Shown here: positions 1 through 64,000 of the stretch, in pieces
Layout of the letters: each line of letters opens with the position of its first letter
Position numbering within the stretch: position 1 is the stretch's first letter
Source of the DNA: Escherichia coli
GTDB taxonomy: Bacteria > Pseudomonadota > Gammaproteobacteria > Enterobacterales > Enterobacteriaceae
Assembly: GCF_002854065.1 (NCBI RefSeq)
Contig: NZ_CP024147.1
DNA length: 64,000 nucleotides
Direction: 5' to 3' (one strand)
The notes under the pieces: model-generated
The model's database searches: none
Told to the model about the DNA's origin: nothing
Seen by the model: only the letters and a program-made list of their open reading frames with translations
Made by a program: the position numbers and the translations under genes

Positions 1-803
<803 letters not shown>

Positions 804-823
804 TCAATCGCTCAATGACCTGA

Positions 824-1345
<522 letters not shown>

Positions 1346-1513
1346 GGGTAGAAATTAATCGCAACGCGCAGATTGCGAGCTGCATTCCACGAAATTTGTA
1401 AGGTTGTGAAGATAGCGTTTTTCACCGGAATCAGGTTAACAAATCAGCGCTCTCTCTGTTGCTGAGCATCCGGAGTTATTCGATGGTGATACTCCAATTA
1501 CAGAGGATGTTTT

Positions 1514-1981
1514 ATGGACACTACCCTTCCCTTTCTAATTTTGTACGCTTGTTTATCAGCCCTACTTTTTTTCTGGGATGCAAAGCATGGCTTGTTACCT
1601 GACAGATTTACGTGCCCGTTACTCTGGTCAGGTCTTTTGTTCTATCAAGTTTGTCATCCTGATGGTTTAGCCGATGCGTTATGGGGGGCAATTATTGGTT
1701 ACGGCACATTCGCTGTCATTTACTGGGGGTATCGCATACTGCGCCATAAAGAAGGATTAGGCTATGGTGATGTGAAGTTTCTCGCCGCCCTTGGCGCCTG
1801 GCATTCATGGGCCTTCTTACCACGACTGGTTTTCCTTGCTGCCTCATTCGCTTGCGGAGCCGTAGTTATTGGTCTGCTCATGAGAGGAAAAGAATCATTA
1901 AAAAACCCGCTGCCTTTTGGGCCATTTCTGGCGGCTGCGGGTTTCGTTATAGGCTGGGATAGTTTGCTGATAGGCCGTTAA
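1514..1981 (+). CDS. gspO: Short A24-family prepilin peptidase-like membrane protein (155 aa)
   Basis: ORF track 155 aa with multiple hydrophobic segments and LLPD and [16 protein letters not shown] motifs typical of the prepilin peptidase aspartyl protease domain; RBS gagga upstream; lies between rpsJ and bfr where K-12 carries the gsp cluster ending in gspO. Symbol is by position and similarity only. Confidence 0.7.
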
Positions 1982-2454
1982 TCTTTAACTTTAATTTGTG
2001 ATTGCAGGTAATTTTGTAGGTCGATTTTACCGATGAGATCCAGTTCAGTTTCGAGCCAGTCGATATGACCTTCTTCATCAGCAAGGATCTCGATCATCAT
2101 ATCGCGGCTAACATAGTCATGAACGCTGTCGGCATATGCGATAGCCTCACGCAGATCCTTCGCGCCTTCCAGCTCTAATCGCAGGTCGGATTGCAGCATC
2201 TCTTCGACATCTTCACCAATCCCCAGTTTGCCTAAATCCTGTAAGTTGGGGACTCCTTCTAAAAACAAAATACGCTCGATATACTTATCAGCGTGTTTCA
2301 TCTCATCGATGGATTCATGGTATTCAACGTCATTGAGACGCATCAGCCCCCAGTTTTTAAACATCCGGGCATGGAGAAAATACTGATTGATTGCGACAAG
2401 CTCATTTCCCAATAGTTTATTGAGATAATTTATGATTTTAACATCACCTTTCAT
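1978..2454 (-). CDS. bfr: Bacterioferritin
   Basis: ORF track 158 aa [37 protein letters not shown]... Confidence 0.95.
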
Positions 2455-2526
2455 TTTATAGTCCCTCCGCTTCCACTATTAGAGCGTAGATGGGGCTAGC
2501 TGGTTGTCAAAAAATAAGCGTGGGCT

Positions 2527-2721
2527 TCAAGCAATCTCTTTAAATTCTGGCATCTGCATCAACTCGTCCTGCATCACTTCGCGCGCGGCGCGAATGCACT
2601 TACCACATTGATTTCCCACAGGAATAAACTTACGCAATTGTTGGAAAGATTGCGGATGAAACTGACGGACTGCCTGGCGAATTTTTTTGTCACTTACACC
2701 ATTACACAAACAAACGTACAT
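2527..2721 (-). CDS. bfd: Bacterioferritin-associated ferredoxin
   Basis: ORF track 64 aa MYVCLCNGVSDKKIRQAV... with CxC...CGKC [2Fe-2S] motif; directly upstream of bfr. Confidence 0.9.
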   Translation of the reverse strand: MYVCLCNGVSDKKIRQAVRQFHPQSFQQLRKFIPVGNQCGKCIRAAREVMQDELMQMPEFKEIA

Positions 2722-2852
2722 GATTGCTCCCGTTCAAATTCTGCGCAAAGTGTAAATGAGAATAGTTATGATTACAATAGCACAGTTTTATTTGCGCCAT
2801 AGTTCAGCGAACAAAATTACGACTAAATATTTCGAGCTCAAATTACGGGCAG

Positions 2853-2877
2853 CAAAAAGGGCGCCGAAGCGCCCTTT
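2853..2877 (-). terminator. Rho-independent terminator downstream of tufA
   Basis: GC stem agggcgc/gcgccct with cgaa loop, followed on the minus strand by a T run. Confidence 0.6.
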
Positions 2878-2903
2878 ACAATTCAAAACTAATTAACGTG
2901 TAA

Positions 2904-4145
<1,242 letters not shown>

Positions 4146-4158
4146 TTAACCCTTAGGC

Positions 4159-6285
<2,127 letters not shown>

Positions 6286-6369
6286 TTATCTTTTAGGCGT
6301 TCAATTTAAGTAGCCCAAAGCGGGCTGCTTACTGGAAGCGCCCGCCTGGTGACTAAAACTCCGAAGGGA

Positions 6370-6855
<486 letters not shown>

Positions 6856-6936
6856 TTAATTCAGGATTGTCCAAAACTCTACGAGTTTAGTTTGACATTT
6901 AAGTTAAAACGTTTGGCCTTACTTAACGGAGAACCA

Positions 6937-7414
<478 letters not shown>

Positions 7415-7436
7415 GAAATATACAACGATCCCGCCA

Positions 7437-7724
7437 TCACCAGGCCATCTGGCTGGAGTGCTTAACCGTAAGTCTGACGAAATCAGTATAGTCAATGGGA
7501 ATGATGTCATTCGAAATTTGACCAGTCAAACCGCGGGCAATAAGGTCTTCGTTCAGGGCATAGACCTTAATGGGGGCATTACGCAGACTTTCAAGGTAGC
7601 GGTTACCGTCAACTGCGGCAGTTACGCCATCTTGCAATAATAGCAGTTCGTCGCCTTCACTGAGCAGACGCAGCAGCGCAGCAAAATCCGTCAGCCAGGG
7701 TGAACGATGTAACGTGTGCAGCAT
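7437..7724 (-). CDS. tusB: Sulfurtransferase complex subunit TusB
   Basis: ORF track 95 aa; position after tusC/tusD and before rpsL. Confidence 0.9.
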
Positions 7725-7731
7725 AAACGCC

Positions 7732-8090
7732 TCAAAACCTCAAAATAACATCGTAGTTGGCGAGTTCGCGGCGTAAGGCATCTGCTTCGAGCGGCGTGGC
7801 TTCGACAACAAAGGGGGTCTGCGGATCTAACCCGCGTTCGCGCAGTGAAGCCGCACAAACCCAGCACTGTTCAATGTCGTACAGACCCAACAATTTAAAA
7901 GTGGCAATGTAATCACGCGCCAGCACTGCATCGGGCTTTTGTCCTGGCAGTAGCTGAAAAACGCCATCAGCAATAAAGAAGACGGCCAGCTCGTCAGTTA
8001 ACGCGGAAGTTGCCAGTAAAGCATCTAAACCTTCCCGCCCGGCAGCGGTACCATGAGGCACAGTAGAAAAAACAAACGCAATTCGTTTCA

Positions 8091-8091
<1 letters not shown>
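7732..8091 (-). CDS. tusC: Sulfurtransferase complex subunit TusC
   Basis: ORF track 119 aa; DsrF-like; 1-nt overlap with tusD. Confidence 0.9.
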
Positions 8092-9199
<1,108 letters not shown>

Positions 9200-9324
9200 G
9201 AAAAAAAACACTCCTTTTCAGGAGCCTGTCGTTAACTTTTCAGGGCAGGCTCATTAATGATGCGGGTAACTAAATTAATACAGCGGAGGTTCCGCTTTCC
9301 AGCACTAATTATATCCGGCCTGTA

Positions 9325-9356
9325 ATAAAAAAACCGCCGCCTGGTCAGGCGGCGGT
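9325..9356 (-). terminator. Rho-independent terminator downstream of fkpA
   Basis: Stem ccgccgcc/ggcggcgg followed on minus strand by T7 run. Confidence 0.7.
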
Positions 9357-9365
9357 TCTTAATGC

Positions 9366-10178
9366 TTATTTTTTAGCAGAATCTGCGGCTTTCGCATCAG
9401 CTTCCGGCTTTGCATCAGCCTTCGGCGCTGGTTTCACATCCAGCAGCTCTACGTCAAACACCAGGGTAGAATTCGGTGGGATCCCCGGAACACCCGCTTT
9501 GCCGTAAGCCAGTTCTGGTGGAATAACCAGTTTGATCTTACCGCCTTTCTTGATGTTCTTCAGACCTTCTGTCCAACCCGGGATAACACCGTCCAGACGG
9601 AAAGAAAGCGGTTCACCACGGGTGTAAGAGTTGTCGAACTCTTTACCGTCGATCAGCGTACCTTTGTAGTTCACTACAACAGTATCGCTGTCTTTCGGTG
9701 CTTCGCCTTTACCGGCTTCTACTACCTGATAAACCAGACCAGTTGAAGAGGTTTTCACACCTTTCTCTTTGGCAAATTTCTCGCGGTACTCTTTACCTTT
9801 TGCTTCGTTATCAGCCGCGTCTTTTTCCATCTTCGCCTGAGCAGAAGACTTCACGCGAGCTTCGAATGCTTGCAGAGTCTGTTCGATCTCTTGGTCGGAG
9901 AGTTTGCTCTTATCAGCAAATGCATCCTGAACACCAGCGATCAGCTGATCTTTATCCAGTTTGATGCCCAGTTTTTCTTGTTCTTTTAGAGAGTTTTCCA
10001 TGTAACGACCCAGCGAGGCACCCAGTGCATAAGCTGATTTCTGATCGTCATTTTTGAACGCTGCTTTGCTGTCAGCAGTTGTAGCAGGTTTTGCAGCTTC
10101 AGCAGCAAAAGTGATTGGTGCATGCAGGGCAACGGCCATTGTGGTCGCCAGCAGCGTTACTTTAAACAGTGATTTCAT
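9366..10178 (-). CDS. fkpA: Periplasmic FKBP-type peptidyl-prolyl isomerase
   Basis: ORF track 270 aa with signal peptide and FKBP domain. Confidence 0.93.
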   Translation of the reverse strand: MKSLFKVTLLATTMAVALHAPITFAAEAAKPATTADSKAAFKNDDQKSAYALGASLGRYMENSLKEQEKLGIKLDKDQLIAGVQDAFADKSKLSDQEIEQTLQAFEARVKSSAQAKMEKDAADNEAKGKEYREKFAKEKGVKTSSTGLVYQVVEAGKGEAPKDSDTVVVNYKGTLIDGKEFDNSYTRGEPLSFRLDGVIPGWTEGLKNIKKGGKIKLVIPPELAYGKAGVPGIPPNSTLVFDVELLDVKPAPKADAKPEADAKAADSAKK

Positions 10179-10398
10179 CCATATCTCCAGGATCGGGGCA
10201 TCTCACCCCAGGGTTAACTATTATCAGAAGGGTACTATAAAGCGTTGTCGAACAAATCTACATACAGACACGCCCTATTATCATCTATTTTCAGACTCTT
10301 TTTGTTTAAATTAGTTTCGATGACCGCGAAATGAGTGCTGTCTCGGGCAGCAAAGTTAAGTAGAATCCGCGGCGACCATTCGACAAAAGAGGTGAATC

Positions 10399-10617
10399 AT
10401 GCAGGATTTATCATTGGAAGCACGCCTGGCAGAGCTGGAGAGCCGACTGGCTTTTCAGGAAATCACCATTGAAGAACTGAACGTCACGGTGACCGCTCAT
10501 GAAATGGAGATGGCGAAACTGCGCGATCATCTGCGTCTGCTGACCGAGAAGTTAAAAGCCAGCCAGCCGTCGAACATCGCGTCGCAGGCTGAAGAAACGC
10601 CACCGCCACATTATTGA
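10399..10617 (+). CDS. slyX: Protein SlyX
   Basis: ORF track 72 aa [31 protein letters not shown]... Confidence 0.9.
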
Positions 10618-10622
10618 GGCGT

Positions 10623-10650
10623 AAAAAAAGCGGGGATTCCCCGCTTTTTT
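10623..10650. terminator. Bidirectional rho-independent terminator between slyX and slyD
   Basis: aaaaaaagcgggga-t-tccccgctttttt palindrome flanked by A run and T run. Confidence 0.7.
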
Positions 10651-10665
10651 GTCACTTTTTCGGTA

Positions 10666-11256
10666 TTAGTGGCAACCGCAACCGCCGTTACCTTTACCGC
10701 CACAGCAGCCTTCGCCACCGTGCTCATGACCGTGATCATGGCCATGACCACCGCAGCAACCGTCGTGGTCGTGATCGTGGTGATGATCGTGCGCACCGTG
10801 AACGTGGCCATGAGCCAGCTCTTCTTCAGTCGCTTCGCGAATCGCCACAACTTCAACGTTGAATTTCAGGTTCTGACCGGCCAGCATGTGGTTACCATCA
10901 ACCACGACGTGATCGTCTTCAACCGCAGTGATTTCAACCGGTACCGGACCCTGGTCGGTTTCAGCCAGGAAACGCATACCTACCTGCAGTTCATCAACGC
11001 CCATAAATACGTCTTTAGGCACACGTTGCACCAGGTTTTCGTCGTACTGACCGTAAGCGTCGTTCGCGCCAACAGCGACATCAAATTTGTCGCCAACTTC
11101 ATGACCTTCCAGCGCCGTTTCCAGGCCAGAGATCAGGGAACCGTGACCATGCAGGTAGTCCAGCGGCGCACTCACCGGAGACTCATCAACCAACACACCG
11201 TCTTCTGTACGTACCTGATAGGCCAGGCTGACCACCAGGTCTTTTGCTACTTTCAT
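10666..11256 (-). CDS. slyD: FKBP-type peptidyl-prolyl isomerase / metallochaperone SlyD
   Basis: ORF track 196 aa MKVAKDLVVSLAYQVRTEDGVLVDESPVSAPLDYLHGHGSLISGLE... with His/Cys/Gly-rich C-terminal tail. Confidence 0.95.
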   Translation of the reverse strand: MKVAKDLVVSLAYQVRTEDGVLVDESPVSAPLDYLHGHGSLISGLETALEGHEVGDKFDVAVGANDAYGQYDENLVQRVPKDVFMGVDELQVGMRFLAETDQGPVPVEITAVEDDHVVVDGNHMLAGQNLKFNVEVVAIREATEEELAHGHVHGAHDHHHDHDHDGCCGGHGHDHGHEHGGEGCCGGKGNGGCGCH

Positions 11257-11350
11257 GATATCTCCTGAGCATGGGAAGAATAGTGGCGCAGATTGTAGCG
11301 GAATTCTGCAGCCGTGTACTCACTAGCTTAAAAAAACTCGGCGCATATCG

Positions 11351-11551
11351 CTAGTCCGGATGAAAAATCCCGATCACTTGCTCATCTTTGCGAACGTGAT
11401 CGCGGGCTTCTTTGTCTGCTTCTCGCATCTGGTGTCCGCACTTAACGCATTCAACAATATCAATATTATTTTCGCGCCACATCGCCATTGAATCCTGCGC
11501 CTGACAGGCCGGGCATTTTGCGCCCGCAATAAAACGTTTTCGGATTGCCAT
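11351..11551 (-). CDS. yheV: Small zinc-ribbon protein YheV
   Basis: ORF track 66 aa with CPAC...CVKCGH motifs. Confidence 0.85.
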   Translation of the reverse strand: MAIRKRFIAGAKCPACQAQDSMAMWRENNIDIVECVKCGHQMREADKEARDHVRKDEQVIGIFHPD

Positions 11552-11560
11552 CTTTACCCT

Positions 11561-13366
11561 CTACTCAAATTCATCCCAGCCGTCCAGCTGGCGTCGTTCT
11601 TGTTGCATTTCACGCTGGAAAATCTCTTCCAGTTCGCGTCGGGCTTCCCTGGCGCGAGAAATTTGTACGGTATCGGCATGCATTGGGATGAGCTCTCGCA
11701 GCATCCGCATATCCAGGCGGCGAAAATGCAGTTGCGCCCGCTGTGCCTGATGCGGATGCATGCCAAGCGTGACCAGCGTCTTGCGCCCCAGCTCTAACGC
11801 ACTGGAGAATGTTTCACGGGAAAACTGCGTCACCCCTGCCTGTAATAACTCATGCGCTTCCACACGTCCGCGCGCTCGCGCAAGAATATGCAAATGCGGA
11901 AAGTGCTGCTGGCATATTTCCACCAGCTTCATGGTGTCTTCCGGCTCGTTACAGGTAATGACGATAGACTCAGCGGCCTCTGCACCCGCAGAACGTAAAA
12001 GATCGACCTGCGTGGCATCACCGTAATAAACTTTGTAGCCATATTTGCGCATCAGGTTAACGGCGCTGATATCCCGCTCCAGCACGGTAATGCGCATTTT
12101 ATTTGCCATCAGCAAACGACCAATCACCTGCCCAAAACGCCCGAAACCGACCACAATCACCTGCGGTTTATCATCATTGACCCACGGTTTTTCGTCTTCT
12201 TCTTCCGGTCCGTTAAACTGGCGGGATAGCCATTTATCCACCAGCTTCATCAGCAACGGCGTGGTCATCATGGAAAGCGTCACCGTCACCAGCAACAGCG
12301 CCATCTGGTCGCCCTGGAATAAGCGTTGTGAAGAAGCGGTAGAAAAGAGCACAAAGGCAAACTCGCCGCCCTGACTCAACACGCCCGCAAACTGCATCCG
12401 CTCTGAGCTACGCACGCCATACAATCGCGCCAGCAGATACAACACGAGAATTTTCACCGCCACCAGCACAACCACGCTTATCACTACCCACAACAGATGG
12501 GTATAAAGCACCCCGAGATTGAGCGACATGCCGACAGAGATAAAGAACAAACCGAGCAGCAACCCCTTAAACGGATCGATAGCCGTTTCCAGTTCATGGC
12601 GATATTCACTTTCCGCCAGCAGCACGCCTGCAATAAACGTACCGAGCGCCATCGACAGCCCCAACGCATCCATAAACAATGCGGAACCCAATACCAGCAG
12701 CAGCGTCGCGGCGGTGAACACTTCCCGCACGCCAGAAGCTGCAATAAAACGGAATACCGGACGCAATAAATAGCGCCCGCCAATCAGCATGCCGACAAAC
12801 GCCAGCACCTTCATGCCGATCTTCATCCAGTCGAAATGTTCGTCTGCCGAACCCGCCAGCAACGGCACTAACACCAGTGCCGGGATCACCGCCAGATCCT
12901 GAAACAGCAGTACCGAAAACCCGAGCTGCCCGGATTCGCTGCGATTCATCCCTTTCTCACGCATCAATTGCAACGCCATTGCGGTCGAAGACATCGCAAG
13001 GCCAATGCCACCGACCACCGCCGCCTGCCAGGCGAAATCCGTCAGCATCAATAATCCCGCCAGCAACGCCGCGCTTAACAGCACCTGTGCCGCGCCTACG
13101 CCAAAAATCGAACGCCGCAGTTGCCAAAGCTTGGAGGGATTCAACTCAAGGCCGATGATAAACATCAGGAACACCACGCCGAGTTCCGAAAAGTGGAGGA
13201 TCTCATCGACGTCGCTAATAAACCCCAGCCCCCACGGGCCAATTGCAATCCCTGCCAGCAAATATCCCAACACAGCGCCAATACCCAGCCGCGATGCCAA
13301 CGGCACCGCAGCCACCGCCGCGAAGAGAAACAGCACTCCTGCAAGTAAAAAATCGGAACCTTCCAT
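11561..13366 (-). CDS. kefB: Glutathione-regulated K+ efflux antiporter KefB
   Basis: ORF track 601 aa; multi-TM N-terminus plus C-terminal KTN/Rossmann domain ([11 protein letters not shown]). Confidence 0.95.
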
Positions 13367-13920
13367 CAGCGGCCTCCTGGAGACAGCGGATTTGCCAGCC
13401 AGTCACCGTAGGCTCTGGCGTGGCTCGCCAGCTCCTGTGCGCTTTGCCGTCTCGCCCAATAAATAATGATGGGACTTAACCAATGCATCCGGCACATGCC
13501 CGCCGCCAGTTCAAAGGGGCGCAGGACATCGCTCATCGGGTAGCGATTCAACGCGTCATAACGGTAAGCACTTTCCGGCTCGCCGGTGGTAATCACACTA
13601 CGCCAGTACTTTCCCGCCAGTTGGTTTCCTCCCGGCCCGCTGGCAAAACCACGGCTTAATACCCGGTCCAGCCACTCTTTCAGTAGCGCCGGGCAGCTAT
13701 AGGTATAAAGAGGATGCTGAAAGACAATCACCTCGTGCTCGCGCAGTAATGCCTGCTCACGGGGGATATCAATAAAAAAATCGGGATAGTGCGCGTAAAG
13801 GTCGTGCACGGTAACATTGCTGAGCTGCGTGGCCGGTTTAAGCAGTACCCGGTTTGCCACCGAGTCCTGAGATTCCGGATGGGCATACAGCAGCAAAACT
13901 TTCGCTGGCTGAGACATCAT
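13366..13920 (-). CDS. kefG: KefB ancillary protein KefG (NAD(P)H quinone oxidoreductase-like)
   Basis: ORF track 184 aa [27 protein letters not shown]...; 1-nt overlap with kefB. Confidence 0.9.
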
Positions 13921-14047
13921 CCCCCTCCCGGTATGGTTTTTGTGTATAGTCGCTGTTTTGGGCTACCATTGCGCCCGGTGCGGCAGCTCGCCCATACATT
14001 ACATTATCATAATGATAAGTTAACATAGTCTGAACATACGGCACCTT

Positions 14048-15961
14048 ATGATTGTTTTCTCCTCGTTACAAATTCGTCGCGGCGTGCGCGTCCTGCTGGA
14101 TAATGCCACCGCCACCATCAACCCCGGGCAGAAAGTCGGCCTGGTGGGTAAAAACGGCTGTGGTAAATCTACCCTGCTGGCATTGCTGAAAAATGAAATC
14201 AGCGCCGACGGCGGCAGCTACACCTTTCCGGGAAGCTGGCAACTGGCGTGGGTGAATCAGGAAACGCCGGCGTTACCGCAAGCGGCGCTGGAATATGTCA
14301 TTGACGGCGACCGTGAATATCGTCAACTGGAAGCGCAGCTACACGACGCCAACGAACGTAACGACGGGCACGCCATTGCGACCATTCATGGCAAGCTGGA
14401 TGCTATTGACGCATGGAGTATTCGCTCCCGTGCCGCCAGCCTGCTGCACGGCCTCGGTTTCAGCAATGAACAACTGGAGCGCCCGGTAAGTGATTTTTCC
14501 GGGGGCTGGCGTATGCGTCTTAACCTTGCCCAGGCGCTGATTTGCCGTTCAGACTTGCTGCTGCTCGACGAACCGACTAACCACCTCGATCTCGATGCCG
14601 TTATCTGGCTGGAAAAATGGCTGAAGAGCTATCAGGGCACGCTGATCCTGATCTCTCACGACCGCGACTTCCTCGATCCGATCGTCGATAAAATTATTCA
14701 TATCGAACAACAAAGCATGTTCGAGTACACCGGCAACTACAGTTCGTTTGAAGTACAGCGCGCCACCCGTCTGGCGCAGCAACAAGCGATGTACGAAAGC
14801 CAGCAGGAACGCGTAGCGCATCTGCAAAGTTATATCGACCGTTTCCGTGCCAAAGCCACCAAAGCGAAGCAGGCCCAGAGCCGCATTAAGATGCTCGAGC
14901 GTATGGAGCTGATTGCCCCGGCGCACGTCGACAATCCGTTCCGCTTTAGCTTCCGCGCGCCGGAAAGTCTGCCAAATCCGTTACTGAAGATGGAAAAGGT
15001 CAGCGCAGGCTATGGCGATCGCATTATTCTCGACTCGATTAAACTGAATCTGGTCCCCGGTTCGCGCATTGGTCTGTTAGGCCGCAACGGCGCGGGTAAA
15101 TCGACATTAATCAAACTGTTAGCCGGTGAACTTGCGCCAGTCAGTGGTGAAATAGGCCTGGCAAAAGGGATCAAGCTCGGCTACTTCGCCCAGCATCAAC
15201 TTGAATACCTGCGCGCCGACGAATCGCCTATTCAACATCTGGCACGTTTAGCGCCGCAGGAACTGGAGCAAAAACTGCGTGACTACCTCGGCGGCTTTGG
15301 TTTCCAGGGCGATAAAGTAACCGAAGAAACGCGCCGCTTCTCCGGTGGGGAAAAAGCCCGCCTGGTGCTGGCATTAATCGTCTGGCAGCGTCCGAATCTG
15401 CTGCTGCTCGACGAACCGACTAACCACCTTGACCTTGATATGCGTCAGGCACTCACCGAAGCATTAATCGAGTTTGAAGGCGCGCTGGTTGTCGTTTCGC
15501 ACGACCGTCATTTGCTGCGTTCCACCACTGACGACCTCTACCTGGTTCACGATCGTAAAGTCGAACCGTTCGACGGCGATCTGGAAGATTATCAACAGTG
15601 GTTGAGCGACGTACAAAAGCAGGAAAACCAGACCGACGAAGCGCCAAAAGAGAACGCGAACAGCGCCCAGGCACGTAAAGATCAGAAGCGTCGGGAAGCG
15701 GAGTTGCGTGCGCAAACCCAGCCACTGCGTAAAGAGATTGCCCGTCTGGAAAAAGAGATGGAGAAGCTGAACGCGCAACTGGCGCAGGCAGAAGAGAAAC
15801 TCGGCGACAGCGAACTGTATGACCAGAGCCGTAAAGCGGAGTTGACCGCCTGCCTGCAACAGCAAGCCAGCGCCAAATCCGGCCTGGAAGAGTGCGAAAT
15901 GGCATGGCTGGAAGCCCAGGAGCAGCTTGAGCAGATGTTGCTGGAAGGCCAAAGCAACTGA
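14048..15961 (+). CDS. yheS: ABC-F family ATPase (two ABC cassettes, no membrane domain)
   Basis: ORF track 637 aa with two Walker A motifs (GKNGCGKST, GRNGAGKST) and two LSGG signatures plus coiled-coil C-terminus. Confidence 0.9.
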   Translation: MIVFSSLQIRRGVRVLLDNATATINPGQKVGLVGKNGCGKSTLLALLKNEISADGGSYTFPGSWQLAWVNQETPALPQAALEYVIDGDREYRQLEAQLHDANERNDGHAIATIHGKLDAIDAWSIRSRAASLLHGLGFSNEQLERPVSDFSGGWRMRLNLAQALICRSDLLLLDEPTNHLDLDAVIWLEKWLKSYQGTLILISHDRDFLDPIVDKIIHIEQQSMFEYTGNYSSFEVQRATRLAQQQAMYESQQERVAHLQSYIDRFRAKATKAKQAQSRIKMLERMELIAPAHVDNPFRFSFRAPESLPNPLLKMEKVSAGYGDRIILDSIKLNLVPGSRIGLLGRNGAGKSTLIKLLAGELAPVSGEIGLAKGIKLGYFAQHQLEYLRADESPIQHLARLAPQELEQKLRDYLGGFGFQGDKVTEETRRFSGGEKARLVLALIVWQRPNLLLLDEPTNHLDLDMRQALTEALIEFEGALVVVSHDRHLLRSTTDDLYLVHDRKVEPFDGDLEDYQQWLSDVQKQENQTDEAPKENANSAQARKDQKRREAELRAQTQPLRKEIARLEKEMEKLNAQLAQAEEKLGDSELYDQSRKAELTACLQQQASAKSGLEECEMAWLEAQEQLEQMLLEGQSN

Positions 15962-16983
15962 TGGCGCAGATAACGACGACCGATGCCAATGAATTCAGCA
16001 GCAGTGCTGAATTCACCCCTATGCGCGGCTTTAGCAATTGTCATCTGCAAACCATGCTGCCGCGTCTGTTTCGTCGCAAGGTGAAATTCACCCCGTACTG
16101 GCAGCGGCTGGAGTTGCCCGACGGCGATTTTGTCGATCTCGCGTGGAGTGAAGCCCCAGCACAGGCGCGGCATAAACCGCGTTTAGTGGTATTTCACGGG
16201 CTGGAAGGCAGTCTCAATAGCCCTTACGCCCACGGTCTGGTTGAGGCGGCGCAAAAGCGCGGCTGGCTGGGCGTGGTGATGCATTTTCGCGGATGCAGCG
16301 GTGAACCAAACCGTATGCACCGCATTTACCATTCGGGCGAAACCGAAGACGCCAGTTGGTTTTTACGCTGGCTGCAACGCGAGTTTGGTCATGCGCCAAC
16401 GGCTACCGTCGGCTATTCGCTCGGCGGTAATATGCTGGCCTGTTTGCTGGCAAAAGAAGGCAATGATCTCCCGGTTGATGCGGCGGTGATTGTCTCTGCG
16501 CCGTTTATGCTGGAGGCCTGTAGTTACCATATGGAAAAGGGCTTTTCCCGCGTTTATCAGCGTTACTTGCTGAACCTGTTAAAAGCCAATGCCGCACGCA
16601 AGCTGGCTGCCTACCCCGGAACGCTGCCGATAAATCTCGCGCAATTAAAATCGGTACGTCGCATCCGTGAATTTGACGATCTAATCACCGCCAGGATTCA
16701 CGGCTACGCTGACGCTATCGACTATTATCGTCAGTGTAGCGCCATGACGATGCTGAACCGGATCGCCAAACCGACGCTGATTATTCACGCCAAAGACGAT
16801 CCGTTTATGGATCATCAGGTGATCCCGAAACCGGAAAGTCTTCCCCCGCAGGTGGAGTATCAACTGACTGAACATGGCGGTCATGTTGGCTTTATTGGCG
16901 GTACATTACTTCATCCGCAAATGTGGCTGGAGTCACGCATTCCTGACTGGTTAACAACGTATCTGGAGGCGAAATCATGTTGA
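15961..16983 (+). CDS. yheT: Alpha/beta-hydrolase fold protein YheT
   Basis: ORF track 340 aa with GYSLGG nucleophile elbow motif. Confidence 0.85.
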
Positions 16984-17195
16984 TTCCGTGGCAAGACCTC
17001 TCCCCCGAAACGCTGGAAAATTTAATTGAAAGCTTTGTGTTACGTGAAGGCACCGATTATGGTGAACATGAGCGTACACTTGAACAGAAAGTCGCCGACG
17101 TCAAACGCCAGCTACAGTGCGGAGAAGCGGTGCTGGTATGGTCGGAGCTGCACGAAACGGTCAATATCATGCCGCGCAGTCAGTTTCGCGAATAA
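16977..17195 (+). CDS. yheU: UPF0270 protein YheU
   Basis: ORF track 72 aa [32 protein letters not shown]... Confidence 0.85.
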
Positions 17196-17248
17196 CCTGC
17201 AACCGTCGGCGGACGAGATAATAATGATAGCTAAGTCATGGAGTTACT

Positions 17249-18118
17249 ATGTCTGCCAAACATCCGGTCATTGCGGTAACAGGATCCAGCGGCGCGGGGA
17301 CCACCACCACCAGCCTCGCGTTTCGTAAAATATTCGCGCAGTTAAATCTGCATGCAGCCGAGGTGGAAGGTGACAGTTTTCACCGTTACACCCGCCCGGA
17401 AATGGACATGGCGATCCGCAAAGCGCGCGACGCCGGGCGGCATATCAGCTACTTCGGCCCCGAAGCGAACGACTTTGGCCTGCTGGAACAAACCTTCATT
17501 GAATATGGTCAGAGCGGCAAAGGGAAATCTCGCAAATATCTGCATACCTACGACGAAGCCGTACCCTGGAATCAGGTACCGGGAACATTCACCCCCTGGC
17601 AACCTTTACCAGAACCCACTGATGTACTGTTTTATGAAGGTTTACACGGCGGCGTAGTCACGCCACAGCATAACGTTGCGCAGCATGTGGACTTACTGGT
17701 CGGCGTGGTGCCTATCGTTAACCTTGAGTGGATTCAAAAACTGATCCGCGACACCAGCGAGCGCGGGCACTCACGAGAAGCAGTGATGGACTCAGTAGTG
17801 CGTTCAATGGAAGACTATATCAACTACATCACACCGCAGTTTTCCCGCACCCATCTTAACTTCCAGCGCGTTCCCACCGTCGACACTTCAAACCCGTTCG
17901 CGGCAAAAGGTATCCCGTCGCTGGATGAAAGCTTTGTGGTGATCCATTTTCGTAATCTGGAAGGGATCGATTTCCCCTGGCTGCTGGCGATGTTGCAAGG
18001 CTCATTCATTTCCCACATCAATACGTTAGTGGTGCCCGGCGGCAAAATGGGTCTGGCAATGGAATTAATTATGCTGCCGCTGGTGCAACGATTGATGGAA
18101 GGAAAGAAAATCGAGTAA
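17249..18118 (+). CDS. prkB: Phosphoribulokinase homologue
   Basis: ORF track 289 aa with P-loop VIAVTGSSGAGTTT. Confidence 0.9.
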   Translation: MSAKHPVIAVTGSSGAGTTTTSLAFRKIFAQLNLHAAEVEGDSFHRYTRPEMDMAIRKARDAGRHISYFGPEANDFGLLEQTFIEYGQSGKGKSRKYLHTYDEAVPWNQVPGTFTPWQPLPEPTDVLFYEGLHGGVVTPQHNVAQHVDLLVGVVPIVNLEWIQKLIRDTSERGHSREAVMDSVVRSMEDYINYITPQFSRTHLNFQRVPTVDTSNPFAAKGIPSLDESFVVIHFRNLEGIDFPWLLAMLQGSFISHINTLVVPGGKMGLAMELIMLPLVQRLMEGKKIE

Positions 18119-18130
18119 CTCTGCTATTAC

Positions 18131-18152
18131 GCCGGATAAAATACTATCCGGC
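18131..18152. terminator. Palindromic stem-loop between convergent prkB and yhfA (weak U-tract)
   Basis: gccggata-aaatac-tatccggc perfect inverted repeat. Confidence 0.35.
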
Positions 18153-18172
18153 TTCACAACGGGATAGTTAAA

Positions 18173-18577
18173 TCACGCGGCAACCACTTCATACGAGTGA
18201 GTAATATTCACCGCTTTTTCCAGCATCAACGCCACTGAACAATATTTCTCAGCAGAGAGATCAACCGCACGCGCAACCGCTGCGTCTTTCAGGTCGCGAC
18301 CGGTGACGATAAAATGCAGATTAATGTGCGTAAACAGGCGTGGTGCCTCTTCGCGGCGTTCAGAGGTCAATTTTACTTCACAATCGACCACATCCTGACG
18401 CCCTTTTTGCAGGATCGAAACCACATCGATGGCACTGCAACCACCCGCCGCCATCAACACCATTTCCATCGGACTTGGTGCTTTATCGCCTGAATTGCCG
18501 TCCATTAAAATCTGGTGACCAGAGGCAGATTCGCCCAGAAAAGTTAACCCTTCGACCCACTTCACTCGCGCTTGCAT
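18173..18577 (-). CDS. yhfA: OsmC-family protein YhfA
   Basis: ORF track 134 aa MQARVKWVEGLTFLGESASGHQILMDG... Confidence 0.85.
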   Translation of the reverse strand: MQARVKWVEGLTFLGESASGHQILMDGNSGDKAPSPMEMVLMAAGGCSAIDVVSILQKGRQDVVDCEVKLTSERREEAPRLFTHINLHFIVTGRDLKDAAVARAVDLSAEKYCSVALMLEKAVNITHSYEVVAA

Positions 18578-18878
18578 TTTTGCTACTCCACTGCGTCAAT
18601 TTTCCTGACAGAGTACGCGTACTAACCAAATCGCGCAACGGAAGGCGACCTGGGTCATGCTGAAGCGAGACACCAGGAGACACAAAGCGAAAGCTATGCT
18701 AAAACAGTCAGGATGCTACAGTAATACATTGATGTACTGCATGTATGCAAAGGACGTCACATTACCGTGCAGTACAGTTGATAGCCCCTTCCCAGGTAGC
18801 GGGAAGCATATTTCGGCAATCCAGAGACAGCGGCGTTATCTGGCTCTGGAGAAAGCTTATAACAGAGGATAACCGCGC
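18578..18878 (+). promoter_or_regulatory. crp promoter / long 5' leader region
   Basis: 300-bp non-coding interval upstream of crp, divergent from yhfA; individual sites not resolved here. Confidence 0.4.
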
Positions 18879-19511
18879 ATGGTGCTTGGCAAACCGCAAA
18901 CAGACCCGACTCTCGAATGGTTCTTGTCTCATTGCCACATTCATAAGTACCCATCCAAGAGCACGCTTATTCACCAGGGTGAAAAAGCGGAAACGCTGTA
19001 CTACATCGTTAAAGGCTCTGTGGCAGTGCTGATCAAAGACGAAGAGGGTAAAGAAATGATCCTCTCCTATCTGAATCAGGGTGATTTTATTGGCGAACTG
19101 GGCCTGTTTGAAGAGGGCCAGGAACGTAGCGCATGGGTACGTGCGAAAACCGCCTGTGAAGTGGCTGAAATTTCGTACAAAAAATTTCGCCAATTGATTC
19201 AGGTAAACCCGGACATTCTGATGCGTCTGTCTGCACAGATGGCGCGTCGTCTGCAAGTCACTTCAGAGAAAGTGGGCAACCTGGCGTTCCTCGACGTGAC
19301 GGGCCGCATTGCACAGACTCTGCTGAATCTGGCAAAACAACCAGACGCTATGACTCACCCGGACGGTATGCAAATCAAAATTACCCGTCAGGAAATCGGT
19401 CAGATTGTCGGCTGTTCTCGTGAAACCGTGGGACGCATTCTGAAGATGCTTGAAGATCAGAACCTGATCTCCGCACACGGTAAAACCATCGTCGTTTACG
19501 GCACTCGTTAA
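18879..19511 (+). CDS. crp: cAMP receptor protein CRP
   Basis: ORF track 210 aa [51 protein letters not shown]...; no deviation noticed from the canonical sequence as remembered. Confidence 0.97.
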
Positions 19512-19522
19512 TCCCGTCGGAG

Positions 19523-19555
19523 TGGCGCGTTACCTGGTAGCGCGCCATTTTGTTT
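19523..19555 (+). terminator. Rho-independent terminator after crp
   Basis: Stem tggcgcg...cgcgcca followed by ttttgttt. Confidence 0.6.
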
Positions 19556-21652
19556 CCCCCGATGTGGCGCAGACTGATTTATCACCCCGATATCAACTAT
19601 GCACTACGACAAACGCTGGTGCTATGTTTGCCCGTGGCCGTTGGGTTAATGCTTGGCGAATTACGATTCGGTCTGCTCTTCTCTCTCGTTCCTGCCTGTT
19701 GCAATATTGCGGGCCTTGATACGCCTCATAAACGTTTTTTCAAACGCTTAATCATTGGTGCGTCGCTGTTTGCCACCTGTAGCTTACTGACACAGCTGCT
19801 ACTGGCAAAAGATGTTCCCCTGCCCTTTTTGCTGACCGGATTAACGCTGGTACTTGGCGTCACTGCTGAGCTGGGGCCATTGCACGCAAAATTGCTTCCT
19901 GCATCGCTGCTCGCCGCCATTTTTACCCTCAGTCTGGCGGGATACATGCCGGTCTGGGAACCGTTGCTCATCTATGCGTTGGGCACTCTCTGGTACGGAT
20001 TGTTTAACTGGTTTTGGTTCTGGATCTGGCGTGAACAACCGCTGCGCGAGTCACTAAGTCTGCTGTACCGTGAACTGGCAGATTATTGTGAAGCCAAATA
20101 CAGCCTGCTTACCCAGCACACCGACCCTGAAAAAGCGCTGCCGCCGCTGCTGGTGCGCCAGCAAAAAGCGGTCGATCTAATTACCCAGTGCTATCAGCAA
20201 ATGCATATGCTTTCCGCGCAAAATAATACTGACTACAAGCGGATGCTGCGTATTTTCCAGGAGGCGCTGGATTTACAGGAACATATTTCGGTCAGTTTGC
20301 ATCAGCCGGAAGAGGTGCAAAAGCTGGTCGAGCGTAGCCATGCGGAAGAAGTTATCCGCTGGAATGCGCAAACCGTCGCCGCTCGCCTGCGCGTGCTGGC
20401 TGATGACATTCTTTACCATCGCCTGCCGACGCGTTTTACGATGGAAAAGCAAATTGGCGCACTGGAAAAAATCGCCCGCCAGCATCCGGATAATCCGGTT
20501 GGGCAATTCTGCTATTGGCACTTCAGCCGCATTGCCCGCGTGCTGCGCACCCAAAAACCGCTCTATGCGCGTGACTTACTGGCCGATAAACAGCGACGAA
20601 TGCCGTTACTTCCGGCGCTGAAAAGTTATCTGTCACTAAAGTCTCCGGCGCTACGCAATGCCGGACGACTCAGTGTGATGTTAAGCGTTGCCAGCTTGAT
20701 GGGCACCGCGCTACATCTGCCGAAGTCGTACTGGATCCTGATGACGGTATTGCTGGTGACGCAAAATGGCTATGGCGCAACCCGTCTGAGGATTGTGAAT
20801 CGCTCCGTGGGAACCGTGGTCGGGTTAATCATTGCGGGCGTGGCGCTGCACTTTAAAATTCCCGAAGGTTACACCCTGACCTTGATGCTGATTACCACCC
20901 TTGCCAGCTACCTGATATTGCGCAAAAACTACGGCTGGGCGACGGTCGGTTTTACTATTACCGCAGTGTATACCCTGCAACTGTTGTGGCTGAACGGTGA
21001 GCAGTACATCCTTCCGCGTCTTATCGATACCATTATTGGTTGTTTAATTGCTTTCGGTGGTACCGTCTGGCTGTGGCCGCAGTGGCAGAGCGGGTTATTG
21101 CGTAAAAACGCCCATGACGCTTTAGAAGCCTATCAGGAAGCGATTCGCTTGATTCTGAGCGAGGATCCGCAACCTACGCCACTGGCCTGGCAGCGAATGC
21201 GGGTAAATCAGGCACATAACACTCTGTATAACTCATTGAATCAGGCGATGCAGGAACCAGCGTTCAACAGCCATTATCTGGCAGATATGAAACTGTGGGT
21301 AACGCACAGTCAGTTTATAGTTGAGCATATCAATGCCATGACCACGCTGGCACGGGAACACCGGGCATTGCCACCTGAACTGGCACAAGAGTATTTACAG
21401 TCTTGTGAAATCGCCATTCAGCGTTGTCAGCAGCGACTGGAGTATGACGAACCGGGGAGTTCTGGCGATGCCAATATCATGGATGCGCCGGAGATGCAGC
21501 CGCACGAAGGCGCGGCAGGTACGCTGGAGCAGCATTTACAGCGGGTTATTGGTCATCTGAACACCATGCACACCATTTCGTCGATGGCATGGCGTCAGCG
21601 ACCGCATCACGGGATTTGGCTGAGTCGCAAGTTGCGGGATTCGAAGGCGTAA
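19550..21652 (+). CDS. yhfK: Inner-membrane protein YhfK (FUSC-like); start uncertain, alternative ATG at 19562
   Basis: ORF track 700 aa with many TM segments; first ATG overlaps the crp terminator so the in-frame ATG at 19562 (MWRRLIYHPD) may be the true start. Confidence 0.85.
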   Translation: MFPPMWRRLIYHPDINYALRQTLVLCLPVAVGLMLGELRFGLLFSLVPACCNIAGLDTPHKRFFKRLIIGASLFATCSLLTQLLLAKDVPLPFLLTGLTLVLGVTAELGPLHAKLLPASLLAAIFTLSLAGYMPVWEPLLIYALGTLWYGLFNWFWFWIWREQPLRESLSLLYRELADYCEAKYSLLTQHTDPEKALPPLLVRQQKAVDLITQCYQQMHMLSAQNNTDYKRMLRIFQEALDLQEHISVSLHQPEEVQKLVERSHAEEVIRWNAQTVAARLRVLADDILYHRLPTRFTMEKQIGALEKIARQHPDNPVGQFCYWHFSRIARVLRTQKPLYARDLLADKQRRMPLLPALKSYLSLKSPALRNAGRLSVMLSVASLMGTALHLPKSYWILMTVLLVTQNGYGATRLRIVNRSVGTVVGLIIAGVALHFKIPEGYTLTLMLITTLASYLILRKNYGWATVGFTITAVYTLQLLWLNGEQYILPRLIDTIIGCLIAFGGTVWLWPQWQSGLLRKNAHDALEAYQEAIRLILSEDPQPTPLAWQRMRVNQAHNTLYNSLNQAMQEPAFNSHYLADMKLWVTHSQFIVEHINAMTTLAREHRALPPELAQEYLQSCEIAIQRCQQRLEYDEPGSSGDANIMDAPEMQPHEGAAGTLEQHLQRVIGHLNTMHTISSMAWRQRPHHGIWLSRKLRDSKA

Positions 21653-21665
21653 TGCAGGCTAAACC

Positions 21666-21696
21666 ATCGGATAAGGCATTCACGCCGCATCCGACA
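21666..21696. repeat. REP (repetitive extragenic palindromic) element
   Basis: cggataaggcattcacgccgcatccg closely matches the REP consensus; between convergent yhfK and argD. Confidence 0.6.
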
Positions 21697-21718
21697 TCTT
21701 TTTCCTGATGCGTCGTAT

Positions 21719-22954
<1,236 letters not shown>

Positions 22955-23024
22955 TTACGCATAAATCAATGTGAAATTATAATCACAAAATATGCATAAA
23001 AAATCACTGAATGGCAATCACAAA

Positions 23025-23588
23025 TCAGCGATGAAGGAAATTAGCCAGCAGTTGATGTCCTTGTTCGCTGAGAATACTTTCCGGATGGAACTGCACACCT
23101 TCCAGATCCCACTGGCGATGGCGAATCCCCATAATCTCGCGGGTTTCGCTCCAGGCCGTCACTTCAAAGCACGCTGGTAATGAGTCAGGTTCCACCACCA
23201 GCGAATGGTAGCGTGTCACGGTAAGTGGATTTGCCAGCCCCCGAAATACGCCCTCACCGCTATGTGTAATCGGCGAGGTTTTGCCGTGCATGACCTTTGC
23301 GGCGCGCACAACTTTACCGCCAAATGCCTGCGCCATTGCCTGATGACCGAGGCAAACGCCAAGAATCGGCAAGCGCCCGGCATAGTGACGAATAACGTCA
23401 AGGGAGATCCCGGCTTCATCTGGCGTACAGGGGCCGGGTGAGATGACAATTTTTTGCGGTTTCAGGGCGTCGATATCCGCCAGCGTCAACGCATCGTTGC
23501 GCTTAACCAGCACATCCGCCCCCAGTTCACAAAAGTACTGGTAGAGGTTCCAGGTAAAAGAATCGTAGTTATCTATAAGCAGGATCAT
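23025..23588 (-). CDS. pabA: Aminodeoxychorismate synthase glutamine amidotransferase subunit
   Basis: ORF track 187 aa [19 protein letters not shown]... with GVCLGHQ catalytic Cys motif. Confidence 0.93.
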
Positions 23589-23619
23589 GGCGGCTCCGGT
23601 ACGAAAGAACCGCGCTATT

Positions 23620-24222
23620 TTACTCAGATTCCCCGGCTTCGCTTACCACTTTGCTAAATATCATCTGCAGTGCGGTAAGATCCCCCATTGCCCCACTCTG
23701 ATTTGCCTGATTCCAGGCCTCTTTTTCGATACCCTGCCAGCTCAGTTGATATCCGGCATGAATCGCCAGTTGCTCGAAGAAGATCCGCTGTGCCAGACCA
23801 CTTCCCACCCGGAAGGGATGCAGCACGTTGATTTCACAATAGTAATGCGCCAGCCGCTCGACGAACTTCGCTTTCTCCAGGCCAACCAGATAACCTTCTT
23901 CCTCCAGATCCTGCATCAGGGCATTGCCCTCTTTTTCGATATAAGCAAAGTGGCAGAACGGCGTATCGCCCTGATAAATATCAACTTCACGCAGTTGCCC
24001 TGCCCAGTCGAAAATATCCTGATACAGCTGGCGATGGATAGTGCGCAAATGCGGTAAACCGCGCACCAGCGGACCAAGCTCAATGGTCGCAGCACGCAGC
24101 GCCGTCATTTCGTAAGCGGCCTGTTCCAGCCGCTGCTGCTGGCGGATGTTCAGCCGGTTACGCATGATATCAAGGCCTGGATAAAGATACGGATCGCGCC
24201 CTTCGCCGAATTTATCGCTCAT
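23620..24222 (-). CDS. fic: Fic-domain protein
   Basis: ORF track 200 aa [26 protein letters not shown]...; Fic-motif region reads [12 protein letters not shown]. Confidence 0.9.
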
Positions 24223-24379
24223 AGTGCCTCCTCAGCTCTTCAAGGCGCGCTAAAGCCTCTGCGGCAGTATGAGTGACTAAAGGCATCTCGACGCCTTCAA
24301 GACGGCGACTGGCCTGAAAATTACGATTACGCTGAAGCTCCCAGAGACGGGACTTTTGCTTATCGGTGAGTTTCTTCAC
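24212..24379 (-). CDS. yhfG: Small protein YhfG (55 aa, GTG start), overlapping fic start
   Basis: Manual translation [55 protein letters not shown]; stop overlaps fic ATG; not in ORF track because shorter than 60 aa. Confidence 0.75.
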
Positions 24380-24483
24380 TTGATGCCTCCCTGAACGTGT
24401 CCATTTGCCACAAGTATAAGCGGCAAATCCGGGTTACGCCGGGAGAGCAGAAGCGCGGGCAAGATTGCCCGCGCGAGAAATCA

Positions 24484-25065
<582 letters not shown>

Positions 25066-25326
25066 TTAACAAACAGAGCAGAAAAAAAGCAAGTGAAGAG
25101 ATTCTAAATAGCCTTCAAGAACAAGGCCATCCCTTTACCTAATTTTACGTATCTGAAATATATGTAACCTGACGATCACTTTTTATTTCGTGATCAAAAT
25201 CACCTCTTAAAATGCAATTTAGCAACCGATTGCAATAAAACATTTAAACAGATCACAAAATCACCTAAAATCGCCCGCTCGCGGCATATCCCGCTATGCC
25301 ATTTTATTTTTGAACGCAGGCCAATC

Positions 25327-26508
25327 ATGACTAACAGCAATCGCATCAAGCTCACATGGATTAGCTTTCTCTCCTACGCACTGACTGGTGCGTTGGTTAT
25401 TGTCACCGGGATGGTGATGGGAAATATCGCCGATTATTTCAATCTGCCTGTTTCCAGTATGAGTAACACCTTCACCTTCCTCAACGCCGGCATTTTAATC
25501 TCTATCTTCCTCAACGCCTGGCTGATGGAAATCGTCCCGTTGAAAACGCAGTTACGTTTTGGCTTTCTCCTGATGGTGCTGGCGGTTGCCGGTTTGATGT
25601 TCAGCCACAGCCTGGCGCTGTTCTCGGCGGCGATGTTCATTCTCGGGGTGGTCAGCGGCATCACCATGTCGATTGGTACATTCCTGGTAACACAAATGTA
25701 TGAAGGGCGTCAGCGCGGTTCCCGCCTGTTATTTACCGACTCCTTCTTCAGTATGGCTGGGATGATTTTCCCAATGATCGCCGCGTTTCTACTGGCGCGC
25801 AGCATTGAGTGGTACTGGGTTTATGCCTGCATCGGGCTGGTGTATGTCGCTATTTTTATTCTGACTTTCGGCTGTGAGTTCCCGGCGCTGGGCAAACATG
25901 CGCCAAAAACGGATGCTCCGGTAGCGAAAGAAAAGTGGGGGATCGGCGTACTGTTTCTCTCTGTTGCGGCGCTGTGCTACATCCTCGGTCAGTTAGGTTT
26001 TATCTCCTGGGTGCCTGAGTATGCCAAAGGCCTGGGCATGAGCCTGAACGACGCCGGCACGCTGGTAAGTAACTTCTGGATGTCGTACATGGTCGGCATG
26101 TGGGCGTTCAGCTTTATTCTTCGCTTCTTTGATTTGCAACGTATCCTGACCGTACTGGCTGGTCTGGCTGCGATTCTGATGTACGTCTTTAACACCGGAA
26201 CACCGGCACATATGGCGTGGTCAATTCTCGCCCTGGGCTTCTTCTCCAGCGCGATCTATACCACCATCATCACCCTGGGTTCACAGCAGACCAAAGTACC
26301 GTCGCCAAAACTGGTTAACTTTGTCCTGACCTGCGGGACCATCGGTACTATGTTGACCTTCGTAGTTACCGGCCCGATTGTTGAACATAGCGGTCCGCAG
26401 GCGGCACTGCTTACAGCAAACGGTCTGTACGCTGTCGTCTTTGTGATGTGCTTCCTGTTAGGTTTCGTCAGCCGTCACCGTCAGCATAACACCCTGACCT
26501 CTCATTAA
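25327..26508 (+). CDS. tsgA: MFS-type transporter TsgA
   Basis: ORF track 393 aa, 12-TM-like hydrophobic profile. Confidence 0.9.
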
Positions 26509-26517
26509 TTGCTCATG

Positions 26518-26548
26518 CCGGACGGCACTATCGTCGTCCGGCCTTTTC
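26518..26548 (+). terminator. Rho-independent terminator after tsgA
   Basis: Stem gccggacg...cgtccggc followed by cttttcc. Confidence 0.55.
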
Positions 26549-26669
26549 CTCTCTTACCCCCGCTACGTGCATCTATTTCTATAAACCCGTTCATTTTGTC
26601 TATTTTTTGCACAAACATGAAATGTCAGACAATTCCGTGACTTAAGAAAATTTATACAAATCAGCAATA

Positions 26670-26685
26670 TACCCCTTAAGGAGTA
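26670..26685 (+). promoter_or_regulatory. NarL/NarP 7-2-7 heptamer pair upstream of nirB
   Basis: TACCCCT-TA-AGGAGTA inverted heptamers centred about 70 bp upstream of the predicted start. Confidence 0.6.
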
Positions 26686-26698
26686 TATAAAGGTGAAT

Positions 26699-26712
26699 TT
26701 GATTTACATCAA
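26699..26712 (+). promoter_or_regulatory. FNR binding site of the nir promoter
   Basis: TTGATTTACATCAA matches the FNR consensus TTGAT-N4-ATCAA; a -10-like TAAGGT lies about 22 bp downstream. Confidence 0.7.
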
Positions 26713-26770
26713 TAAGCGGGGTTGCTGAATCGTTAAGGTAGGCGGTAATAGAAAAGAAATCGAGGCAAAA

Positions 26771-29314
26771 ATGAGCAAAGTCAGACTCGCAATTATCGGT
26801 AACGGTATGGTCGGCCATCGCTTTATCGAAGATCTTCTTGATAAATCTGATGCGGCCAACTTTGATATTACCGTTTTCTGTGAAGAACCGCGCATCGCTT
26901 ATGACCGCGTACACCTCTCGTCTTACTTCTCTCACCACACCGCCGAAGAGCTGTCGCTGGTGCGCGAAGGCTTCTACGAGAAACACGGCATCAAAGTTCT
27001 GGTCGGCGAACGCGCTATCACCATCAACCGTCAGGAGAAGGTGATTCACTCCAGCGCCGGGCGCACCGTTTTTTATGACAAGCTGATCATGGCGACCGGC
27101 TCCTACCCGTGGATCCCGCCAATCAAAGGTTCTGATACTCAGGACTGCTTTGTCTATCGCACCATTGAAGACCTCAACGCCATTGAATCCTGCGCCCGTC
27201 GCAGCAAGCGTGGTGCCGTTGTAGGTGGCGGCCTGTTAGGTCTGGAAGCCGCTGGCGCGCTGAAAAACTTAGGTATTGAAACCCACGTTATCGAATTTGC
27301 CCCTATGCTGATGGCAGAACAGCTTGATCAGATGGGCGGCGAGCAGCTGCGTCGCAAAATCGAAAGCATGGGCGTGCGCGTTCACACCAGCAAAAACACC
27401 CTTGAGATTGTGCAGGAAGGTGTCGAAGCGCGTAAAACCATGCGTTTTGCCGACGGCAGCGAACTGGAAGTCGACTTTATCGTCTTCTCTACCGGTATCC
27501 GTCCGCGCGATAAGCTGGCAACCCAGTGTGGTCTGGACGTTGCTCCGCGTGGGGGTATTGTCATTAATGATTCCTGCCAGACTTCCGATCCGGATATCTA
27601 CGCCATCGGTGAATGCGCAAGCTGGAACAACCGTGTATTTGGTCTGGTAGCACCAGGCTACAAAATGGCGCAGGTCGCCGTTGACCATATTCTCGGTAGC
27701 GAAAACGCCTTTGAAGGTGCTGACCTTAGCGCCAAGCTGAAACTGCTGGGCGTAGACGTAGGCGGTATTGGTGATGCGCACGGTCGCACACCAGGCGCAC
27801 GTAGCTACGTTTACCTCGACGAAAGCAAAGAGATCTACAAACGCCTTATTGTCAGCGAAGACAACAAAACCCTGCTCGGTGCGGTACTGGTGGGCGATAC
27901 CAGCGACTACGGCAACCTGCTGCAACTGGTGCTGAATGCTATCGAGCTGCCGGAAAACCCGGATTCTCTGATTCTGCCGGCGCACTCGGGTAGCGGTAAG
28001 CCGTCTATCGGTGTTGATAAACTGCCGGACAGCGCGCAAATCTGCTCCTGCTTCGACGTCACCAAAGGTGATCTGATTGCTGCCATCAACAAAGGCTGCC
28101 ACACCGTTGCGGCGCTGAAAGCCGAAACCAAAGCGGGTACTGGCTGCGGTGGCTGTATCCCGCTGGTCACTCAGGTACTGAACGCGGAACTGGCGAAACA
28201 GGGCATCGAAGTTAACAACAACCTGTGCGAACACTTTGCTTATTCGCGTCAGGAACTGTTCCATTTGATCCGCGTTGAAGGCATTAAAACCTTCGAAGAA
28301 CTGCTGGCGAAACACGGCAAAGGCTACGGTTGTGAAGTTTGTAAACCGACCGTCGGTTCGCTGCTGGCCTCCTGCTGGAACGAATACATTCTGAAGCCGG
28401 AACATACTCCGCTGCAGGATTCTAACGATAACTTCCTCGCTAACATCCAGAAAGACGGCACCTACTCGGTGATCCCGCGCTCTCCGGGCGGTGAAATCAC
28501 CCCGGAAGGACTGATGGCAGTGGGTCGTATCGCGCGTGAATTTAATCTCTACACCAAAATCACCGGCTCTCAGCGCCTGGCGATGTTTGGCGCACAGAAA
28601 GACGATCTGCCGGAGATCTGGCGCCAGCTGATTGAAGCTGGCTTCGAAACCGGTCATGCCTATGCGAAAGCACTACGTATGGCGAAAACCTGCGTGGGTA
28701 GCACCTGGTGCCGCTACGGCGTTGGCGACAGCGTCGGCCTCGGCGTGGAACTGGAAAACCGCTACAAAGGCATCCGTACGCCGCACAAAATGAAGTTCGG
28801 TGTCTCCGGCTGTACCCGTGAATGTTCAGAAGCTCAGGGTAAAGACGTGGGTATTATCGCCACTGAAAAAGGCTGGAACCTGTATGTTTGCGGTAACGGC
28901 GGCATGAAACCGCGTCATGCGGATCTGCTGGCGGCGGATATCGATCGCGAAACGCTGATCAAATATCTCGACCGCTTCATGATGTTCTACATCCGTACTG
29001 CCGACAAACTGACGCGTACCGCACCGTGGTTAGAAAACCTCGAAGGCGGCATCGATTACCTGAAAGCGGTGATCATTGACGACAAACTGGGGCTGAACGC
29101 ACATCTGGAAGAAGAGATGGCGCGCCTGCGTGAAGCGGTAGTGTGTGAGTGGACTGAAACGGTCAATACGCCGTCTGCGCAGACTCGCTTCAAACACTTC
29201 ATCAACAGCGACAAGCGTGACCCGAACGTACAGATGGTGCCAGAGCGCGAACAGCACCGTCCGGCAACGCCGTATGAACGTATCCCGGTAACTCTGGTGG
29301 AGGACAACGCATGA
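26771..29314 (+). CDS. nirB: NADH-dependent nitrite reductase large subunit
   Basis: ORF track 847 aa with FAD/NAD motifs and sirohaem Fe-S cysteines. Confidence 0.96.
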   Translation: MSKVRLAIIGNGMVGHRFIEDLLDKSDAANFDITVFCEEPRIAYDRVHLSSYFSHHTAEELSLVREGFYEKHGIKVLVGERAITINRQEKVIHSSAGRTVFYDKLIMATGSYPWIPPIKGSDTQDCFVYRTIEDLNAIESCARRSKRGAVVGGGLLGLEAAGALKNLGIETHVIEFAPMLMAEQLDQMGGEQLRRKIESMGVRVHTSKNTLEIVQEGVEARKTMRFADGSELEVDFIVFSTGIRPRDKLATQCGLDVAPRGGIVINDSCQTSDPDIYAIGECASWNNRVFGLVAPGYKMAQVAVDHILGSENAFEGADLSAKLKLLGVDVGGIGDAHGRTPGARSYVYLDESKEIYKRLIVSEDNKTLLGAVLVGDTSDYGNLLQLVLNAIELPENPDSLILPAHSGSGKPSIGVDKLPDSAQICSCFDVTKGDLIAAINKGCHTVAALKAETKAGTGCGGCIPLVTQVLNAELAKQGIEVNNNLCEHFAYSRQELFHLIRVEGIKTFEELLAKHGKGYGCEVCKPTVGSLLASCWNEYILKPEHTPLQDSNDNFLANIQKDGTYSVIPRSPGGEITPEGLMAVGRIAREFNLYTKITGSQRLAMFGAQKDDLPEIWRQLIEAGFETGHAYAKALRMAKTCVGSTWCRYGVGDSVGLGVELENRYKGIRTPHKMKFGVSGCTRECSEAQGKDVGIIATEKGWNLYVCGNGGMKPRHADLLAADIDRETLIKYLDRFMMFYIRTADKLTRTAPWLENLEGGIDYLKAVIIDDKLGLNAHLEEEMARLREAVVCEWTETVNTPSAQTRFKHFINSDKRDPNVQMVPEREQHRPATPYERIPVTLVEDNA

Positions 29315-29637
29315 GCCAGTGGAAAGACATCTGCAAAATCGATGACATCCTGCCTGAAACCGGCGTCTGCGCGCTGTTAGGTGACGAGCAGGTAGCAATT
29401 TTCCGCCCGTATCACAGCGACCAGGTGTTTGCGATCAGCAACATCGACCCGTTCTTCGAGTCCAGCGTGCTGTCACGCGGACTGATTGCGGAACACCAGG
29501 GCGAGCTGTGGGTCGCCAGCCCGCTGAAAAAACAGCGTTTTCGCTTAAGCGACGGCTTGTGCATGGAAGACGAACAGTTTTCCGTCAAACATTACGAAGC
29601 GCGAGTGAAAGACGGCGTGGTGCAGCTGCGCGGTTAA
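29311..29637 (+). CDS. nirD: Nitrite reductase small subunit
   Basis: ORF track 108 aa MSQWKDICKIDDILPETGVCALLGDEQVAIFRP...; overlaps nirB stop. Confidence 0.93.
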   Translation: MSQWKDICKIDDILPETGVCALLGDEQVAIFRPYHSDQVFAISNIDPFFESSVLSRGLIAEHQGELWVASPLKKQRFRLSDGLCMEDEQFSVKHYEARVKDGVVQLRG

Positions 29638-29646
29638 TGTTTTAAC

Positions 29647-29672
29647 GGGAGGCGCAATGCCTCCCCTTTTTG
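29647..29672 (+). terminator. Stem-loop with U-tract between nirD and nirC (possible partial terminator)
   Basis: gggaggc-gcaat-gcctccc followed by cttttt. Confidence 0.45.
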
Positions 29673-29762
29673 CATGGTCCTGTAATAATCTTCGGTATAT
29701 TGCAGGATATTTTTTAAACTTTTTGTTTTATTTTTTGTTTTTATTTTTTAAAGGATAATCAA

Positions 29763-30569
29763 ATGTTTACAGACACTATTAATAAGTGTGCGGCTAACGC
29801 TGCGCGCATTGCACGCCTGTCGGCAAATAACCCGCTCGGCTTTTGGGTCAGCTCCGCCATGGCGGGCGCGTATGTGGGTCTTGGGATCATCCTGATTTTC
29901 ACGCTCGGTAATTTGCTCGATCCGTCCATACGTCCTCTGGTGATGGGCGCGACCTTTGGTATCGCCTTAACGCTGGTGATTATCGCCGGTTCTGAACTGT
30001 TCACCGGACACACCATGTTCCTCACCTTTGGGGTGAAAGCGGGCACCATCAGCCACGGGCAAATGTGGGCAATCCTGCCGCAAACCTGGCTGGGTAATCT
30101 GGTCGGTTCCGTCTTCGTTGCCATGTTCTATAGCTGGGGTGGTGGTAGCCTGCTGCCGGTAGATACCAGCATCGTTCACTCCGTCGCGCTGGCTAAAACC
30201 ACTGCACCGGCAATGGTACTGTTCTTCAAAGGTGCATTGTGTAACTGGCTGGTTTGTCTGGCAATCTGGATGGCGCTGCGCACTGAAGGGGCGGCGAAAT
30301 TTATCGCAATCTGGTGGTGTCTGCTGGCATTTATCGCGTCCGGCTACGAGCACTCCATCGCTAACATGACGCTGTTCGCGCTCTCCTGGTTCGGCAACCA
30401 CAGCGAAGCCTACACGCTGGCGGGTATTGGTCATAACCTGCTGTGGGTGACGCTGGGTAATACTTTATCGGGCGCCGTATTCATGGGATTGGGTTATTGG
30501 TATGCTACGCCGAAAGCGAATCGTCCGGTTGCGGACAAATTTAATCAAACTGAAACGGCTGCCGGTTAA
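29763..30569 (+). CDS. nirC: Nitrite transporter (FNT family)
   Basis: ORF track 268 aa, formate/nitrite transporter-like TM protein. Confidence 0.93.
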   Translation: MFTDTINKCAANAARIARLSANNPLGFWVSSAMAGAYVGLGIILIFTLGNLLDPSIRPLVMGATFGIALTLVIIAGSELFTGHTMFLTFGVKAGTISHGQMWAILPQTWLGNLVGSVFVAMFYSWGGGSLLPVDTSIVHSVALAKTTAPAMVLFFKGALCNWLVCLAIWMALRTEGAAKFIAIWWCLLAFIASGYEHSIANMTLFALSWFGNHSEAYTLAGIGHNLLWVTLGNTLSGAVFMGLGYWYATPKANRPVADKFNQTETAAG

Positions 30570-30587
30570 TTACTAAGGGGTTTTTAC

Positions 30588-31961
30588 GTGGATCATTTGC
30601 CTATATTTTGCCAATTACGCAATCGCGACTGTCTGATTGTCGGCGGTGGTGATGTCGCGGAACGCAAAGCAAGGTTGCTGTTAGACGCAGGCGCTCGCTT
30701 AACGGTGAATGCATTAGCGTTTATTCCACAGTTCACCGCATGGGCAGATGCAGGCATGTTAACCCTCGTCGAAGGGCCATTTGATGAAAGCCTTCTCGAC
30801 ACCTGCTGGCTGGCGATTACAGCGACGGATGATGACGCGCTTAACCAGCGCGTCAGCGAAGCCGCTGAAGCTCGTCGCATCTTCTGTAACGTGGTCGATG
30901 CGCCGAAAGCCGCCAGCTTCATTATGCCGTCGATTATTGACCGCTCACCGCTGATGGTGGCGGTTTCCTCTGGCGGTACTTCTCCGGTTCTGGCGCGCCT
31001 GTTGCGCGAAAAACTCGAATCACTGCTGCCGCTGCATCTGGGCCAGGTAGCGAAATACGCCGGGCAGTTACGCGGTCGGGTAAAACAACAGTTCGCCACG
31101 ATGGGTGAACGCCGCCGCTTCTGGGAAAAACTGTTCGTTAACGACCGTCTGGCGCAGTCGCTGGCGAACAACGATCAGAAAGCCATTACTGAAACCACCG
31201 AACAGTTAATCAACGAACCGCTCGACCATCGTGGTGAAGTGGTGCTGGTTGGTGCAGGTCCGGGCGATGCCGGGCTGCTGACACTGAAAGGTCTGCAACA
31301 AATTCAGCAGGCAGATGTGGTGGTCTACGACCGTCTGGTTTCTGACGATATTATGAATCTGGTACGCCGCGATGCGGATCGTGTTTTCGTCGGCAAACGC
31401 GCGGGATACCACTGCGTACCGCAGGAGGAGATTAACCAGATCCTGCTGCGGGAAGCGCAAAAAGGCAAACGCGTGGTGCGGCTGAAAGGCGGCGATCCGT
31501 TTATTTTTGGCCGTGGTGGCGAAGAGCTGGAAACACTGTGCAACGCGGGTATTCCGTTCTCGGTGGTTCCGGGTATTACCGCAGCTTCTGGTTGCTCTGC
31601 CTATTCGGGTATTCCGCTCACGCATCGCGATTATGCCCAGAGCGTGCGCTTAATTACCGGACACTTAAAAACCGGTGGCGAGCTGGACTGGGAAAACCTG
31701 GCGGCAGAAAAACAGACGCTGGTGTTCTATATGGGGCTGAATCAGGCTGCGACTATTCAGCAAAAGCTGATTGAACACGGTATGCCTGGCGAAATGCCGG
31801 TAGCAATTGTCGAAAACGGAACAGCAGTCACGCAGCGCGTGATTGACGGTACGCTCACACAACTGGGCGAACTGGCGCAGCAAATGAACAGTCCATCGCT
31901 AATTATTATTGGTCGGGTTGTTGGCCTGCGCGATAAACTAAACTGGTTCTCCAACCATTAA
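30588..31961 (+). CDS. cysG: Sirohaem synthase (multifunctional)
   Basis: ORF track 457 aa; N-terminal NAD-binding domain plus C-terminal SAM methyltransferase domain ([10 protein letters not shown]). Confidence 0.95.
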
Positions 31962-31970
31962 TTTAATCAG

Positions 31971-31994
31971 GGCCAGAGAATTCTGGCCTTTTTC
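31971..31994 (+). terminator. Rho-independent terminator after cysG
   Basis: ggccaga-gaat-tctggcc followed by tttttcg. Confidence 0.65.
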
Positions 31995-32132
31995 GTTTAC
32001 AACTCTCTTTATATATTCAGCAGATAAAAATATAACTCATTAACAAAAATCATTTGTTTTTGCCCCGTTATATTCACCGTTACAGCGACTTACAAAATTA
32101 AGTCATTCACTCACTGACGCCGATTAAATATT

Positions 32133-32141
32133 CCTGTATCG
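32133..32141. repeat. Left copy of 9-bp IS1 target-site duplication (CCTGTATCG)
   Basis: Identical 9-mer directly abuts both IS1 termini. Confidence 0.9.
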
Positions 32142-32156
32142 GGTAATGACTCCAAC

Positions 32157-32660
32157 TTATTGATAGTGTTTTATGTTCAGATAATGCCCGATGACTTTGT
32201 CATGCAGCTCCACCGATTTTGAGAACGACAGCGACTTCCGTCCCAGCCGTGCCAGGTGCTGCCTCAGATTCAGGTTATGCCGCTCAATTCGCTGCGTATA
32301 TCGCTTGCTGATTACGTGCAGCTTTCCCTTCAGGCGGGATTCATACAGCGGCCAGCCATCCGTCATCCATATCACCACGTCAAAGGGTGACAGCAGGCTC
32401 ATAAGACGCCCCAGCGTCGCCATAGTGCGTTCACCGAATACGTGCGCAACAACCGTCTTCCGGAGCCTGTCATACGCGTAAAACAGCCAGCGCTGGCGCG
32501 ATTTAGCCCCGACGTATCCCCACTGTTCGTCCATTTCCGCGCAGACGATGACGTCACTGCCCGGCTGTATGCGCGAGGTTACCGACTGCGGCCTGAGTTT
32601 TTTAAATGGCGGAAAATCGTGTTGAGGCCAACGCCCATAATGCGGGCGGTTGCCCGGCAT
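32157..32660 (-). CDS. insB: IS1 transposase InsB (expressed as InsAB' fusion by -1 frameshift)
   Basis: ORF track 167 aa [16 protein letters not shown]...KHYQ matches IS1 InsB. Confidence 0.93.
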
Positions 32661-32854
32661 CCAACGCCATTCATGGCCATATCAATGATTTTCTGGTGCG
32701 TACCGGGTTGAGAAGCGGTGTAAGTGAACTGCAGTTGCCATGTTTTACGGCAGTGAGAGCAGAGATAGCGCTGATGTCCGGCAGTGCTTTTGCCGTTACG
32801 CACCACCCCGTCAGTAGCTGAACAGGAGGGACAGCTGATAGAAACAGAAGCCAC
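32579..32854 (-). CDS. insA: IS1 InsA (transposition inhibitor / N-terminal part of transposase)
   Basis: ORF track 91 aa [42 protein letters not shown]...; A6C slippery motif (plus gtttttt 32597-32603) in the insA/insB overlap. Confidence 0.93.
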
Positions 32855-32909
32855 TGGAGCACCTCAAAAACACCATCATACACTAAATCAGTAAGTTGGC
32901 AGCATCACC

Positions 32910-32918
32910 CCTGTATCG
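32910..32918. repeat. Right copy of 9-bp IS1 target-site duplication (CCTGTATCG)
   Basis: Identical to 32133-32141. Confidence 0.9.
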
Positions 32919-32992
32919 TTCTTAATGAGCAGTCTACTTATATTCATATAATCAATGAATATTAATCAATATATAATACATAGGGAATGTAA

Positions 32993-33160
32993 ATGAACAA
33001 ATTTATTAAAGTTGCACTGGTAGGTGCAGTACTGGCTACGTTAACTGCATGTACTGGTCATATTGAAAACCGTGATAAGAACTGCTCTTACGACTACCTG
33101 CTGCACCCAGCAATTTCTATTTCTAAAATCATTGGCGGTTGCGGTCCTACTGCACAGTAA
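32993..33160 (+). CDS. yhfL: Small lipoprotein YhfL (55 aa)
   Basis: Manual translation MNKFIKVALVGAVLATLTACTGHIENRDKNCSYDYLLHPAISISKIIGGCGPTAQ with lipobox LTAC; not in ORF track because shorter than 60 aa. Confidence 0.75.
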   Translation: MNKFIKVALVGAVLATLTACTGHIENRDKNCSYDYLLHPAISISKIIGGCGPTAQ

Positions 33161-33201
33161 GTCTCTGACAGAAATCAGCTAACACCGGTTTAATTGCCCG
33201 A

Positions 33202-33236
33202 CGCCCTCTGGATTTTCCGAGGGCGTATTTGTTTCT
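33202..33236 (+). terminator. Rho-independent terminator after yhfL
   Basis: cgccctc...gagggcg stem followed by tatttgtttct. Confidence 0.55.
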
Positions 33237-33266
33237 GCATTCTTTTCGAAAACATCATTCACAAGA

Positions 33267-34352
33267 TTAAATACTGGCAATACTCTCACGCAAAATCCGC
33301 AGCACCGTCTCTTCACCGCTGCGATTCGGGTTAATGCGAATCGCACAATGTTCGAGTTGCGGATTCGCCTGGCGGAACGTTCCGGAAAGGCGATAAAAGA
33401 GCGGCGGGATTTCATATTTCGACTCTGCACCGACCGGGTAAGGCAACGCGCCACGCTTTTGCGCTTCTTCCAGCACCCTGGCGGCAATCGGCTGATGAAA
33501 CTCGACAATCAACACCTTCGACTGCGCATTGGCAATGACGGCGCTTTTCACTTCCGGCACTGCACCACCGTTGAGCAAAGCCAGCAACCGTTCAGATACC
33601 CCTGCCTGCACCGCGTGCATCACTGGCGCGAACACCAGCCCACGCAACACTTCCAGCGCCTGTGAGCCCTGGATCTGGCTGCCGCCGGAGTAAAGCGTGG
33701 CGCGAATCCGACTAATAACATCGGCATCGCCAACCACTGCACCAACGCCCTCCGGCCCAAACAGCTTGAAGCAGGAGAATGTCGAGACATTCGCGCCGCA
33801 TTCACAGCCGATTCGCGCCACCTTCATCACCGCATAGTTGTCATCGGTTAACGCTGGAACACCTGCCGCGCGCAACGTTGCCAGCACATCTGCCAGCACA
33901 TAGCTGTCCTGCGGCTGCTGGCGCGTATGCTGCACCAGCGCGGCATCAGGTTGTTGCTCGTCGACGACCTGCTTCAGTGCCGACAGGGCATTGAAATCAG
34001 CAGTAATAAGCGTCAGCCCCATCTGCTCAATAATAACCCGTGTCGTTGGGTAAACAGGCGCGTCATGCACCAGAAGACGCTGCCCCGGTTTGAGCAAAGC
34101 CGCCAGCCCGGCGCGAATCGCGCCAGTCCCCGCGCCCTGCACCAGCGCCGCCGCTGGTGCATGAAACGCATCTGCCAGCACCTGCTCCACCCGCTGGGTA
34201 ATGCGCGGTTGATTCAACCCTGGAGTTAACCCTAAATCACCGCCAGTAAGAAACTCGCTGCCGGGGAAATGGCGGCAGATGGTGTCCACCAGCGCAAACT
34301 GCTTTTGCTGCGCTTCATTAAGCGTCAGGCTTTGCAGAGGAAACGTCTTCAT
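33267..34352 (-). CDS. yhfS: Putative PLP-dependent enzyme YhfS
   Basis: ORF track 361 aa; last gene of the yhfZ-yhfS cluster. Confidence 0.85.
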   Translation of the reverse strand: MKTFPLQSLTLNEAQQKQFALVDTICRHFPGSEFLTGGDLGLTPGLNQPRITQRVEQVLADAFHAPAAALVQGAGTGAIRAGLAALLKPGQRLLVHDAPVYPTTRVIIEQMGLTLITADFNALSALKQVVDEQQPDAALVQHTRQQPQDSYVLADVLATLRAAGVPALTDDNYAVMKVARIGCECGANVSTFSCFKLFGPEGVGAVVGDADVISRIRATLYSGGSQIQGSQALEVLRGLVFAPVMHAVQAGVSERLLALLNGGAVPEVKSAVIANAQSKVLIVEFHQPIAARVLEEAQKRGALPYPVGAESKYEIPPLFYRLSGTFRQANPQLEHCAIRINPNRSGEETVLRILRESIASI

Positions 34353-34363
34353 AGGTGCATTCC

Positions 34364-35668
34364 TTAAGCCGGAATAAACAGGCCAAACCAGTAAAGAACA
34401 TTCAGCAGGATGCCGGTGATCATTACTGCCACGACCGGTGCCGCCATTTTCTGTACCGGACGGCCCAGGGATTCGTTGAGGAAGTAAATGGCAACCGCGA
34501 TAGAGAATCCGGTATAACCCGCCATCTTAATTGCTGCGAAAATCGAACCGACCAGCAGCGCCACTTCCATCAGCATATTCATGGCGTTACGGATGTTATC
34601 CGACGCATTACGCACCGACGGGTAGCGTCCCAGCCATTTGCCGATAGAACGAAGCAGCAAGACTTCCGCCGAAATAACCACTGCGCCTAATACCGCTGCA
34701 ACCATCGGATTCGGCGAGAGATAGCCCACCGCATAAACAAAGGTAAAGCCCGCAACTGCATACACACCCGTTGCTAAGGCGGTGGTGGCAATCAACGGTA
34801 CAAAACCCAGCCCGCGCATAAATTCTGCCAGTGCCGCCTGGTTGATCAGCGTTTGCGATTGTTCCGGCGTTACGCCTGCGGAATATGCTTTCTCAAGGGT
34901 GAAGATCGACACTTCACTGCCAGCAAAAATCTTCATGCTGGCAACGGCGGCAATCAGCGCCCCTACAATAGCGATATACGGTAAGTTTTTGATAATCCGC
35001 GACGTGCGTTCTTCAAACACCGAAAGCCCGCTGGCATCGATGTCATTTTCATCACGATGACGCAGGTCGTGAGTTATCGCGATCCCCAGCAGCATCACCA
35101 TGCCAATAAAGATTTCGATGGATTCAGGGTTAAGATGTGGGAAATAGCGCACGACTACCACACGGGTCATCAGAACAACCACGGCGGCGACCAGACTTTG
35201 CTTCCAGCCAAACTGGTAGAAAATCGCCACCAGCGGGAACAGTGCAAAAGCAGAAACCACCGGCGAGCTTAATTCCCCGAGGCTACCTAATACATCCACC
35301 GGCAGCGCGGTCAGCAGCTGGTTTACTGGCAACAGGCAAGTAAGGATCAACACGCCCCAGATAGCGCCAAGACCAAACGCCATCAGGCTGTTTATCGCCA
35401 GTACGCCGAGGATATCGGTAGGAAGAAAGAGTAACCATGCGTTTAGCAGCCCGGTTTTCAGGGTAAAAGAGATCCCCACCGAGGCCACAAAACCAATGCT
35501 CAGACCAAAAGCGATACTCCCCGCCTCGCGACGGTTCATATAGCCTTCAATCAGTTGCGGCAGGATCGGGCGGATGCCGTCATGAAAAACAGCCGCCGAG
35601 CGATGCGCCAGAAGCGATGTCATACCCGTCAGGCACGCCACCACGATAATCTGAATATACAGATCCAT
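34364..35668 (-). CDS. yhfT: Inner-membrane transporter-like protein YhfT
   Basis: ORF track 434 aa, highly hydrophobic multi-TM protein. Confidence 0.85.
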   Translation of the reverse strand: MDLYIQIIVVACLTGMTSLLAHRSAAVFHDGIRPILPQLIEGYMNRREAGSIAFGLSIGFVASVGISFTLKTGLLNAWLLFLPTDILGVLAINSLMAFGLGAIWGVLILTCLLPVNQLLTALPVDVLGSLGELSSPVVSAFALFPLVAIFYQFGWKQSLVAAVVVLMTRVVVVRYFPHLNPESIEIFIGMVMLLGIAITHDLRHRDENDIDASGLSVFEERTSRIIKNLPYIAIVGALIAAVASMKIFAGSEVSIFTLEKAYSAGVTPEQSQTLINQAALAEFMRGLGFVPLIATTALATGVYAVAGFTFVYAVGYLSPNPMVAAVLGAVVISAEVLLLRSIGKWLGRYPSVRNASDNIRNAMNMLMEVALLVGSIFAAIKMAGYTGFSIAVAIYFLNESLGRPVQKMAAPVVAVMITGILLNVLYWFGLFIPA

Positions 35669-35679
35669 AGTCGTGCCTT

Positions 35680-36033
35680 TTATTTCAGATGGTTAATCAG
35701 CATCGGAATCGCGTGTTCGACGTGCTCAACGGAAAGGCCAAACGCCACTTTTCCTTCAGCGATCATTTTGGCGATATGCTCGTCTTTCGCTTTAATGCCT
35801 GGTTTGGCAATGGTGCAACTTTTGTTATAGCCAATCACCGCGATGGCAATCGACAATGCCGCGCCCGCACCGGTATTACACGCGCCGATGTAATAATCCA
35901 GTTGCCCGGATTTCACCTTCATTGCCGCTTCCATGTCGTTGTGAATGAAAACTTCAAAACAGCCAGGAGCCGTCGCTTCAATAGTTTTTTTAATCTGCTC
36001 ACGCTGTAAGCCTGCAACGCCAATCTTTTTCAT
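35680..36033 (-). CDS. yhfU: Uncharacterized protein YhfU (117 aa from MKKIGVAG)
   Basis: ORF track 130 aa; start chosen at internal Met to avoid overlap with php; alternative start 36072. Confidence 0.8.
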   Translation of the reverse strand: MKKIGVAGLQREQIKKTIEATAPGCFEVFIHNDMEAAMKVKSGQLDYYIGACNTGAGAALSIAIAVIGYNKSCTIAKPGIKAKDEHIAKMIAEGKVAFGLSVEHVEHAIPMLINHLK

Positions 36034-36043
36034 GAGTCTGTCC

Positions 36044-36922
36044 TTATTGGAAAAATTGAGAGGGATTTTCACGTAACATCACATCCACATCGGCCTGACT
36101 GAATCCTGACTGGCGCAATTGCGGAATAAAGGTGGTTAGTAAATAGTCATAGCCATAACCACCGTTGGCTTTTAAATGGGAGCGGCGCGTAATATCCATC
36201 GACAGCATGACGCGGTTCAGCAACCCACGGTCGCGTAGCGCATGAAGCATCGCAATACGCTTTTCGTCCGGGTAGTAACTGTTCTTACCAATGGTGTCGA
36301 ACTGCACATACGCGCCGAGATCGATCATCTTCAAAATGTTGTCGAGGTTGTCTTTCAGATCGCAGTGACCAACGGTGACGCGCGAAAGATCAACTCCGTG
36401 GGCTTGCAACAAAGCCAGTTGCTCCAGCCCCATCGTGCTGAACGACGTATGCGTGGAGATCGGGCGTCCGGTCTGGTTATGTGCCAGCGCGGCGGCAATA
36501 AATACCTTCTCTTCCAGCGGCGTAATCTTCCCTTCGCTGGAGCCGATCTCCGCGATGATCCCGGCTTTCAGTTCCGTGCCATCGATACCCTGCTCAATTT
36601 CATCGACCATCTCCTGCGCCAGTTCCTGCACGCTGCGGGTCGCCACATGTTCCGGGAAAAACGCGTCCTGGTAATAACCGGTACAGGCCACCACGTTGAT
36701 CCCCGTCTCGCGCATTACATCGAGCATAAATTGCGCATTGCGCCCCATGTAACGGTTGGTCATCTCAATCACATTACGCACGCCCCGGGCCATCAGGTCG
36801 TTCATCTCCTGGCAAATGAACGAATACTGATCAAGGCGGCAGTCCACGTTGTTTTTAAAGCCGGAGAGATCAATATGCAGATGCTCATGGGCGAGGGTGT
36901 AACCCGTCGGATCAAAACTCAT
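36044..36922 (-). CDS. php: Phosphotriesterase homology protein (amidohydrolase superfamily)
   Basis: ORF track 292 aa [32 protein letters not shown]... with metal-binding HxH motif. Confidence 0.9.
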
Positions 36923-38145
36923 AGGGTGTCTCCTGCAAACCGGAGGGAGGAAAGAAAAGAGCGACCATTTTGTGGCGGTGGCGCACGGAAAAATTCACAC
37001 ACGGTAGCCCCCACATCAGAAAGCGTGGTGCGCACACCGATCTGCGTAGTGACCAGCCCTTGCTGATAAACCAGCACTGGCACCACTTCACGGGTATGGT
37101 GGCTGTGACCAATGGTCGGATCGTTACCGTGATCCGCCATCACGACCAGGCAATCATCTGGCTGCATCGCCTCGACAAGCCGGGCAAGATTACGGTCAAC
37201 GACCTGCAAACGTTCGGCATAACTTGCGACGTCTTCTGCGTGACCAGCGAGGTCGGTTTCCTGAATGTTGGTGCAAATAAACGCTGTCTGATGGGTGATA
37301 AATTCGTCGAGGGTGATATCCATAATCCGCTGGCTATCCACCAGATTTTGCCAGCTCACGCCATAAGGATTGTTGACGATATCTGCCACCTTACCCACCA
37401 GCACGGTTGGCACGCCTGCTTCATACAGTTTTTGTGGCACCTGCACTTTTTCATCGACGCCATAGCCCATATGCACGACCTGGAAACCGTTGTCATAAGC
37501 GCCAGAACGCGGCGCATTAATACCAATAAAGCGCCCTTCTTTGCTTTCTGCGGCATCGAGAATACGCTGACTGTCGGTTAACAGGCCGCCAAATGTAATG
37601 ACCCGACCGACCTGTACCTGGTCACGCACGATACGACCAATTTTGATTGCGTCGTCAAAAGAGATCACAGAGAGATTGGCGGTAATGTTATAGACTTGGC
37701 CTAAATCCGCCTCGAGATTATCGCCAATCGCAACCGCCTGATTGACTCACAGAAATTGCAGTTCATCGCCACGGCGCTCCACCTGCCAACCGGCGGATAC
37801 TAATGCCTGCTCAACACGGTCAATCACATCGCGAAAGGGCATCCGCAGCGGCGGTAACGGGCGCGTGCCTAAAATTTCCTGATGCCCCATAAAGGTATCG
37901 CCACCTTCATGTTGCAGCTCTGCCACACCCCAGGTTGCGGAGTCTGACGGCTGCATATCACCTGGCGCATAACCCAATGCGTTGATTAGCCCCAGCTTCT
38001 CCAGCGTTGGTAGCTGCAAATGCGGCAGCTGGCTCAGGATGTGACCACAGGTATTCGCTCCGGCATCTTGCGGGCGCACCAGCGTGACATCTTTCATTGC
38101 ACCTACGCCAAAGCTATCAATCACTAACACCACAAATCGCGCCAT
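36919..38145 (-). pseudogene. yhfW: yhfW (phosphopentomutase-like metalloenzyme) interrupted by an in-frame TGA at 37747-37749
   Basis: ORF track gives a 132-aa N-terminal piece (37747-38145) and a 249-aa C-terminal piece (36919-37668); manual translation shows both are in the same frame with 26 sense codons between them, so a single TGA splits a 408-codon gene. Confidence 0.8.
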
Positions 38146-39308
38146 TACGCCTCCAGAGAGTTTCCAAGACTGTCATAACGACCGACAATTTCCGGTTCGC
38201 CACGCTGAATACCCGATACCAACACCACATCACTGCGGGTAACAAAAATCTGCGTACGAAAACAGAACACTACGGCACTACTCACCGGAAACTCGCCTGC
38301 TAACGGCAGGTAATAGTCGATACTGCTGTCATCCACAGTTTTGAGATTTGTTTCAGTAATCTTTTGATTTTCTGGCGTAAACACCAGCGCATGTTGCGCA
38401 TGACCACGACGGTAATAACCGCCGCCGTAGCAGTAGCTGTCGCCACGGAAATGGTGGGAAATTTCACTTAACCAAAGCATCGCGATACGTTCAGGCTGAT
38501 CGCCCTGCTGGTTTGCCGGAATTGTGCCCGTCAGCGCATGACCGGGTTCGGCATGAGTCACACCGTATTGCGCCAGCAATGGCAACGAAGTGCAGCTGGT
38601 CGCAGAAGGTGCGTTCAGTTGCTCAATCGCAATACCAGATTTCGCCAGTTGATCCCGTGCCTGTATCAGCGTGTGAAGATTCGGTGTCGGCAAAACTTTC
38701 CCGGCAGCCTCATCCCAAAGCAGGCAAGGGAAATGGGTTAGTCCGGCTAAATGCAGCCCCGGCAGTTTCTTAATTTCAGCAACCACCTCGTGCAGCGAAT
38801 GCTGTACAAAACCGCTCTCCTGCCCCGGATAAAGAAAATCATCGTCGCTATAAACTTTGAGCAGCACAGACTGGATTCGCCCGGCTTTCACCGCCGCCGC
38901 AGAAACTTCCCGCGCTTTGTCGAGAGTAAACACGGTGATGACGTCGGTGCCCTGTTCAACGGCGTCAGCAACCTGATGACAAGGGATTTGTACCAGATGC
39001 CCCTGATGCGCCACCGGCAAACCAGCGCGGCGCATGACTCGCGCCTCTTTGTAATCCACCGCCACAATGCCGCTGTAGCCCAACGCCAGCAGTTTTTCCG
39101 CCAGCCATGGGTTACGACCGAATTGTTTGGTCATCAGATACAGTTCAATGCCGTAAAGCCGCGCCGTCTCAATCTGCCGCTTACCGTTTTCCAGTATCTG
39201 ATCCACGTCGATCACCCAGCTGTCCGGGGCGATCTTGCCCTGCTGCCACAGACTTAAAGCGGCGGAAATCAGCGCCGGGTTCTGGCGTTTCAATGCTTCT
39301 ACAAACAT
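38145..39308 (-). CDS. yhfX: Alanine-racemase-fold (fold type III PLP) protein YhfX
   Basis: ORF track 387 aa [42 protein letters not shown]... Confidence 0.85.
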
Positions 39309-39391
39309 CTTGTTGCCTCGTTTCTGTTCCTTGAATTAAATATTCATTTTTTTGAATATTTAGATTGTGCGACGTGGATTTGCCGAATGCC

Positions 39392-39754
39392 TCAGATACT
39401 TTCGTTAGCAGCCATCCATAATCCATAAAGGTTGGCCAGCAAATAGCCTTCTTCACACGGGTTAACTTCCAGTGCGAATTCCTTCAACAACACCTGATGC
39501 AATTGCACAACGGCTTGCCAGTGGCTGGATTGCGCCAGCTCTGCCAGCAACTCGTTATCCAGTGGCTCAATTTCTTCACCACGGCGACTGCGCATCAGTG
39601 CACTCGCCATATGTGTCATCGCCATCGTTCCTTGCTCACTGCGCACCGGCAGATGGCACTCTGTTTCCAGTACCTTGACGACCTGCATCATGCCTTTGCA
39701 GATGTCCTTATCAATAACGCCTGCATCGCAAAGCAGGTTGAGTCTGGTTTCCAT
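39392..39754 (-). CDS. yhfY: Uncharacterized protein YhfY (120 aa from METRLNLL)
   Basis: ORF track 134 aa; internal Met chosen as start; alternative start 39796. Confidence 0.8.
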   Translation of the reverse strand: METRLNLLCDAGVIDKDICKGMMQVVKVLETECHLPVRSEQGTMAMTHMASALMRSRRGEEIEPLDNELLAELAQSSHWQAVVQLHQVLLKEFALEVNPCEEGYLLANLYGLWMAANESI

Positions 39755-39770
39755 ATCAGATGCCTTTCGT

Positions 39771-40676
39771 TTAATAACTCGGTTCCTGTTCCCCACTCAC
39801 CACCCGTTGTTGATGGGCGAGCAGGGCGTGTTTATCTACAACGGCACGCAGCAGTTGTTGCATTGGGTAATCATCGACTCGCGTCAGGACCACGGCTTCG
39901 GTGGCCTGTAAAAATCGCGGATCGTCTGTGAGCGGCGTCGCCTCTAATCCCAGCATGGTCAGTTCGTTTTCCGCCACCACGTTCCAGATAACCGCATCAA
40001 CATCGCCTTTAACAATGCGTTGTAAACTCTCGTGATAAGAGAGATCGACTCGTTCCACATCACTACCGCCAAAAAAGACATCAGTCATGATTTTCTGATC
40101 CGCCGAACGGTTATCCAGCCCCACGCGCTTCACGTTTGCGGACTCGCCTTTACGGCAAATCAACTGGTGCTCGCCAACGTAGGTGTGCGGCCCCAACTCC
40201 AGCGCGAGGCATAACCCTTTTTGCGTGAGATAACTTTCCGCCGCCAGTCGGGAAACCACCGCCATGTCATACACGCCGTTAAGTAAACACTCCACGCGAA
40301 TATCCGCGCCGCGCATATGCGCATAGTAAAAAGGAATGCCATCAAACTGGGCTTTCAATCCGCTCGCTAAACCTTCGTACAAGCGGGTATAGGGCAAAGG
40401 CATCGCACATACCACGTTGTTGATATCCACATGACTCAGCAATGCTTTGTTATCCATCTCGACCAGATAACTGCCATTGCGCCCACGGCGTTCAATCCGT
40501 ATCGCTCCGCTTGATTCCAGCGTTTTCAACGCGGCCTGCGTCAGGCCAACGGATGAACGGCATTCAGTGGCCAGTTCATCTATAGTTTTCAATCGGTTAC
40601 CGCACTTTTCACCCAACAAATAACGGGCCAGCGTCGTGATGACGACGCCTTCTTTTTTGATAAACGTTCGACGCAT
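39771..40676 (-). CDS. yhfZ: Putative regulator YhfZ (N-terminal HTH-like region)
   Basis: ORF track 301 aa; first gene of the cluster by position. Confidence 0.85.
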   Translation of the reverse strand: MRRTFIKKEGVVITTLARYLLGEKCGNRLKTIDELATECRSSVGLTQAALKTLESSGAIRIERRGRNGSYLVEMDNKALLSHVDINNVVCAMPLPYTRLYEGLASGLKAQFDGIPFYYAHMRGADIRVECLLNGVYDMAVVSRLAAESYLTQKGLCLALELGPHTYVGEHQLICRKGESANVKRVGLDNRSADQKIMTDVFFGGSDVERVDLSYHESLQRIVKGDVDAVIWNVVAENELTMLGLEATPLTDDPRFLQATEAVVLTRVDDYPMQQLLRAVVDKHALLAHQQRVVSGEQEPSY

Positions 40677-40792
40677 AATAAATTTTCAGTAAATTGAATA
40701 TTTATATCTTCAGGAATTTGAAGATAAGGCGCAACTGTGAGATGTGGAAACGGCGAGGCGCTTCACATTTTTTCGGATTATTGCAAATGAGG

Positions 40793-40820
40793 ATAAAAAA
40801 ACCGGGTTTCCCCGGTTTTG
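40793..40820 (-). terminator. Rho-independent terminator downstream of trpS
   Basis: ccggggaaacccgg stem followed on minus strand by T8. Confidence 0.7.
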
Positions 40821-40834
40821 GCATTAATGTTAAA

Positions 40835-41839
40835 TTACGGCTTCGCCACAAAACCAATCGCTTCGTACACCGCTTTTAGCGTACGGGAAGCGTGCGCGCT
40901 GGCTTTTTCTGCGCCGTCTTTCATCACCTGTTGCAGGAAGGCTTCATCGTTGCGGAAACGGTGGTAACGTTCCTGCAATTCAGTCAGCATACCGGAAACG
41001 GCATCAGCCACTTCACCTTTCAGATGACCATACATCTTGCCTTCGAACTGTTTTTCCAATTCCGGGATACTCTGGCCCGTTACCGCAGAAAGGATATCCA
41101 GCAGGTTGGAAACGCCCGCTTTGTTCTGCACATCGTAGCGAACTACCGGCGGCTCGTCGGAGTCGGTGACCGCGCGTTTGATTTTCTTCACTACCGATTT
41201 CGGATCTTCCAGCAGGCCAATAACGTTATTGCGGTTATCGTCAGACTTGGACATCTTCTTGGTCGGCTCCAGCAGCGACATTACGCGCGCGCCGGATTTC
41301 GGAATAAACGGCTCCGGCACCTTAAAGATATCGCCGTACAGCGCGTTGAAACGCTGGGCGATATCACGGCTCAGTTCCAGGTGCTGTTTCTGGTCTTCAC
41401 CCACCGGTACCAGATTAGTTTGATACAGCAGGATGTCCGCTGCCATCAGCACCGGATAGTCAAACAGACCAGCGTTGATGTTCTCGGCATAACGCGCAGA
41501 TTTATCTTTAAACTGCGTCATGCGGCTCAGTTCGCCGAAGTAGGTATAGCAGTTCAGTGCCCAGCCTAACTGCGCATGTTCCGGTACGTGGGACTGAACA
41601 AAAATGGTGCTTTTCTCAGGATCGATACCACAAGCCAGATACAAGGCCAGCGTATCCAGCGTCGCTTTACGCAGCTTCTGTGCATCCTGGCGCACGGTGA
41701 TCGCGTGTTGGTCAACGATACAGTAAATGCAATGGTAGTCATCCTGCATGTTTACCCACTGACGCAGCGCACCCATGTAGTTACCAATGGTCAATTCACC
41801 TGAGGGCTGTGCGCCACTAAAAACGATGGGCTTAGTCAT
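40835..41839 (-). CDS. trpS: Tryptophan--tRNA ligase
   Basis: ORF track 334 aa with TIGN (HIGH-class) and KMSKS motifs. Confidence 0.97.
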
Positions 41840-42590
41840 TTTTCGATTCCTGATTTTCGCTATGCGGAAGCCCTAATGCGGGCAGAAGGTCATTTATAGA
41901 CTGATAAATTACATCAGGCTGGCTGAGATCGATAGCCTCGCCGTAGTTATATCCGTAGGTTAAGCCAACTGATGGGCAACCTGCCGCTTTTGCTGCCTGA
42001 ATATCATTGCGTGAGTCGCCAACAAACAGCATCTGTTGTGGAGCAATTCCCATCCGCTCAGCCACCAGTAACAGCGGGTCCGGATGCGGTTTTTTGTTTT
42101 GCACATCATCACCACCAATCACCACGCTGAAGTATTTGGCGATATCTAAGGCTTCGAGCAGCGGCGCGACGAACGGCGTCGGTTTGTTGGTGACCAGGCC
42201 TAGCGGCAGGCCTTTAGCCTGCAACGCGCCCAACGTATCGGCAACGTGCGGGAACAAAAACGTCCCCTCTTCGGCAACCTCGCCATAGTAGCGATCGAAC
42301 AGTTTACGCAGAATACGTACCTGTTCTTCTGCCGGAATGTCGTCATCAACGGGCGGTTTACCCATTGTTTTACGCAGAGTCGCACGTTCCTGACGCGCCC
42401 AGGTCAATGCGCGCTCCATCAGAACATCTGCGCCGTTACCAATCCAGGTAATAACGCGTTCTTCACCTGCGACGGGCAACTCCAGCGCATACAGCGCCAT
42501 ATCTACCGCAGCAGCAAGACCGGGAGCACTGTCCACCAGCGTACCGTCGAGATCAAAAGCGACGCCGCGAATATCTTCAAACTTACTCAT
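41832..42590 (-). CDS. gph: Phosphoglycolate phosphatase
   Basis: ORF track 252 aa, HAD motif FDLDGTL. Confidence 0.93.
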
Positions 42591-43260
42591 GACTTACCTT
42601 TGCCAGTTCACTGCGCATTTCATCAATGACTTTTTTATAGTCTGGCTGGTCGAAGATTGCCGAACCGGCGACGAACATATCCGCGCCCGCCGCAGCGATT
42701 TCGCCAATGTTGTTCACCTTCACGCCACCGTCCACTTCCAGACGAATGTCAAAGCCAGACTCGTCGATACGACGACGTACTTCGCGCAGTTTATCCAGTG
42801 TTTGAGGAATGAAAGACTGACCGCCGAAACCAGGATTGACGGACATCAGCAGGATCACATCCAGCTTATCCATCACGTAATCCAGATAGCTCAGAGGTGT
42901 CGCCGGGTTAAATACCAGACCCGCTTTACAGCCATTTTCTTTAATCAGTTGCAGCGTGCGGTCAACATGCTCGGAGGCTTCTGGATGAAAGGTAATGATG
43001 CTGGCACCAGCGGCAGCGAAATCAGGCACAATGCGATCGACAGGTTTCACCATCAGGTGTACGTCGATAGGGGCGGTAATGCCATAGTTACGCAAGGATT
43101 TCAGCACCATTGGCCCAATCGTCAGATTGGGAACATAGTGGTTATCCATGACGTCAAAATGCACGACATCAGCGCCAGCTGCCAGGGCTTTTGCGGTATC
43201 TTCACCCAGGCGGGCAAAATCAGCCGACAGAATTGAGGGGGCAATCAAATACTGTTTCAT
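42583..43260 (-). CDS. rpe: Ribulose-phosphate 3-epimerase
   Basis: ORF track 225 aa [22 protein letters not shown]... Confidence 0.95.
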
Positions 43261-43277
43261 CCGCTTCTCCTTGAGAA

Positions 43278-44114
43278 TTATTTTTTCGCGGGTGAAACGA
43301 CTCCTGGTTTGTACAAAGCCAGCAGTTCGTCCACCTTTTTACGTGTGCCGCCGTTGCTGCTTATACTGCGTCGAACTTTGACGACATGCAATTTTGCGCG
43401 CTGATACCACTCACGCGTTAACATCGTATCGTGATTGGAGATCAGCACAGGAATATGGCGATCAACCAGACCTTCGGCGATCTCCGCCAGATGCGCTTGT
43501 TGTTCAAGCGTAAAACTGTTTGTGTGATACGCCGTAAAGTTGGCGGTCGCAGACAGCGGTGCATAAGGCGGATCGCAATAGACGACGGATGCATCATCTG
43601 CGCGCGCCATGCTATCGGCGTAAGACTCACAATAGAAAAAGGCATTCTGCGCTTTTTCAGCGAAGTGATACAACTCTGCTTCCGGGAAATAGGGTTTTTT
43701 GTAGCGGCCGAACGGCACGTTAAACTCACCGCGCAGATTGTAACGACACAGGCCGTTGTAACCGTAGCGGTTCAAATATAAAAACAGTACCGCCCGACGG
43801 AACGGATCCTGGCTTTTGTTGAACTCTTCGCGGAACTGATAGTAAACCTCGGCGCAATTTGTTTCGGGAACAAACAGCTCGCGTGCGGCCTGTACGTACT
43901 CATCAGTACGCATCTTCACAATGTTATAGAGACTGATCAGGTCGCTATTGATATCGGCAAGGATATAACGAGAAAAGTCGGTGTTGAGAAACACCGACCC
44001 GGCACCTACAAAAGGCTCAACCAGACATTCGCCCTTGGGCAAATGCCGTTTAATATCATCAAGCAGGGGATACTTGCCCCCTGCCCACTTCAAAAAAGCG
44101 CGATTTTTCTTCAT
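43278..44114 (-). CDS. dam: DNA adenine methyltransferase (GATC)
   Basis: ORF track 278 aa with DPPY catalytic motif. Confidence 0.96.
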
Positions 44115-44220
44115 GCTGACTAACTAATTACACCTTCTCCGGCTGTGGAGAAAGCTCCGACAGCATCCAGCGCTTCAGGCAGCTCCCGCAACGATAAACC
44201 ATTGCGGGAGATAACCTTGA

Positions 44221-45507
44221 TTACTTCAGATCGGCCTGTACCTGACGCAGCGGTTTCGCCCACGGGTTTTTGGCCTGGACATCTGCTGGCAATGTAGATA
44301 CCGCTTTTTTCGCCTCTTCTTTCGAAGCGTACACGCCAGAAACCAGGACATACCACGGCTGACCATTACGCGTCGTTTCATAGACAACGTAGTTTTTCAG
44401 ATTCTCTTTCTTCGCCCAACCGTTCAGGTTGTCGTAGTTAGAGGAACTGCTCAGCTGCAGAGTGTAATGGCTGGACGGTGCCGATTTCAACGAACCCACA
44501 TTACCTGCGGTCTTCCCTCCAGCGGCTGGTGTTGCCGTGGTTTGCGCCGGGGATGCCGTCTGTACTGGAGCCGTAGTCGCCGTCTCTTTTGGTGCTGGCG
44601 TAGAAGTCGCAGCCGGTGCCTTCGTGCTCGCCACAGGAGCAGCTGGTTCAGTACGCTTCGGCGTCTGTGCTACCGGCTTCGGTTCCGTTTTCACGGTTGC
44701 TTGCGGTTTTTTCGGTTCAATCACCGCCTGCTGACGAGCTGGACGCGTAGTGGCCGGACGTTCAGCAGTTTGCGTTTTCGCCGTGTCACGCGATGCATTG
44801 CCATTGCGTACTGGCGCGACAGTTGCTGGTTCAGTCGGCAATGTAGAATTGACCGCCACATTGTTCAACTGTTGCTGATTTTGTGGCTGGGTCAGCGCAT
44901 TGTTCAGGTCACCCTGCACTTCAACACGTTGTTGACCATCCGTTGCCGCCGGGGTTTGCCCTTGAGTCGGCGTAGAAGAGATCGGCGGCAGAGAAACATC
45001 CTGCTGAGTATTTTCCGCAGACGTGGTTCCCGGCGCTGGCTGCACGCCATTCGCCTGATCGGTCGCATTGCCAGCAAGATCAATACTCTTCTCGCCAGAC
45101 GCGGTTTGATCGCTGGAAGTGGTCGAGGGGGCTTTTAGCGCAGAACCGATACCGATGATCAACAGCAGTAGAACCAGAATGCCGACGCCCATCATCATAT
45201 ACTGACGAGAAGCGGGTTTACTGGCTGCTTTTTTGCGCTTACGCGGACGACGCTCTACGCGCTCTTCATCCACGGTTTCATCTTCGGACTCGTCAATTTC
45301 TTCTTCGATTTCCGGTTCCTCATTGCGCTCTTTTTGCGCACGAGTCGGACGGCGATCGTCAGTGTCATCAAGTTCAATATCATCAAAATTGATCTGCGGT
45401 TCGCCACGTTCAGTACGCTCAGAACGTTCAGAAGATTGACGAGAACGACCAGTACGACGATCGCTGGGATCGGGTTTCAGCTCGTCTTCTGGTTTGAATT
45501 CATCCAT
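44221..45507 (-). CDS. damX: Cell-division protein DamX (SPOR domain)
   Basis: ORF track 428 aa; acidic N-terminus, single TM, long Pro/Thr/Ala/Gln-rich linker, C-terminal SPOR-like domain. Confidence 0.93.
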
Positions 45508-45598
45508 TTAACACCCCACTAAAAGGTTAATGCTTACCACGTTGCAATTAACCTGAAGCTAATAGACCGCTTGATAAGCGGCCTGACCTTTCTTGTTG

Positions 45599-46687
45599 TT
45601 ACGCTGATTGACAATCGGCAATGGCGTTAAGAACAAGCTCGTGCGAAACACCGCTGCGAACTTCACTCTTACCAATTGCCAACGGAAGAATTAAGCGCAT
45701 CTCTCCCGCAAGGACTTTCTTGTCACGCAGCATATGCGGTAAATACGCCTGCGCGGACATTTCGCGCGGCCCATTGACCGGTAACCCAGCCCGCGTGAGC
45801 AGAGTTATAATACGCTGCGTTTCGGCAGAACTAAACTGCCCGAGACGTTCCGACGTCCGCGCCGCCATCACCATACCCGCAGCGACCGCTTCACCATGTA
45901 ACCAATTGCCATACCCCATTTCAGCTTCAATGGCATGACCAAAGGTGTGTCCCAGATTCAGTAAAGCACGTAACCCGGTTTCGCGCTCGTCGGCGGCGAC
46001 AACTTCTGCCTTCAGTTCACAACAACGGCGAATACAGTACGCCATTGCCGGACCGTCCAGACGCAACAACGCATCCAGATTCTCTTCCAGCCAGTTGAAA
46101 AACGCACCGTCAAGAATAATGCCGTATTTGATGACTTCTGCCAGCCCCGACGCTAACTCACGCGGGGGAAGCGTTTTCAGACAGTCGAGATCCACCACCA
46201 CTGAAGCAGGCTGGTAGAACGCGCCAATCATGTTTTTACCGAGGGGATGGTTGACCGCAGTTTTGCCGCCAACGGAGGAATCGACCTGCGACAGTAACGT
46301 CGTCGGGACTTGAATGAAACGAACACCGCGCTGATAACTCGCCGCCGCGAAGCCGGTCAGATCGCCCACTACGCCGCCGCCAAGCGCCACCAGCGTAGTA
46401 TCGCGACCATGCGGCTTTTGTAACAACGCCGTAAAGACGGTATCGAGTACAGCCAGGCTTTTATACTGCTCGCCGTCAGGAAGGATAACGCTATCGACGT
46501 TAACACCCGCCTGTTCAAGTACGCCGCGGACCTTATCGAGATACAGAGGAGCCAGGGTTTCGTTGGTGACCAACATGACCTGCTCGCCCGATTTCAGCGG
46601 TAAGAATGAAGCTGGTTCATTAAACAAACCAGATGCGATGGTAATTGGGTAACTACGTTCCCCGAGAGTAACGACAATCCTCTCCAT
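45599..46687 (-). CDS. aroB: 3-dehydroquinate synthase
   Basis: ORF track 362 aa. Confidence 0.96.
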
Positions 46688-46743
46688 AACGCGACATCCA
46701 CCTTAATTACTGTACCCGCAGACGAGTGTATATAAAGCCAGAA

Positions 46744-47265
46744 TTAGTTGCTTTCCAGCATGTGAATAATCTGGTTTGCAACCACTTTAGCGCTTTGATC
46801 ATCAGTACGAATGGTCACGTCGGCAATCTCTTCATACAGCGGATTGCGTTCATTGGCCAACGCTTCCAGAACTTCACGTGGCGGTGTTTCAACGTGCAGC
46901 AACGGGCGTTTTTTATCACGCTGCGTGCGTGCAAGTTGCTTTTCGATGGTCGTTTCAAGATAAACGACAACGCCACGAGCGGAAAGACGGTTACGCGTTT
47001 CACGGGATTTCACAGAGCCGCCGCCAGTAGCCAGCACAATACCCTGTTTCTCGGTCAACTCATTGATGACCTTTTCTTCGCGATCGCGGAAGCCTTCTTC
47101 GCCTTCTAAATCGAAAACCCAGCCCACATCAGCTCCGGTTCGTTTCTCAATCTCTTGATCGGAATCGTAAAATTCCATATTGAGTTGTTGAGCTAACTGG
47201 CGCCCAATAGTGCTTTTTCCGGCACCCATAGGCCCAACCAGAAAGATATTGCGTTTCTCTGCCAT
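46744..47265 (-). CDS. aroK: Shikimate kinase I (173 aa)
   Basis: ORF track; start set at [21 protein letters not shown] (P-loop). Confidence 0.95.
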
Positions 47266-47665
47266 TTTTTCGGTACTACTAAGACTATTCGTTAATGATA
47301 AACCCGCTTCGCTCAGAGAGCGCCGCAGGACATGAACTGAAACCTCATAAGATATTGCGAGAGTCAGACTGAAAATTATCTCAATACTCCAGCGGGTTTG
47401 GCAACTGAATAAATCACCCATCCCTCTGCATATCTGGTCGCTGCAAGCGCGCTGCCTTGCTACCACCGCTCTGGCGATAAATCACCGGGTAAGATTAGCG
47501 TAAAAAAGACAGCAAAATGCCGCCTGAATGATAAATCATCATCATGGAACGCAGGCAGCGAAGAGCACCAACTCTCAAATCGGTACTCCTTGTATGCTAA
47601 ATACCTGCGCGCGTCAAATAGATGAAACACGTTCAGCGTAAAAACATTACCGCTTTTACGGCTGT

Positions 47666-48904
47666 TTACTCACTGGAAACCAGTCGTGGCGTGATAAACA
47701 CCACTAACTCGCGTCGTTCATCTTCTTTTCCGTCATGACGAAATAATTGCCCGAACCAGGGAATGTCGCCAAGCAACGGCACGCTATCCTGACCCGATTT
47801 ATTTTTACGGGTAAAAATGCCGCCCAGCGCCAACGTTTCTCCGCTTTTGACCTCGACCTGCGTTTCGATCTCCTGCTTATCAATCGCCAGCACTTCGCCA
47901 TCGGCCTGCTGTAGCACCTGCCCCGGAACGTTCTGGCTGATGTGTAATTTCAGCCGGATGCGACCTTTTTGTAACACCGTGGGCGTGACCTCCATCCCCA
48001 GGACTGCCTCTTTAAATTCCACCGACGTCGCGCCACTTTCCCCGCTGGAAACTTGATATGGAATTTCGCTCCCCTGTTTAATGCTGGCAGGCTGAAGATG
48101 TGAGGCCAGCAGACGCGGACTAGCGATAATATCCAGCTGCTGTTTTTGTTCGAGCGCAGAAAGCTCAAGATCCAGCAAACGTCCGTTGATGCGCCCAATG
48201 TTAAAACCGACATGCGTTGTCGCCGTCGCTACGGAGAGGTCGCTGCCAAGCGTGGTGACTTGCCCAACGCCACCAGCTTGTTGCGCATCGGCCAGCGTCC
48301 ATTTCACGCCTAACTCACGCAAACTTTTTTCATTAATGGTGACAATATGCGCCGACAGCTCAACCTGCCCGACCGGCAGATCCATTTGCGCTACCCACTG
48401 TTCAAGGGCGCTTAACGCCGTTTTGTTATCTCGTAGCAAAAGGCGATTGGTGCGTTTATCGACGGTCATACTCCCTTTGGCACTCAGTAGCTTTTCCCCA
48501 GCTTTCGCCAGCTCTCCGGCGTCGGCGTATTGCAGAGTAATATTGCGATTTTCCAGCGGCAGATTTGCCTGCGCCCGCGCCTGCTCCGCTTCCTGACGGG
48601 CGATATTGTCATTCTGCCAGGCAATGGAATGCACTGAGAGAATGTTGCCCTCCTGGCGCGTTATCAGTCCGGCGCTTTTCACTACAGTTTGTAGTGCCTG
48701 CTTCCAGGGAACATCTGTTAGATGTAACGACACCGTACCGCTGACGTCTGGCGACACCACCAGGTTCAACTTCTCCTGTTCAGCCAGCGCCTGCAACACC
48801 TGAGCTACCGGAACGTCATCCACCATCAGCGTCACTTTTTGCGGCTTTGCCGCCTGTACGCCGGGTATCAGCATCAACAGTAGTGCGGCTATCCATTGCT
48901 TCAT
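47666..48904 (-). CDS. hofQ: Secretin-family outer-membrane channel HofQ (DNA uptake)
   Basis: ORF track 412 aa with signal peptide and secretin C-domain. Confidence 0.9.
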   Translation of the reverse strand: MKQWIAALLLMLIPGVQAAKPQKVTLMVDDVPVAQVLQALAEQEKLNLVVSPDVSGTVSLHLTDVPWKQALQTVVKSAGLITRQEGNILSVHSIAWQNDNIARQEAEQARAQANLPLENRNITLQYADAGELAKAGEKLLSAKGSMTVDKRTNRLLLRDNKTALSALEQWVAQMDLPVGQVELSAHIVTINEKSLRELGVKWTLADAQQAGGVGQVTTLGSDLSVATATTHVGFNIGRINGRLLDLELSALEQKQQLDIIASPRLLASHLQPASIKQGSEIPYQVSSGESGATSVEFKEAVLGMEVTPTVLQKGRIRLKLHISQNVPGQVLQQADGEVLAIDKQEIETQVEVKSGETLALGGIFTRKNKSGQDSVPLLGDIPWFGQLFRHDGKEDERRELVVFITPRLVSSE

Positions 48905-49220
48905 TTGTATCTCCTTGCCGTTGCCACAACCATTGTGGCGGTTCGCAGTTTGTCCCGGTACCCAGCGTTAGTACGTCTGGCGTCAGCTGTAAAATTGTCC
49001 AGCCGTTTTCCAGCACATCGTTTTGCTGCACCCGTCGCCATTTCTTTTGCCCGTCTTTTATTACACCGATGATGCGCTCGCCTCGCCCTACCATCCCCTG
49101 ATAGCGCCACTGGCTAAGTTCGCTAATCCGGCATAGATCTTCCGGCGGTTTAAAAGGGTCACGCATACCGGTTAAAAGGCACAATGCAATACCTGCCAAC
49201 AACCAGCGTTTAACCCTCAT
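48816..49220 (-). CDS. hofP: HofP (134 aa from MRVKRWLL)
   Basis: ORF track 147 aa; internal Met start chosen; overlaps hofQ 5' end. Confidence 0.75.
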   Translation of the reverse strand: MRVKRWLLAGIALCLLTGMRDPFKPPEDLCRISELSQWRYQGMVGRGERIIGVIKDGQKKWRRVQQNDVLENGWTILQLTPDVLTLGTGTNCEPPQWLWQRQGDTNEAMDSRTTVDADTRRTGGKAAKSDADGG

Positions 49221-49650
49221 GCGGCGTCTCCAGTTGTAGGGTGAACAAAAGATCATCACCTTCCACGCTTAATGAAAAACGGCTCACGCTGACGTTGCGC
49301 TCTGCCAGCCGTGTAAATGCCGACGGCACTGCTTCCCACAGCGTTTTCAACGCCAACTCGCCTCCCTGCGCGGATGGATGCCAGGAAACCAGTTGCGCGC
49401 CGGATAACTGAAAATCCAGTGGCGAAAAGGGCAGCGTTTTTTCCTCGCTGAAGGGAGTGGTGTCTACCAGGCGATACAGTGCGGCCCACTGCTGGTGATG
49501 ACTTGCCCGTAGTCGAATTAATGCGTCGCTCTCTTCATGATGTGTCGATGACAGAAAAATGAGCGTAACTAACATCAGCAACCAGACTGCCCAGCAAAGC
49601 TGGCGGAGACGGGGTGATGTGGCGAACCACCAGTCAAAGAACATGTTCAT
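49210..49650 (-). CDS. hofO: HofO (PilO-like)
   Basis: ORF track 146 aa with N-terminal TM. Confidence 0.8.
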   Translation of the reverse strand: MNMFFDWWFATSPRLRQLCWAVWLLMLVTLIFLSSTHHEESDALIRLRASHHQQWAALYRLVDTTPFSEEKTLPFSPLDFQLSGAQLVSWHPSAQGGELALKTLWEAVPSAFTRLAERNVSVSRFSLSVEGDDLLFTLQLETPHEG

Positions 49651-50173
49651 CGCTAACCTTCCTTGTTAACTGATACTCAAATTGCCAGCGTCCCTGCGCA
49701 TCCTGCTGCGTGGCCCCCCGCTGATTGAGATGAAAAGACGCATCCTGGCGGAGTGACGTTTCCAGTGCGTTTAACGCGGTAATGCTTGTTGTCAGCCCCT
49801 TGATCTCCAGCGTTCCCTGCTGCCAGCTTATCGTTGTCAGCCAGGCGTGCTCGGGTAAAAGCGCCGCCAGTGCTTCCAGCGCAGATTGCCAGTCGCGGGT
49901 AAATTGTCGCTGGCGCTGCCGTTGCAAACGCTGTTCGCGTAACTGCTGTTGCTGCAGCAAACGTGGTTTCGTTATCTGTAAGCTGCGGGCGAGTTGTTGT
50001 TCCCCCTGAAGCAAAACGGCGTCTACGCGAGCTTCGGCGCTGCTTGTCAGACGCAGTATTAGCGTTATCCCGACGGCCAGCAGCAGAGGCGCAACGAACA
50101 TCAGCAACCAGAAACGAAGAAAAGCGGTCCGGCGTTGCTGTCGCCAGGGCAAAAAATTAATTGGCGGGTTCAT
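49634..50173 (-). CDS. hofN: HofN (PilN-like)
   Basis: ORF track 179 aa with N-terminal TM and coiled-coil. Confidence 0.8.
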   Translation of the reverse strand: MNPPINFLPWRQQRRTAFLRFWLLMFVAPLLLAVGITLILRLTSSAEARVDAVLLQGEQQLARSLQITKPRLLQQQQLREQRLQRQRQRQFTRDWQSALEALAALLPEHAWLTTISWQQGTLEIKGLTTSITALNALETSLRQDASFHLNQRGATQQDAQGRWQFEYQLTRKVSDEHVL

Positions 50174-50952
50174 CAGTACGCCTTCCCAAGCGCCAGCCCC
50201 AGCGCGATGGCAAAGTCTCCACCTGGCGGCGGTAACGGCGGCTGACGAACAGAAACGGCCTCCCAGGGATCAAATCCGCCTTCGCCACATATCGCGACGC
50301 TTTCGGGATCAACGGATAACGCTGCCGCCAGCTCCTTCGCGCTAGTCATCCCCACCGCCAGTTTGCGCCCCCAGCGATAGCGCGTCGCCCACAGCCACTG
50401 TTCGTTATCACGCCAGGCCAGACATTGCTGATGAGAAGGTAAAAAAGGCAGGAATCGCTGTAATGCACTGGCATCCGGGGTGATCGCACTAACATGAACA
50501 CGCAACCTTTCTGCCAGAGTAAGCAGCGTTGCCAGCTCTTTGCTTTGCGCGGCAGTCACGTTATAGGCGGGACTGAGTGAGTCTTCGCTGTAATCGAAGC
50601 GCAGGGAGTCCGGATCCATATCCAGCTCGCGGGCCATCGTCCCGGAAAGCCAGGCCGTTTGCTCCCGCTCACCGAGGGACATCGGCGGGCGCGGAAATGA
50701 CCGCTGTAATGTGCGACTGGCGGGAAACGCCAACATGATGTGATGGCGCTGCGGCAGTTCGCGACTCCACGGTAACAACGTTTTAGCCAGCCGCTGCGCA
50801 TCAACAATCCGCCCATCTTTGATAATGTCGTGCGCCAGCGGCAACCGCCACCAGCGTTGCAAAAAGCATTCTTTTGCGCCCCGCACAATAGCAACCGCTA
50901 CCGCTTCTTGCTGTTGTAAATGCAAACCAATTTGCCAGATCTTAAATGCCAT
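50173..50952 (-). CDS. hofM: HofM (PilM-like; 259 aa from MAFKIWQIG)
   Basis: ORF track 268 aa; internal Met start chosen. Confidence 0.8.
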   Translation of the reverse strand: MAFKIWQIGLHLQQQEAVAVAIVRGAKECFLQRWWRLPLAHDIIKDGRIVDAQRLAKTLLPWSRELPQRHHIMLAFPASRTLQRSFPRPPMSLGEREQTAWLSGTMARELDMDPDSLRFDYSEDSLSPAYNVTAAQSKELATLLTLAERLRVHVSAITPDASALQRFLPFLPSHQQCLAWRDNEQWLWATRYRWGRKLAVGMTSAKELAAALSVDPESVAICGEGGFDPWEAVSVRQPPLPPPGGDFAIALGLALGKAY

Positions 50953-51071
50953 TGTGATGATCTCCTTATCACCCGTCACTCTGACGGGTATATCAATGCG
51001 TCTGGCTTGCCTTTATACTACCGCGCGTTTGTTTATAAACTGCCCAAATGAAACTAAATGGGAAATTTCCA

Positions 51072-53624
51072 GTGAAGTTCGTAAAGTATTTTTTGATCCT
51101 TGCAGTCTGTTGCATTCTGCTGGGAGCAGGCTCGATTTATGGCCTATACCGCTACATCGAGCCACAACTGCCGGATGTGGCGACATTAAAAGATGTTCGC
51201 CTGCAAATTCCGATGCAGATTTACAGCGCCGATGGCGAGCTGATTGCTCAATACGGTGAGAAACGTCGTATTCCGGTTACGCTGGATCAAATCCCGCCGG
51301 AGATGGTGAAAGCCTTTATCGCGACGGAAGACAGCCGCTTCTACGAGCATCACGGCGTTGACCCGGTGGGGATCTTCCGTGCAGCAAGCGTGGCGCTGTT
51401 CTCCGGCCACGCGTCACAAGGGGCGAGTACCATTACCCAGCAGCTGGCGAGAAACTTCTTCCTCAGTCCAGAACGCACGCTGATGCGTAAGATTAAGGAA
51501 GTCTTCCTCGCGATTCGCATTGAACAGCTGCTGACGAAAGACGAGATCCTCGAGCTTTATCTGAACAAGATTTACCTTGGTTACCGCGCCTATGGTGTCG
51601 GTGCTGCGGCACAAGTCTATTTCGGAAAAACGGTCGACCAACTGACGCTGAACGAAATGGCGGTGATAGCCGGACTGCCGAAAGCGCCTTCCACCTTCAA
51701 CCCGCTCTACTCGATGGATCGTGCCGTCGCGCGGCGTAACGTCGTGCTATCGCGGATGCTGGATGAAGGGTATATCACCCAACAACAGTTCGATCAGACA
51801 CGCACTGAGGCGATTAACGCTAACTATCACGCGCCGGAGATTGCTTTTTCTGCGCCGTACCTGAGCGAAATGGTGCGCCAGGAGATGTATAACCGTTATG
51901 GCGAAAGTGCCTATGAAGACGGTTATCGCATTTACACCACCATCACCCGCAAAGTGCAGCAGGCCGCGCAGCAGGCGGTACGTAATAACGTGCTGGACTA
52001 CGACATGCGCCACGGCTATCGCGGCCCGGCAAATGTGCTGTGGAAAGTGGGCGAGTCGGCGTGGGATAACAACAAGATTACCGATACGCTGAAGGCGCTG
52101 CCGACCTATGGTCCGCTGCTGCCTGCCGCAGTCACCAGCGCCAATCCTCAGGGAGCGACGGCGATGCTGGCGGACGGGTCGACCGTCGCATTGAGTATGG
52201 AAGGCGTTCGCTGGGCGCGTCCTTACCGTTCGGATACTCAGCAGGGACCGACGCCGCGTAAAGTGACCGATGTTCTGCAAACGGGTCAGCAAATCTGGGT
52301 TCGTCAGGTTGGCGATGCATGGTGGCTGGCACAAGTGCCGGAAGTGAACTCGGCACTGGTGTCGATCAATCCGCAAAACGGTGCCGTTATGGCGTTGGTC
52401 GGTGGCTTTGATTTCAATCAGAGCAAGTTTAACCGCGCCACCCAGGCACTGCGTCAGGTAGGTTCCAACATCAAACCGTTCCTCTACACCGCGGCGATGG
52501 ATAAAGGTCTGACGCTGGCAAGTATGTTGAACGATGTGCCAATTTCTCGCTGGGATGCAGGTGCCGGTTCTGACTGGCAGCCGAAGAACTCACCACCGCA
52601 GTATGCCGGTCCAATTCGCTTACGTCAGGGGCTGGGTCAGTCGAAAAACGTGGTGATGGTACGCGCAATGCGGGCGATGGGCGTCGACTACGCTGCAGAA
52701 TATCTGCAACGCTTCGGCTTCCCGGCGCAAAACATTGTCCACACCGAATCGCTGGCGCTGGGTTCAGCGTCCTTCACCCCAATGCAGGTGGCGCGCGGCT
52801 ACGCGGTCATGGCGAACGGCGGCTTCCTGGTGGACCCGTGGTTTATCAGCAAAATTGAAAACGATCAGGGCGGCGTGATTTTCGAAGCGAAACCGAAAGT
52901 AGCTTGCCCGGAATGTGATATTCCGGTGATTTACGGTGATACGCAGAAATCGAACGTGCTGGAAAATAACAATGTTGAAGATGTCGCTATCTCCCGCGAG
53001 CAGCAGAATGTTTCTGTACCAATGCCGCAGCTGGAGCAGGCAAATCAGGCGTTAGTTGCGAAGACTGGCGCGCAGGAGTACGCACCGCACGTCATCAACA
53101 CTCCGCTGGCATTCCTGATTAAGAGTGCTTTGAACACCAATATCTTTGGTGAGCCAGGCTGGCAGGGTACCGGCTGGCGTGCAGGTCGTGATTTGCAGCG
53201 TCGCGATATCGGCGGGAAAACCGGTACCACTAACAGTTCGAAAGATGCGTGGTTCTCGGGTTACGGTCCGGGCGTTGTGACCTCGGTCTGGATTGGCTTT
53301 GATGATCACCGTCGTAATCTCGGTCATACAACGGCTTCCGGAGCGATTAAAGATCAGATCTCAGGTTACGAAGGCGGTGCCAAGAGTGCCCAGCCTGCAT
53401 GGGACGCTTATATGAAAGCCGTTCTTGAAGGTGTGCCGGAGCAGCCGCTGACGCCGCCGCCGGGTATTGTGACGGTGAATATCGATCGCAGCACCGGGCA
53501 GTTAGCTAATGGTGGCAACAGCCGCGAAGAGTATTTCATCGAAGGTACGCAGCCGACACAACAGGCGGTGCACGAGGTGGGAACGACCATTATCGATAAT
53601 GGCGAGGCACAGGAATTGTTCTGA
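51072..53624 (+). CDS. mrcA: Penicillin-binding protein 1A (850 aa, GTG start)
   Basis: ORF track 858 aa; glycosyltransferase and transpeptidase motifs; start at VKFVKYFLIL. Confidence 0.95.
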   Translation: MKFVKYFLILAVCCILLGAGSIYGLYRYIEPQLPDVATLKDVRLQIPMQIYSADGELIAQYGEKRRIPVTLDQIPPEMVKAFIATEDSRFYEHHGVDPVGIFRAASVALFSGHASQGASTITQQLARNFFLSPERTLMRKIKEVFLAIRIEQLLTKDEILELYLNKIYLGYRAYGVGAAAQVYFGKTVDQLTLNEMAVIAGLPKAPSTFNPLYSMDRAVARRNVVLSRMLDEGYITQQQFDQTRTEAINANYHAPEIAFSAPYLSEMVRQEMYNRYGESAYEDGYRIYTTITRKVQQAAQQAVRNNVLDYDMRHGYRGPANVLWKVGESAWDNNKITDTLKALPTYGPLLPAAVTSANPQGATAMLADGSTVALSMEGVRWARPYRSDTQQGPTPRKVTDVLQTGQQIWVRQVGDAWWLAQVPEVNSALVSINPQNGAVMALVGGFDFNQSKFNRATQALRQVGSNIKPFLYTAAMDKGLTLASMLNDVPISRWDAGAGSDWQPKNSPPQYAGPIRLRQGLGQSKNVVMVRAMRAMGVDYAAEYLQRFGFPAQNIVHTESLALGSASFTPMQVARGYAVMANGGFLVDPWFISKIENDQGGVIFEAKPKVACPECDIPVIYGDTQKSNVLENNNVEDVAISREQQNVSVPMPQLEQANQALVAKTGAQEYAPHVINTPLAFLIKSALNTNIFGEPGWQGTGWRAGRDLQRRDIGGKTGTTNSSKDAWFSGYGPGVVTSVWIGFDDHRRNLGHTTASGAIKDQISGYEGGAKSAQPAWDAYMKAVLEGVPEQPLTPPPGIVTVNIDRSTGQLANGGNSREEYFIEGTQPTQQAVHEVGTTIIDNGEAQELF

Positions 53625-53626
53625 TT

Positions 53627-53655
53627 AAAAAGGCGCTTCGGCGCCTTTTCAGTTT
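53627..53655 (+). terminator. Rho-independent terminator after mrcA
   Basis: aaaaaggcgc-ttcg-gcgcctttt palindrome. Confidence 0.65.
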
Positions 53656-53678
53656 GCTGACAAAGTGCACTTGTTTAT

Positions 53679-53707
53679 GCCGGATACGGGTGAACGCGTT
53701 ATCCGGC
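53679..53707. repeat. REP-like palindromic element
   Basis: gccggatacgggtgaacgcgttatccggc resembles REP consensus; between mrcA and nudE. Confidence 0.5.
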
Positions 53708-53788
53708 TAACAAAATCGTGAAAACTCAATATATTGCAGGAACCCCATAAGCCTGATAAGCGTTGTGCATCAGGCAAACTTCACGCAT

Positions 53789-54349
53789 TTACACTCGCCC
53801 CTGCCCTTTCAACCATTCGCGCACGAGGAACAGCGCGCTGACATTACGCGCTTCGTTGAAGTCAGGGTCTTCCAGCAAATCCATCATATGCGCCAGCGGC
53901 CAGCGCACCTGTGGTAGCGGCTCTGGCTCATCGCCTTCCAGCGATTCCGGGTAGAGATCTTGCGCTACCACGATATTCATTTTGCTGGAAAAGTAAGACG
54001 GTGCCATGCTGAGCTTCTTCAAAAAAGTCAGATCGTTCGCACCAAATCCAACCTCTTCTTTTAGCTCGCGGTTAGCGGCTTCGAAGACGCTTTCACCCGG
54101 ATCAATTAATCCTTTCGAAAAACCTAATTCGTAGGATTCAGTTCCCACTGCATATTCGCGGATCAGGATCAGGTGATCGTCCACAATCGGCACAATCATC
54201 ACTGCTTCCCGGTTGGTTGGACGCATTCGTTCATAAACACGCCGCACGCCATTGCTGAACTCCAGATCCACGCTCTCGACGGTAAACAGTCGGGAACGGG
54301 CTACAGTTTCAACATTCAGAATGGTGGGTTTTTGTAATGATTTGCTCAT
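53789..54349 (-). CDS. nudE: ADP-sugar/NUDIX hydrolase NudE
   Basis: ORF track 186 aa with Nudix box GLIDPGESVFEAANRELKEEVG. Confidence 0.93.
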   Translation of the reverse strand: MSKSLQKPTILNVETVARSRLFTVESVDLEFSNGVRRVYERMRPTNREAVMIVPIVDDHLILIREYAVGTESYELGFSKGLIDPGESVFEAANRELKEEVGFGANDLTFLKKLSMAPSYFSSKMNIVVAQDLYPESLEGDEPEPLPQVRWPLAHMMDLLEDPDFNEARNVSALFLVREWLKGQGRV

Positions 54350-54668
54350 CGTGGGATCTATGCTGTGAAATCAGCGGTTATTGTGCGATATCGGACACGC
54401 TTTCGGCAATGTGAATTGCATGTTATTTACATTTATGTAACTTAATAAATAATCGTCCTCAAATCAAATTAAAAGTCAATAGGTTGAAATAACTCCAGGA
54501 ATTTGCTGATATTCCGCCTTCAGAGGGTTTGCTATGATCAGCGGTTACTGTGATGTGCTTAATGATGCTCAAGTTAAACTCCACGCTTGCCGATAGCCAA
54601 CCGCAGAATCATGTATTGTGTCCGGTGCGACTGACCACGCCTGACAGACTAAGTAAGATGGGGAAAGC

Positions 54669-56804
54669 ATGAGCACCATTGTGATTTTTTTAGCTGCTTT
54701 GCTGGCCTGCTCACTACTTGCGGGATGGCTGATAAAAGTGCGATCCAGACGGCGTCAGCTGCCCTGGACCAACGCCTTCGCGGATGCGCAAACGCGTAAA
54801 CTCACACCTGAAGAACGTAGCGCCGTTGAAAATTATCTTGAGAGCCTGACGCAGGTATTACAGGTGCCTGGCCCAACGGGAGCCAGCGCGGCACCGATCT
54901 CTCTGGCGCTGAATGCCGAAAGCAACAACGTCATGATGCTGACACACGCTATCACGCGTTACGGCATCTCTACCGACGATCCGAATAAATGGCGTTACTA
55001 CCTCGATTCGGTAGAAGTGCACCTGCCCCCTTTCTGGGAGCAGTACATCAACGATGAGAATACCGTTGAATTGATTCATACCGATTCGCTGCCACTGGTT
55101 ATTTCACTCAACGGTCATACGCTGCAGGAGTACATGCAGGAAACGCGCGGCTATGCCTTGCAACCTGTTCCGTCCACGCAGGCGTCGATTCGCGGGGAAG
55201 AGAGTGAGCAAATCGAGCTACTCAATATTCGCAAAGAAACGCATGAAGAATATGCGCTGAGTCGTCCGCGCGGGCTGCGTGAAGCGTTGCTGATCGTCGC
55301 CTCCTTTCTGATGTTCTTTTTCTGCCTGATTACCCCGGATGTATTTGTTCCGTGGCTGGCAGGCGGCGCGTTACTGCTGCTGGGCGCAGGTCTGTGGGGG
55401 CTATTCGCCCCCCCGGCAAAATCCTCCCTGCGGGAAATTCATTGTCTGCGCGGTACACCCCGTCGTTGGGGATTGTTTGGCGAAAACGATCAGGAACAGA
55501 TCAACAATATTTCACTCGGTATTATCGACCTGGTCTATCCCGCACACTGGCAGCCATACATTGCTCAGGATCTCGGTCAACAAACCGATATTGATATCTA
55601 TCTCGACCGCCACGTAGTGCGTCAGGGACGATATCTTTCGCTGCATGATGAAGTAAAAAACTTTCCGTTACAGCACTGGCTGCGCAGTACGATTATCGCT
55701 GCGGGCTCGCTGCTGGTGCTGTTTATGCTGTTATTCTGGATCCCGCTGGATATGCCGCTGAAATTCACTCTCTCATGGATGAAAGGCGCGCAGACCATTG
55801 AAGCCACCAGCGTAAAACAACTGGCTGACGCTGGCGTGCGGGTAGGCGATACATTGCGTATTAGCGGTACGGGAATGTGTAATATTCGCACTTCCGGAAC
55901 CTGGAGCGCGAAAACCAATTCACCTTTTTTACCGTTTGACTGCTCGCAGATCATCTGGAATGACGCCCGCTCATTACCATTACCAGAATCTGAGCTGGTC
56001 AACAAAGCGACGGCATTGACTGAAGCAGTTAATCGCCAGCTGCACCCTAAACCGGAAGATGAATCTCGCGTCAGTGCCTCATTACGTTCAGCGATTCAAA
56101 AATCCGGCATGGTATTGCTTGATGATTTTGGCGACATTGTACTGAAGACAGCGGATCTGTGTTCTGCCAAAGATGACTGTGTGCGACTGAAAAATGCGCT
56201 GGTCAATCTCGGCAACAGTAAAGACTGGGACGCGCTGGTAAAACGCGCCAACGCCGGGAAGCTCGATGGCGTGAATGTGTTATTACGCCCGGTGAGTGCG
56301 GAATCGCTGGATAACCTGGTGGCAACCTCCACCGCGCCGTTTATCACGCATGAAACGGCACGAGCGGCACAATCACTAAACAGTCCGGCCCCCGGCGGAT
56401 TCCTGATTGTCAGCGATGAAGGCAGCGATTTTGTTGATCAGCCCTGGCCTTCGGCATCACTTTACGACTACCCGCCGCAAGAACAGTGGAACGCTTTCCA
56501 GAAACTGGCACAAATGCTGATGCATACGCCGTTTAACGCCGAGGGTATCGTCACAAAAATCTTCACTGACGCCAATGGTACGCAGCATATAGGCCTTCAT
56601 CCGATCCCGGATCGTTCCGGCCTGTGGCGCTATCTCAGCACCACACTGCTGCTACTGACGATGCTGGGTAGCGCCATTTATAATGGCGTACAGGCCTGGC
56701 GGCGTTACCAGCGTCATCGCACTCGCATGATGAAGATTCAGGCCTATTATGAAAGCTGCCTGAACCCGCAACTGATCACCCCTTCAGAAAGCCTTATCGA
56801 ATAA
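54669..56804 (+). CDS. igaA: Inner-membrane Rcs-system regulator IgaA
   Basis: ORF track 711 aa MSTIVIFLAALLACSLLAGWLIKVRSRRRQLPW... Confidence 0.93.
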   Translation: MSTIVIFLAALLACSLLAGWLIKVRSRRRQLPWTNAFADAQTRKLTPEERSAVENYLESLTQVLQVPGPTGASAAPISLALNAESNNVMMLTHAITRYGISTDDPNKWRYYLDSVEVHLPPFWEQYINDENTVELIHTDSLPLVISLNGHTLQEYMQETRGYALQPVPSTQASIRGEESEQIELLNIRKETHEEYALSRPRGLREALLIVASFLMFFFCLITPDVFVPWLAGGALLLLGAGLWGLFAPPAKSSLREIHCLRGTPRRWGLFGENDQEQINNISLGIIDLVYPAHWQPYIAQDLGQQTDIDIYLDRHVVRQGRYLSLHDEVKNFPLQHWLRSTIIAAGSLLVLFMLLFWIPLDMPLKFTLSWMKGAQTIEATSVKQLADAGVRVGDTLRISGTGMCNIRTSGTWSAKTNSPFLPFDCSQIIWNDARSLPLPESELVNKATALTEAVNRQLHPKPEDESRVSASLRSAIQKSGMVLLDDFGDIVLKTADLCSAKDDCVRLKNALVNLGNSKDWDALVKRANAGKLDGVNVLLRPVSAESLDNLVATSTAPFITHETARAAQSLNSPAPGGFLIVSDEGSDFVDQPWPSASLYDYPPQEQWNAFQKLAQMLMHTPFNAEGIVTKIFTDANGTQHIGLHPIPDRSGLWRYLSTTLLLLTMLGSAIYNGVQAWRRYQRHRTRMMKIQAYYESCLNPQLITPSESLIE

Positions 56805-56868
56805 CACGTTTGCGCGGCAGGTTATGCTACCCTGTCGCGCAAATTGCTTCACTCTGGAGATTTCCCTC

Positions 56869-57537
56869 ATGCATATCAACATTGCCTGGCAGGACGTAGA
56901 TACCGTTCTGCTGGATATGGACGGCACGTTGCTCGACCTCGCCTTCGATAACTATTTCTGGCAAAAGCTGGTGCCTGAAACATGGGGCGCGAAAAACGGG
57001 GTTACGCCACAGGAAGCGATGGAATATATGCGCCAGCAATATCACGACGTACAGCATACGCTAAACTGGTACTGTCTTGATTACTGGAGTGAGCAACTGG
57101 GTCTGGATATCTGTGCGATGACCACCGAGATGGGACCGCGTGCCGTACTGCGTGAAGATACCATTCCGTTTCTTGAGGCACTGAAAGCCAGCGGTAAGCA
57201 GCGAATTTTGCTCACCAATGCGCATCCGCACAACCTGGCGGTAAAACTTGAGCATACCGGTCTGGACGCACACCTTGATTTATTACTTTCCACCCACACA
57301 TTTGGTTATCCGAAAGAGGATCAGCGGTTATGGCATGCGGTGGCCGAAGCTACGGGTCTGAAAGCTGAAAGAACGCTGTTTATTGATGACAGCGAAGCGA
57401 TTCTCGATGCTGCCGCGCAATTTGGTATTCGTTACTGCCTCGGCGTGACTAATCCTGACTCAGGGATTGCCGAGAAACAGTATCAACGCCATCCGTCACT
57501 GAATGACTACCGCCGCCTGATCCCCTCGCTAATGTGA
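56869..57537 (+). CDS. yrfG: HAD-family nucleotidase YrfG (222 aa)
   Basis: ORF track 237 aa; start set at MHINIAWQDVDTVLLDMDGTLLDL (HAD motif). Confidence 0.9.
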   Translation: MHINIAWQDVDTVLLDMDGTLLDLAFDNYFWQKLVPETWGAKNGVTPQEAMEYMRQQYHDVQHTLNWYCLDYWSEQLGLDICAMTTEMGPRAVLREDTIPFLEALKASGKQRILLTNAHPHNLAVKLEHTGLDAHLDLLLSTHTFGYPKEDQRLWHAVAEATGLKAERTLFIDDSEAILDAAAQFGIRYCLGVTNPDSGIAEKQYQRHPSLNDYRRLIPSLM

Positions 57538-57547
57538 AGGAGACGCC

Positions 57548-57949
57548 ATGAAAGAAAAACCTGCTGTTGAGGTTCGACTGGATAAATGGCTATGGGCTGC
57601 CCGTTTTTATAAAACCCGCGCGCTGGCCCGTGAAATGATTGAGGGCGGTAAGGTGCATTACAACGGGCAGCGCAGCAAGCCGAGCAAAATCGTCGAGCTG
57701 AATGCCACGCTCACTCTGCGCCAGGGAAATGACGAACGCACGGTGATTGTAAAGGCGATTACTGAACAGCGTCGCCCCGCCAGCGAGGCAGCCTTGCTGT
57801 ATGAAGAGACTGCGGAAAGTGTAGAGAAACGCGAAAAAATGGCGCTGGCACGTAAACTTAATGCCTTAACCATGCCGCACCCGGACCGACGCCCAGACAA
57901 AAAAGAGCGCCGCGACCTGTTACGATTTAAACACGGCGACAGTGAATAA
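57548..57949 (+). CDS. hslR: Heat shock protein 15 (ribosome-associated)
   Basis: ORF track 133 aa, S4-like RNA-binding domain. Confidence 0.93.
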   Translation: MKEKPAVEVRLDKWLWAARFYKTRALAREMIEGGKVHYNGQRSKPSKIVELNATLTLRQGNDERTVIVKAITEQRRPASEAALLYEETAESVEKREKMALARKLNALTMPHPDRRPDKKERRDLLRFKHGDSE

Positions 57950-57973
57950 CTGTTACCTGCAAGAGAGATGATT

Positions 57974-58852
57974 ATGCCGCAACATGACCAATTACATCGC
58001 TATCTGTTTGAAAATTTTGCCGTTCGCGGCGAACTGGTAACCGTTTCGGAAACCCTGCAACAGATCCTTGAGAACCACGATTATCCGCAGCCCGTTAAAA
58101 ACGTGCTGGCAGAACTGCTGGTTGCGACCAGCCTGTTAACCGCTACGCTGAAGTTTGATGGTGATATCACCGTACAGCTGCAAGGCGACGGTCCGATGAA
58201 TCTGGCGGTTATTAACGGTAACAACAACCAGCAGATGCGCGGTGTGGCGCGCGTGCAGGGCGAAATTCCAGAAAATGCCGACCTGAAAACGCTGGTCGGC
58301 AATGGTTACGTGGTGATCACCATTACCCCGAGCGAAGGTGAGCGCTATCAGGGCGTGGTGGGTCTGGAAGGAGATACCCTGGCGGCCTGCCTGGAAGATT
58401 ACTTTATGCGTTCTGAACAGCTGCCGACGCGCCTGTTTATTCGCACCGGCGACGTAGACGGCAAACCGGCTGCGGGCGGTATGTTGTTGCAGGTAATGCC
58501 TGCGCAAAATGCCCAGCAGGACGACTTCGACCACCTGGCGACGCTAACCGAAACCATCAAAACCGAAGAACTGCTGACCTTACCGGCAAACGAAGTGTTG
58601 TGGCGTTTGTATCACGAAGAAGAGGTGACGGTTTACGATCCGCAGGATGTGGAGTTCAAATGCACCTGCTCGCGTGAACGTTGCGCCGATGCGCTGAAAA
58701 CGCTGCCTGATGAAGAAGTCGATAGCATCCTGGCGGAAGATGGCGAAATTGACATGCATTGTGATTACTGCGGTAACCACTATCTGTTCAATGCGATGGA
58801 TATTGCTGAAATCCGCAACAACGCGTCTCCGGCAGATCCGCAAGTTCATTAA
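57974..58852 (+). CDS. hslO: Redox-regulated chaperone Hsp33 (292 aa; alternative start 57968)
   Basis: ORF track 294 aa; C-terminal CxC...CxxC zinc centre (CTCSRERC...CDYCG). Confidence 0.93.
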
Positions 58853-58861
58853 TGAGTATGT

Positions 58862-58890
58862 CCGGCAGAGAGGGCTCTGCCGGATTTTAC
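58862..58890 (+). terminator. Rho-independent terminator after hslO
   Basis: ccggcagag-aggg-ctctgccgg followed by attttac. Confidence 0.6.
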
Positions 58891-58914
58891 GACTAATACA
58901 CCTGATGCGCTTTG

Positions 58915-60639
58915 TCACTCATTCAGATTCACATCCAGCCTTTCACCATCCACTACAAGATCGCGCCACGCTTTAGGCTTCGTTCCCAGTTTTCCATCCT
59001 TCGCAGCTGTGAGTAATTTTTCTTTCGTTATATCACGCGGAAGTAAACTCATCGTAAGCTCTTGCCATTCTTTCTTGTCAGGATCAAAGCCATAGACAAT
59101 GTATCTTTCATCATCAAAGGCAAAGAGGATCCGCTCTGCCCTGCCATCACTATTCAGATCTTGCTCGACAAGTACGCAGGCGTCTTTTTCAATGCAGGTC
59201 ATCACGTTATAGCGATCCTGGATTAAGGCCGACCAGAATGTCGCATCCGGTTTACCAGAACCTGGGGCAATTAACACATTTTCGGCTAATACTTTTTCCG
59301 ATATCTGTTGCTGAAGATGTTGCTCTCCATCTAACGCCATCAACAGATCCCGCGCACGTTTCGGGTCTTTCATATACTCGGCATCGCTTTTCAGCGACTC
59401 AAGCGCCGCACGTCCATAGCGACCGCTCTGTTCGAGCATGTAGATAGTTACCTGGTCTGGCGTATTTTTGCCGCTCTGATAACGCGCCATATGACTGTTC
59501 ACACTAATGCGCATACTGTCCAGCACCGGAGAATTAAGAAGCACCAGTATTACCAACACCAATAACGAAACCGCAAGGTTCACTTTGCCCTGAAGAACAA
59601 GGGGATTTTGCCCTTTACGCCAGACGATGCTGACAAAATACCCCAGCGACCACACCAGTAACACCAGCACCGCCAGCACGCCCTGCAAGCGGTCGACAGT
59701 CCAGCCGTACTGAGCAACCCGCAGCCATAACGCCCAGGCGGCGACGAACACATACAGCGGAGCAACCAGCAAAGCGGTTTTAATCAGGCAACGCAACGGC
59801 CCCGTCCAGGGAAGAGACGCTTTTTGCGGATCGCGGACAATAGCCATTAAGATCAATTGCAAAAAGGCCAGCGTCAACAGCAACCCGGCGGCGGAGATGT
59901 GGCGAGAAATCGCGCTCAGGCCCGTAAACGGCAGGGTGATGATAAACATCAGGGTTAGCAATGATACTAACGGCAGCAACCCCGTGGCGATTAACGTGAA
60001 CAACTTTTGAATAGAGTCGATTAAACGTGACTGTGTTCGCGCGAGGATCACCGCCAGCGCGGTAACCAGACCTAATGTAAGATACATAAACCAGTCGGTT
60101 GCAAAAAAGAGCGTATTGAAAAACGTGATGCCAACAAGTTTAAACAACTCACCCCACAGTAAAAGCACCAGCCACGTCAGGCCATTGGCGAGAAAAATAA
60201 CCTGTAATATAAGTACGTTATGCCATACTGACTGGTAAAAATAGCGATAGCGGCTACTGCCATTGCGGATGCGAAGGCTTTGTTGTATCCACGGTAGCAA
60301 CAACATTGCCATCAGCAGCAGATAGCAGCCAAAATCCCAAAGCGCCTTTTCAGCTCTCCAGGGGTTCATGCCATCAGTTTGCCACTTCAGCCAACCGCTC
60401 ATCCCCAGCGTGGCAATAAACACCAGCGCCAGCCATCCCCAAAGGCGCTTCTGTTTAAAAGAGATCACGGAGAAGAGTAAAACGGATGAAAACGCGACGG
60501 TCGCAGGCACGCCATAAACAATCCAACTGTGATTTTTTCCGGAAAGCCAGGCGATCAGCAGGTAGCAAACCAGACCCTGAAGTAATCCGGTAGCAATCAT
60601 CCCCCAGCGTGTTGCGGGTGAAAGTTCAACGTTATCCAT
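58915..60639 (-). CDS. yhgE: Inner-membrane protein YhgE
   Basis: ORF track 574 aa, many TM segments. Confidence 0.85.
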
Positions 60640-60883
60640 GTTGGTTATCCAGAATCAAAAGGTGGGTTAATTATCGCATCCGGGCAGTAGTATTTTGCTT
60701 TTTTCAGAAAATAATCAAAAAAAGTTAGCGTGGTGAATCGATACTTTACCGGTTGAATTTGCATCAATTTCATTCAGGAATGCGATTCCACTCACAATAT
60801 TCCCGCCATATAAACCAAGATTTAACCTTTTGAGAACATTTTCCACACCTAAAATGCTATTTCTGCGATAATAGCAACCGTTT

Positions 60884-60899
60884 CGTGACAGGAATCACG
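60884..60899 (+). promoter_or_regulatory. Candidate CRP-like palindromic site upstream of pckA
   Basis: CGTGAcaggaaTCACG, near-match to TGTGA-N6-TCACA, about 125 bp upstream of pckA ATG. Confidence 0.35.
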
Positions 60900-61017
60900 G
60901 AGTTTTTTGTCAAATATGAATTTCTCCAGATACGTAAATCTATGAGCCTTGTCGCGGTTAACACCCCCAAAAAGACTTTACTATTCAGGCAATACATATT
61001 GGCTAAGGAGCAGTGAA

Positions 61018-62640
61018 ATGCGCGTTAACAATGGTTTGACCCCGCAAGAACTCGAGGCTTATGGTATCAGTGACGTACATGATATCGTTTACAACCCAAG
61101 CTACGACCTGCTGTATCAGGAAGAGCTCGATCCGAGCCTGACAGGTTATGAGCGCGGGGTGTTAACTAATCTGGGTGCCGTTGCCGTCGATACCGGGATC
61201 TTCACCGGTCGTTCACCAAAAGATAAGTATATCGTCCGTGACGATACCACTCGCGATACTTTCTGGTGGGCAGACAAAGGCAAAGGTAAGAACGATAACA
61301 AACCTCTCTCTCCGGAAACCTGGCAACATCTGAAAGGCCTGGTGACCAAACAGCTTTCCGGCAAACGTCTGTTCGTTGTCGACGCTTTCTGTGGTGCGAA
61401 CCCGGATACTCGTCTTTCCGTCCGTTTCATCACCGAAGTGGCCTGGCAGGCGCATTTTGTCAAAAACATGTTTATTCGCCCGAGCGATGAAGAGCTGGCA
61501 GGTTTCAAACCAGACTTTATCGTTATGAACGGCGCGAAGTGCACTAACCCGCAGTGGAAAGAACAGGGTCTGAACTCCGAAAACTTCGTGGCGTTTAACC
61601 TGACCGAGCGCATGCAGCTGATTGGCGGCACCTGGTACGGCGGCGAAATGAAGAAAGGGATGTTCTCGATGATGAACTACCTGCTGCCGCTGAAAGGTAT
61701 CGCTTCTATGCACTGCTCCGCCAACGTTGGCGAGAAAGGCGATGTTGCGGTGTTCTTCGGCCTTTCCGGCACCGGTAAAACCACCCTTTCCACCGACCCG
61801 AAACGTCGCCTGATTGGCGATGACGAACACGGCTGGGACGATGACGGCGTGTTTAACTTCGAAGGCGGCTGCTACGCAAAAACTATCAAGCTGTCGAAAG
61901 AAGCGGAACCTGAAATCTACAACGCTATCCGTCGCGATGCGCTGCTGGAAAACGTCACCGTGCGTGAAGATGGCACTATCGACTTTGATGATGGTTCAAA
62001 AACCGAGAACACCCGCGTTTCTTATCCGATCTATCACATCGATAACATCGTTAAGCCGGTTTCCAAAGCGGGTCACGCAACGAAAGTTATCTTCCTGACC
62101 GCAGACGCCTTTGGTGTGCTGCCGCCGGTTTCTCGTCTGACTGCCGATCAAACCCAGTACCACTTCCTCTCTGGCTTCACCGCCAAACTGGCCGGTACTG
62201 AGCGTGGCATCACCGAACCGACGCCAACCTTCTCCGCTTGCTTCGGCGCGGCATTCCTGTCGCTGCACCCGACTCAGTACGCAGAAGTGCTGGTGAAACG
62301 TATGCAGGCGGCAGGCGCGCAGGCTTATCTGGTTAACACTGGCTGGAACGGCACTGGCAAACGTATCTCGATTAAAGATACCCGCGCCATTATCGACGCC
62401 ATCCTCAACGGTTCGCTGGATAATGCAGAAACCTTCACTCTGCCGATGTTTAACCTGGCGATCCCAACCGAACTGCCGGGCGTAGACACCAGGATCCTTG
62501 ATCCGCGTAACACCTACGCTTCCCCGGAACAGTGGCAGGAAAAAGCCGAAACCCTGGCGAAACTGTTTATCGACAACTTCGATAAATACACCGACACCCC
62601 TGCGGGTGCCGCGCTGGTAGCGGCTGGTCCGAAACTGTAA
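61018..62640 (+). CDS. pckA: Phosphoenolpyruvate carboxykinase (ATP), 540 aa
   Basis: ORF track 563 aa; start set at [17 protein letters not shown]; kinase-1a motif GLSGTGKTT. Confidence 0.95.
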
Positions 62641-62680
62641 TGATTTGAAGCTGGAGAATATCTATCCAGTATCTTATAGA

Positions 62681-62715
62681 AAGCAAAACGGGAGGCACCT
62701 TCGCCTCCCGTTTAT

Positions 62716-62718
<3 letters not shown>
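62681..62718. terminator. Bidirectional terminator between convergent pckA and envZ
   Basis: acgggaggc-acctt-cgcctcccgt flanked by A run upstream and T-rich tract downstream. Confidence 0.65.

Positions 62719-64000
<1,282 letters not shown>

Follow-up and report, generated by a model that had tools for sequence, protein, structure and literature searches.

The window analysed here is a stretch of 64,000 nt of Escherichia coli DNA (contig NZ_CP024147.1) in which yhfW occupies positions 36919..38145 of the minus strand, with 408 codons and a natural TGA stop. When this interval was translated in one frame, its 409 codons contained exactly one internal stop, at codon 133, besides the terminal TGA. 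The internal stop (37749..37747, minus strand) lies in the minus-strand reading GAA CTG CAA TTT CTG TGA GTC AAT CAG and divides the gene into two entries of the ORF list: an N-terminal remnant of 132 aa (coding positions 37750..38145, or 37747..38145 with the stop, minus strand) and a C-terminal ORF of 249 aa that starts with a GTG at codon 160 (36919..37668, minus strand). The original prediction described two ORFs in one frame, 26 sense codons apart, and this is the arrangement that we find, with codons 134–159 as the separating segment. At its 5′ end, yhfW is joined to yhfX by a TAATG overlap of the yhfX stop and the yhfW start (38145..38147, minus strand; GAGGCGTAATGGCG). At its 3′ end, the yhfW stop and the php start form an ATGA overlap (36919..36922, minus strand; GCAGGAGACACCCTATGAGT), which is a translational-coupling arrangement, and 7 nt before its ATG php additionally carries an AGGAG of its own.

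The genes downstream of yhfW in the predicted operon span 33267..36922 on the minus strand and comprise php (36044..36922), yhfU (354 nt inside the ORF 35680..36072), yhfT (34364..35668) and yhfS (33267..34352), all of them intact. It had been claimed that the rest of the cluster is undamaged, and the order of php, yhfU, yhfT and yhfS and their lengths are indeed those of the RefSeq annotation of the same haplotype; the other cluster genes of the window are also at full length, with no secondary decay. A published operon table lists php, yhfS, yhfT, yhfU, yhfW and yhfX as one operon (PMC4448311). In K-12-like genomes, the fructoselysine operon frlABCDR sits between yhfL and yhfS (30-kb versus 25-kb span); it is absent here, where yhfS is followed directly by yhfL (32993..33267), as in the genomes 100416, CUWW06 and FDAARGOS_944. 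The cysG–yhfL spacer of the window contains a complete 768-bp IS1 (32142..32909), with the genes InsA (32579..32854, minus strand) and InsB′ (32157..32660, minus strand), flanked by the 9-bp target-site duplication CCTGTATCG at 32133..32141 and 32910..32918. This IS1 is absent at the same site from CUWW06, 100416 and the public contigs L011 and L012, so it represents a strain-specific and very recent insertion. One metagenome contig (L016; ENA ERZ27288250 k119_260069, 1..2300) joins pncC–recA directly to yhfZ and was considered as a possible second genomic location of the cluster. This candidate was rejected, since the junction is missing from every complete E. coli genome and the two parts meet in multi-copy sequence; the contig is therefore probably chimeric.

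Alignment with intact yhfW alleles, including that of K-12, identified the replaced sense codon as TGG (Trp133). TGG stands at codon 133 in all intact alleles examined, namely those of XJ34 (2 nt from the window yhfW), TUM13936 (11 nt), 23S01245-7 (12 nt), O145 RM9872 (13 nt) and K-12 W3110 (36 nt). The change, hereafter W133*, is a G-to-A transition of gene nucleotide 399 (window position 37747) that by itself converts TGG to TGA, in agreement with the proposed point nonsense mutation, and the absence of a frameshift was borne out by zero indels across 1227 nt relative to the intact alleles. The second yhfW difference between XJ34 and the window (nucleotide 261) is private to XJ34, and the nonsense mutation is therefore the sole derived change in the window gene. 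Over 7.2 kb, XJ34, the closest relative with an intact yhfW, differs from the window at 49 sites, with 46 of them in trpS–yhfZ and only 3 in the 6-kb stretch that runs from yhfY into the beginning of yhfS, and the protein accessions of Php, YhfU, YhfT and YhfS are identical in XJ34, 100416 and CUWW06. Inactivation had been suggested to be recent; the single derived change in yhfW, the 3 sites that separate the window from XJ34 in 6 kb and the identical downstream proteins all point the same way. Within yhfZ (window 39771..40676; XJ34 locus 919..1204), ∼40 substitutions are concentrated in 290 bp between haplotypes that are otherwise near-identical, and this dense tract looks like a short recombination import. 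The yhfW locus displays all four properties of a unitary, non-processed pseudogene created by nonsense mutation, one of them being an intact orthologue at the same locus, which is provided by XJ34, TUM13936, O145 and K-12 (same operon position, 408 codons). The others are a stop derived from a sense codon in an otherwise preserved frame, a truncated product that is predicted to lack functionally required residues, and a stop that recurs in independent assemblies and shows no sign of recoding. Among complete genomes, 5072 of 5426 match yhfW over at least 80% of its length.

The allele is shared by other strains. Two complete RefSeq genomes, 100416 (human stool, Gambia) and CUWW06 (wastewater, Thailand), contain a yhfW that is identical to that of the window over all 1227 nt, including the TGA. 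In both genomes, RefSeq PGAP annotates the gene as phosphopentomutase and flags it ‘pseudo, internal stop’ (ACU5SM_RS01875 in 100416 and ACNHKQ_RS21025 in CUWW06), so the pseudogene status of this allele is already on record in RefSeq. BLAST comparisons over 41 kb counted 3 SNPs between the window and CUWW06 and 9 between the window and 100416, plus one IS1; with so few SNPs and the one IS1 difference, the window strain is, on this evidence, a third member of one clone with CUWW06 and 100416. The exact 132-aa fragment was found on 187 public contigs, a few of which carry an independent TAG allele, and the exact 249-aa fragment on 164, while the same haplotype with an intact Trp133 was found on 106. 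Among the contigs that were read, 22 of 24 had the window haplotype, including SRA-run and metagenome assemblies, with 99.97–100% identity over 8–11 kb. Judged from these genomes and contigs, W133* is not private to this isolate and is fixed in a clone that has been sampled on three continents and is represented by well over 100 public contigs, and it is shown to have arisen once in the ancestor of that clone, which later spread. One clone member (L013, ERR9384437_38) has a 1-bp gap that splits yhfX (locus 4837..6001) into ORFs of 272 and 111 aa; this may be either real further decay of the operon or an assembly error. The W133* allele can be used as a clonal marker for the lineage, and the correct annotation of the locus merges the two ORFs into one yhfW pseudogene (W133*) in place of two genes.

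A single-base difference from intact alleles is also what a sequencing or assembly error in the window would produce. However, the identical base recurs in the complete genomes from Gambia and Thailand and in numerous assemblies of SRA runs and metagenomes, and the recovery of the same allele from independently assembled genomes rules out a one-off assembly error at the assembly level. UGA also serves as the selenocysteine codon, and the stop in question, being UGA, could be read by programmed recoding of this kind. The ancestral residue, however, is Trp and not Cys or Sec. The 81-nt segment that surrounds the UGA and continues 3′ of it folded no better than shuffled sequences (z = −0.52), with no SECIS-like hairpin 3′ of the codon, and a permissive-threshold Rfam scan of 2 kb returned nothing relevant. 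With no SECIS-like fold and with Trp in the relatives, classification as a selenoprotein was rejected. Across the 5426 complete genomes, 40-mer searches found TGA or TAG at codon 133 in only 4, and the surrounding 81-mer, which was matched in 5047 genomes, was matched exactly with TGA in only 2. Error or recoding thus has, in our estimate, a negligible probability of accounting for the stop.

The protein that the intact gene would encode was assessed by restoring Trp at position 133. The repaired YhfW (408 aa) matches the NCBIfam model NF009049 (PRK12383) over its whole length (1–408 of 408) with 735.5 bits (cut-off 254) and thereby belongs to the YhfW-type phosphopentomutase paralogues that this model describes; the 132-aa fragment corresponds to profile positions 1–132 and the 249-aa fragment to positions 161–408. 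The repaired protein, which falls in the alkaline-phosphatase/metalloenzyme superfamily, is homologous to solved phosphopentomutases (PDB 3m8w, E = 2.5e-30). The motifs recovered in the alignment are GGDT (Thr84), DLAGH (298), DHGND (338) and HHTRE (349), of which Thr84 aligns with the nucleophile Thr of Bacillus cereus phosphopentomutase and the last three align with the metal-ligand motifs of the solved enzymes. The scores against the DeoB equivalog models were under their cut-offs (NF003766, 184 bits with a cut-off of 256; TIGR01696, 144.2 bits with a cut-off of 341.2). By these profile scores, YhfW is a DeoB homologue or paralogue and not a DeoB equivalog, and the name ‘phosphopentomutase’ is applied to it by homology only. 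On the function of yhfW and its operon, the literature yielded only the terms ‘putative mutase’ and ‘uncharacterized protein’, two overexpression or proteomic screens and a remark on a RAPP motif, and a viable Keio deletion of yhfW is listed (PMC7730263). The RAPP motif (Arg-Ala-Pro-Pro) comprises YhfW residues 387–390 (window 36976..36987, minus strand), 19 codons before the stop. According to a 2025 paper, no other protein of the MG1655 proteome contains RAPP, and sequences resembling it are prone to arrest translation (PMC12992588); in the W133* allele, the motif would no longer be reached by ribosomes.

In the W133* allele, translation would end after 132 residues. The remnant retains Asp10 and Thr84 and has none of the C-terminal metal-ligand motifs; with the C-terminal half of the core missing entirely and little of the middle region left, such a product would not form a two-metal active site, and from this truncation we infer a loss of YhfW function. 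The 249-aa ORF represents the C-terminal two thirds of the protein, with the DLAGH, DHGND and HHTRE motifs. A restart at the downstream GTG had been put forward as a check. The only in-frame starts within codons 134–200 are GTG160 and GTG173, and at positions −18 to −4 neither is preceded by a Shine-Dalgarno-like motif. Since GTG160 has no ribosome-binding site before it, the 249-aa ORF is probably translated only when ribosomes read through the TGA, and it would be a by-product of ORF calling and not a second gene product. The same observations bear on the idea of a split gene, in which reinitiation at GTG160 would yield the 249-aa piece alongside the 132-aa piece and the two would assemble into an active enzyme. 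Such an arrangement would fit with two ORFs that are both intact and in frame, with a break that separates the N- and C-terminal conserved blocks and lies in the weakly conserved middle, and with the several independent stops at codons 120–133. However, besides the missing Shine-Dalgarno-like sequences, residues 133–159 would be absent from the assembled protein, PGAP treats the locus as a pseudogene, and the clustering at codons 120–133 reflects sampling by fragment length, as fragments with lengths corresponding to 65, 72, 78 and 89 and a stop at 272 exist too. We therefore regard a functional split gene as extremely improbable. Reference yhfW genes with a stop at this codon and two separately translated products, which would have spoken against the nonsense mutation proposed originally, were not encountered: a stop is present in 4 of 5426 genomes, the copies are annotated as pseudogenes and a second product is unsupported.

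The identity of the lost residue is relevant for what remains of YhfW in a strain with the pseudogene. K-12 has an unusually weak RF2 variant, and readthrough figures that were obtained in K-12 may consequently overestimate those of natural isolates. Trp-tRNA(Trp) competes with RF2 at UGA, and the readthrough measured in a K-12 reporter was ∼2% at 37°C, rising to ∼4% at 25°C, with a dependence on cAMP as well as on temperature (PMC10570021). Since Trp133 is the residue that was lost, its insertion at the UGA would restore wild-type YhfW; a small fraction of ribosomes probably does this, to about a percent of the wild-type protein, and a few percent are possible. A low residual Trp readthrough of the yhfW UGA is likely, and it does not imply selection for readthrough. 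A stronger version of this idea is that the UGA acts as a strong down-regulator (few percent dosage, increasing at low temperature or high cAMP) and that the allele has been kept for that reason. The ancestral Trp, the cAMP- and temperature-dependent readthrough seen in K-12, the frequency of W133* in its haplotype and an independent TGA at the same base in a K-12-like haplotype are all compatible with a tunable allele. They must be set against the independent TAG alleles at codon 133, the nonsense alleles at Gln codons 130 and 272 and the fragments that fit stops at Gln 65, 78, 89, 113 and 121. TAG and Gln-codon stops would not restore the wild-type residue, and the pattern therefore fits plain loss of function. 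In addition, the fold downstream of the stop offers no readthrough-stimulating structure (the z value is that given above), and the base after the stop is G, for which we know of no special readthrough context. Selective maintenance of the UGA as a leaky codon is accordingly an explanation that we consider very unlikely, and we retain plain loss of function as the preferred reading.

Polarity of W133* on the genes from php to yhfS, which was raised in the original prediction, is plausible from the layout of the operon, and php, yhfU, yhfT and yhfS are the candidates for it. The 828 nt of yhfW mRNA 3′ of the stop would be ribosome-free, and this part of the gene includes a C-rich, G-poor stretch at nucleotides 829–906 (33% C and 15% G). 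Rho-dependent termination could lower the expression of php, yhfU, yhfT and yhfS, and the ATGA coupling into php would be lost. No promoter-like site was found inside yhfW. On the transcript that survives, the AGGAG of php should still permit independent initiation.

The stop of the window is one of many lesions in this gene. In 352 of the 5426 complete genomes, yhfW is unmatched. Stops at codon 133 (TGA or TAG) occur on at least four haplotypes, and those outside the window haplotype were read at loci L018 (NZ_CM194533.1), L019 (NZ_CP065613.1), L010, L014 and L015. They comprise a TAG in FDAARGOS_944 and GCA_000805835.1 (37 nt from the window yhfW), a TAG in DRR388109, a TGA in the K-12-like ‘isolate 12’ from Hungary (2 nt from K-12) and a TGA in a mosaic metagenome contig; in isolate 12, K-12-type markers flank the stop, at 15 nt on its upstream side and 51 nt on its downstream side. 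At other codons, the Shigella sonnei fragment (P0003, 129 aa, at least 1000 contigs) ends before Gln130, and in this species the pseudogene state of yhfW (Q130*) appears fixed. The Shigella boydii fragment (P0018, 271 aa, 169 contigs) ends before Gln272 (Q272*), and W120* occurs in several E. coli. The Q130*, Q272* and W120* stops are deduced from the ends of the fragments, and DNA-level reading covers the codon-133 alleles. Frameshift alleles of yhfW also exist, and in PK8261 the yhfW match is interrupted, with 68% coverage in two places. Decay extends to other genes of the operon, as yhfT has a frameshift in O145 RM9872 (L006; one O145 genome looked at) and yhfS has an internal stop in the Dutch environmental isolate 23S01245-7 (L005).

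The recurrence at codon 133 came from a look-up of fragments with a length of 132 aa, and the sample is thus biased to this codon. In yhfW, a transition can create a stop in 32 codons (36 possible transition-nonsense mutations), and for 10 such sites other than codon 133 the expected truncated products were looked up as controls. Eight of the 10 were present in public data (stops at 65, 72, 78, 89, 113, 120, 121 and 130), each on 14–47 contigs apart from Q130* of S. sonnei, which is on at least 1000, with the proviso that some of the control fragments may end at contig ends instead of stops. Direct reading of the sequence showed no Dcm site (CCWGG) at codon 133. The notion that codon 133 is a mutational hotspot or a selected site is unsupported, given the biased look-up, the presence of 8 of the 10 controls, the 4 stops in 5426 genomes and the lack of a Dcm site. 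The simplest reading of these data is that yhfW is a dispensable and repeatedly decaying gene, sampled in such depth that hits are now on record for most of its readily reached nonsense sites, and that codon 133 is not exceptional.

Taken together, yhfW in the window is very probably an ordinary nonsense pseudogene that was formed by one spontaneous G-to-A transition, and nothing that we found contradicts its reading as a pseudogene. That the operon is accessory and dispensable would explain why this loss does no apparent harm. The W133* clone is common (164–187 contigs, versus 106 with the intact codon), so the allele is at least not strongly deleterious, and it may have been under positive selection. 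A stop that is not neutral could reflect loss or strong down-tuning that is advantageous in a niche, or a leaky switch formed by UGA at a Trp codon, with low-level wild-type enzyme that depends on cAMP and temperature. This we hold to be unlikely; if true, an advantageous loss would explain the success of the clone and the repeated stops at codons 120–133, including the fixed Q130* of S. sonnei. As an ordinary pseudogene, yhfW of the window adds to the impression that E. coli and Shigella can do without the yhfZYXW-php-yhfUTS operon and that it is frequently eroded in them, which hints, indirectly, that its substrate is perhaps met only in some niches. The natural W133* strains and an XJ34-like intact sister constitute a ready near-isogenic pair for testing candidate substrates.

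When the locus is compared with known systems, its closest counterparts are the RefSeq pseudogenes of 100416 and CUWW06, which have the same allele and the same flanking genes as the window and differ from it in lacking the IS1 that the window strain carries in the cysG–yhfL spacer. The intact yhfW genes of XJ34 (WP_088375910.1) and K-12 (b3380, WP_000090644.1) likewise comprise 408 codons and belong to the same operon (yhfZ, yhfY, yhfX, yhfW, php, yhfU, yhfT, yhfS); they have TGG at codon 133 and encode the full-length protein, whereas the window has TGA. With the DeoB phosphopentomutase of B. cereus (PPM, 3m8w), YhfW shares the fold family and the N- and C-terminal conserved blocks, and the Thr nucleophile and the DxxxH, DHGND and H motifs are common to both, but YhfW scores under the curated DeoB cut-offs. 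The other nonsense alleles (TAG in FDAARGOS_944, TGA in isolate 12, Q130*, Q272* and W120*) resemble that of the window in being single-base transitions, with the rest of the operon usually intact, and differ from it in being independent events on different haplotypes.

Follow-up and report, generated by a model that had tools for sequence, protein, structure and literature searches.

An intact hofMNOPQ operon in a 64-kb window of the Escherichia coli chromosome and its relation to known pilus and DNA-uptake systems

Introduction

The conservation of hofMNOPQ across the Enterobacteriaceae has already been published. Among related systems, the competence-pilus operons comABCDE of Haemophilus influenzae and pilMNOPQ of Vibrio cholerae share its five-gene M-N-O-P-Q order and are controlled through CRP-S sites and Sxy/TfoX (PMC1635313), and the PilMNOPQ proteins of Pseudomonas aeruginosa, Thermus, and Myxococcus, which form the canonical type IVa pilus alignment subcomplex, have the same architecture and predicted topology as those of hofMNOPQ. 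Where H. influenzae and V. cholerae have one CRP-S site, Escherichia coli has two, both weak and both inside mrcA. The E. coli operon is silent under laboratory conditions, natural conditions that induce it are not known, and uptake is inefficient (PMC3330819).

In E. coli K-12 (yrfDCBA-hofQ, b3395-b3391), the two weak CRP-S sites of the hofM (yrfD) promoter gave a weak CRP bandshift, and yrfD was induced 16-fold by Sxy, an effect that was abolished in a crp knockout (PMC1635313). hofQ is needed for DNA uptake in K-12, where Sxy-dependent transformation was lost in a hofQ::kan mutant (PMC3330819), and hofQ mRNA increases when DNA is supplied (PMC9273947). A pilus role has also been described: together with ppdD-hofBC, ppdAB-ygdB-ppdC, and a 'gspO', hofMNOPQ belongs to the gene set for PpdD pilus assembly (bioRxiv 10.1101/856302), which that source credits to the EHEC reconstitution study of Luna Rico et al. 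2019.

Here, the hofMNOPQ locus was analyzed in a window of 64,000 nucleotides (the whole stretch of E. coli DNA under study). It is the ordinary intact chromosomal operon of the species, already known and with nothing new to it; hofMNOPQ is an E. coli core-genome operon whose intactness, Sxy/CRP-S regulation, and DNA-uptake role are in the literature.

Results and Discussion

Five intact, overlapping genes

Five co-directional open reading frames (ORFs) occupy positions 47666 to 50952, all on the minus strand, followed by two terminator-like hairpins that are candidates only.

50173-50952, minus strand: hofM, 259 aa, cytoplasmic, reduced PilM-type actin-like protein
49634-50173, minus strand: hofN, 179 aa, PilN-like bitopic inner-membrane protein
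49210-49650, minus strand: hofO, 146 aa, putative PilO/GspM-like bitopic inner-membrane protein
48816-49220, minus strand: hofP, 134 aa, predicted periplasmic protein in the PilP position
47666-48904, minus strand: hofQ, 412 aa, outer-membrane secretin with STN/N0, Secretin_N, and secretin domains
47649-47662, minus strand: weak terminator-like hairpin directly past the hofQ stop (candidate)
47507-47525: second terminator-like hairpin, from the terminator scan (candidate)

An earlier note on this DNA had described the five genes as hofMNOPQ, intact and with overlapping boundaries. All of this was borne out: the coordinates are exact, the family matches of HofN, HofO, HofP, and HofQ lie far beyond chance, and retranslation of the five ORFs revealed no internal stop or frameshift. 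Adjacent genes overlap by 1 nt (hofM/hofN), 17 nt (hofN/hofO), 11 nt (hofO/hofP), and 89 nt (hofP/hofQ), the last agreeing with the roughly 90 nt previously given. At the shortest overlap, the hofN start ATG and the hofM TGA form ATGA; the longest contains the last 29 codons and the stop codon of hofP. Each of the five genes has a Shine-Dalgarno motif, which is AAGGAG both for hofM (9 nt upstream of the ATG) and for hofQ (6 nt upstream of the ATG).

The locus matches K-12 in its aroK-mrcA position, its divergence from mrcA, and its gene order, gene lengths, and overlaps. Amino acid identity to the K-12 proteins is 97.2 to 100%, with 16 substitutions in total over the five proteins; HofM is equal in length to b3395 and 98.1% identical to it, HofP is 100% identical, and the 400-bp aroK-hofQ spacer is base-identical. 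The same layout is found in a 100%-identical RefSeq genome. Scanning 47200 to 51350 for sigma-70 promoters and terminators gave no more matches than shuffled sequence did and no hofM promoter, and a search of the whole window against Rfam at the gathering threshold gave no match.

Domain matches of HofN, HofO, HofP, and HofQ

HofN matched Pfam PilN (PF05137; E=8e-10; 39 bits, cutoff 22.8) and contains a single hydrophobic segment (residues 22 to 40) preceded by an N-terminal INFLPWR sequence (residues 5 to 11); this domain and an N-terminal motif of the PilM-binding type are shared with canonical PilN. In PilN, a short cytoplasmic N-terminal peptide of the INLLPxR type is the motif that binds PilM, as in the 2YCH and 5EOU complexes. 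Of the other canonical components, PilO is the bitopic inner-membrane partner of PilN, and PilP is a periplasmic lipoprotein that connects PilNO with the N0 domain of the secretin. HofO matched Pfam PF25319, the 'HofO EspM-like domain' (E=1e-25), and has one hydrophobic (TM) segment at residues 18 to 36. HofP matched its own family only (Pfam HofP, PF10748; E=3e-80), over the full protein including the C-terminal tail; its N terminus is signal-like, with Cys14 in the atypical lipobox context IALC.

HofQ matched NCBIfam PRK10560, 'DNA uptake porin HofQ' (856 bits, cutoff 598; E=3e-258), and the PilQ family TIGR02515 (448 bits, cutoff 284; E=3e-134). It contains the Pfam domains PF07660, PF03958, and PF00263, and its N terminus resembles a signal peptide. 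Its best PDB relative is the V. cholerae competence protein PilQ (6W6M; E=2e-74), with which the alignment begins at residue 158; residues 1 to 157 of V. cholerae PilQ have no HofQ counterpart, so that the N-terminal extension is missing in HofQ. Canonical PilQ proteins (714 to 901 aa) are far longer.

HofM as a reduced PilM

Direct searches with HofM gave no significant Pfam match (T2SSL alone appeared, and its 17 bits fell short of the cutoff) and nothing relevant in the PDB by phmmer; in NCBIfam there was no match for HofM, HofN, HofO, or HofP. Because these direct HofM searches were without result, HofM had to be assigned through a profile of its family and a model of its structure. Pfam PilM_2 was matched by 36 of 54 members of the HofM family, and the family profile matched the PDB PilM structure 2YCH (E=1.9e-10), as well as 3JC8 and 5EOU. 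The AF2 model of HofM (pLDDT of 95) was ranked by Foldseek as closest to PilM, then to cyto-GspL, and then to FtsA; the PilM matches included 5EOY (E=5e-13) and 2YCH (TM of 0.70). By profile and model, HofM is thus a PilM homologue with the FtsA/PilM actin-like fold in a reduced form.

Canonical PilM of P. aeruginosa, Thermus, and Myxococcus is 350 to 377 aa in length, and HofM is about 100 residues shorter, a size similar to that of the cytoplasmic domain of the type II secretion (T2SS) protein GspL/EpsL. Because the family profile alignment covers PilM residues ∼16 to 235, the shortfall probably sits in the second half of PilM, in subdomain 2B. HofM-type proteins form 154 representative clusters among 1.84 billion proteins. 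One tentative proposal, which we regard as possible but on balance improbable, is that HofM-type proteins of about 260 aa constitute a small and distinct class of reduced PilM, probably without subdomain 2B and hence without nucleotide binding. If this were true, the platform protein of the enterobacterial/pasteurellacean competence pilus would be GspL-like and would work independently of nucleotide. The reduced-PilM reading of HofM may already have been described by Luna Rico et al. 2019.

CRP-S candidates upstream of hofM

The region upstream of hofM contains the following features, and the gene for CRP itself is in the window.

50953-51071: hofM-mrcA divergent spacer, 119 bp, base-identical to K-12
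51118-51139, minus strand: proximal CRP-S candidate taaATCGAgcctgcTCCCAgca, 165 nt upstream of the hofM ATG, within mrcA codons
51199-51220, minus strand: distal CRP-S candidate atcTGCATcggaatTTGCAggc (C6 and G17), 246 nt upstream of the hofM ATG, within mrcA
18879-19511, plus strand: crp (from the annotation, shifted by 777 nt; translation verified)

The spacer lacks a good sigma-70 match for hofM, which is consistent with activator dependence. The earlier note had looked to the hofM-mrcA intergenic region for a CRP-S site, with a position matrix as the check, and on both counts the results were otherwise. Both candidates lie inside the mrcA coding sequence and would therefore escape a scan confined to the intergenic spacer. 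When a CRP-S matrix built from the published consensus was run over 50943 to 51290, the top-scoring CRP-S-type match upstream of hofM was 51118 to 51139, and the best score of 6.56 bits was attained in 25% of shuffles and was therefore no better than chance; 45 matches in the 64 kb scored as high as the best candidate. A matrix scan thus cannot validate the hofM CRP-S sites, and their status rests on published experiments instead.

Since the scan was indecisive, we relied on sequence identity with the K-12 fragment that had been tested by experiment. The published EMSA fragment corresponds to 51103 to 51228 of the window, with 51118 to 51139 at one end of it (PMC1635313), and this CRP-S-bearing fragment, for which CRP binding was demonstrated in K-12, has exactly the same bases here. 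We infer that 51118 to 51139 is the published proximal CRP-S site. The position of the distal candidate fits the published '-246' site, which E. coli shares with Salmonella and Yersinia as a conserved site (PMC1635313). Both candidates fit the CRP-S rule (22 bp, in which position 6 and its mirror, position 17, are C or G and never T), and both are invariant across 10 lineages. The product of crp, the cAMP receptor protein, activates the hofM promoter jointly with Sxy (PMC1635313).

A working model and the short prepilin peptidase

We are close to certain that hofMNOPQ codes for two parts, the alignment subcomplex and the secretin, of a chromosomal type IVa pilus/DNA-uptake machine that is induced by Sxy and CRP. 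HofM would be cytoplasmic, and the N-terminal INFLPWR peptide of HofN would dock into it; HofN and HofO would be bitopic proteins of the inner membrane, HofP a periplasmic connector, and HofQ an outer-membrane secretin channel for the passage of the PpdD pilus and DNA. The five genes would be expressed from a single transcript with tightly coupled translation. Transcription would be silent in ordinary culture and would be turned on by cAMP-CRP with Sxy/TfoX, acting at the two weak CRP-S sites inside mrcA. The strain from which the window derives is expected to behave like K-12. The previous reading of the cluster as cryptic but possibly functional agrees with the published K-12 work (PMC1635313, PMC3330819), and the window holds no sequence evidence that contradicts a pilus/uptake role. 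The genes for the remaining parts of the machine, namely, ppdD-hofBC, ppdAB-ygdB-ppdC, sxy, comEA, comEC, dprA, and pppA, lie outside the window.

The window does contain a prepilin peptidase gene.

1514-1981, plus strand: short A24 prepilin peptidase of the O157 type, 155 aa, between rpsJ and bfr

The protein matched Peptidase_A24 (PF01478; E=3e-22; 79 bits, cutoff 26.5) over model positions 2 to 103 of 104. It shares a complete A24 domain and both Asp motifs with enzymes of the GspO/PilD type: D22 and D86 align with the aspartate motifs of GspO (WD...LPD and GYGDVK) and are presumably the catalytic aspartates. Only the A24 domain was found, and the N-terminal cytoplasmic (methyltransferase/DiS_P_DiS) domain is absent; relative to K-12 GspO, ∼72 N-terminal residues are missing. 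The peptidase is 41% identical to the C-terminal two-thirds of K-12 GspO, in an alignment that starts at GspO residue 80. With this level of identity and no upstream remnant, a truncated K-12 gspO was ruled out. Whereas the K-12 locus contains gspBA and gspC-O, the window has the lone peptidase between rpsJ and bfr, and chiA is also absent. The peptidase shares 100% identity with WP_000381746.1, the protein that O157:H7 has in the gspO position. The locus is an ancient one with two haplotypes, at which the window carries the O157-type allele, and the peptidase gene does not belong to the hof operon.

The earlier note had combined the operon and this gene as a possible sign of retained DNA uptake. 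The peptidase itself is real, but the link is circumstantial, as the gene lies 46 kb from the operon and the rpsJ-peptidase-bfr arrangement occurs in 2,254 of 5,426 genomes (42%). We know of no co-regulation of the two. A related alternative is that the operon serves mainly in the assembly of an adhesion pilus (HCP/PpdD) and not in DNA uptake, with the short O157-type enzyme as its dedicated prepilin peptidase. The presence of a 'gspO' beside hofMNOPQ in the PpdD assembly set (bioRxiv 10.1101/856302) would suit this, as would the identity of the peptidase to the O157:H7 protein in the gspO position and its complete A24 domain. However, the two roles are compatible, Sxy-dependent DNA uptake by K-12 does not occur without hofQ (PMC3330819), and the supposedly dedicated peptidase is missing in 58% of the genomes that keep hofMNOPQ. 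We therefore consider this alternative rather unlikely.

Conservation within the species

Among 5,426 complete genomes of E. coli, 5,424 hold the locus, and all five ORFs were intact and of exact length in each of 10 diverse lineages checked. Intactness of hofMNOPQ is thus the species norm, with no lineage-specific retention, and its preservation in this window is not the notable feature that it had been taken for. Across the 10 lineages, piN/piS of the five genes ranged from 0.08 to 0.41, which indicates purifying selection; four genes gave 0.08 to 0.22. hofO had the highest ratio (0.41) and is evolving fairly fast. In 288 of the 5,426 genomes, O157:H7 included, hofM has a deletion of 1 nt close to its 3' end that RefSeq flags as a frameshift; in O157 it changes just the last 7 residues. 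hofQ is lost in one reduced genome.

That the operon is an evolutionary relic, intact by inertia, disused, and neutrally decaying in E. coli, is very improbable: the laboratory silence with no known natural inducer (PMC3330819), the hofM deletion, the one hofQ loss, and the hofO ratio are in its favor, but neutral decay predicts piN/piS near 1 and frequent stops, in contrast to the low ratios of the other four genes, the exact ORF lengths, the near-universal presence of the locus, the confinement of the O157 deletion to the extreme C terminus, and the published function upon induction (PMC3330819).

The window haplotype (47600 to 51300) is at least 99% identical to only 28 of the 5,426 genomes, which represents ordinary allelic variation.

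Integrity and conservation of the hofMNOPQ operon

The window corresponds to the rplD-envZ stretch of the E. coli chromosome and is collinear with that of RefSeq strain CUWW06 at 99.98 to 100% identity, one IS1 insertion being the sole exception. An earlier note had described all five hof genes as present, intact, and overlapping at their boundaries, with an overlap of about 90 nt between hofP and hofQ, and every detail was confirmed. The operon lies between aroK and the divergent gene mrcA (GTG start at 51072) and comprises the following genes:

50173-50952, minus strand: hofM, 259 aa
49634-50173, minus strand: hofN, 179 aa
49210-49650, minus strand: hofO, 146 aa
48816-49220, minus strand: hofP, 134 aa
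47666-48904, minus strand: hofQ, 412 aa

Successive genes from hofM to hofQ overlap by 1 (ATGA), 17, 11, and 89 nt. All five ORFs are equal in length to K-12 b3395-b3391, retranslation of the five revealed no internal stops, and the proteins share 97.2 to 100% amino acid identity with those of K-12. A Shine-Dalgarno motif precedes every hof start codon. For hofQ, the motif is AAGGAG, located 6 nt upstream and within hofP, and the start is followed by a signal-peptide-like N terminus; thus, the 89-nt overlap is genuine and the start is not miscalled.

Of 5,426 complete E. coli genomes, 5,424 hold the locus (coverage of at least 80%), and all five ORFs had the same lengths in each of 10 lineages of a spread sample that included K-12. 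Pooled piN/piS values in these lineages (hofQ, 0.08; hofP, 0.17; hofO, 0.41; hofN, 0.19; hofM, 0.22) showed that the five genes are under purifying selection, which is weakest on hofO. Intactness of the operon in the window is not noteworthy.

O157:H7-type genomes (288/5,426) lack one nucleotide of a C-run that lies 24 nt upstream of the hofM stop, as seen in the O157:H7 Z570 locus (L006, 2774-3552) at the equivalent of window position ~50197. RefSeq labels this hofM "frameshifted"; the change is limited to the last 7 residues, after which the reading frame, distinct from that of hofN, continues beyond the normal stop. The deletion deserves attention given the reported reconstitution of the EHEC pilus system; the PpdD pilus gene set is attributed to that reconstitution (Luna Rico et al., 2019). 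In strain CNR20180903, a 4.28-Mb urine isolate (L007, 394-3110), most of hofQ is lost and a truncated barA adjoins hofP, indicating a large rearrangement or deletion with an end inside hofQ.

Across 47666-51300, divergence from K-12 is mosaic. hofP and the aroK-hofQ and hofM-mrcA spacers are 100% identical to K-12, while hofQ, hofO, hofN, and hofM are 97.8 to 98.4% identical (dS, 0.04 to 0.07). An operon at least 99% identical to that of the window occurs in only 28 of the 5,426 genomes. The divergence looks like ordinary recombination mosaicism.

Identities of the Hof proteins

HofQ matched the NCBIfam "DNA uptake porin HofQ" (E=3e-258) and PilQ subfamily TIGR02515, and it contains the Pfam domains STN, Secretin_N, and Secretin. 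Its nearest solved structure is the Vibrio cholerae competence-pilus secretin 6W6M (E=2e-74). HofQ lacks the N-terminal extension of that secretin, as the alignment does not begin until its residue 158. HofN combines a PilN domain with a single transmembrane segment and carries the motif INFLPWR at its N terminus. HofO and HofP each matched their own Pfam family, the former with one transmembrane segment and the latter with a signal-like N terminus.

Direct searches with HofM gave T2SSL as the sole Pfam match, below threshold, and no PDB sequence match. Relatives were therefore sought among 1.84 billion representative proteins. The family is very small (154 related clusters at 50% identity), and its members, mostly 250 to 290 aa, fall ~100 aa short of canonical PilM and are about as large as the T2SS GspL cytoplasmic domain. 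Pfam PilM_2 was matched by 36 of 54 full-length members, and the family profile matched the solved PilM structures 2YCH (E=1.9e-10), 3JC8, and 5EOU. The HofM AlphaFold model (mean pLDDT, 95) was closest to PilM of Pseudomonas aeruginosa and Thermus, followed by the GspL/EpsL cytoplasmic domain and then FtsA. Together, the PilM_2, profile, and model matches show that HofM is a genuine PilM homologue, though one reduced by about 100 residues to the size of GspL.

CRP-S sites upstream of hofM

The earlier note had asked for a matrix search of the hofM-mrcA spacer for CRP-S (Sxy-dependent CRP) sites; such a search is already published (PMC1635313). Cameron and Redfield (2006) predicted two CRP-S sites for yrfD (hofM) and reported weak but specific CRP binding and 16-fold, CRP-requiring induction by Sxy (PMC1635313). 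The sites lie at the ends of the EMSA fragment, the distal one at -246 in E. coli, Salmonella, and Yersinia (PMC1635313). The EMSA primers map to window positions 51103-51228, which places the fragment wholly within the mrcA coding sequence. Our scan gave two candidates, listed here with crp:

51139-51118, minus strand: proximal CRP-S-type 22-mer candidate, 165 nt before the hofM ATG
51220-51199, minus strand: distal CRP-S-type 22-mer candidate, exactly 246 nt before the hofM ATG, with C6 and G17
18879-19511, plus strand: crp

Both candidates lie inside mrcA, and their scores are not above chance (the best was equalled in 25% of shuffles), in agreement with the published remark that the sites are weak (PMC1635313). 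The window and K-12 do not differ at any base of the 119-bp spacer or anywhere in the EMSA fragment. Neither candidate varies among the 10 lineages; this invariance is not statistically meaningful because only 4 of 348 columns in the region vary.

The short prepilin peptidase and operon function

A short prepilin peptidase gene lies elsewhere in the window:

1514-1981, plus strand: short peptidase, 155 aa, with a complete Peptidase_A24 domain

Its neighbors are rpsJ and bfr; K-12 carries gspBA and gspC-O at this place. In the rpsJ-bfd segment (1320-2778), chiA and the gspBA/gspC-O type II secretion cluster are absent, with the lone peptidase in their place. The protein shares only 41% identity with the C-terminal two-thirds of K-12 GspO and keeps both aspartate motifs; no remnant of the missing N terminus was found upstream. 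The O157:H7 protein at this position is 100% identical to it. The bfr-bfd segment is 78% identical to K-12 DNA, versus 100% on the flanking rpsJ side; the rpsJ-tuf interval is an "O157-type" haplotype, and the short-peptidase haplotype occurs in 2,254 of 5,426 genomes (42%). Processing of PpdD is a plausible predicted role. The peptidase is not needed to explain preservation of hofMNOPQ, because the 58% of genomes without the peptidase retain the operon too.

DNA uptake by E. coli is enabled by sxy expression and abolished in hofQ::kan (Sinha and Redfield, 2012; PMC3330819), a 2022 study reports that supplying DNA raises hofQ mRNA (PMC9273947), and PpdD pilus assembly uses hofMNOPQ with hofBC, ppdAB-ygdB-ppdC, and a gspO peptidase (bioRxiv 10.1101/856302). 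Therefore, "cryptic" here means unexpressed in the laboratory, not functionless. The suggestion that the operon is cryptic with a possible uptake capacity is sound in light of the published uptake work (PMC3330819); the description was accurate, but all of it is established knowledge on a core E. coli operon.

Other features of the window

The IS1 element (32142-32909, 768 bp, InsA and InsB ORFs) has GGTAATGACTCC.../GGTGATGCTGCC... as its terminal inverted repeats; its target duplication is 9 bp long (CCTGTATCG). The element occupies the cysG-yhfL intergenic region and is missing from the otherwise near-identical CUWW06. The phosphopentomutase-like gene yhfW of the yhfS-Z cluster (36919-38145, minus strand) is interrupted at codon 133 by an in-frame stop, and RefSeq annotates it as a pseudogene in the near-identical genome.

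Follow-up and report, generated by a model that had tools for sequence, protein, structure and literature searches.

A short inverted repeat in the Escherichia coli hofM-mrcA spacer as a probable ERIC remnant and candidate leader stem-loop

A perfect 8-bp inverted repeat in the spacer between the divergent genes hofM and mrcA of Escherichia coli (E. coli) is most likely a relic of an ERIC element, shrunken to a terminal stub, and it may fold as a stem-loop in the leader of the hofM message. This assignment is based on the identity of 11 nt with the ERIC terminus, together with the presence of one to three full, truncated or miniature ERICs at the same junction in other Enterobacterales. An ERIC stub that has become a stem-loop of the hofM leader is, in our judgement, the best explanation overall, and we give it an even chance of being correct as a whole. 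Here, we describe the anatomy of the repeat, its relationship to ERIC elements, the pattern of its conservation and its predicted folds. The DNA that was analysed, hereafter referred to as the window, is a 64-kb stretch of the E. coli chromosome, the coordinates of which are converted to those of strain MG1655 by adding 3,471,799.

Anatomy of the repeat and its relationship to ERIC elements

The hofM-mrcA spacer is 119 bp long and ends at the mrcA start codon, GTG, at 51072. The repeat occupies positions 50971-50989 and is composed of ACCCGTCA (50971-50978), a CTC spacer (50979-50981) and TGACGGGT (50982-50989). The original prediction had described a perfect 8-bp inverted repeat in the hofM leader and divergent mrcA region, and both the pairing across a 3-nt spacer and the location, -37 to -19 of the hofM AUG on the minus strand, are borne out by the sequence. 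These features were described correctly; what was missed is the origin, namely the match of the 5' arm to an ERIC terminus. In the hofM-sense RNA, the repeat reads ACCCGUCA-GAG-UGACGGGU, with a ninth pair (U.G) that can extend the stem. The leader around it reads UUGAUAU-ACCCGUCA-GAG-UGACGGGU-GAU-AAGGAG-AUCAUCACA-AUG, in which the stem ends 3 nt upstream of the Shine-Dalgarno (SD) sequence AAGGAG. The hairpin is predicted to be far more stable than shuffled sequence (Table 1). A 33-nt stretch around the repeat is single-copy and is identical in 5220 of the 5441 matching records (~96%), which come from 5425 of 5426 complete E. coli genomes.

Table 1 Features of the hofM-mrcA spacer and its surroundings, in window coordinates.
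Feature	Position	Strand	Remarks
hofM start codon	50950..50952	-	RefSeq annotation
GAU-AAGGAG-AUC, hofM SD (50962-50967) in a hexaloop closed by a 3-bp mini-stem that abuts the stem-loop	50959..50970	-	96% of cells paired
Stem-loop, ACCCGUCA-GAG-UGACGGGU	50971..50989	-	-12.8 kcal/mol, z = -4.8 against shuffles; persists in the 171-nt leader fold
3' arm on the hofM-sense strand, TGACGGGT	50971..50978	-	terminal GGGT as in the ERIC right terminus
GAG loop; with the two inner pairs, the 7-nt centre that differs between species	50979..50981	-	comparison of loci
5' arm on the hofM-sense strand, ACCCGTCA	50982..50989	-	outer 6 nt invariant in Escherichia, Salmonella and most Citrobacter
TATACCCGTCA, ERIC/RU-1 consensus nt 1-11	50982..50992	-	consensus of PMC2759123 Table 1a; alignment
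Ultra-conserved spacer segment and probable mrcA promoter region, with the ERIC insertion junction at its left edge (ATAT)	50990..51046	.	
mrcA codons 1-21, almost without synonymous variation	51072..51134	.	probably holds the hofM core promoter and the proximal CRP-S site
Published yrfD (hofM) promoter fragment with two CRP-S sites	51104..51228	-	EMSA primers, PMC1635313

The published 127-nt consensus of the E. coli ERIC/RU-1 element starts with TATACCCGTCATATTTCAAG and ends with CTCGAATTATTTTGGGTATA (Delihas 2007, PMC2759123 Table 1a). When the minus strand is read in the hofM sense, the segment TATACCCGTCA, which comprises the 5' arm and the 3 nt before it, is identical to consensus nt 1-11 at 11 of 11 positions, an alignment score that was reached by none of 300 shuffles. 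It is the sole exact copy of this sequence within the 64-kb window. A genuine E. coli ERIC copy, located in the ybhI-ybhJ spacer, reads ATATACTCGTCATACTTCAAG...TTTAGAGTATAT and agrees with the consensus termini. At the right terminus, GGGT alone is common to the stub and to ERIC: the next letters in the stub are GATA, not ATA, and its right arm has TGAC before GGGT, where the subterminal sequence of ERIC is TTTT. The central core of ERIC (the ERIC1R/ERIC2 region) is absent from the 64-kb window, and the length of the stub is 19-22 nt versus about 127 bp. There is one copy of the stub per E. coli genome, compared with a median of 10 copies of the ERIC core. Given its length and the missing core, the stub is not an ERIC element and is at most a relic of one.

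The TA-rich junction GATAT/ACCCGTCA, at which the stub lies, holds ERIC material in other lineages, and all filled sites have the same orientation. A locus labelled 'Klebsiella sp. BIGb0407' (L070) has three tandem ERIC copies at this junction. In three Pantoea loci (L063, L067 and L077), an ERIC-like insert precedes the ancestral spacer, and the Cedecea neteri group has a 20-nt mini-ERIC, ACCCGTTAC-TG-TTTCGGGGT, together with the ancestral spacer. BLAST of one such Pantoea insert against E. coli was uninformative, the insert being too short or too divergent. Metagenome contigs that resemble Pluralibacter form a decay series, with a full 127-nt element in L118, an internally deleted one in L114 and a 32-nt left-end stub in L102, while in the related L062 there is only an apparent right-end relic. 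The stub state at the hofM-mrcA junction is found in L102 and in L048/52/55. An unrelated spacer, GTCMTTTTC..., which forms no hairpin, is found in Yersinia, Serratia, Mixta/Erwinia, Pantoea septica, Buttiauxella and Franconibacter. An ERIC ancestry of these spacers (GTCATTTTCA...) was not significant (p about 0.1 or worse), and they were therefore counted as empty sites.

The repeated presence of ERICs at this junction may mark the sole insertion-tolerant TA in the spacer, and the uniform orientation of the filled sites is compatible with one old insertion as well as with an orientation-dependent tolerance. Two further steps have to be assumed for the E. coli stub. Since its right arm shares only the last 4 nt with ERIC, the perfect complementarity of the arms needs an additional event, for example quasi-palindrome correction. 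Moreover, the ancestral spacer is absent downstream of the stub, unlike at the ERIC-filled sites, which requires a second deletion. As to other ERICs seen in these loci, the tandem copies of L070 (1950-2510, minus strand) have common GGGT-AT-ACCC junctions in the hofM-mrcA spacer, which suggests that the array arose by insertion into the terminal TA of a resident copy, and an ERIC with an internal insertion is located in the mrcA-nudE spacer of L027 (5100-5250).

Could the repeat be a palindrome that arose by chance and has neither shared history nor role? First-order Markov simulations of the 64-kb window yield some 7 perfect repeats with arms of 8 bp or more and loops of 3-8 nt, or 1.2 when only a 3-nt loop is allowed, and any given 119-bp spacer has a chance of about 1% of having such a repeat; the count alone is unremarkable. 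We nevertheless find this origin scarcely credible, because it leaves unexplained the exact 11-nt match to an ERIC terminus at a junction where orthologous sites hold ERICs, and the conservation of the stem in three genera. Other identities were also considered. REP/BIME elements, which are multi-copy and are usually found at the 3' ends of genes, are set apart by description from this single-copy repeat in a 5' leader. A look-alike on an E. coli plasmid, ACCGGTCAGAGTGACGGGTGAT (L085, 601-623), matches in 22 of 23 nt and occurs in intergenic positions of 16 plasmid records, at an E value of 0.6, which is the chance level. The covariance models of Rfam gave no match over 50971-50989, even at E <= 10.

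Conservation of the stem in Enterobacterales

The comparative set consisted of 80 loci from species-representative genomes and 50 metagenome contigs, to which the loci of Salmonella enterica, S. bongori and E. fergusonii were added. In the part of the spacer between 50990 and 51046, almost all positions are at least 90% identical in a range of taxa that extends from Escherichia to Yersinia and Pantoea, and the SD region, GAUAAGGAGAUC, is likewise conserved. Between these two lies a variable segment of about 20 nt, which is the repeat. Where no ERIC-like insert is present, 53-61 nt (57-61 in nearly all taxa) separate the conserved GTAGTATAAA from the ATG, irrespective of the sequence of this segment.

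Escherichia, Salmonella and most Citrobacter retain the outer 6 bp of the stem, ACCCGT/ACGGGT, around a variable centre of 7 nt. Among 13 species of Escherichia and Citrobacter, 11 of the 12 outer stem positions are invariant, versus 24 of 127 four-fold sites of mrcA (19%; binomial probability about 1e-7). The sole change, from A to G in E. albertii, yields a U.G pair. The sequence is ACCCGT-TAACGCG-ACGGGT in S. enterica and S. bongori, and ACCCGT-CAGTGCG-ACGGGT in E. fergusonii. The centre is found in at least 15 forms; in some of these, C-G has become U-A, or A-U has become G-C, and the stem is longer. The perfect 8-bp form is confined to E. coli and its close relatives, and the unit that is conserved is a GC-rich stem of 6 bp around a centre free to vary. 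Outside this clade, stems of 5-7 bp with another sequence occur in Enterobacter, Lelliottia, Trabulsiella, Pseudocitrobacter, Superficieibacter and some further contigs; the differences between genera include C-G to G-C swaps and G.U pairs that are valid on the hofM-sense strand alone. C. koseri has lost the stem, its right arm reading ACCATT, and in Kosakonia, Phytobacter, K. oxytoca and Leclercia the stem is at best weak; any function is thus dispensable. Conservation across the Enterobacteriaceae, which had been proposed as a check on the repeat, extends to the three genera named above and gives way to altered or lost sequence in the others.

Half-sites that are conserved around a variable centre, as in the Escherichia clade, would fit a dimeric DNA-binding protein equally well. 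A protein-binding operator had indeed been part of the original prediction. In a more specific form of this idea, a dimeric regulator that binds ACCCGT-N7-ACGGGT, either across the hofM leader or upstream of the mrcA promoter, would control one or both genes. The perfect dyad symmetry of the repeat and its location in a divergent regulatory spacer, adjoining the ultra-conserved block, agree with this proposal, as does the retention of the half-sites in Escherichia, Salmonella and Citrobacter. However, the half-sites are not kept in Enterobacter, Klebsiella, Kosakonia and others, in which the adjacent promoter block is conserved at about 100%. Beyond the three genera the sequence is not conserved, and the pairing is in part restored through changes in the opposite arm; the changes are pair-restoring in kind, and G.U pairs are tolerated. 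Furthermore, no second occurrence of ACCCGT-N7-ACGGGT beyond chance was found in the 64-kb window with up to 2 mismatches, and a search of the literature for joint regulation of hofM and mrcA found no paper linking the two. We know of no E. coli transcription factor with a motif that matches ACCCGT-N7-ACGGGT. On this balance an operator is improbable.

The changes within the stem point to an RNA that is read in the hofM direction. Alignments of 35 and 45 distinct sequences have helix 1 paired at 67-68%, versus 24-59% for slid controls. Five of the eight pairs change on both sides, and the covariation score of 0.157-0.178 lies above 499-500 of 500 shuffles (0.113-0.131), in a set of related sequences that includes several stem-less lineages. 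Pair 12-29 can be followed across genera as C-G, G.G, G.U and G-C. The internal pairs include 27 G.U cells versus 4 A.C cells, a bias that is diluted to 30 versus 32 when the terminal pairs are added. Many taxa have a sense fold that exceeds the antisense fold in stability, for example at -8.6 versus -1.8 and at -10.5 versus -5.9 kcal/mol. It is this stability and the G.U bias that indicate the direction of reading. Whether the stem has been selected as an RNA structure is, in our view, evenly balanced. The covariation is modest, the sequences are related and palindromes can hold their complementarity by neutral templated repair; in addition, the Escherichia clade conserves the whole spacer and not the stem alone.

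The stub could be a functionless fossil of an ERIC, its conservation being that of a constrained spacer and its complementarity the product of inverted-repeat ancestry and templated repair. The ERIC relationship itself is in keeping with such a history, as are the modest covariation, the loss of the stem in C. koseri and its decay in several genera that have retained hofM, and the silence of hofM under laboratory conditions (PMC1635313, PMC3330819). It accounts less well for an outer stem that is invariant in the same set of species in which the 7 central nt vary freely, for the rebuilding of pair 12-29 after a change in the left arm, or for the preference of the internal wobble pairs for the hofM-sense strand, 27 versus 4. 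We regard neutral decay as possible, yet on the unlikely side.

The hofM leader and the ribosome-binding site

The expression of yrfD (= hofM) is induced 16-fold by Sxy, in a manner that is dependent on CRP and cAMP, and CRP binds in EMSA to a fragment of the yrfD promoter that has two CRP-S sites (Cameron and Redfield 2006, PMC1635313). The EMSA primers map within the mrcA coding region; the CRP-S sites lie at the ends of the fragment, one of them at -246 relative to the hofM start. In 81 Enterobacterales, mrcA codons 1-21 are nearly invariant at their third positions, and synonymous sites vary freely from codon 22. These codons probably contain the core promoter of hofM and the proximal CRP-S site, as their invariance agrees with the location of the CRP-S sites and is the pattern that an embedded promoter would give. 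The start of transcription would be near 51076, with a leader of about 120 nt that includes the repeat. Since the published CRP-S sites are inside mrcA, upstream of the stem-loop, the repeat should be present in the hofM leader transcript, and we consider it likely that it is transcribed there. A scan for the CRP-S motif with 3 mismatches was uninformative (276 matches versus 333 expected).

When segments of 29, 54 and 171 nt were folded, the stem was formed in each, and the SD sequence AAGGAG and the AUG were predicted to be single-stranded in both the minimum free energy (MFE) and the centroid structures. The energy needed to open the ribosome-binding site (RBS), from -17 to +13, was computed for three assumed 5' ends. 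In silico, disruption of the 5' arm raised this cost by 1.4 to 1.9 kcal/mol and deletion of the stem by 1.0 to 4.0 kcal/mol, while disruption of the 3' arm had mixed effects at the three assumed start sites (-1.1, +0.6 and +1.8 kcal/mol); a compensatory double mutant returned to wild-type values. The GGGUGAU that is released by disruption of the 5' arm is predicted to pair with AUCAUC and to enclose the SD in a loop. The predicted effect of the stem on the accessibility of the RBS is small, and if anything the stem would insulate it.

The possibility that the repeat forms an RNA hairpin had been raised in the original prediction, and this part is supported by the comparison of genera, as the stem is kept while the loop varies and compensatory or G.U changes are found; the proposed occlusion of the hofM RBS is not supported, the SD and AUG being outside the stem in every fold. 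A stem that blocks the access of ribosomes to hofM, or an attenuator that terminates the leader transcript, would be helped by the stability of the stem and by the SD being only 3 nt away, and a hairpin that ends at -19 could sterically restrict the standby region of the 30S subunit. With the SD and AUG unpaired in all predicted structures, and with removal or disruption of the stem mostly lowering RBS accessibility in silico, occlusion is not supported, and attenuation is contradicted by the lack of a U-tract and by a terminator scan without hits; both are very unlikely. An intrinsic terminator was rejected separately, in agreement with the original prediction that the repeat is not one: the stem is GC-rich, and the sequence that follows, GAUAAGGAG on the minus strand and AUAUCAAUG on the plus strand, has no U-tract on either, the scan giving 0 sites.

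Variants of the SD mini-stem (Table 1) preserve its pairing, as GAC/GUC in Yersinia, AAU/AUU in L068 and GCGAU/GUCGC in Phytobacter, and the GAU-AAGGAG-AUC motif also makes a conserved GATC Dam site. In the MFE structure of the 171-nt leader, the invariant GCAAGCCAG and hofM codons 6-11 are joined in a long-range helix (50920-51003, minus strand), the overall z being only -1.0. The stem-loop, the SD and the AUG would all be enclosed by this predicted helix.

The region next to the repeat has features of its own. Segments 50990-51046 and 51072-51134 form a block of about 145 bp that is at least 90% identical at nearly every position in 81 Enterobacterales, the synonymous sites of mrcA codons 1-21 included. 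The only variable parts around it are 51047-51071 and the hairpin spacer, and it is far more conserved than ordinary promoters. Presumably, the mrcA promoter and the CRP-S promoter of hofM overlap in this block. Within it, at 51012-51039, TTTATA-N16-TATAAA is a pair of -35/-10-like elements that is identical on both strands; a consensus scan did not call it, and it is a possible symmetric bidirectional promoter. An in-frame ATG at 51048, 24 nt upstream of the annotated mrcA GTG, would give an ORF of 858 rather than 850 amino acids, and gene calls of Salmonella mrcA differ in the same way, with 850 amino acids at L136 and 858 at L137. The only weak Rfam match, to asponA (RF02812, anti-ponA RNA; E = 0.079, far under the gathering score), is found at 51201-51226 on the minus strand, antisense to the 5' region of mrcA/ponA, where the hofM leader or promoter is expected.

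Comparison with known systems and significance

The proposed history could be described as follows. A miniature transposable element of the ERIC/IRU type would have landed at the one permissive TA of the hofM-mrcA spacer, at the edge of the ultra-conserved block, and would later have lost its interior, leaving a terminal stub with two self-pairing ends. From the Sxy/CRP-S promoter inside mrcA, the stub would be transcribed in the hofM leader of about 120 nt and would fold there as a stable stem-loop of 8-9 bp that ends 3 nt before the SD. Selection may have kept the stem in Escherichia, Salmonella and most Citrobacter while the loop drifted; in other Enterobacteriaceae it would have been altered or lost. 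In this account its most probable role would be structural and exerted on the hofM message: the stem would lock its own G-rich 3' arm, which could otherwise pair downstream of the SD, and would leave the RBS unsequestered.

Stable stems in leaders are established in other mRNAs as impediments to the 5'-end-dependent attack of RNase E, and stem-loops of the 5' UTR, such as the ompA 5' hairpin and other obstacles to RNase E scanning, shape mRNA stability or the folding of the leader. The putative hofM leader resembles the ompA type in having a predicted stable GC-rich stem upstream of an exposed SD, which would insulate the RBS from alternative pairing. As a stable obstacle in the 5' UTR, the stem could shield the hofM message from 5'-end-dependent decay. 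An effect on the folding, translation or stability of the hofM message is inferred, and a specific role of the stem on the hofM mRNA is a tentative proposal that we hold to be doubtful.

The hofM stub, which is likely to be transcribed as part of an mRNA and is predicted to form a hairpin, is similar in this respect to the ERICs of Yersinia (review PMC2229807). It is also similar to Correia/NEMIS and other co-transcribed MITEs, in that an inverted repeat from a mobile element lies between promoter and start codon and could act at the RNA level (PMC2229807). However, Correia/NEMIS elements are full-length, multi-copy and substrates of RNase III, for which the hofM stub is too short. The CRP-S/Sxy competence promoters (Cameron and Redfield 2006) belong to the same operon, and the repeat lies downstream of the yrfD/hofM CRP-S sites. 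Unlike these, it is no CRP site: it does not have the TGCGA-N6-TCGCA core and is outside the EMSA fragment.

In its most far-reaching form, the proposal is that a terminus of a MITE was domesticated and has been a selected cis-acting RNA element of hofMNOPQ since the common ancestor of Escherichia, Salmonella and Citrobacter, which, with the mini-stem that presents the SD in a loop, would set translation or stability. We offer this as a speculation that is unlikely on present evidence. Such a domesticated stub might also be the binding site of an RNA-binding regulator.

If the reading as an ERIC stub kept in the hofM leader is true, the repeat would be a small and datable case of a bacterial MITE that decays to a terminal stub and is retained as a leader stem-loop, and it would bear on how repeats of the ERIC type seed regulatory RNA structure. 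The finding is modest and largely ordinary, with no major picture altered by it, and the ultra-conserved block of 145 bp next to the repeat may be of greater interest. For E. coli, the repeat is a concrete and easily mutated element in the leader of hofMNOPQ, a DNA-uptake (competence-pilus) operon that is transcriptionally silent in the laboratory.
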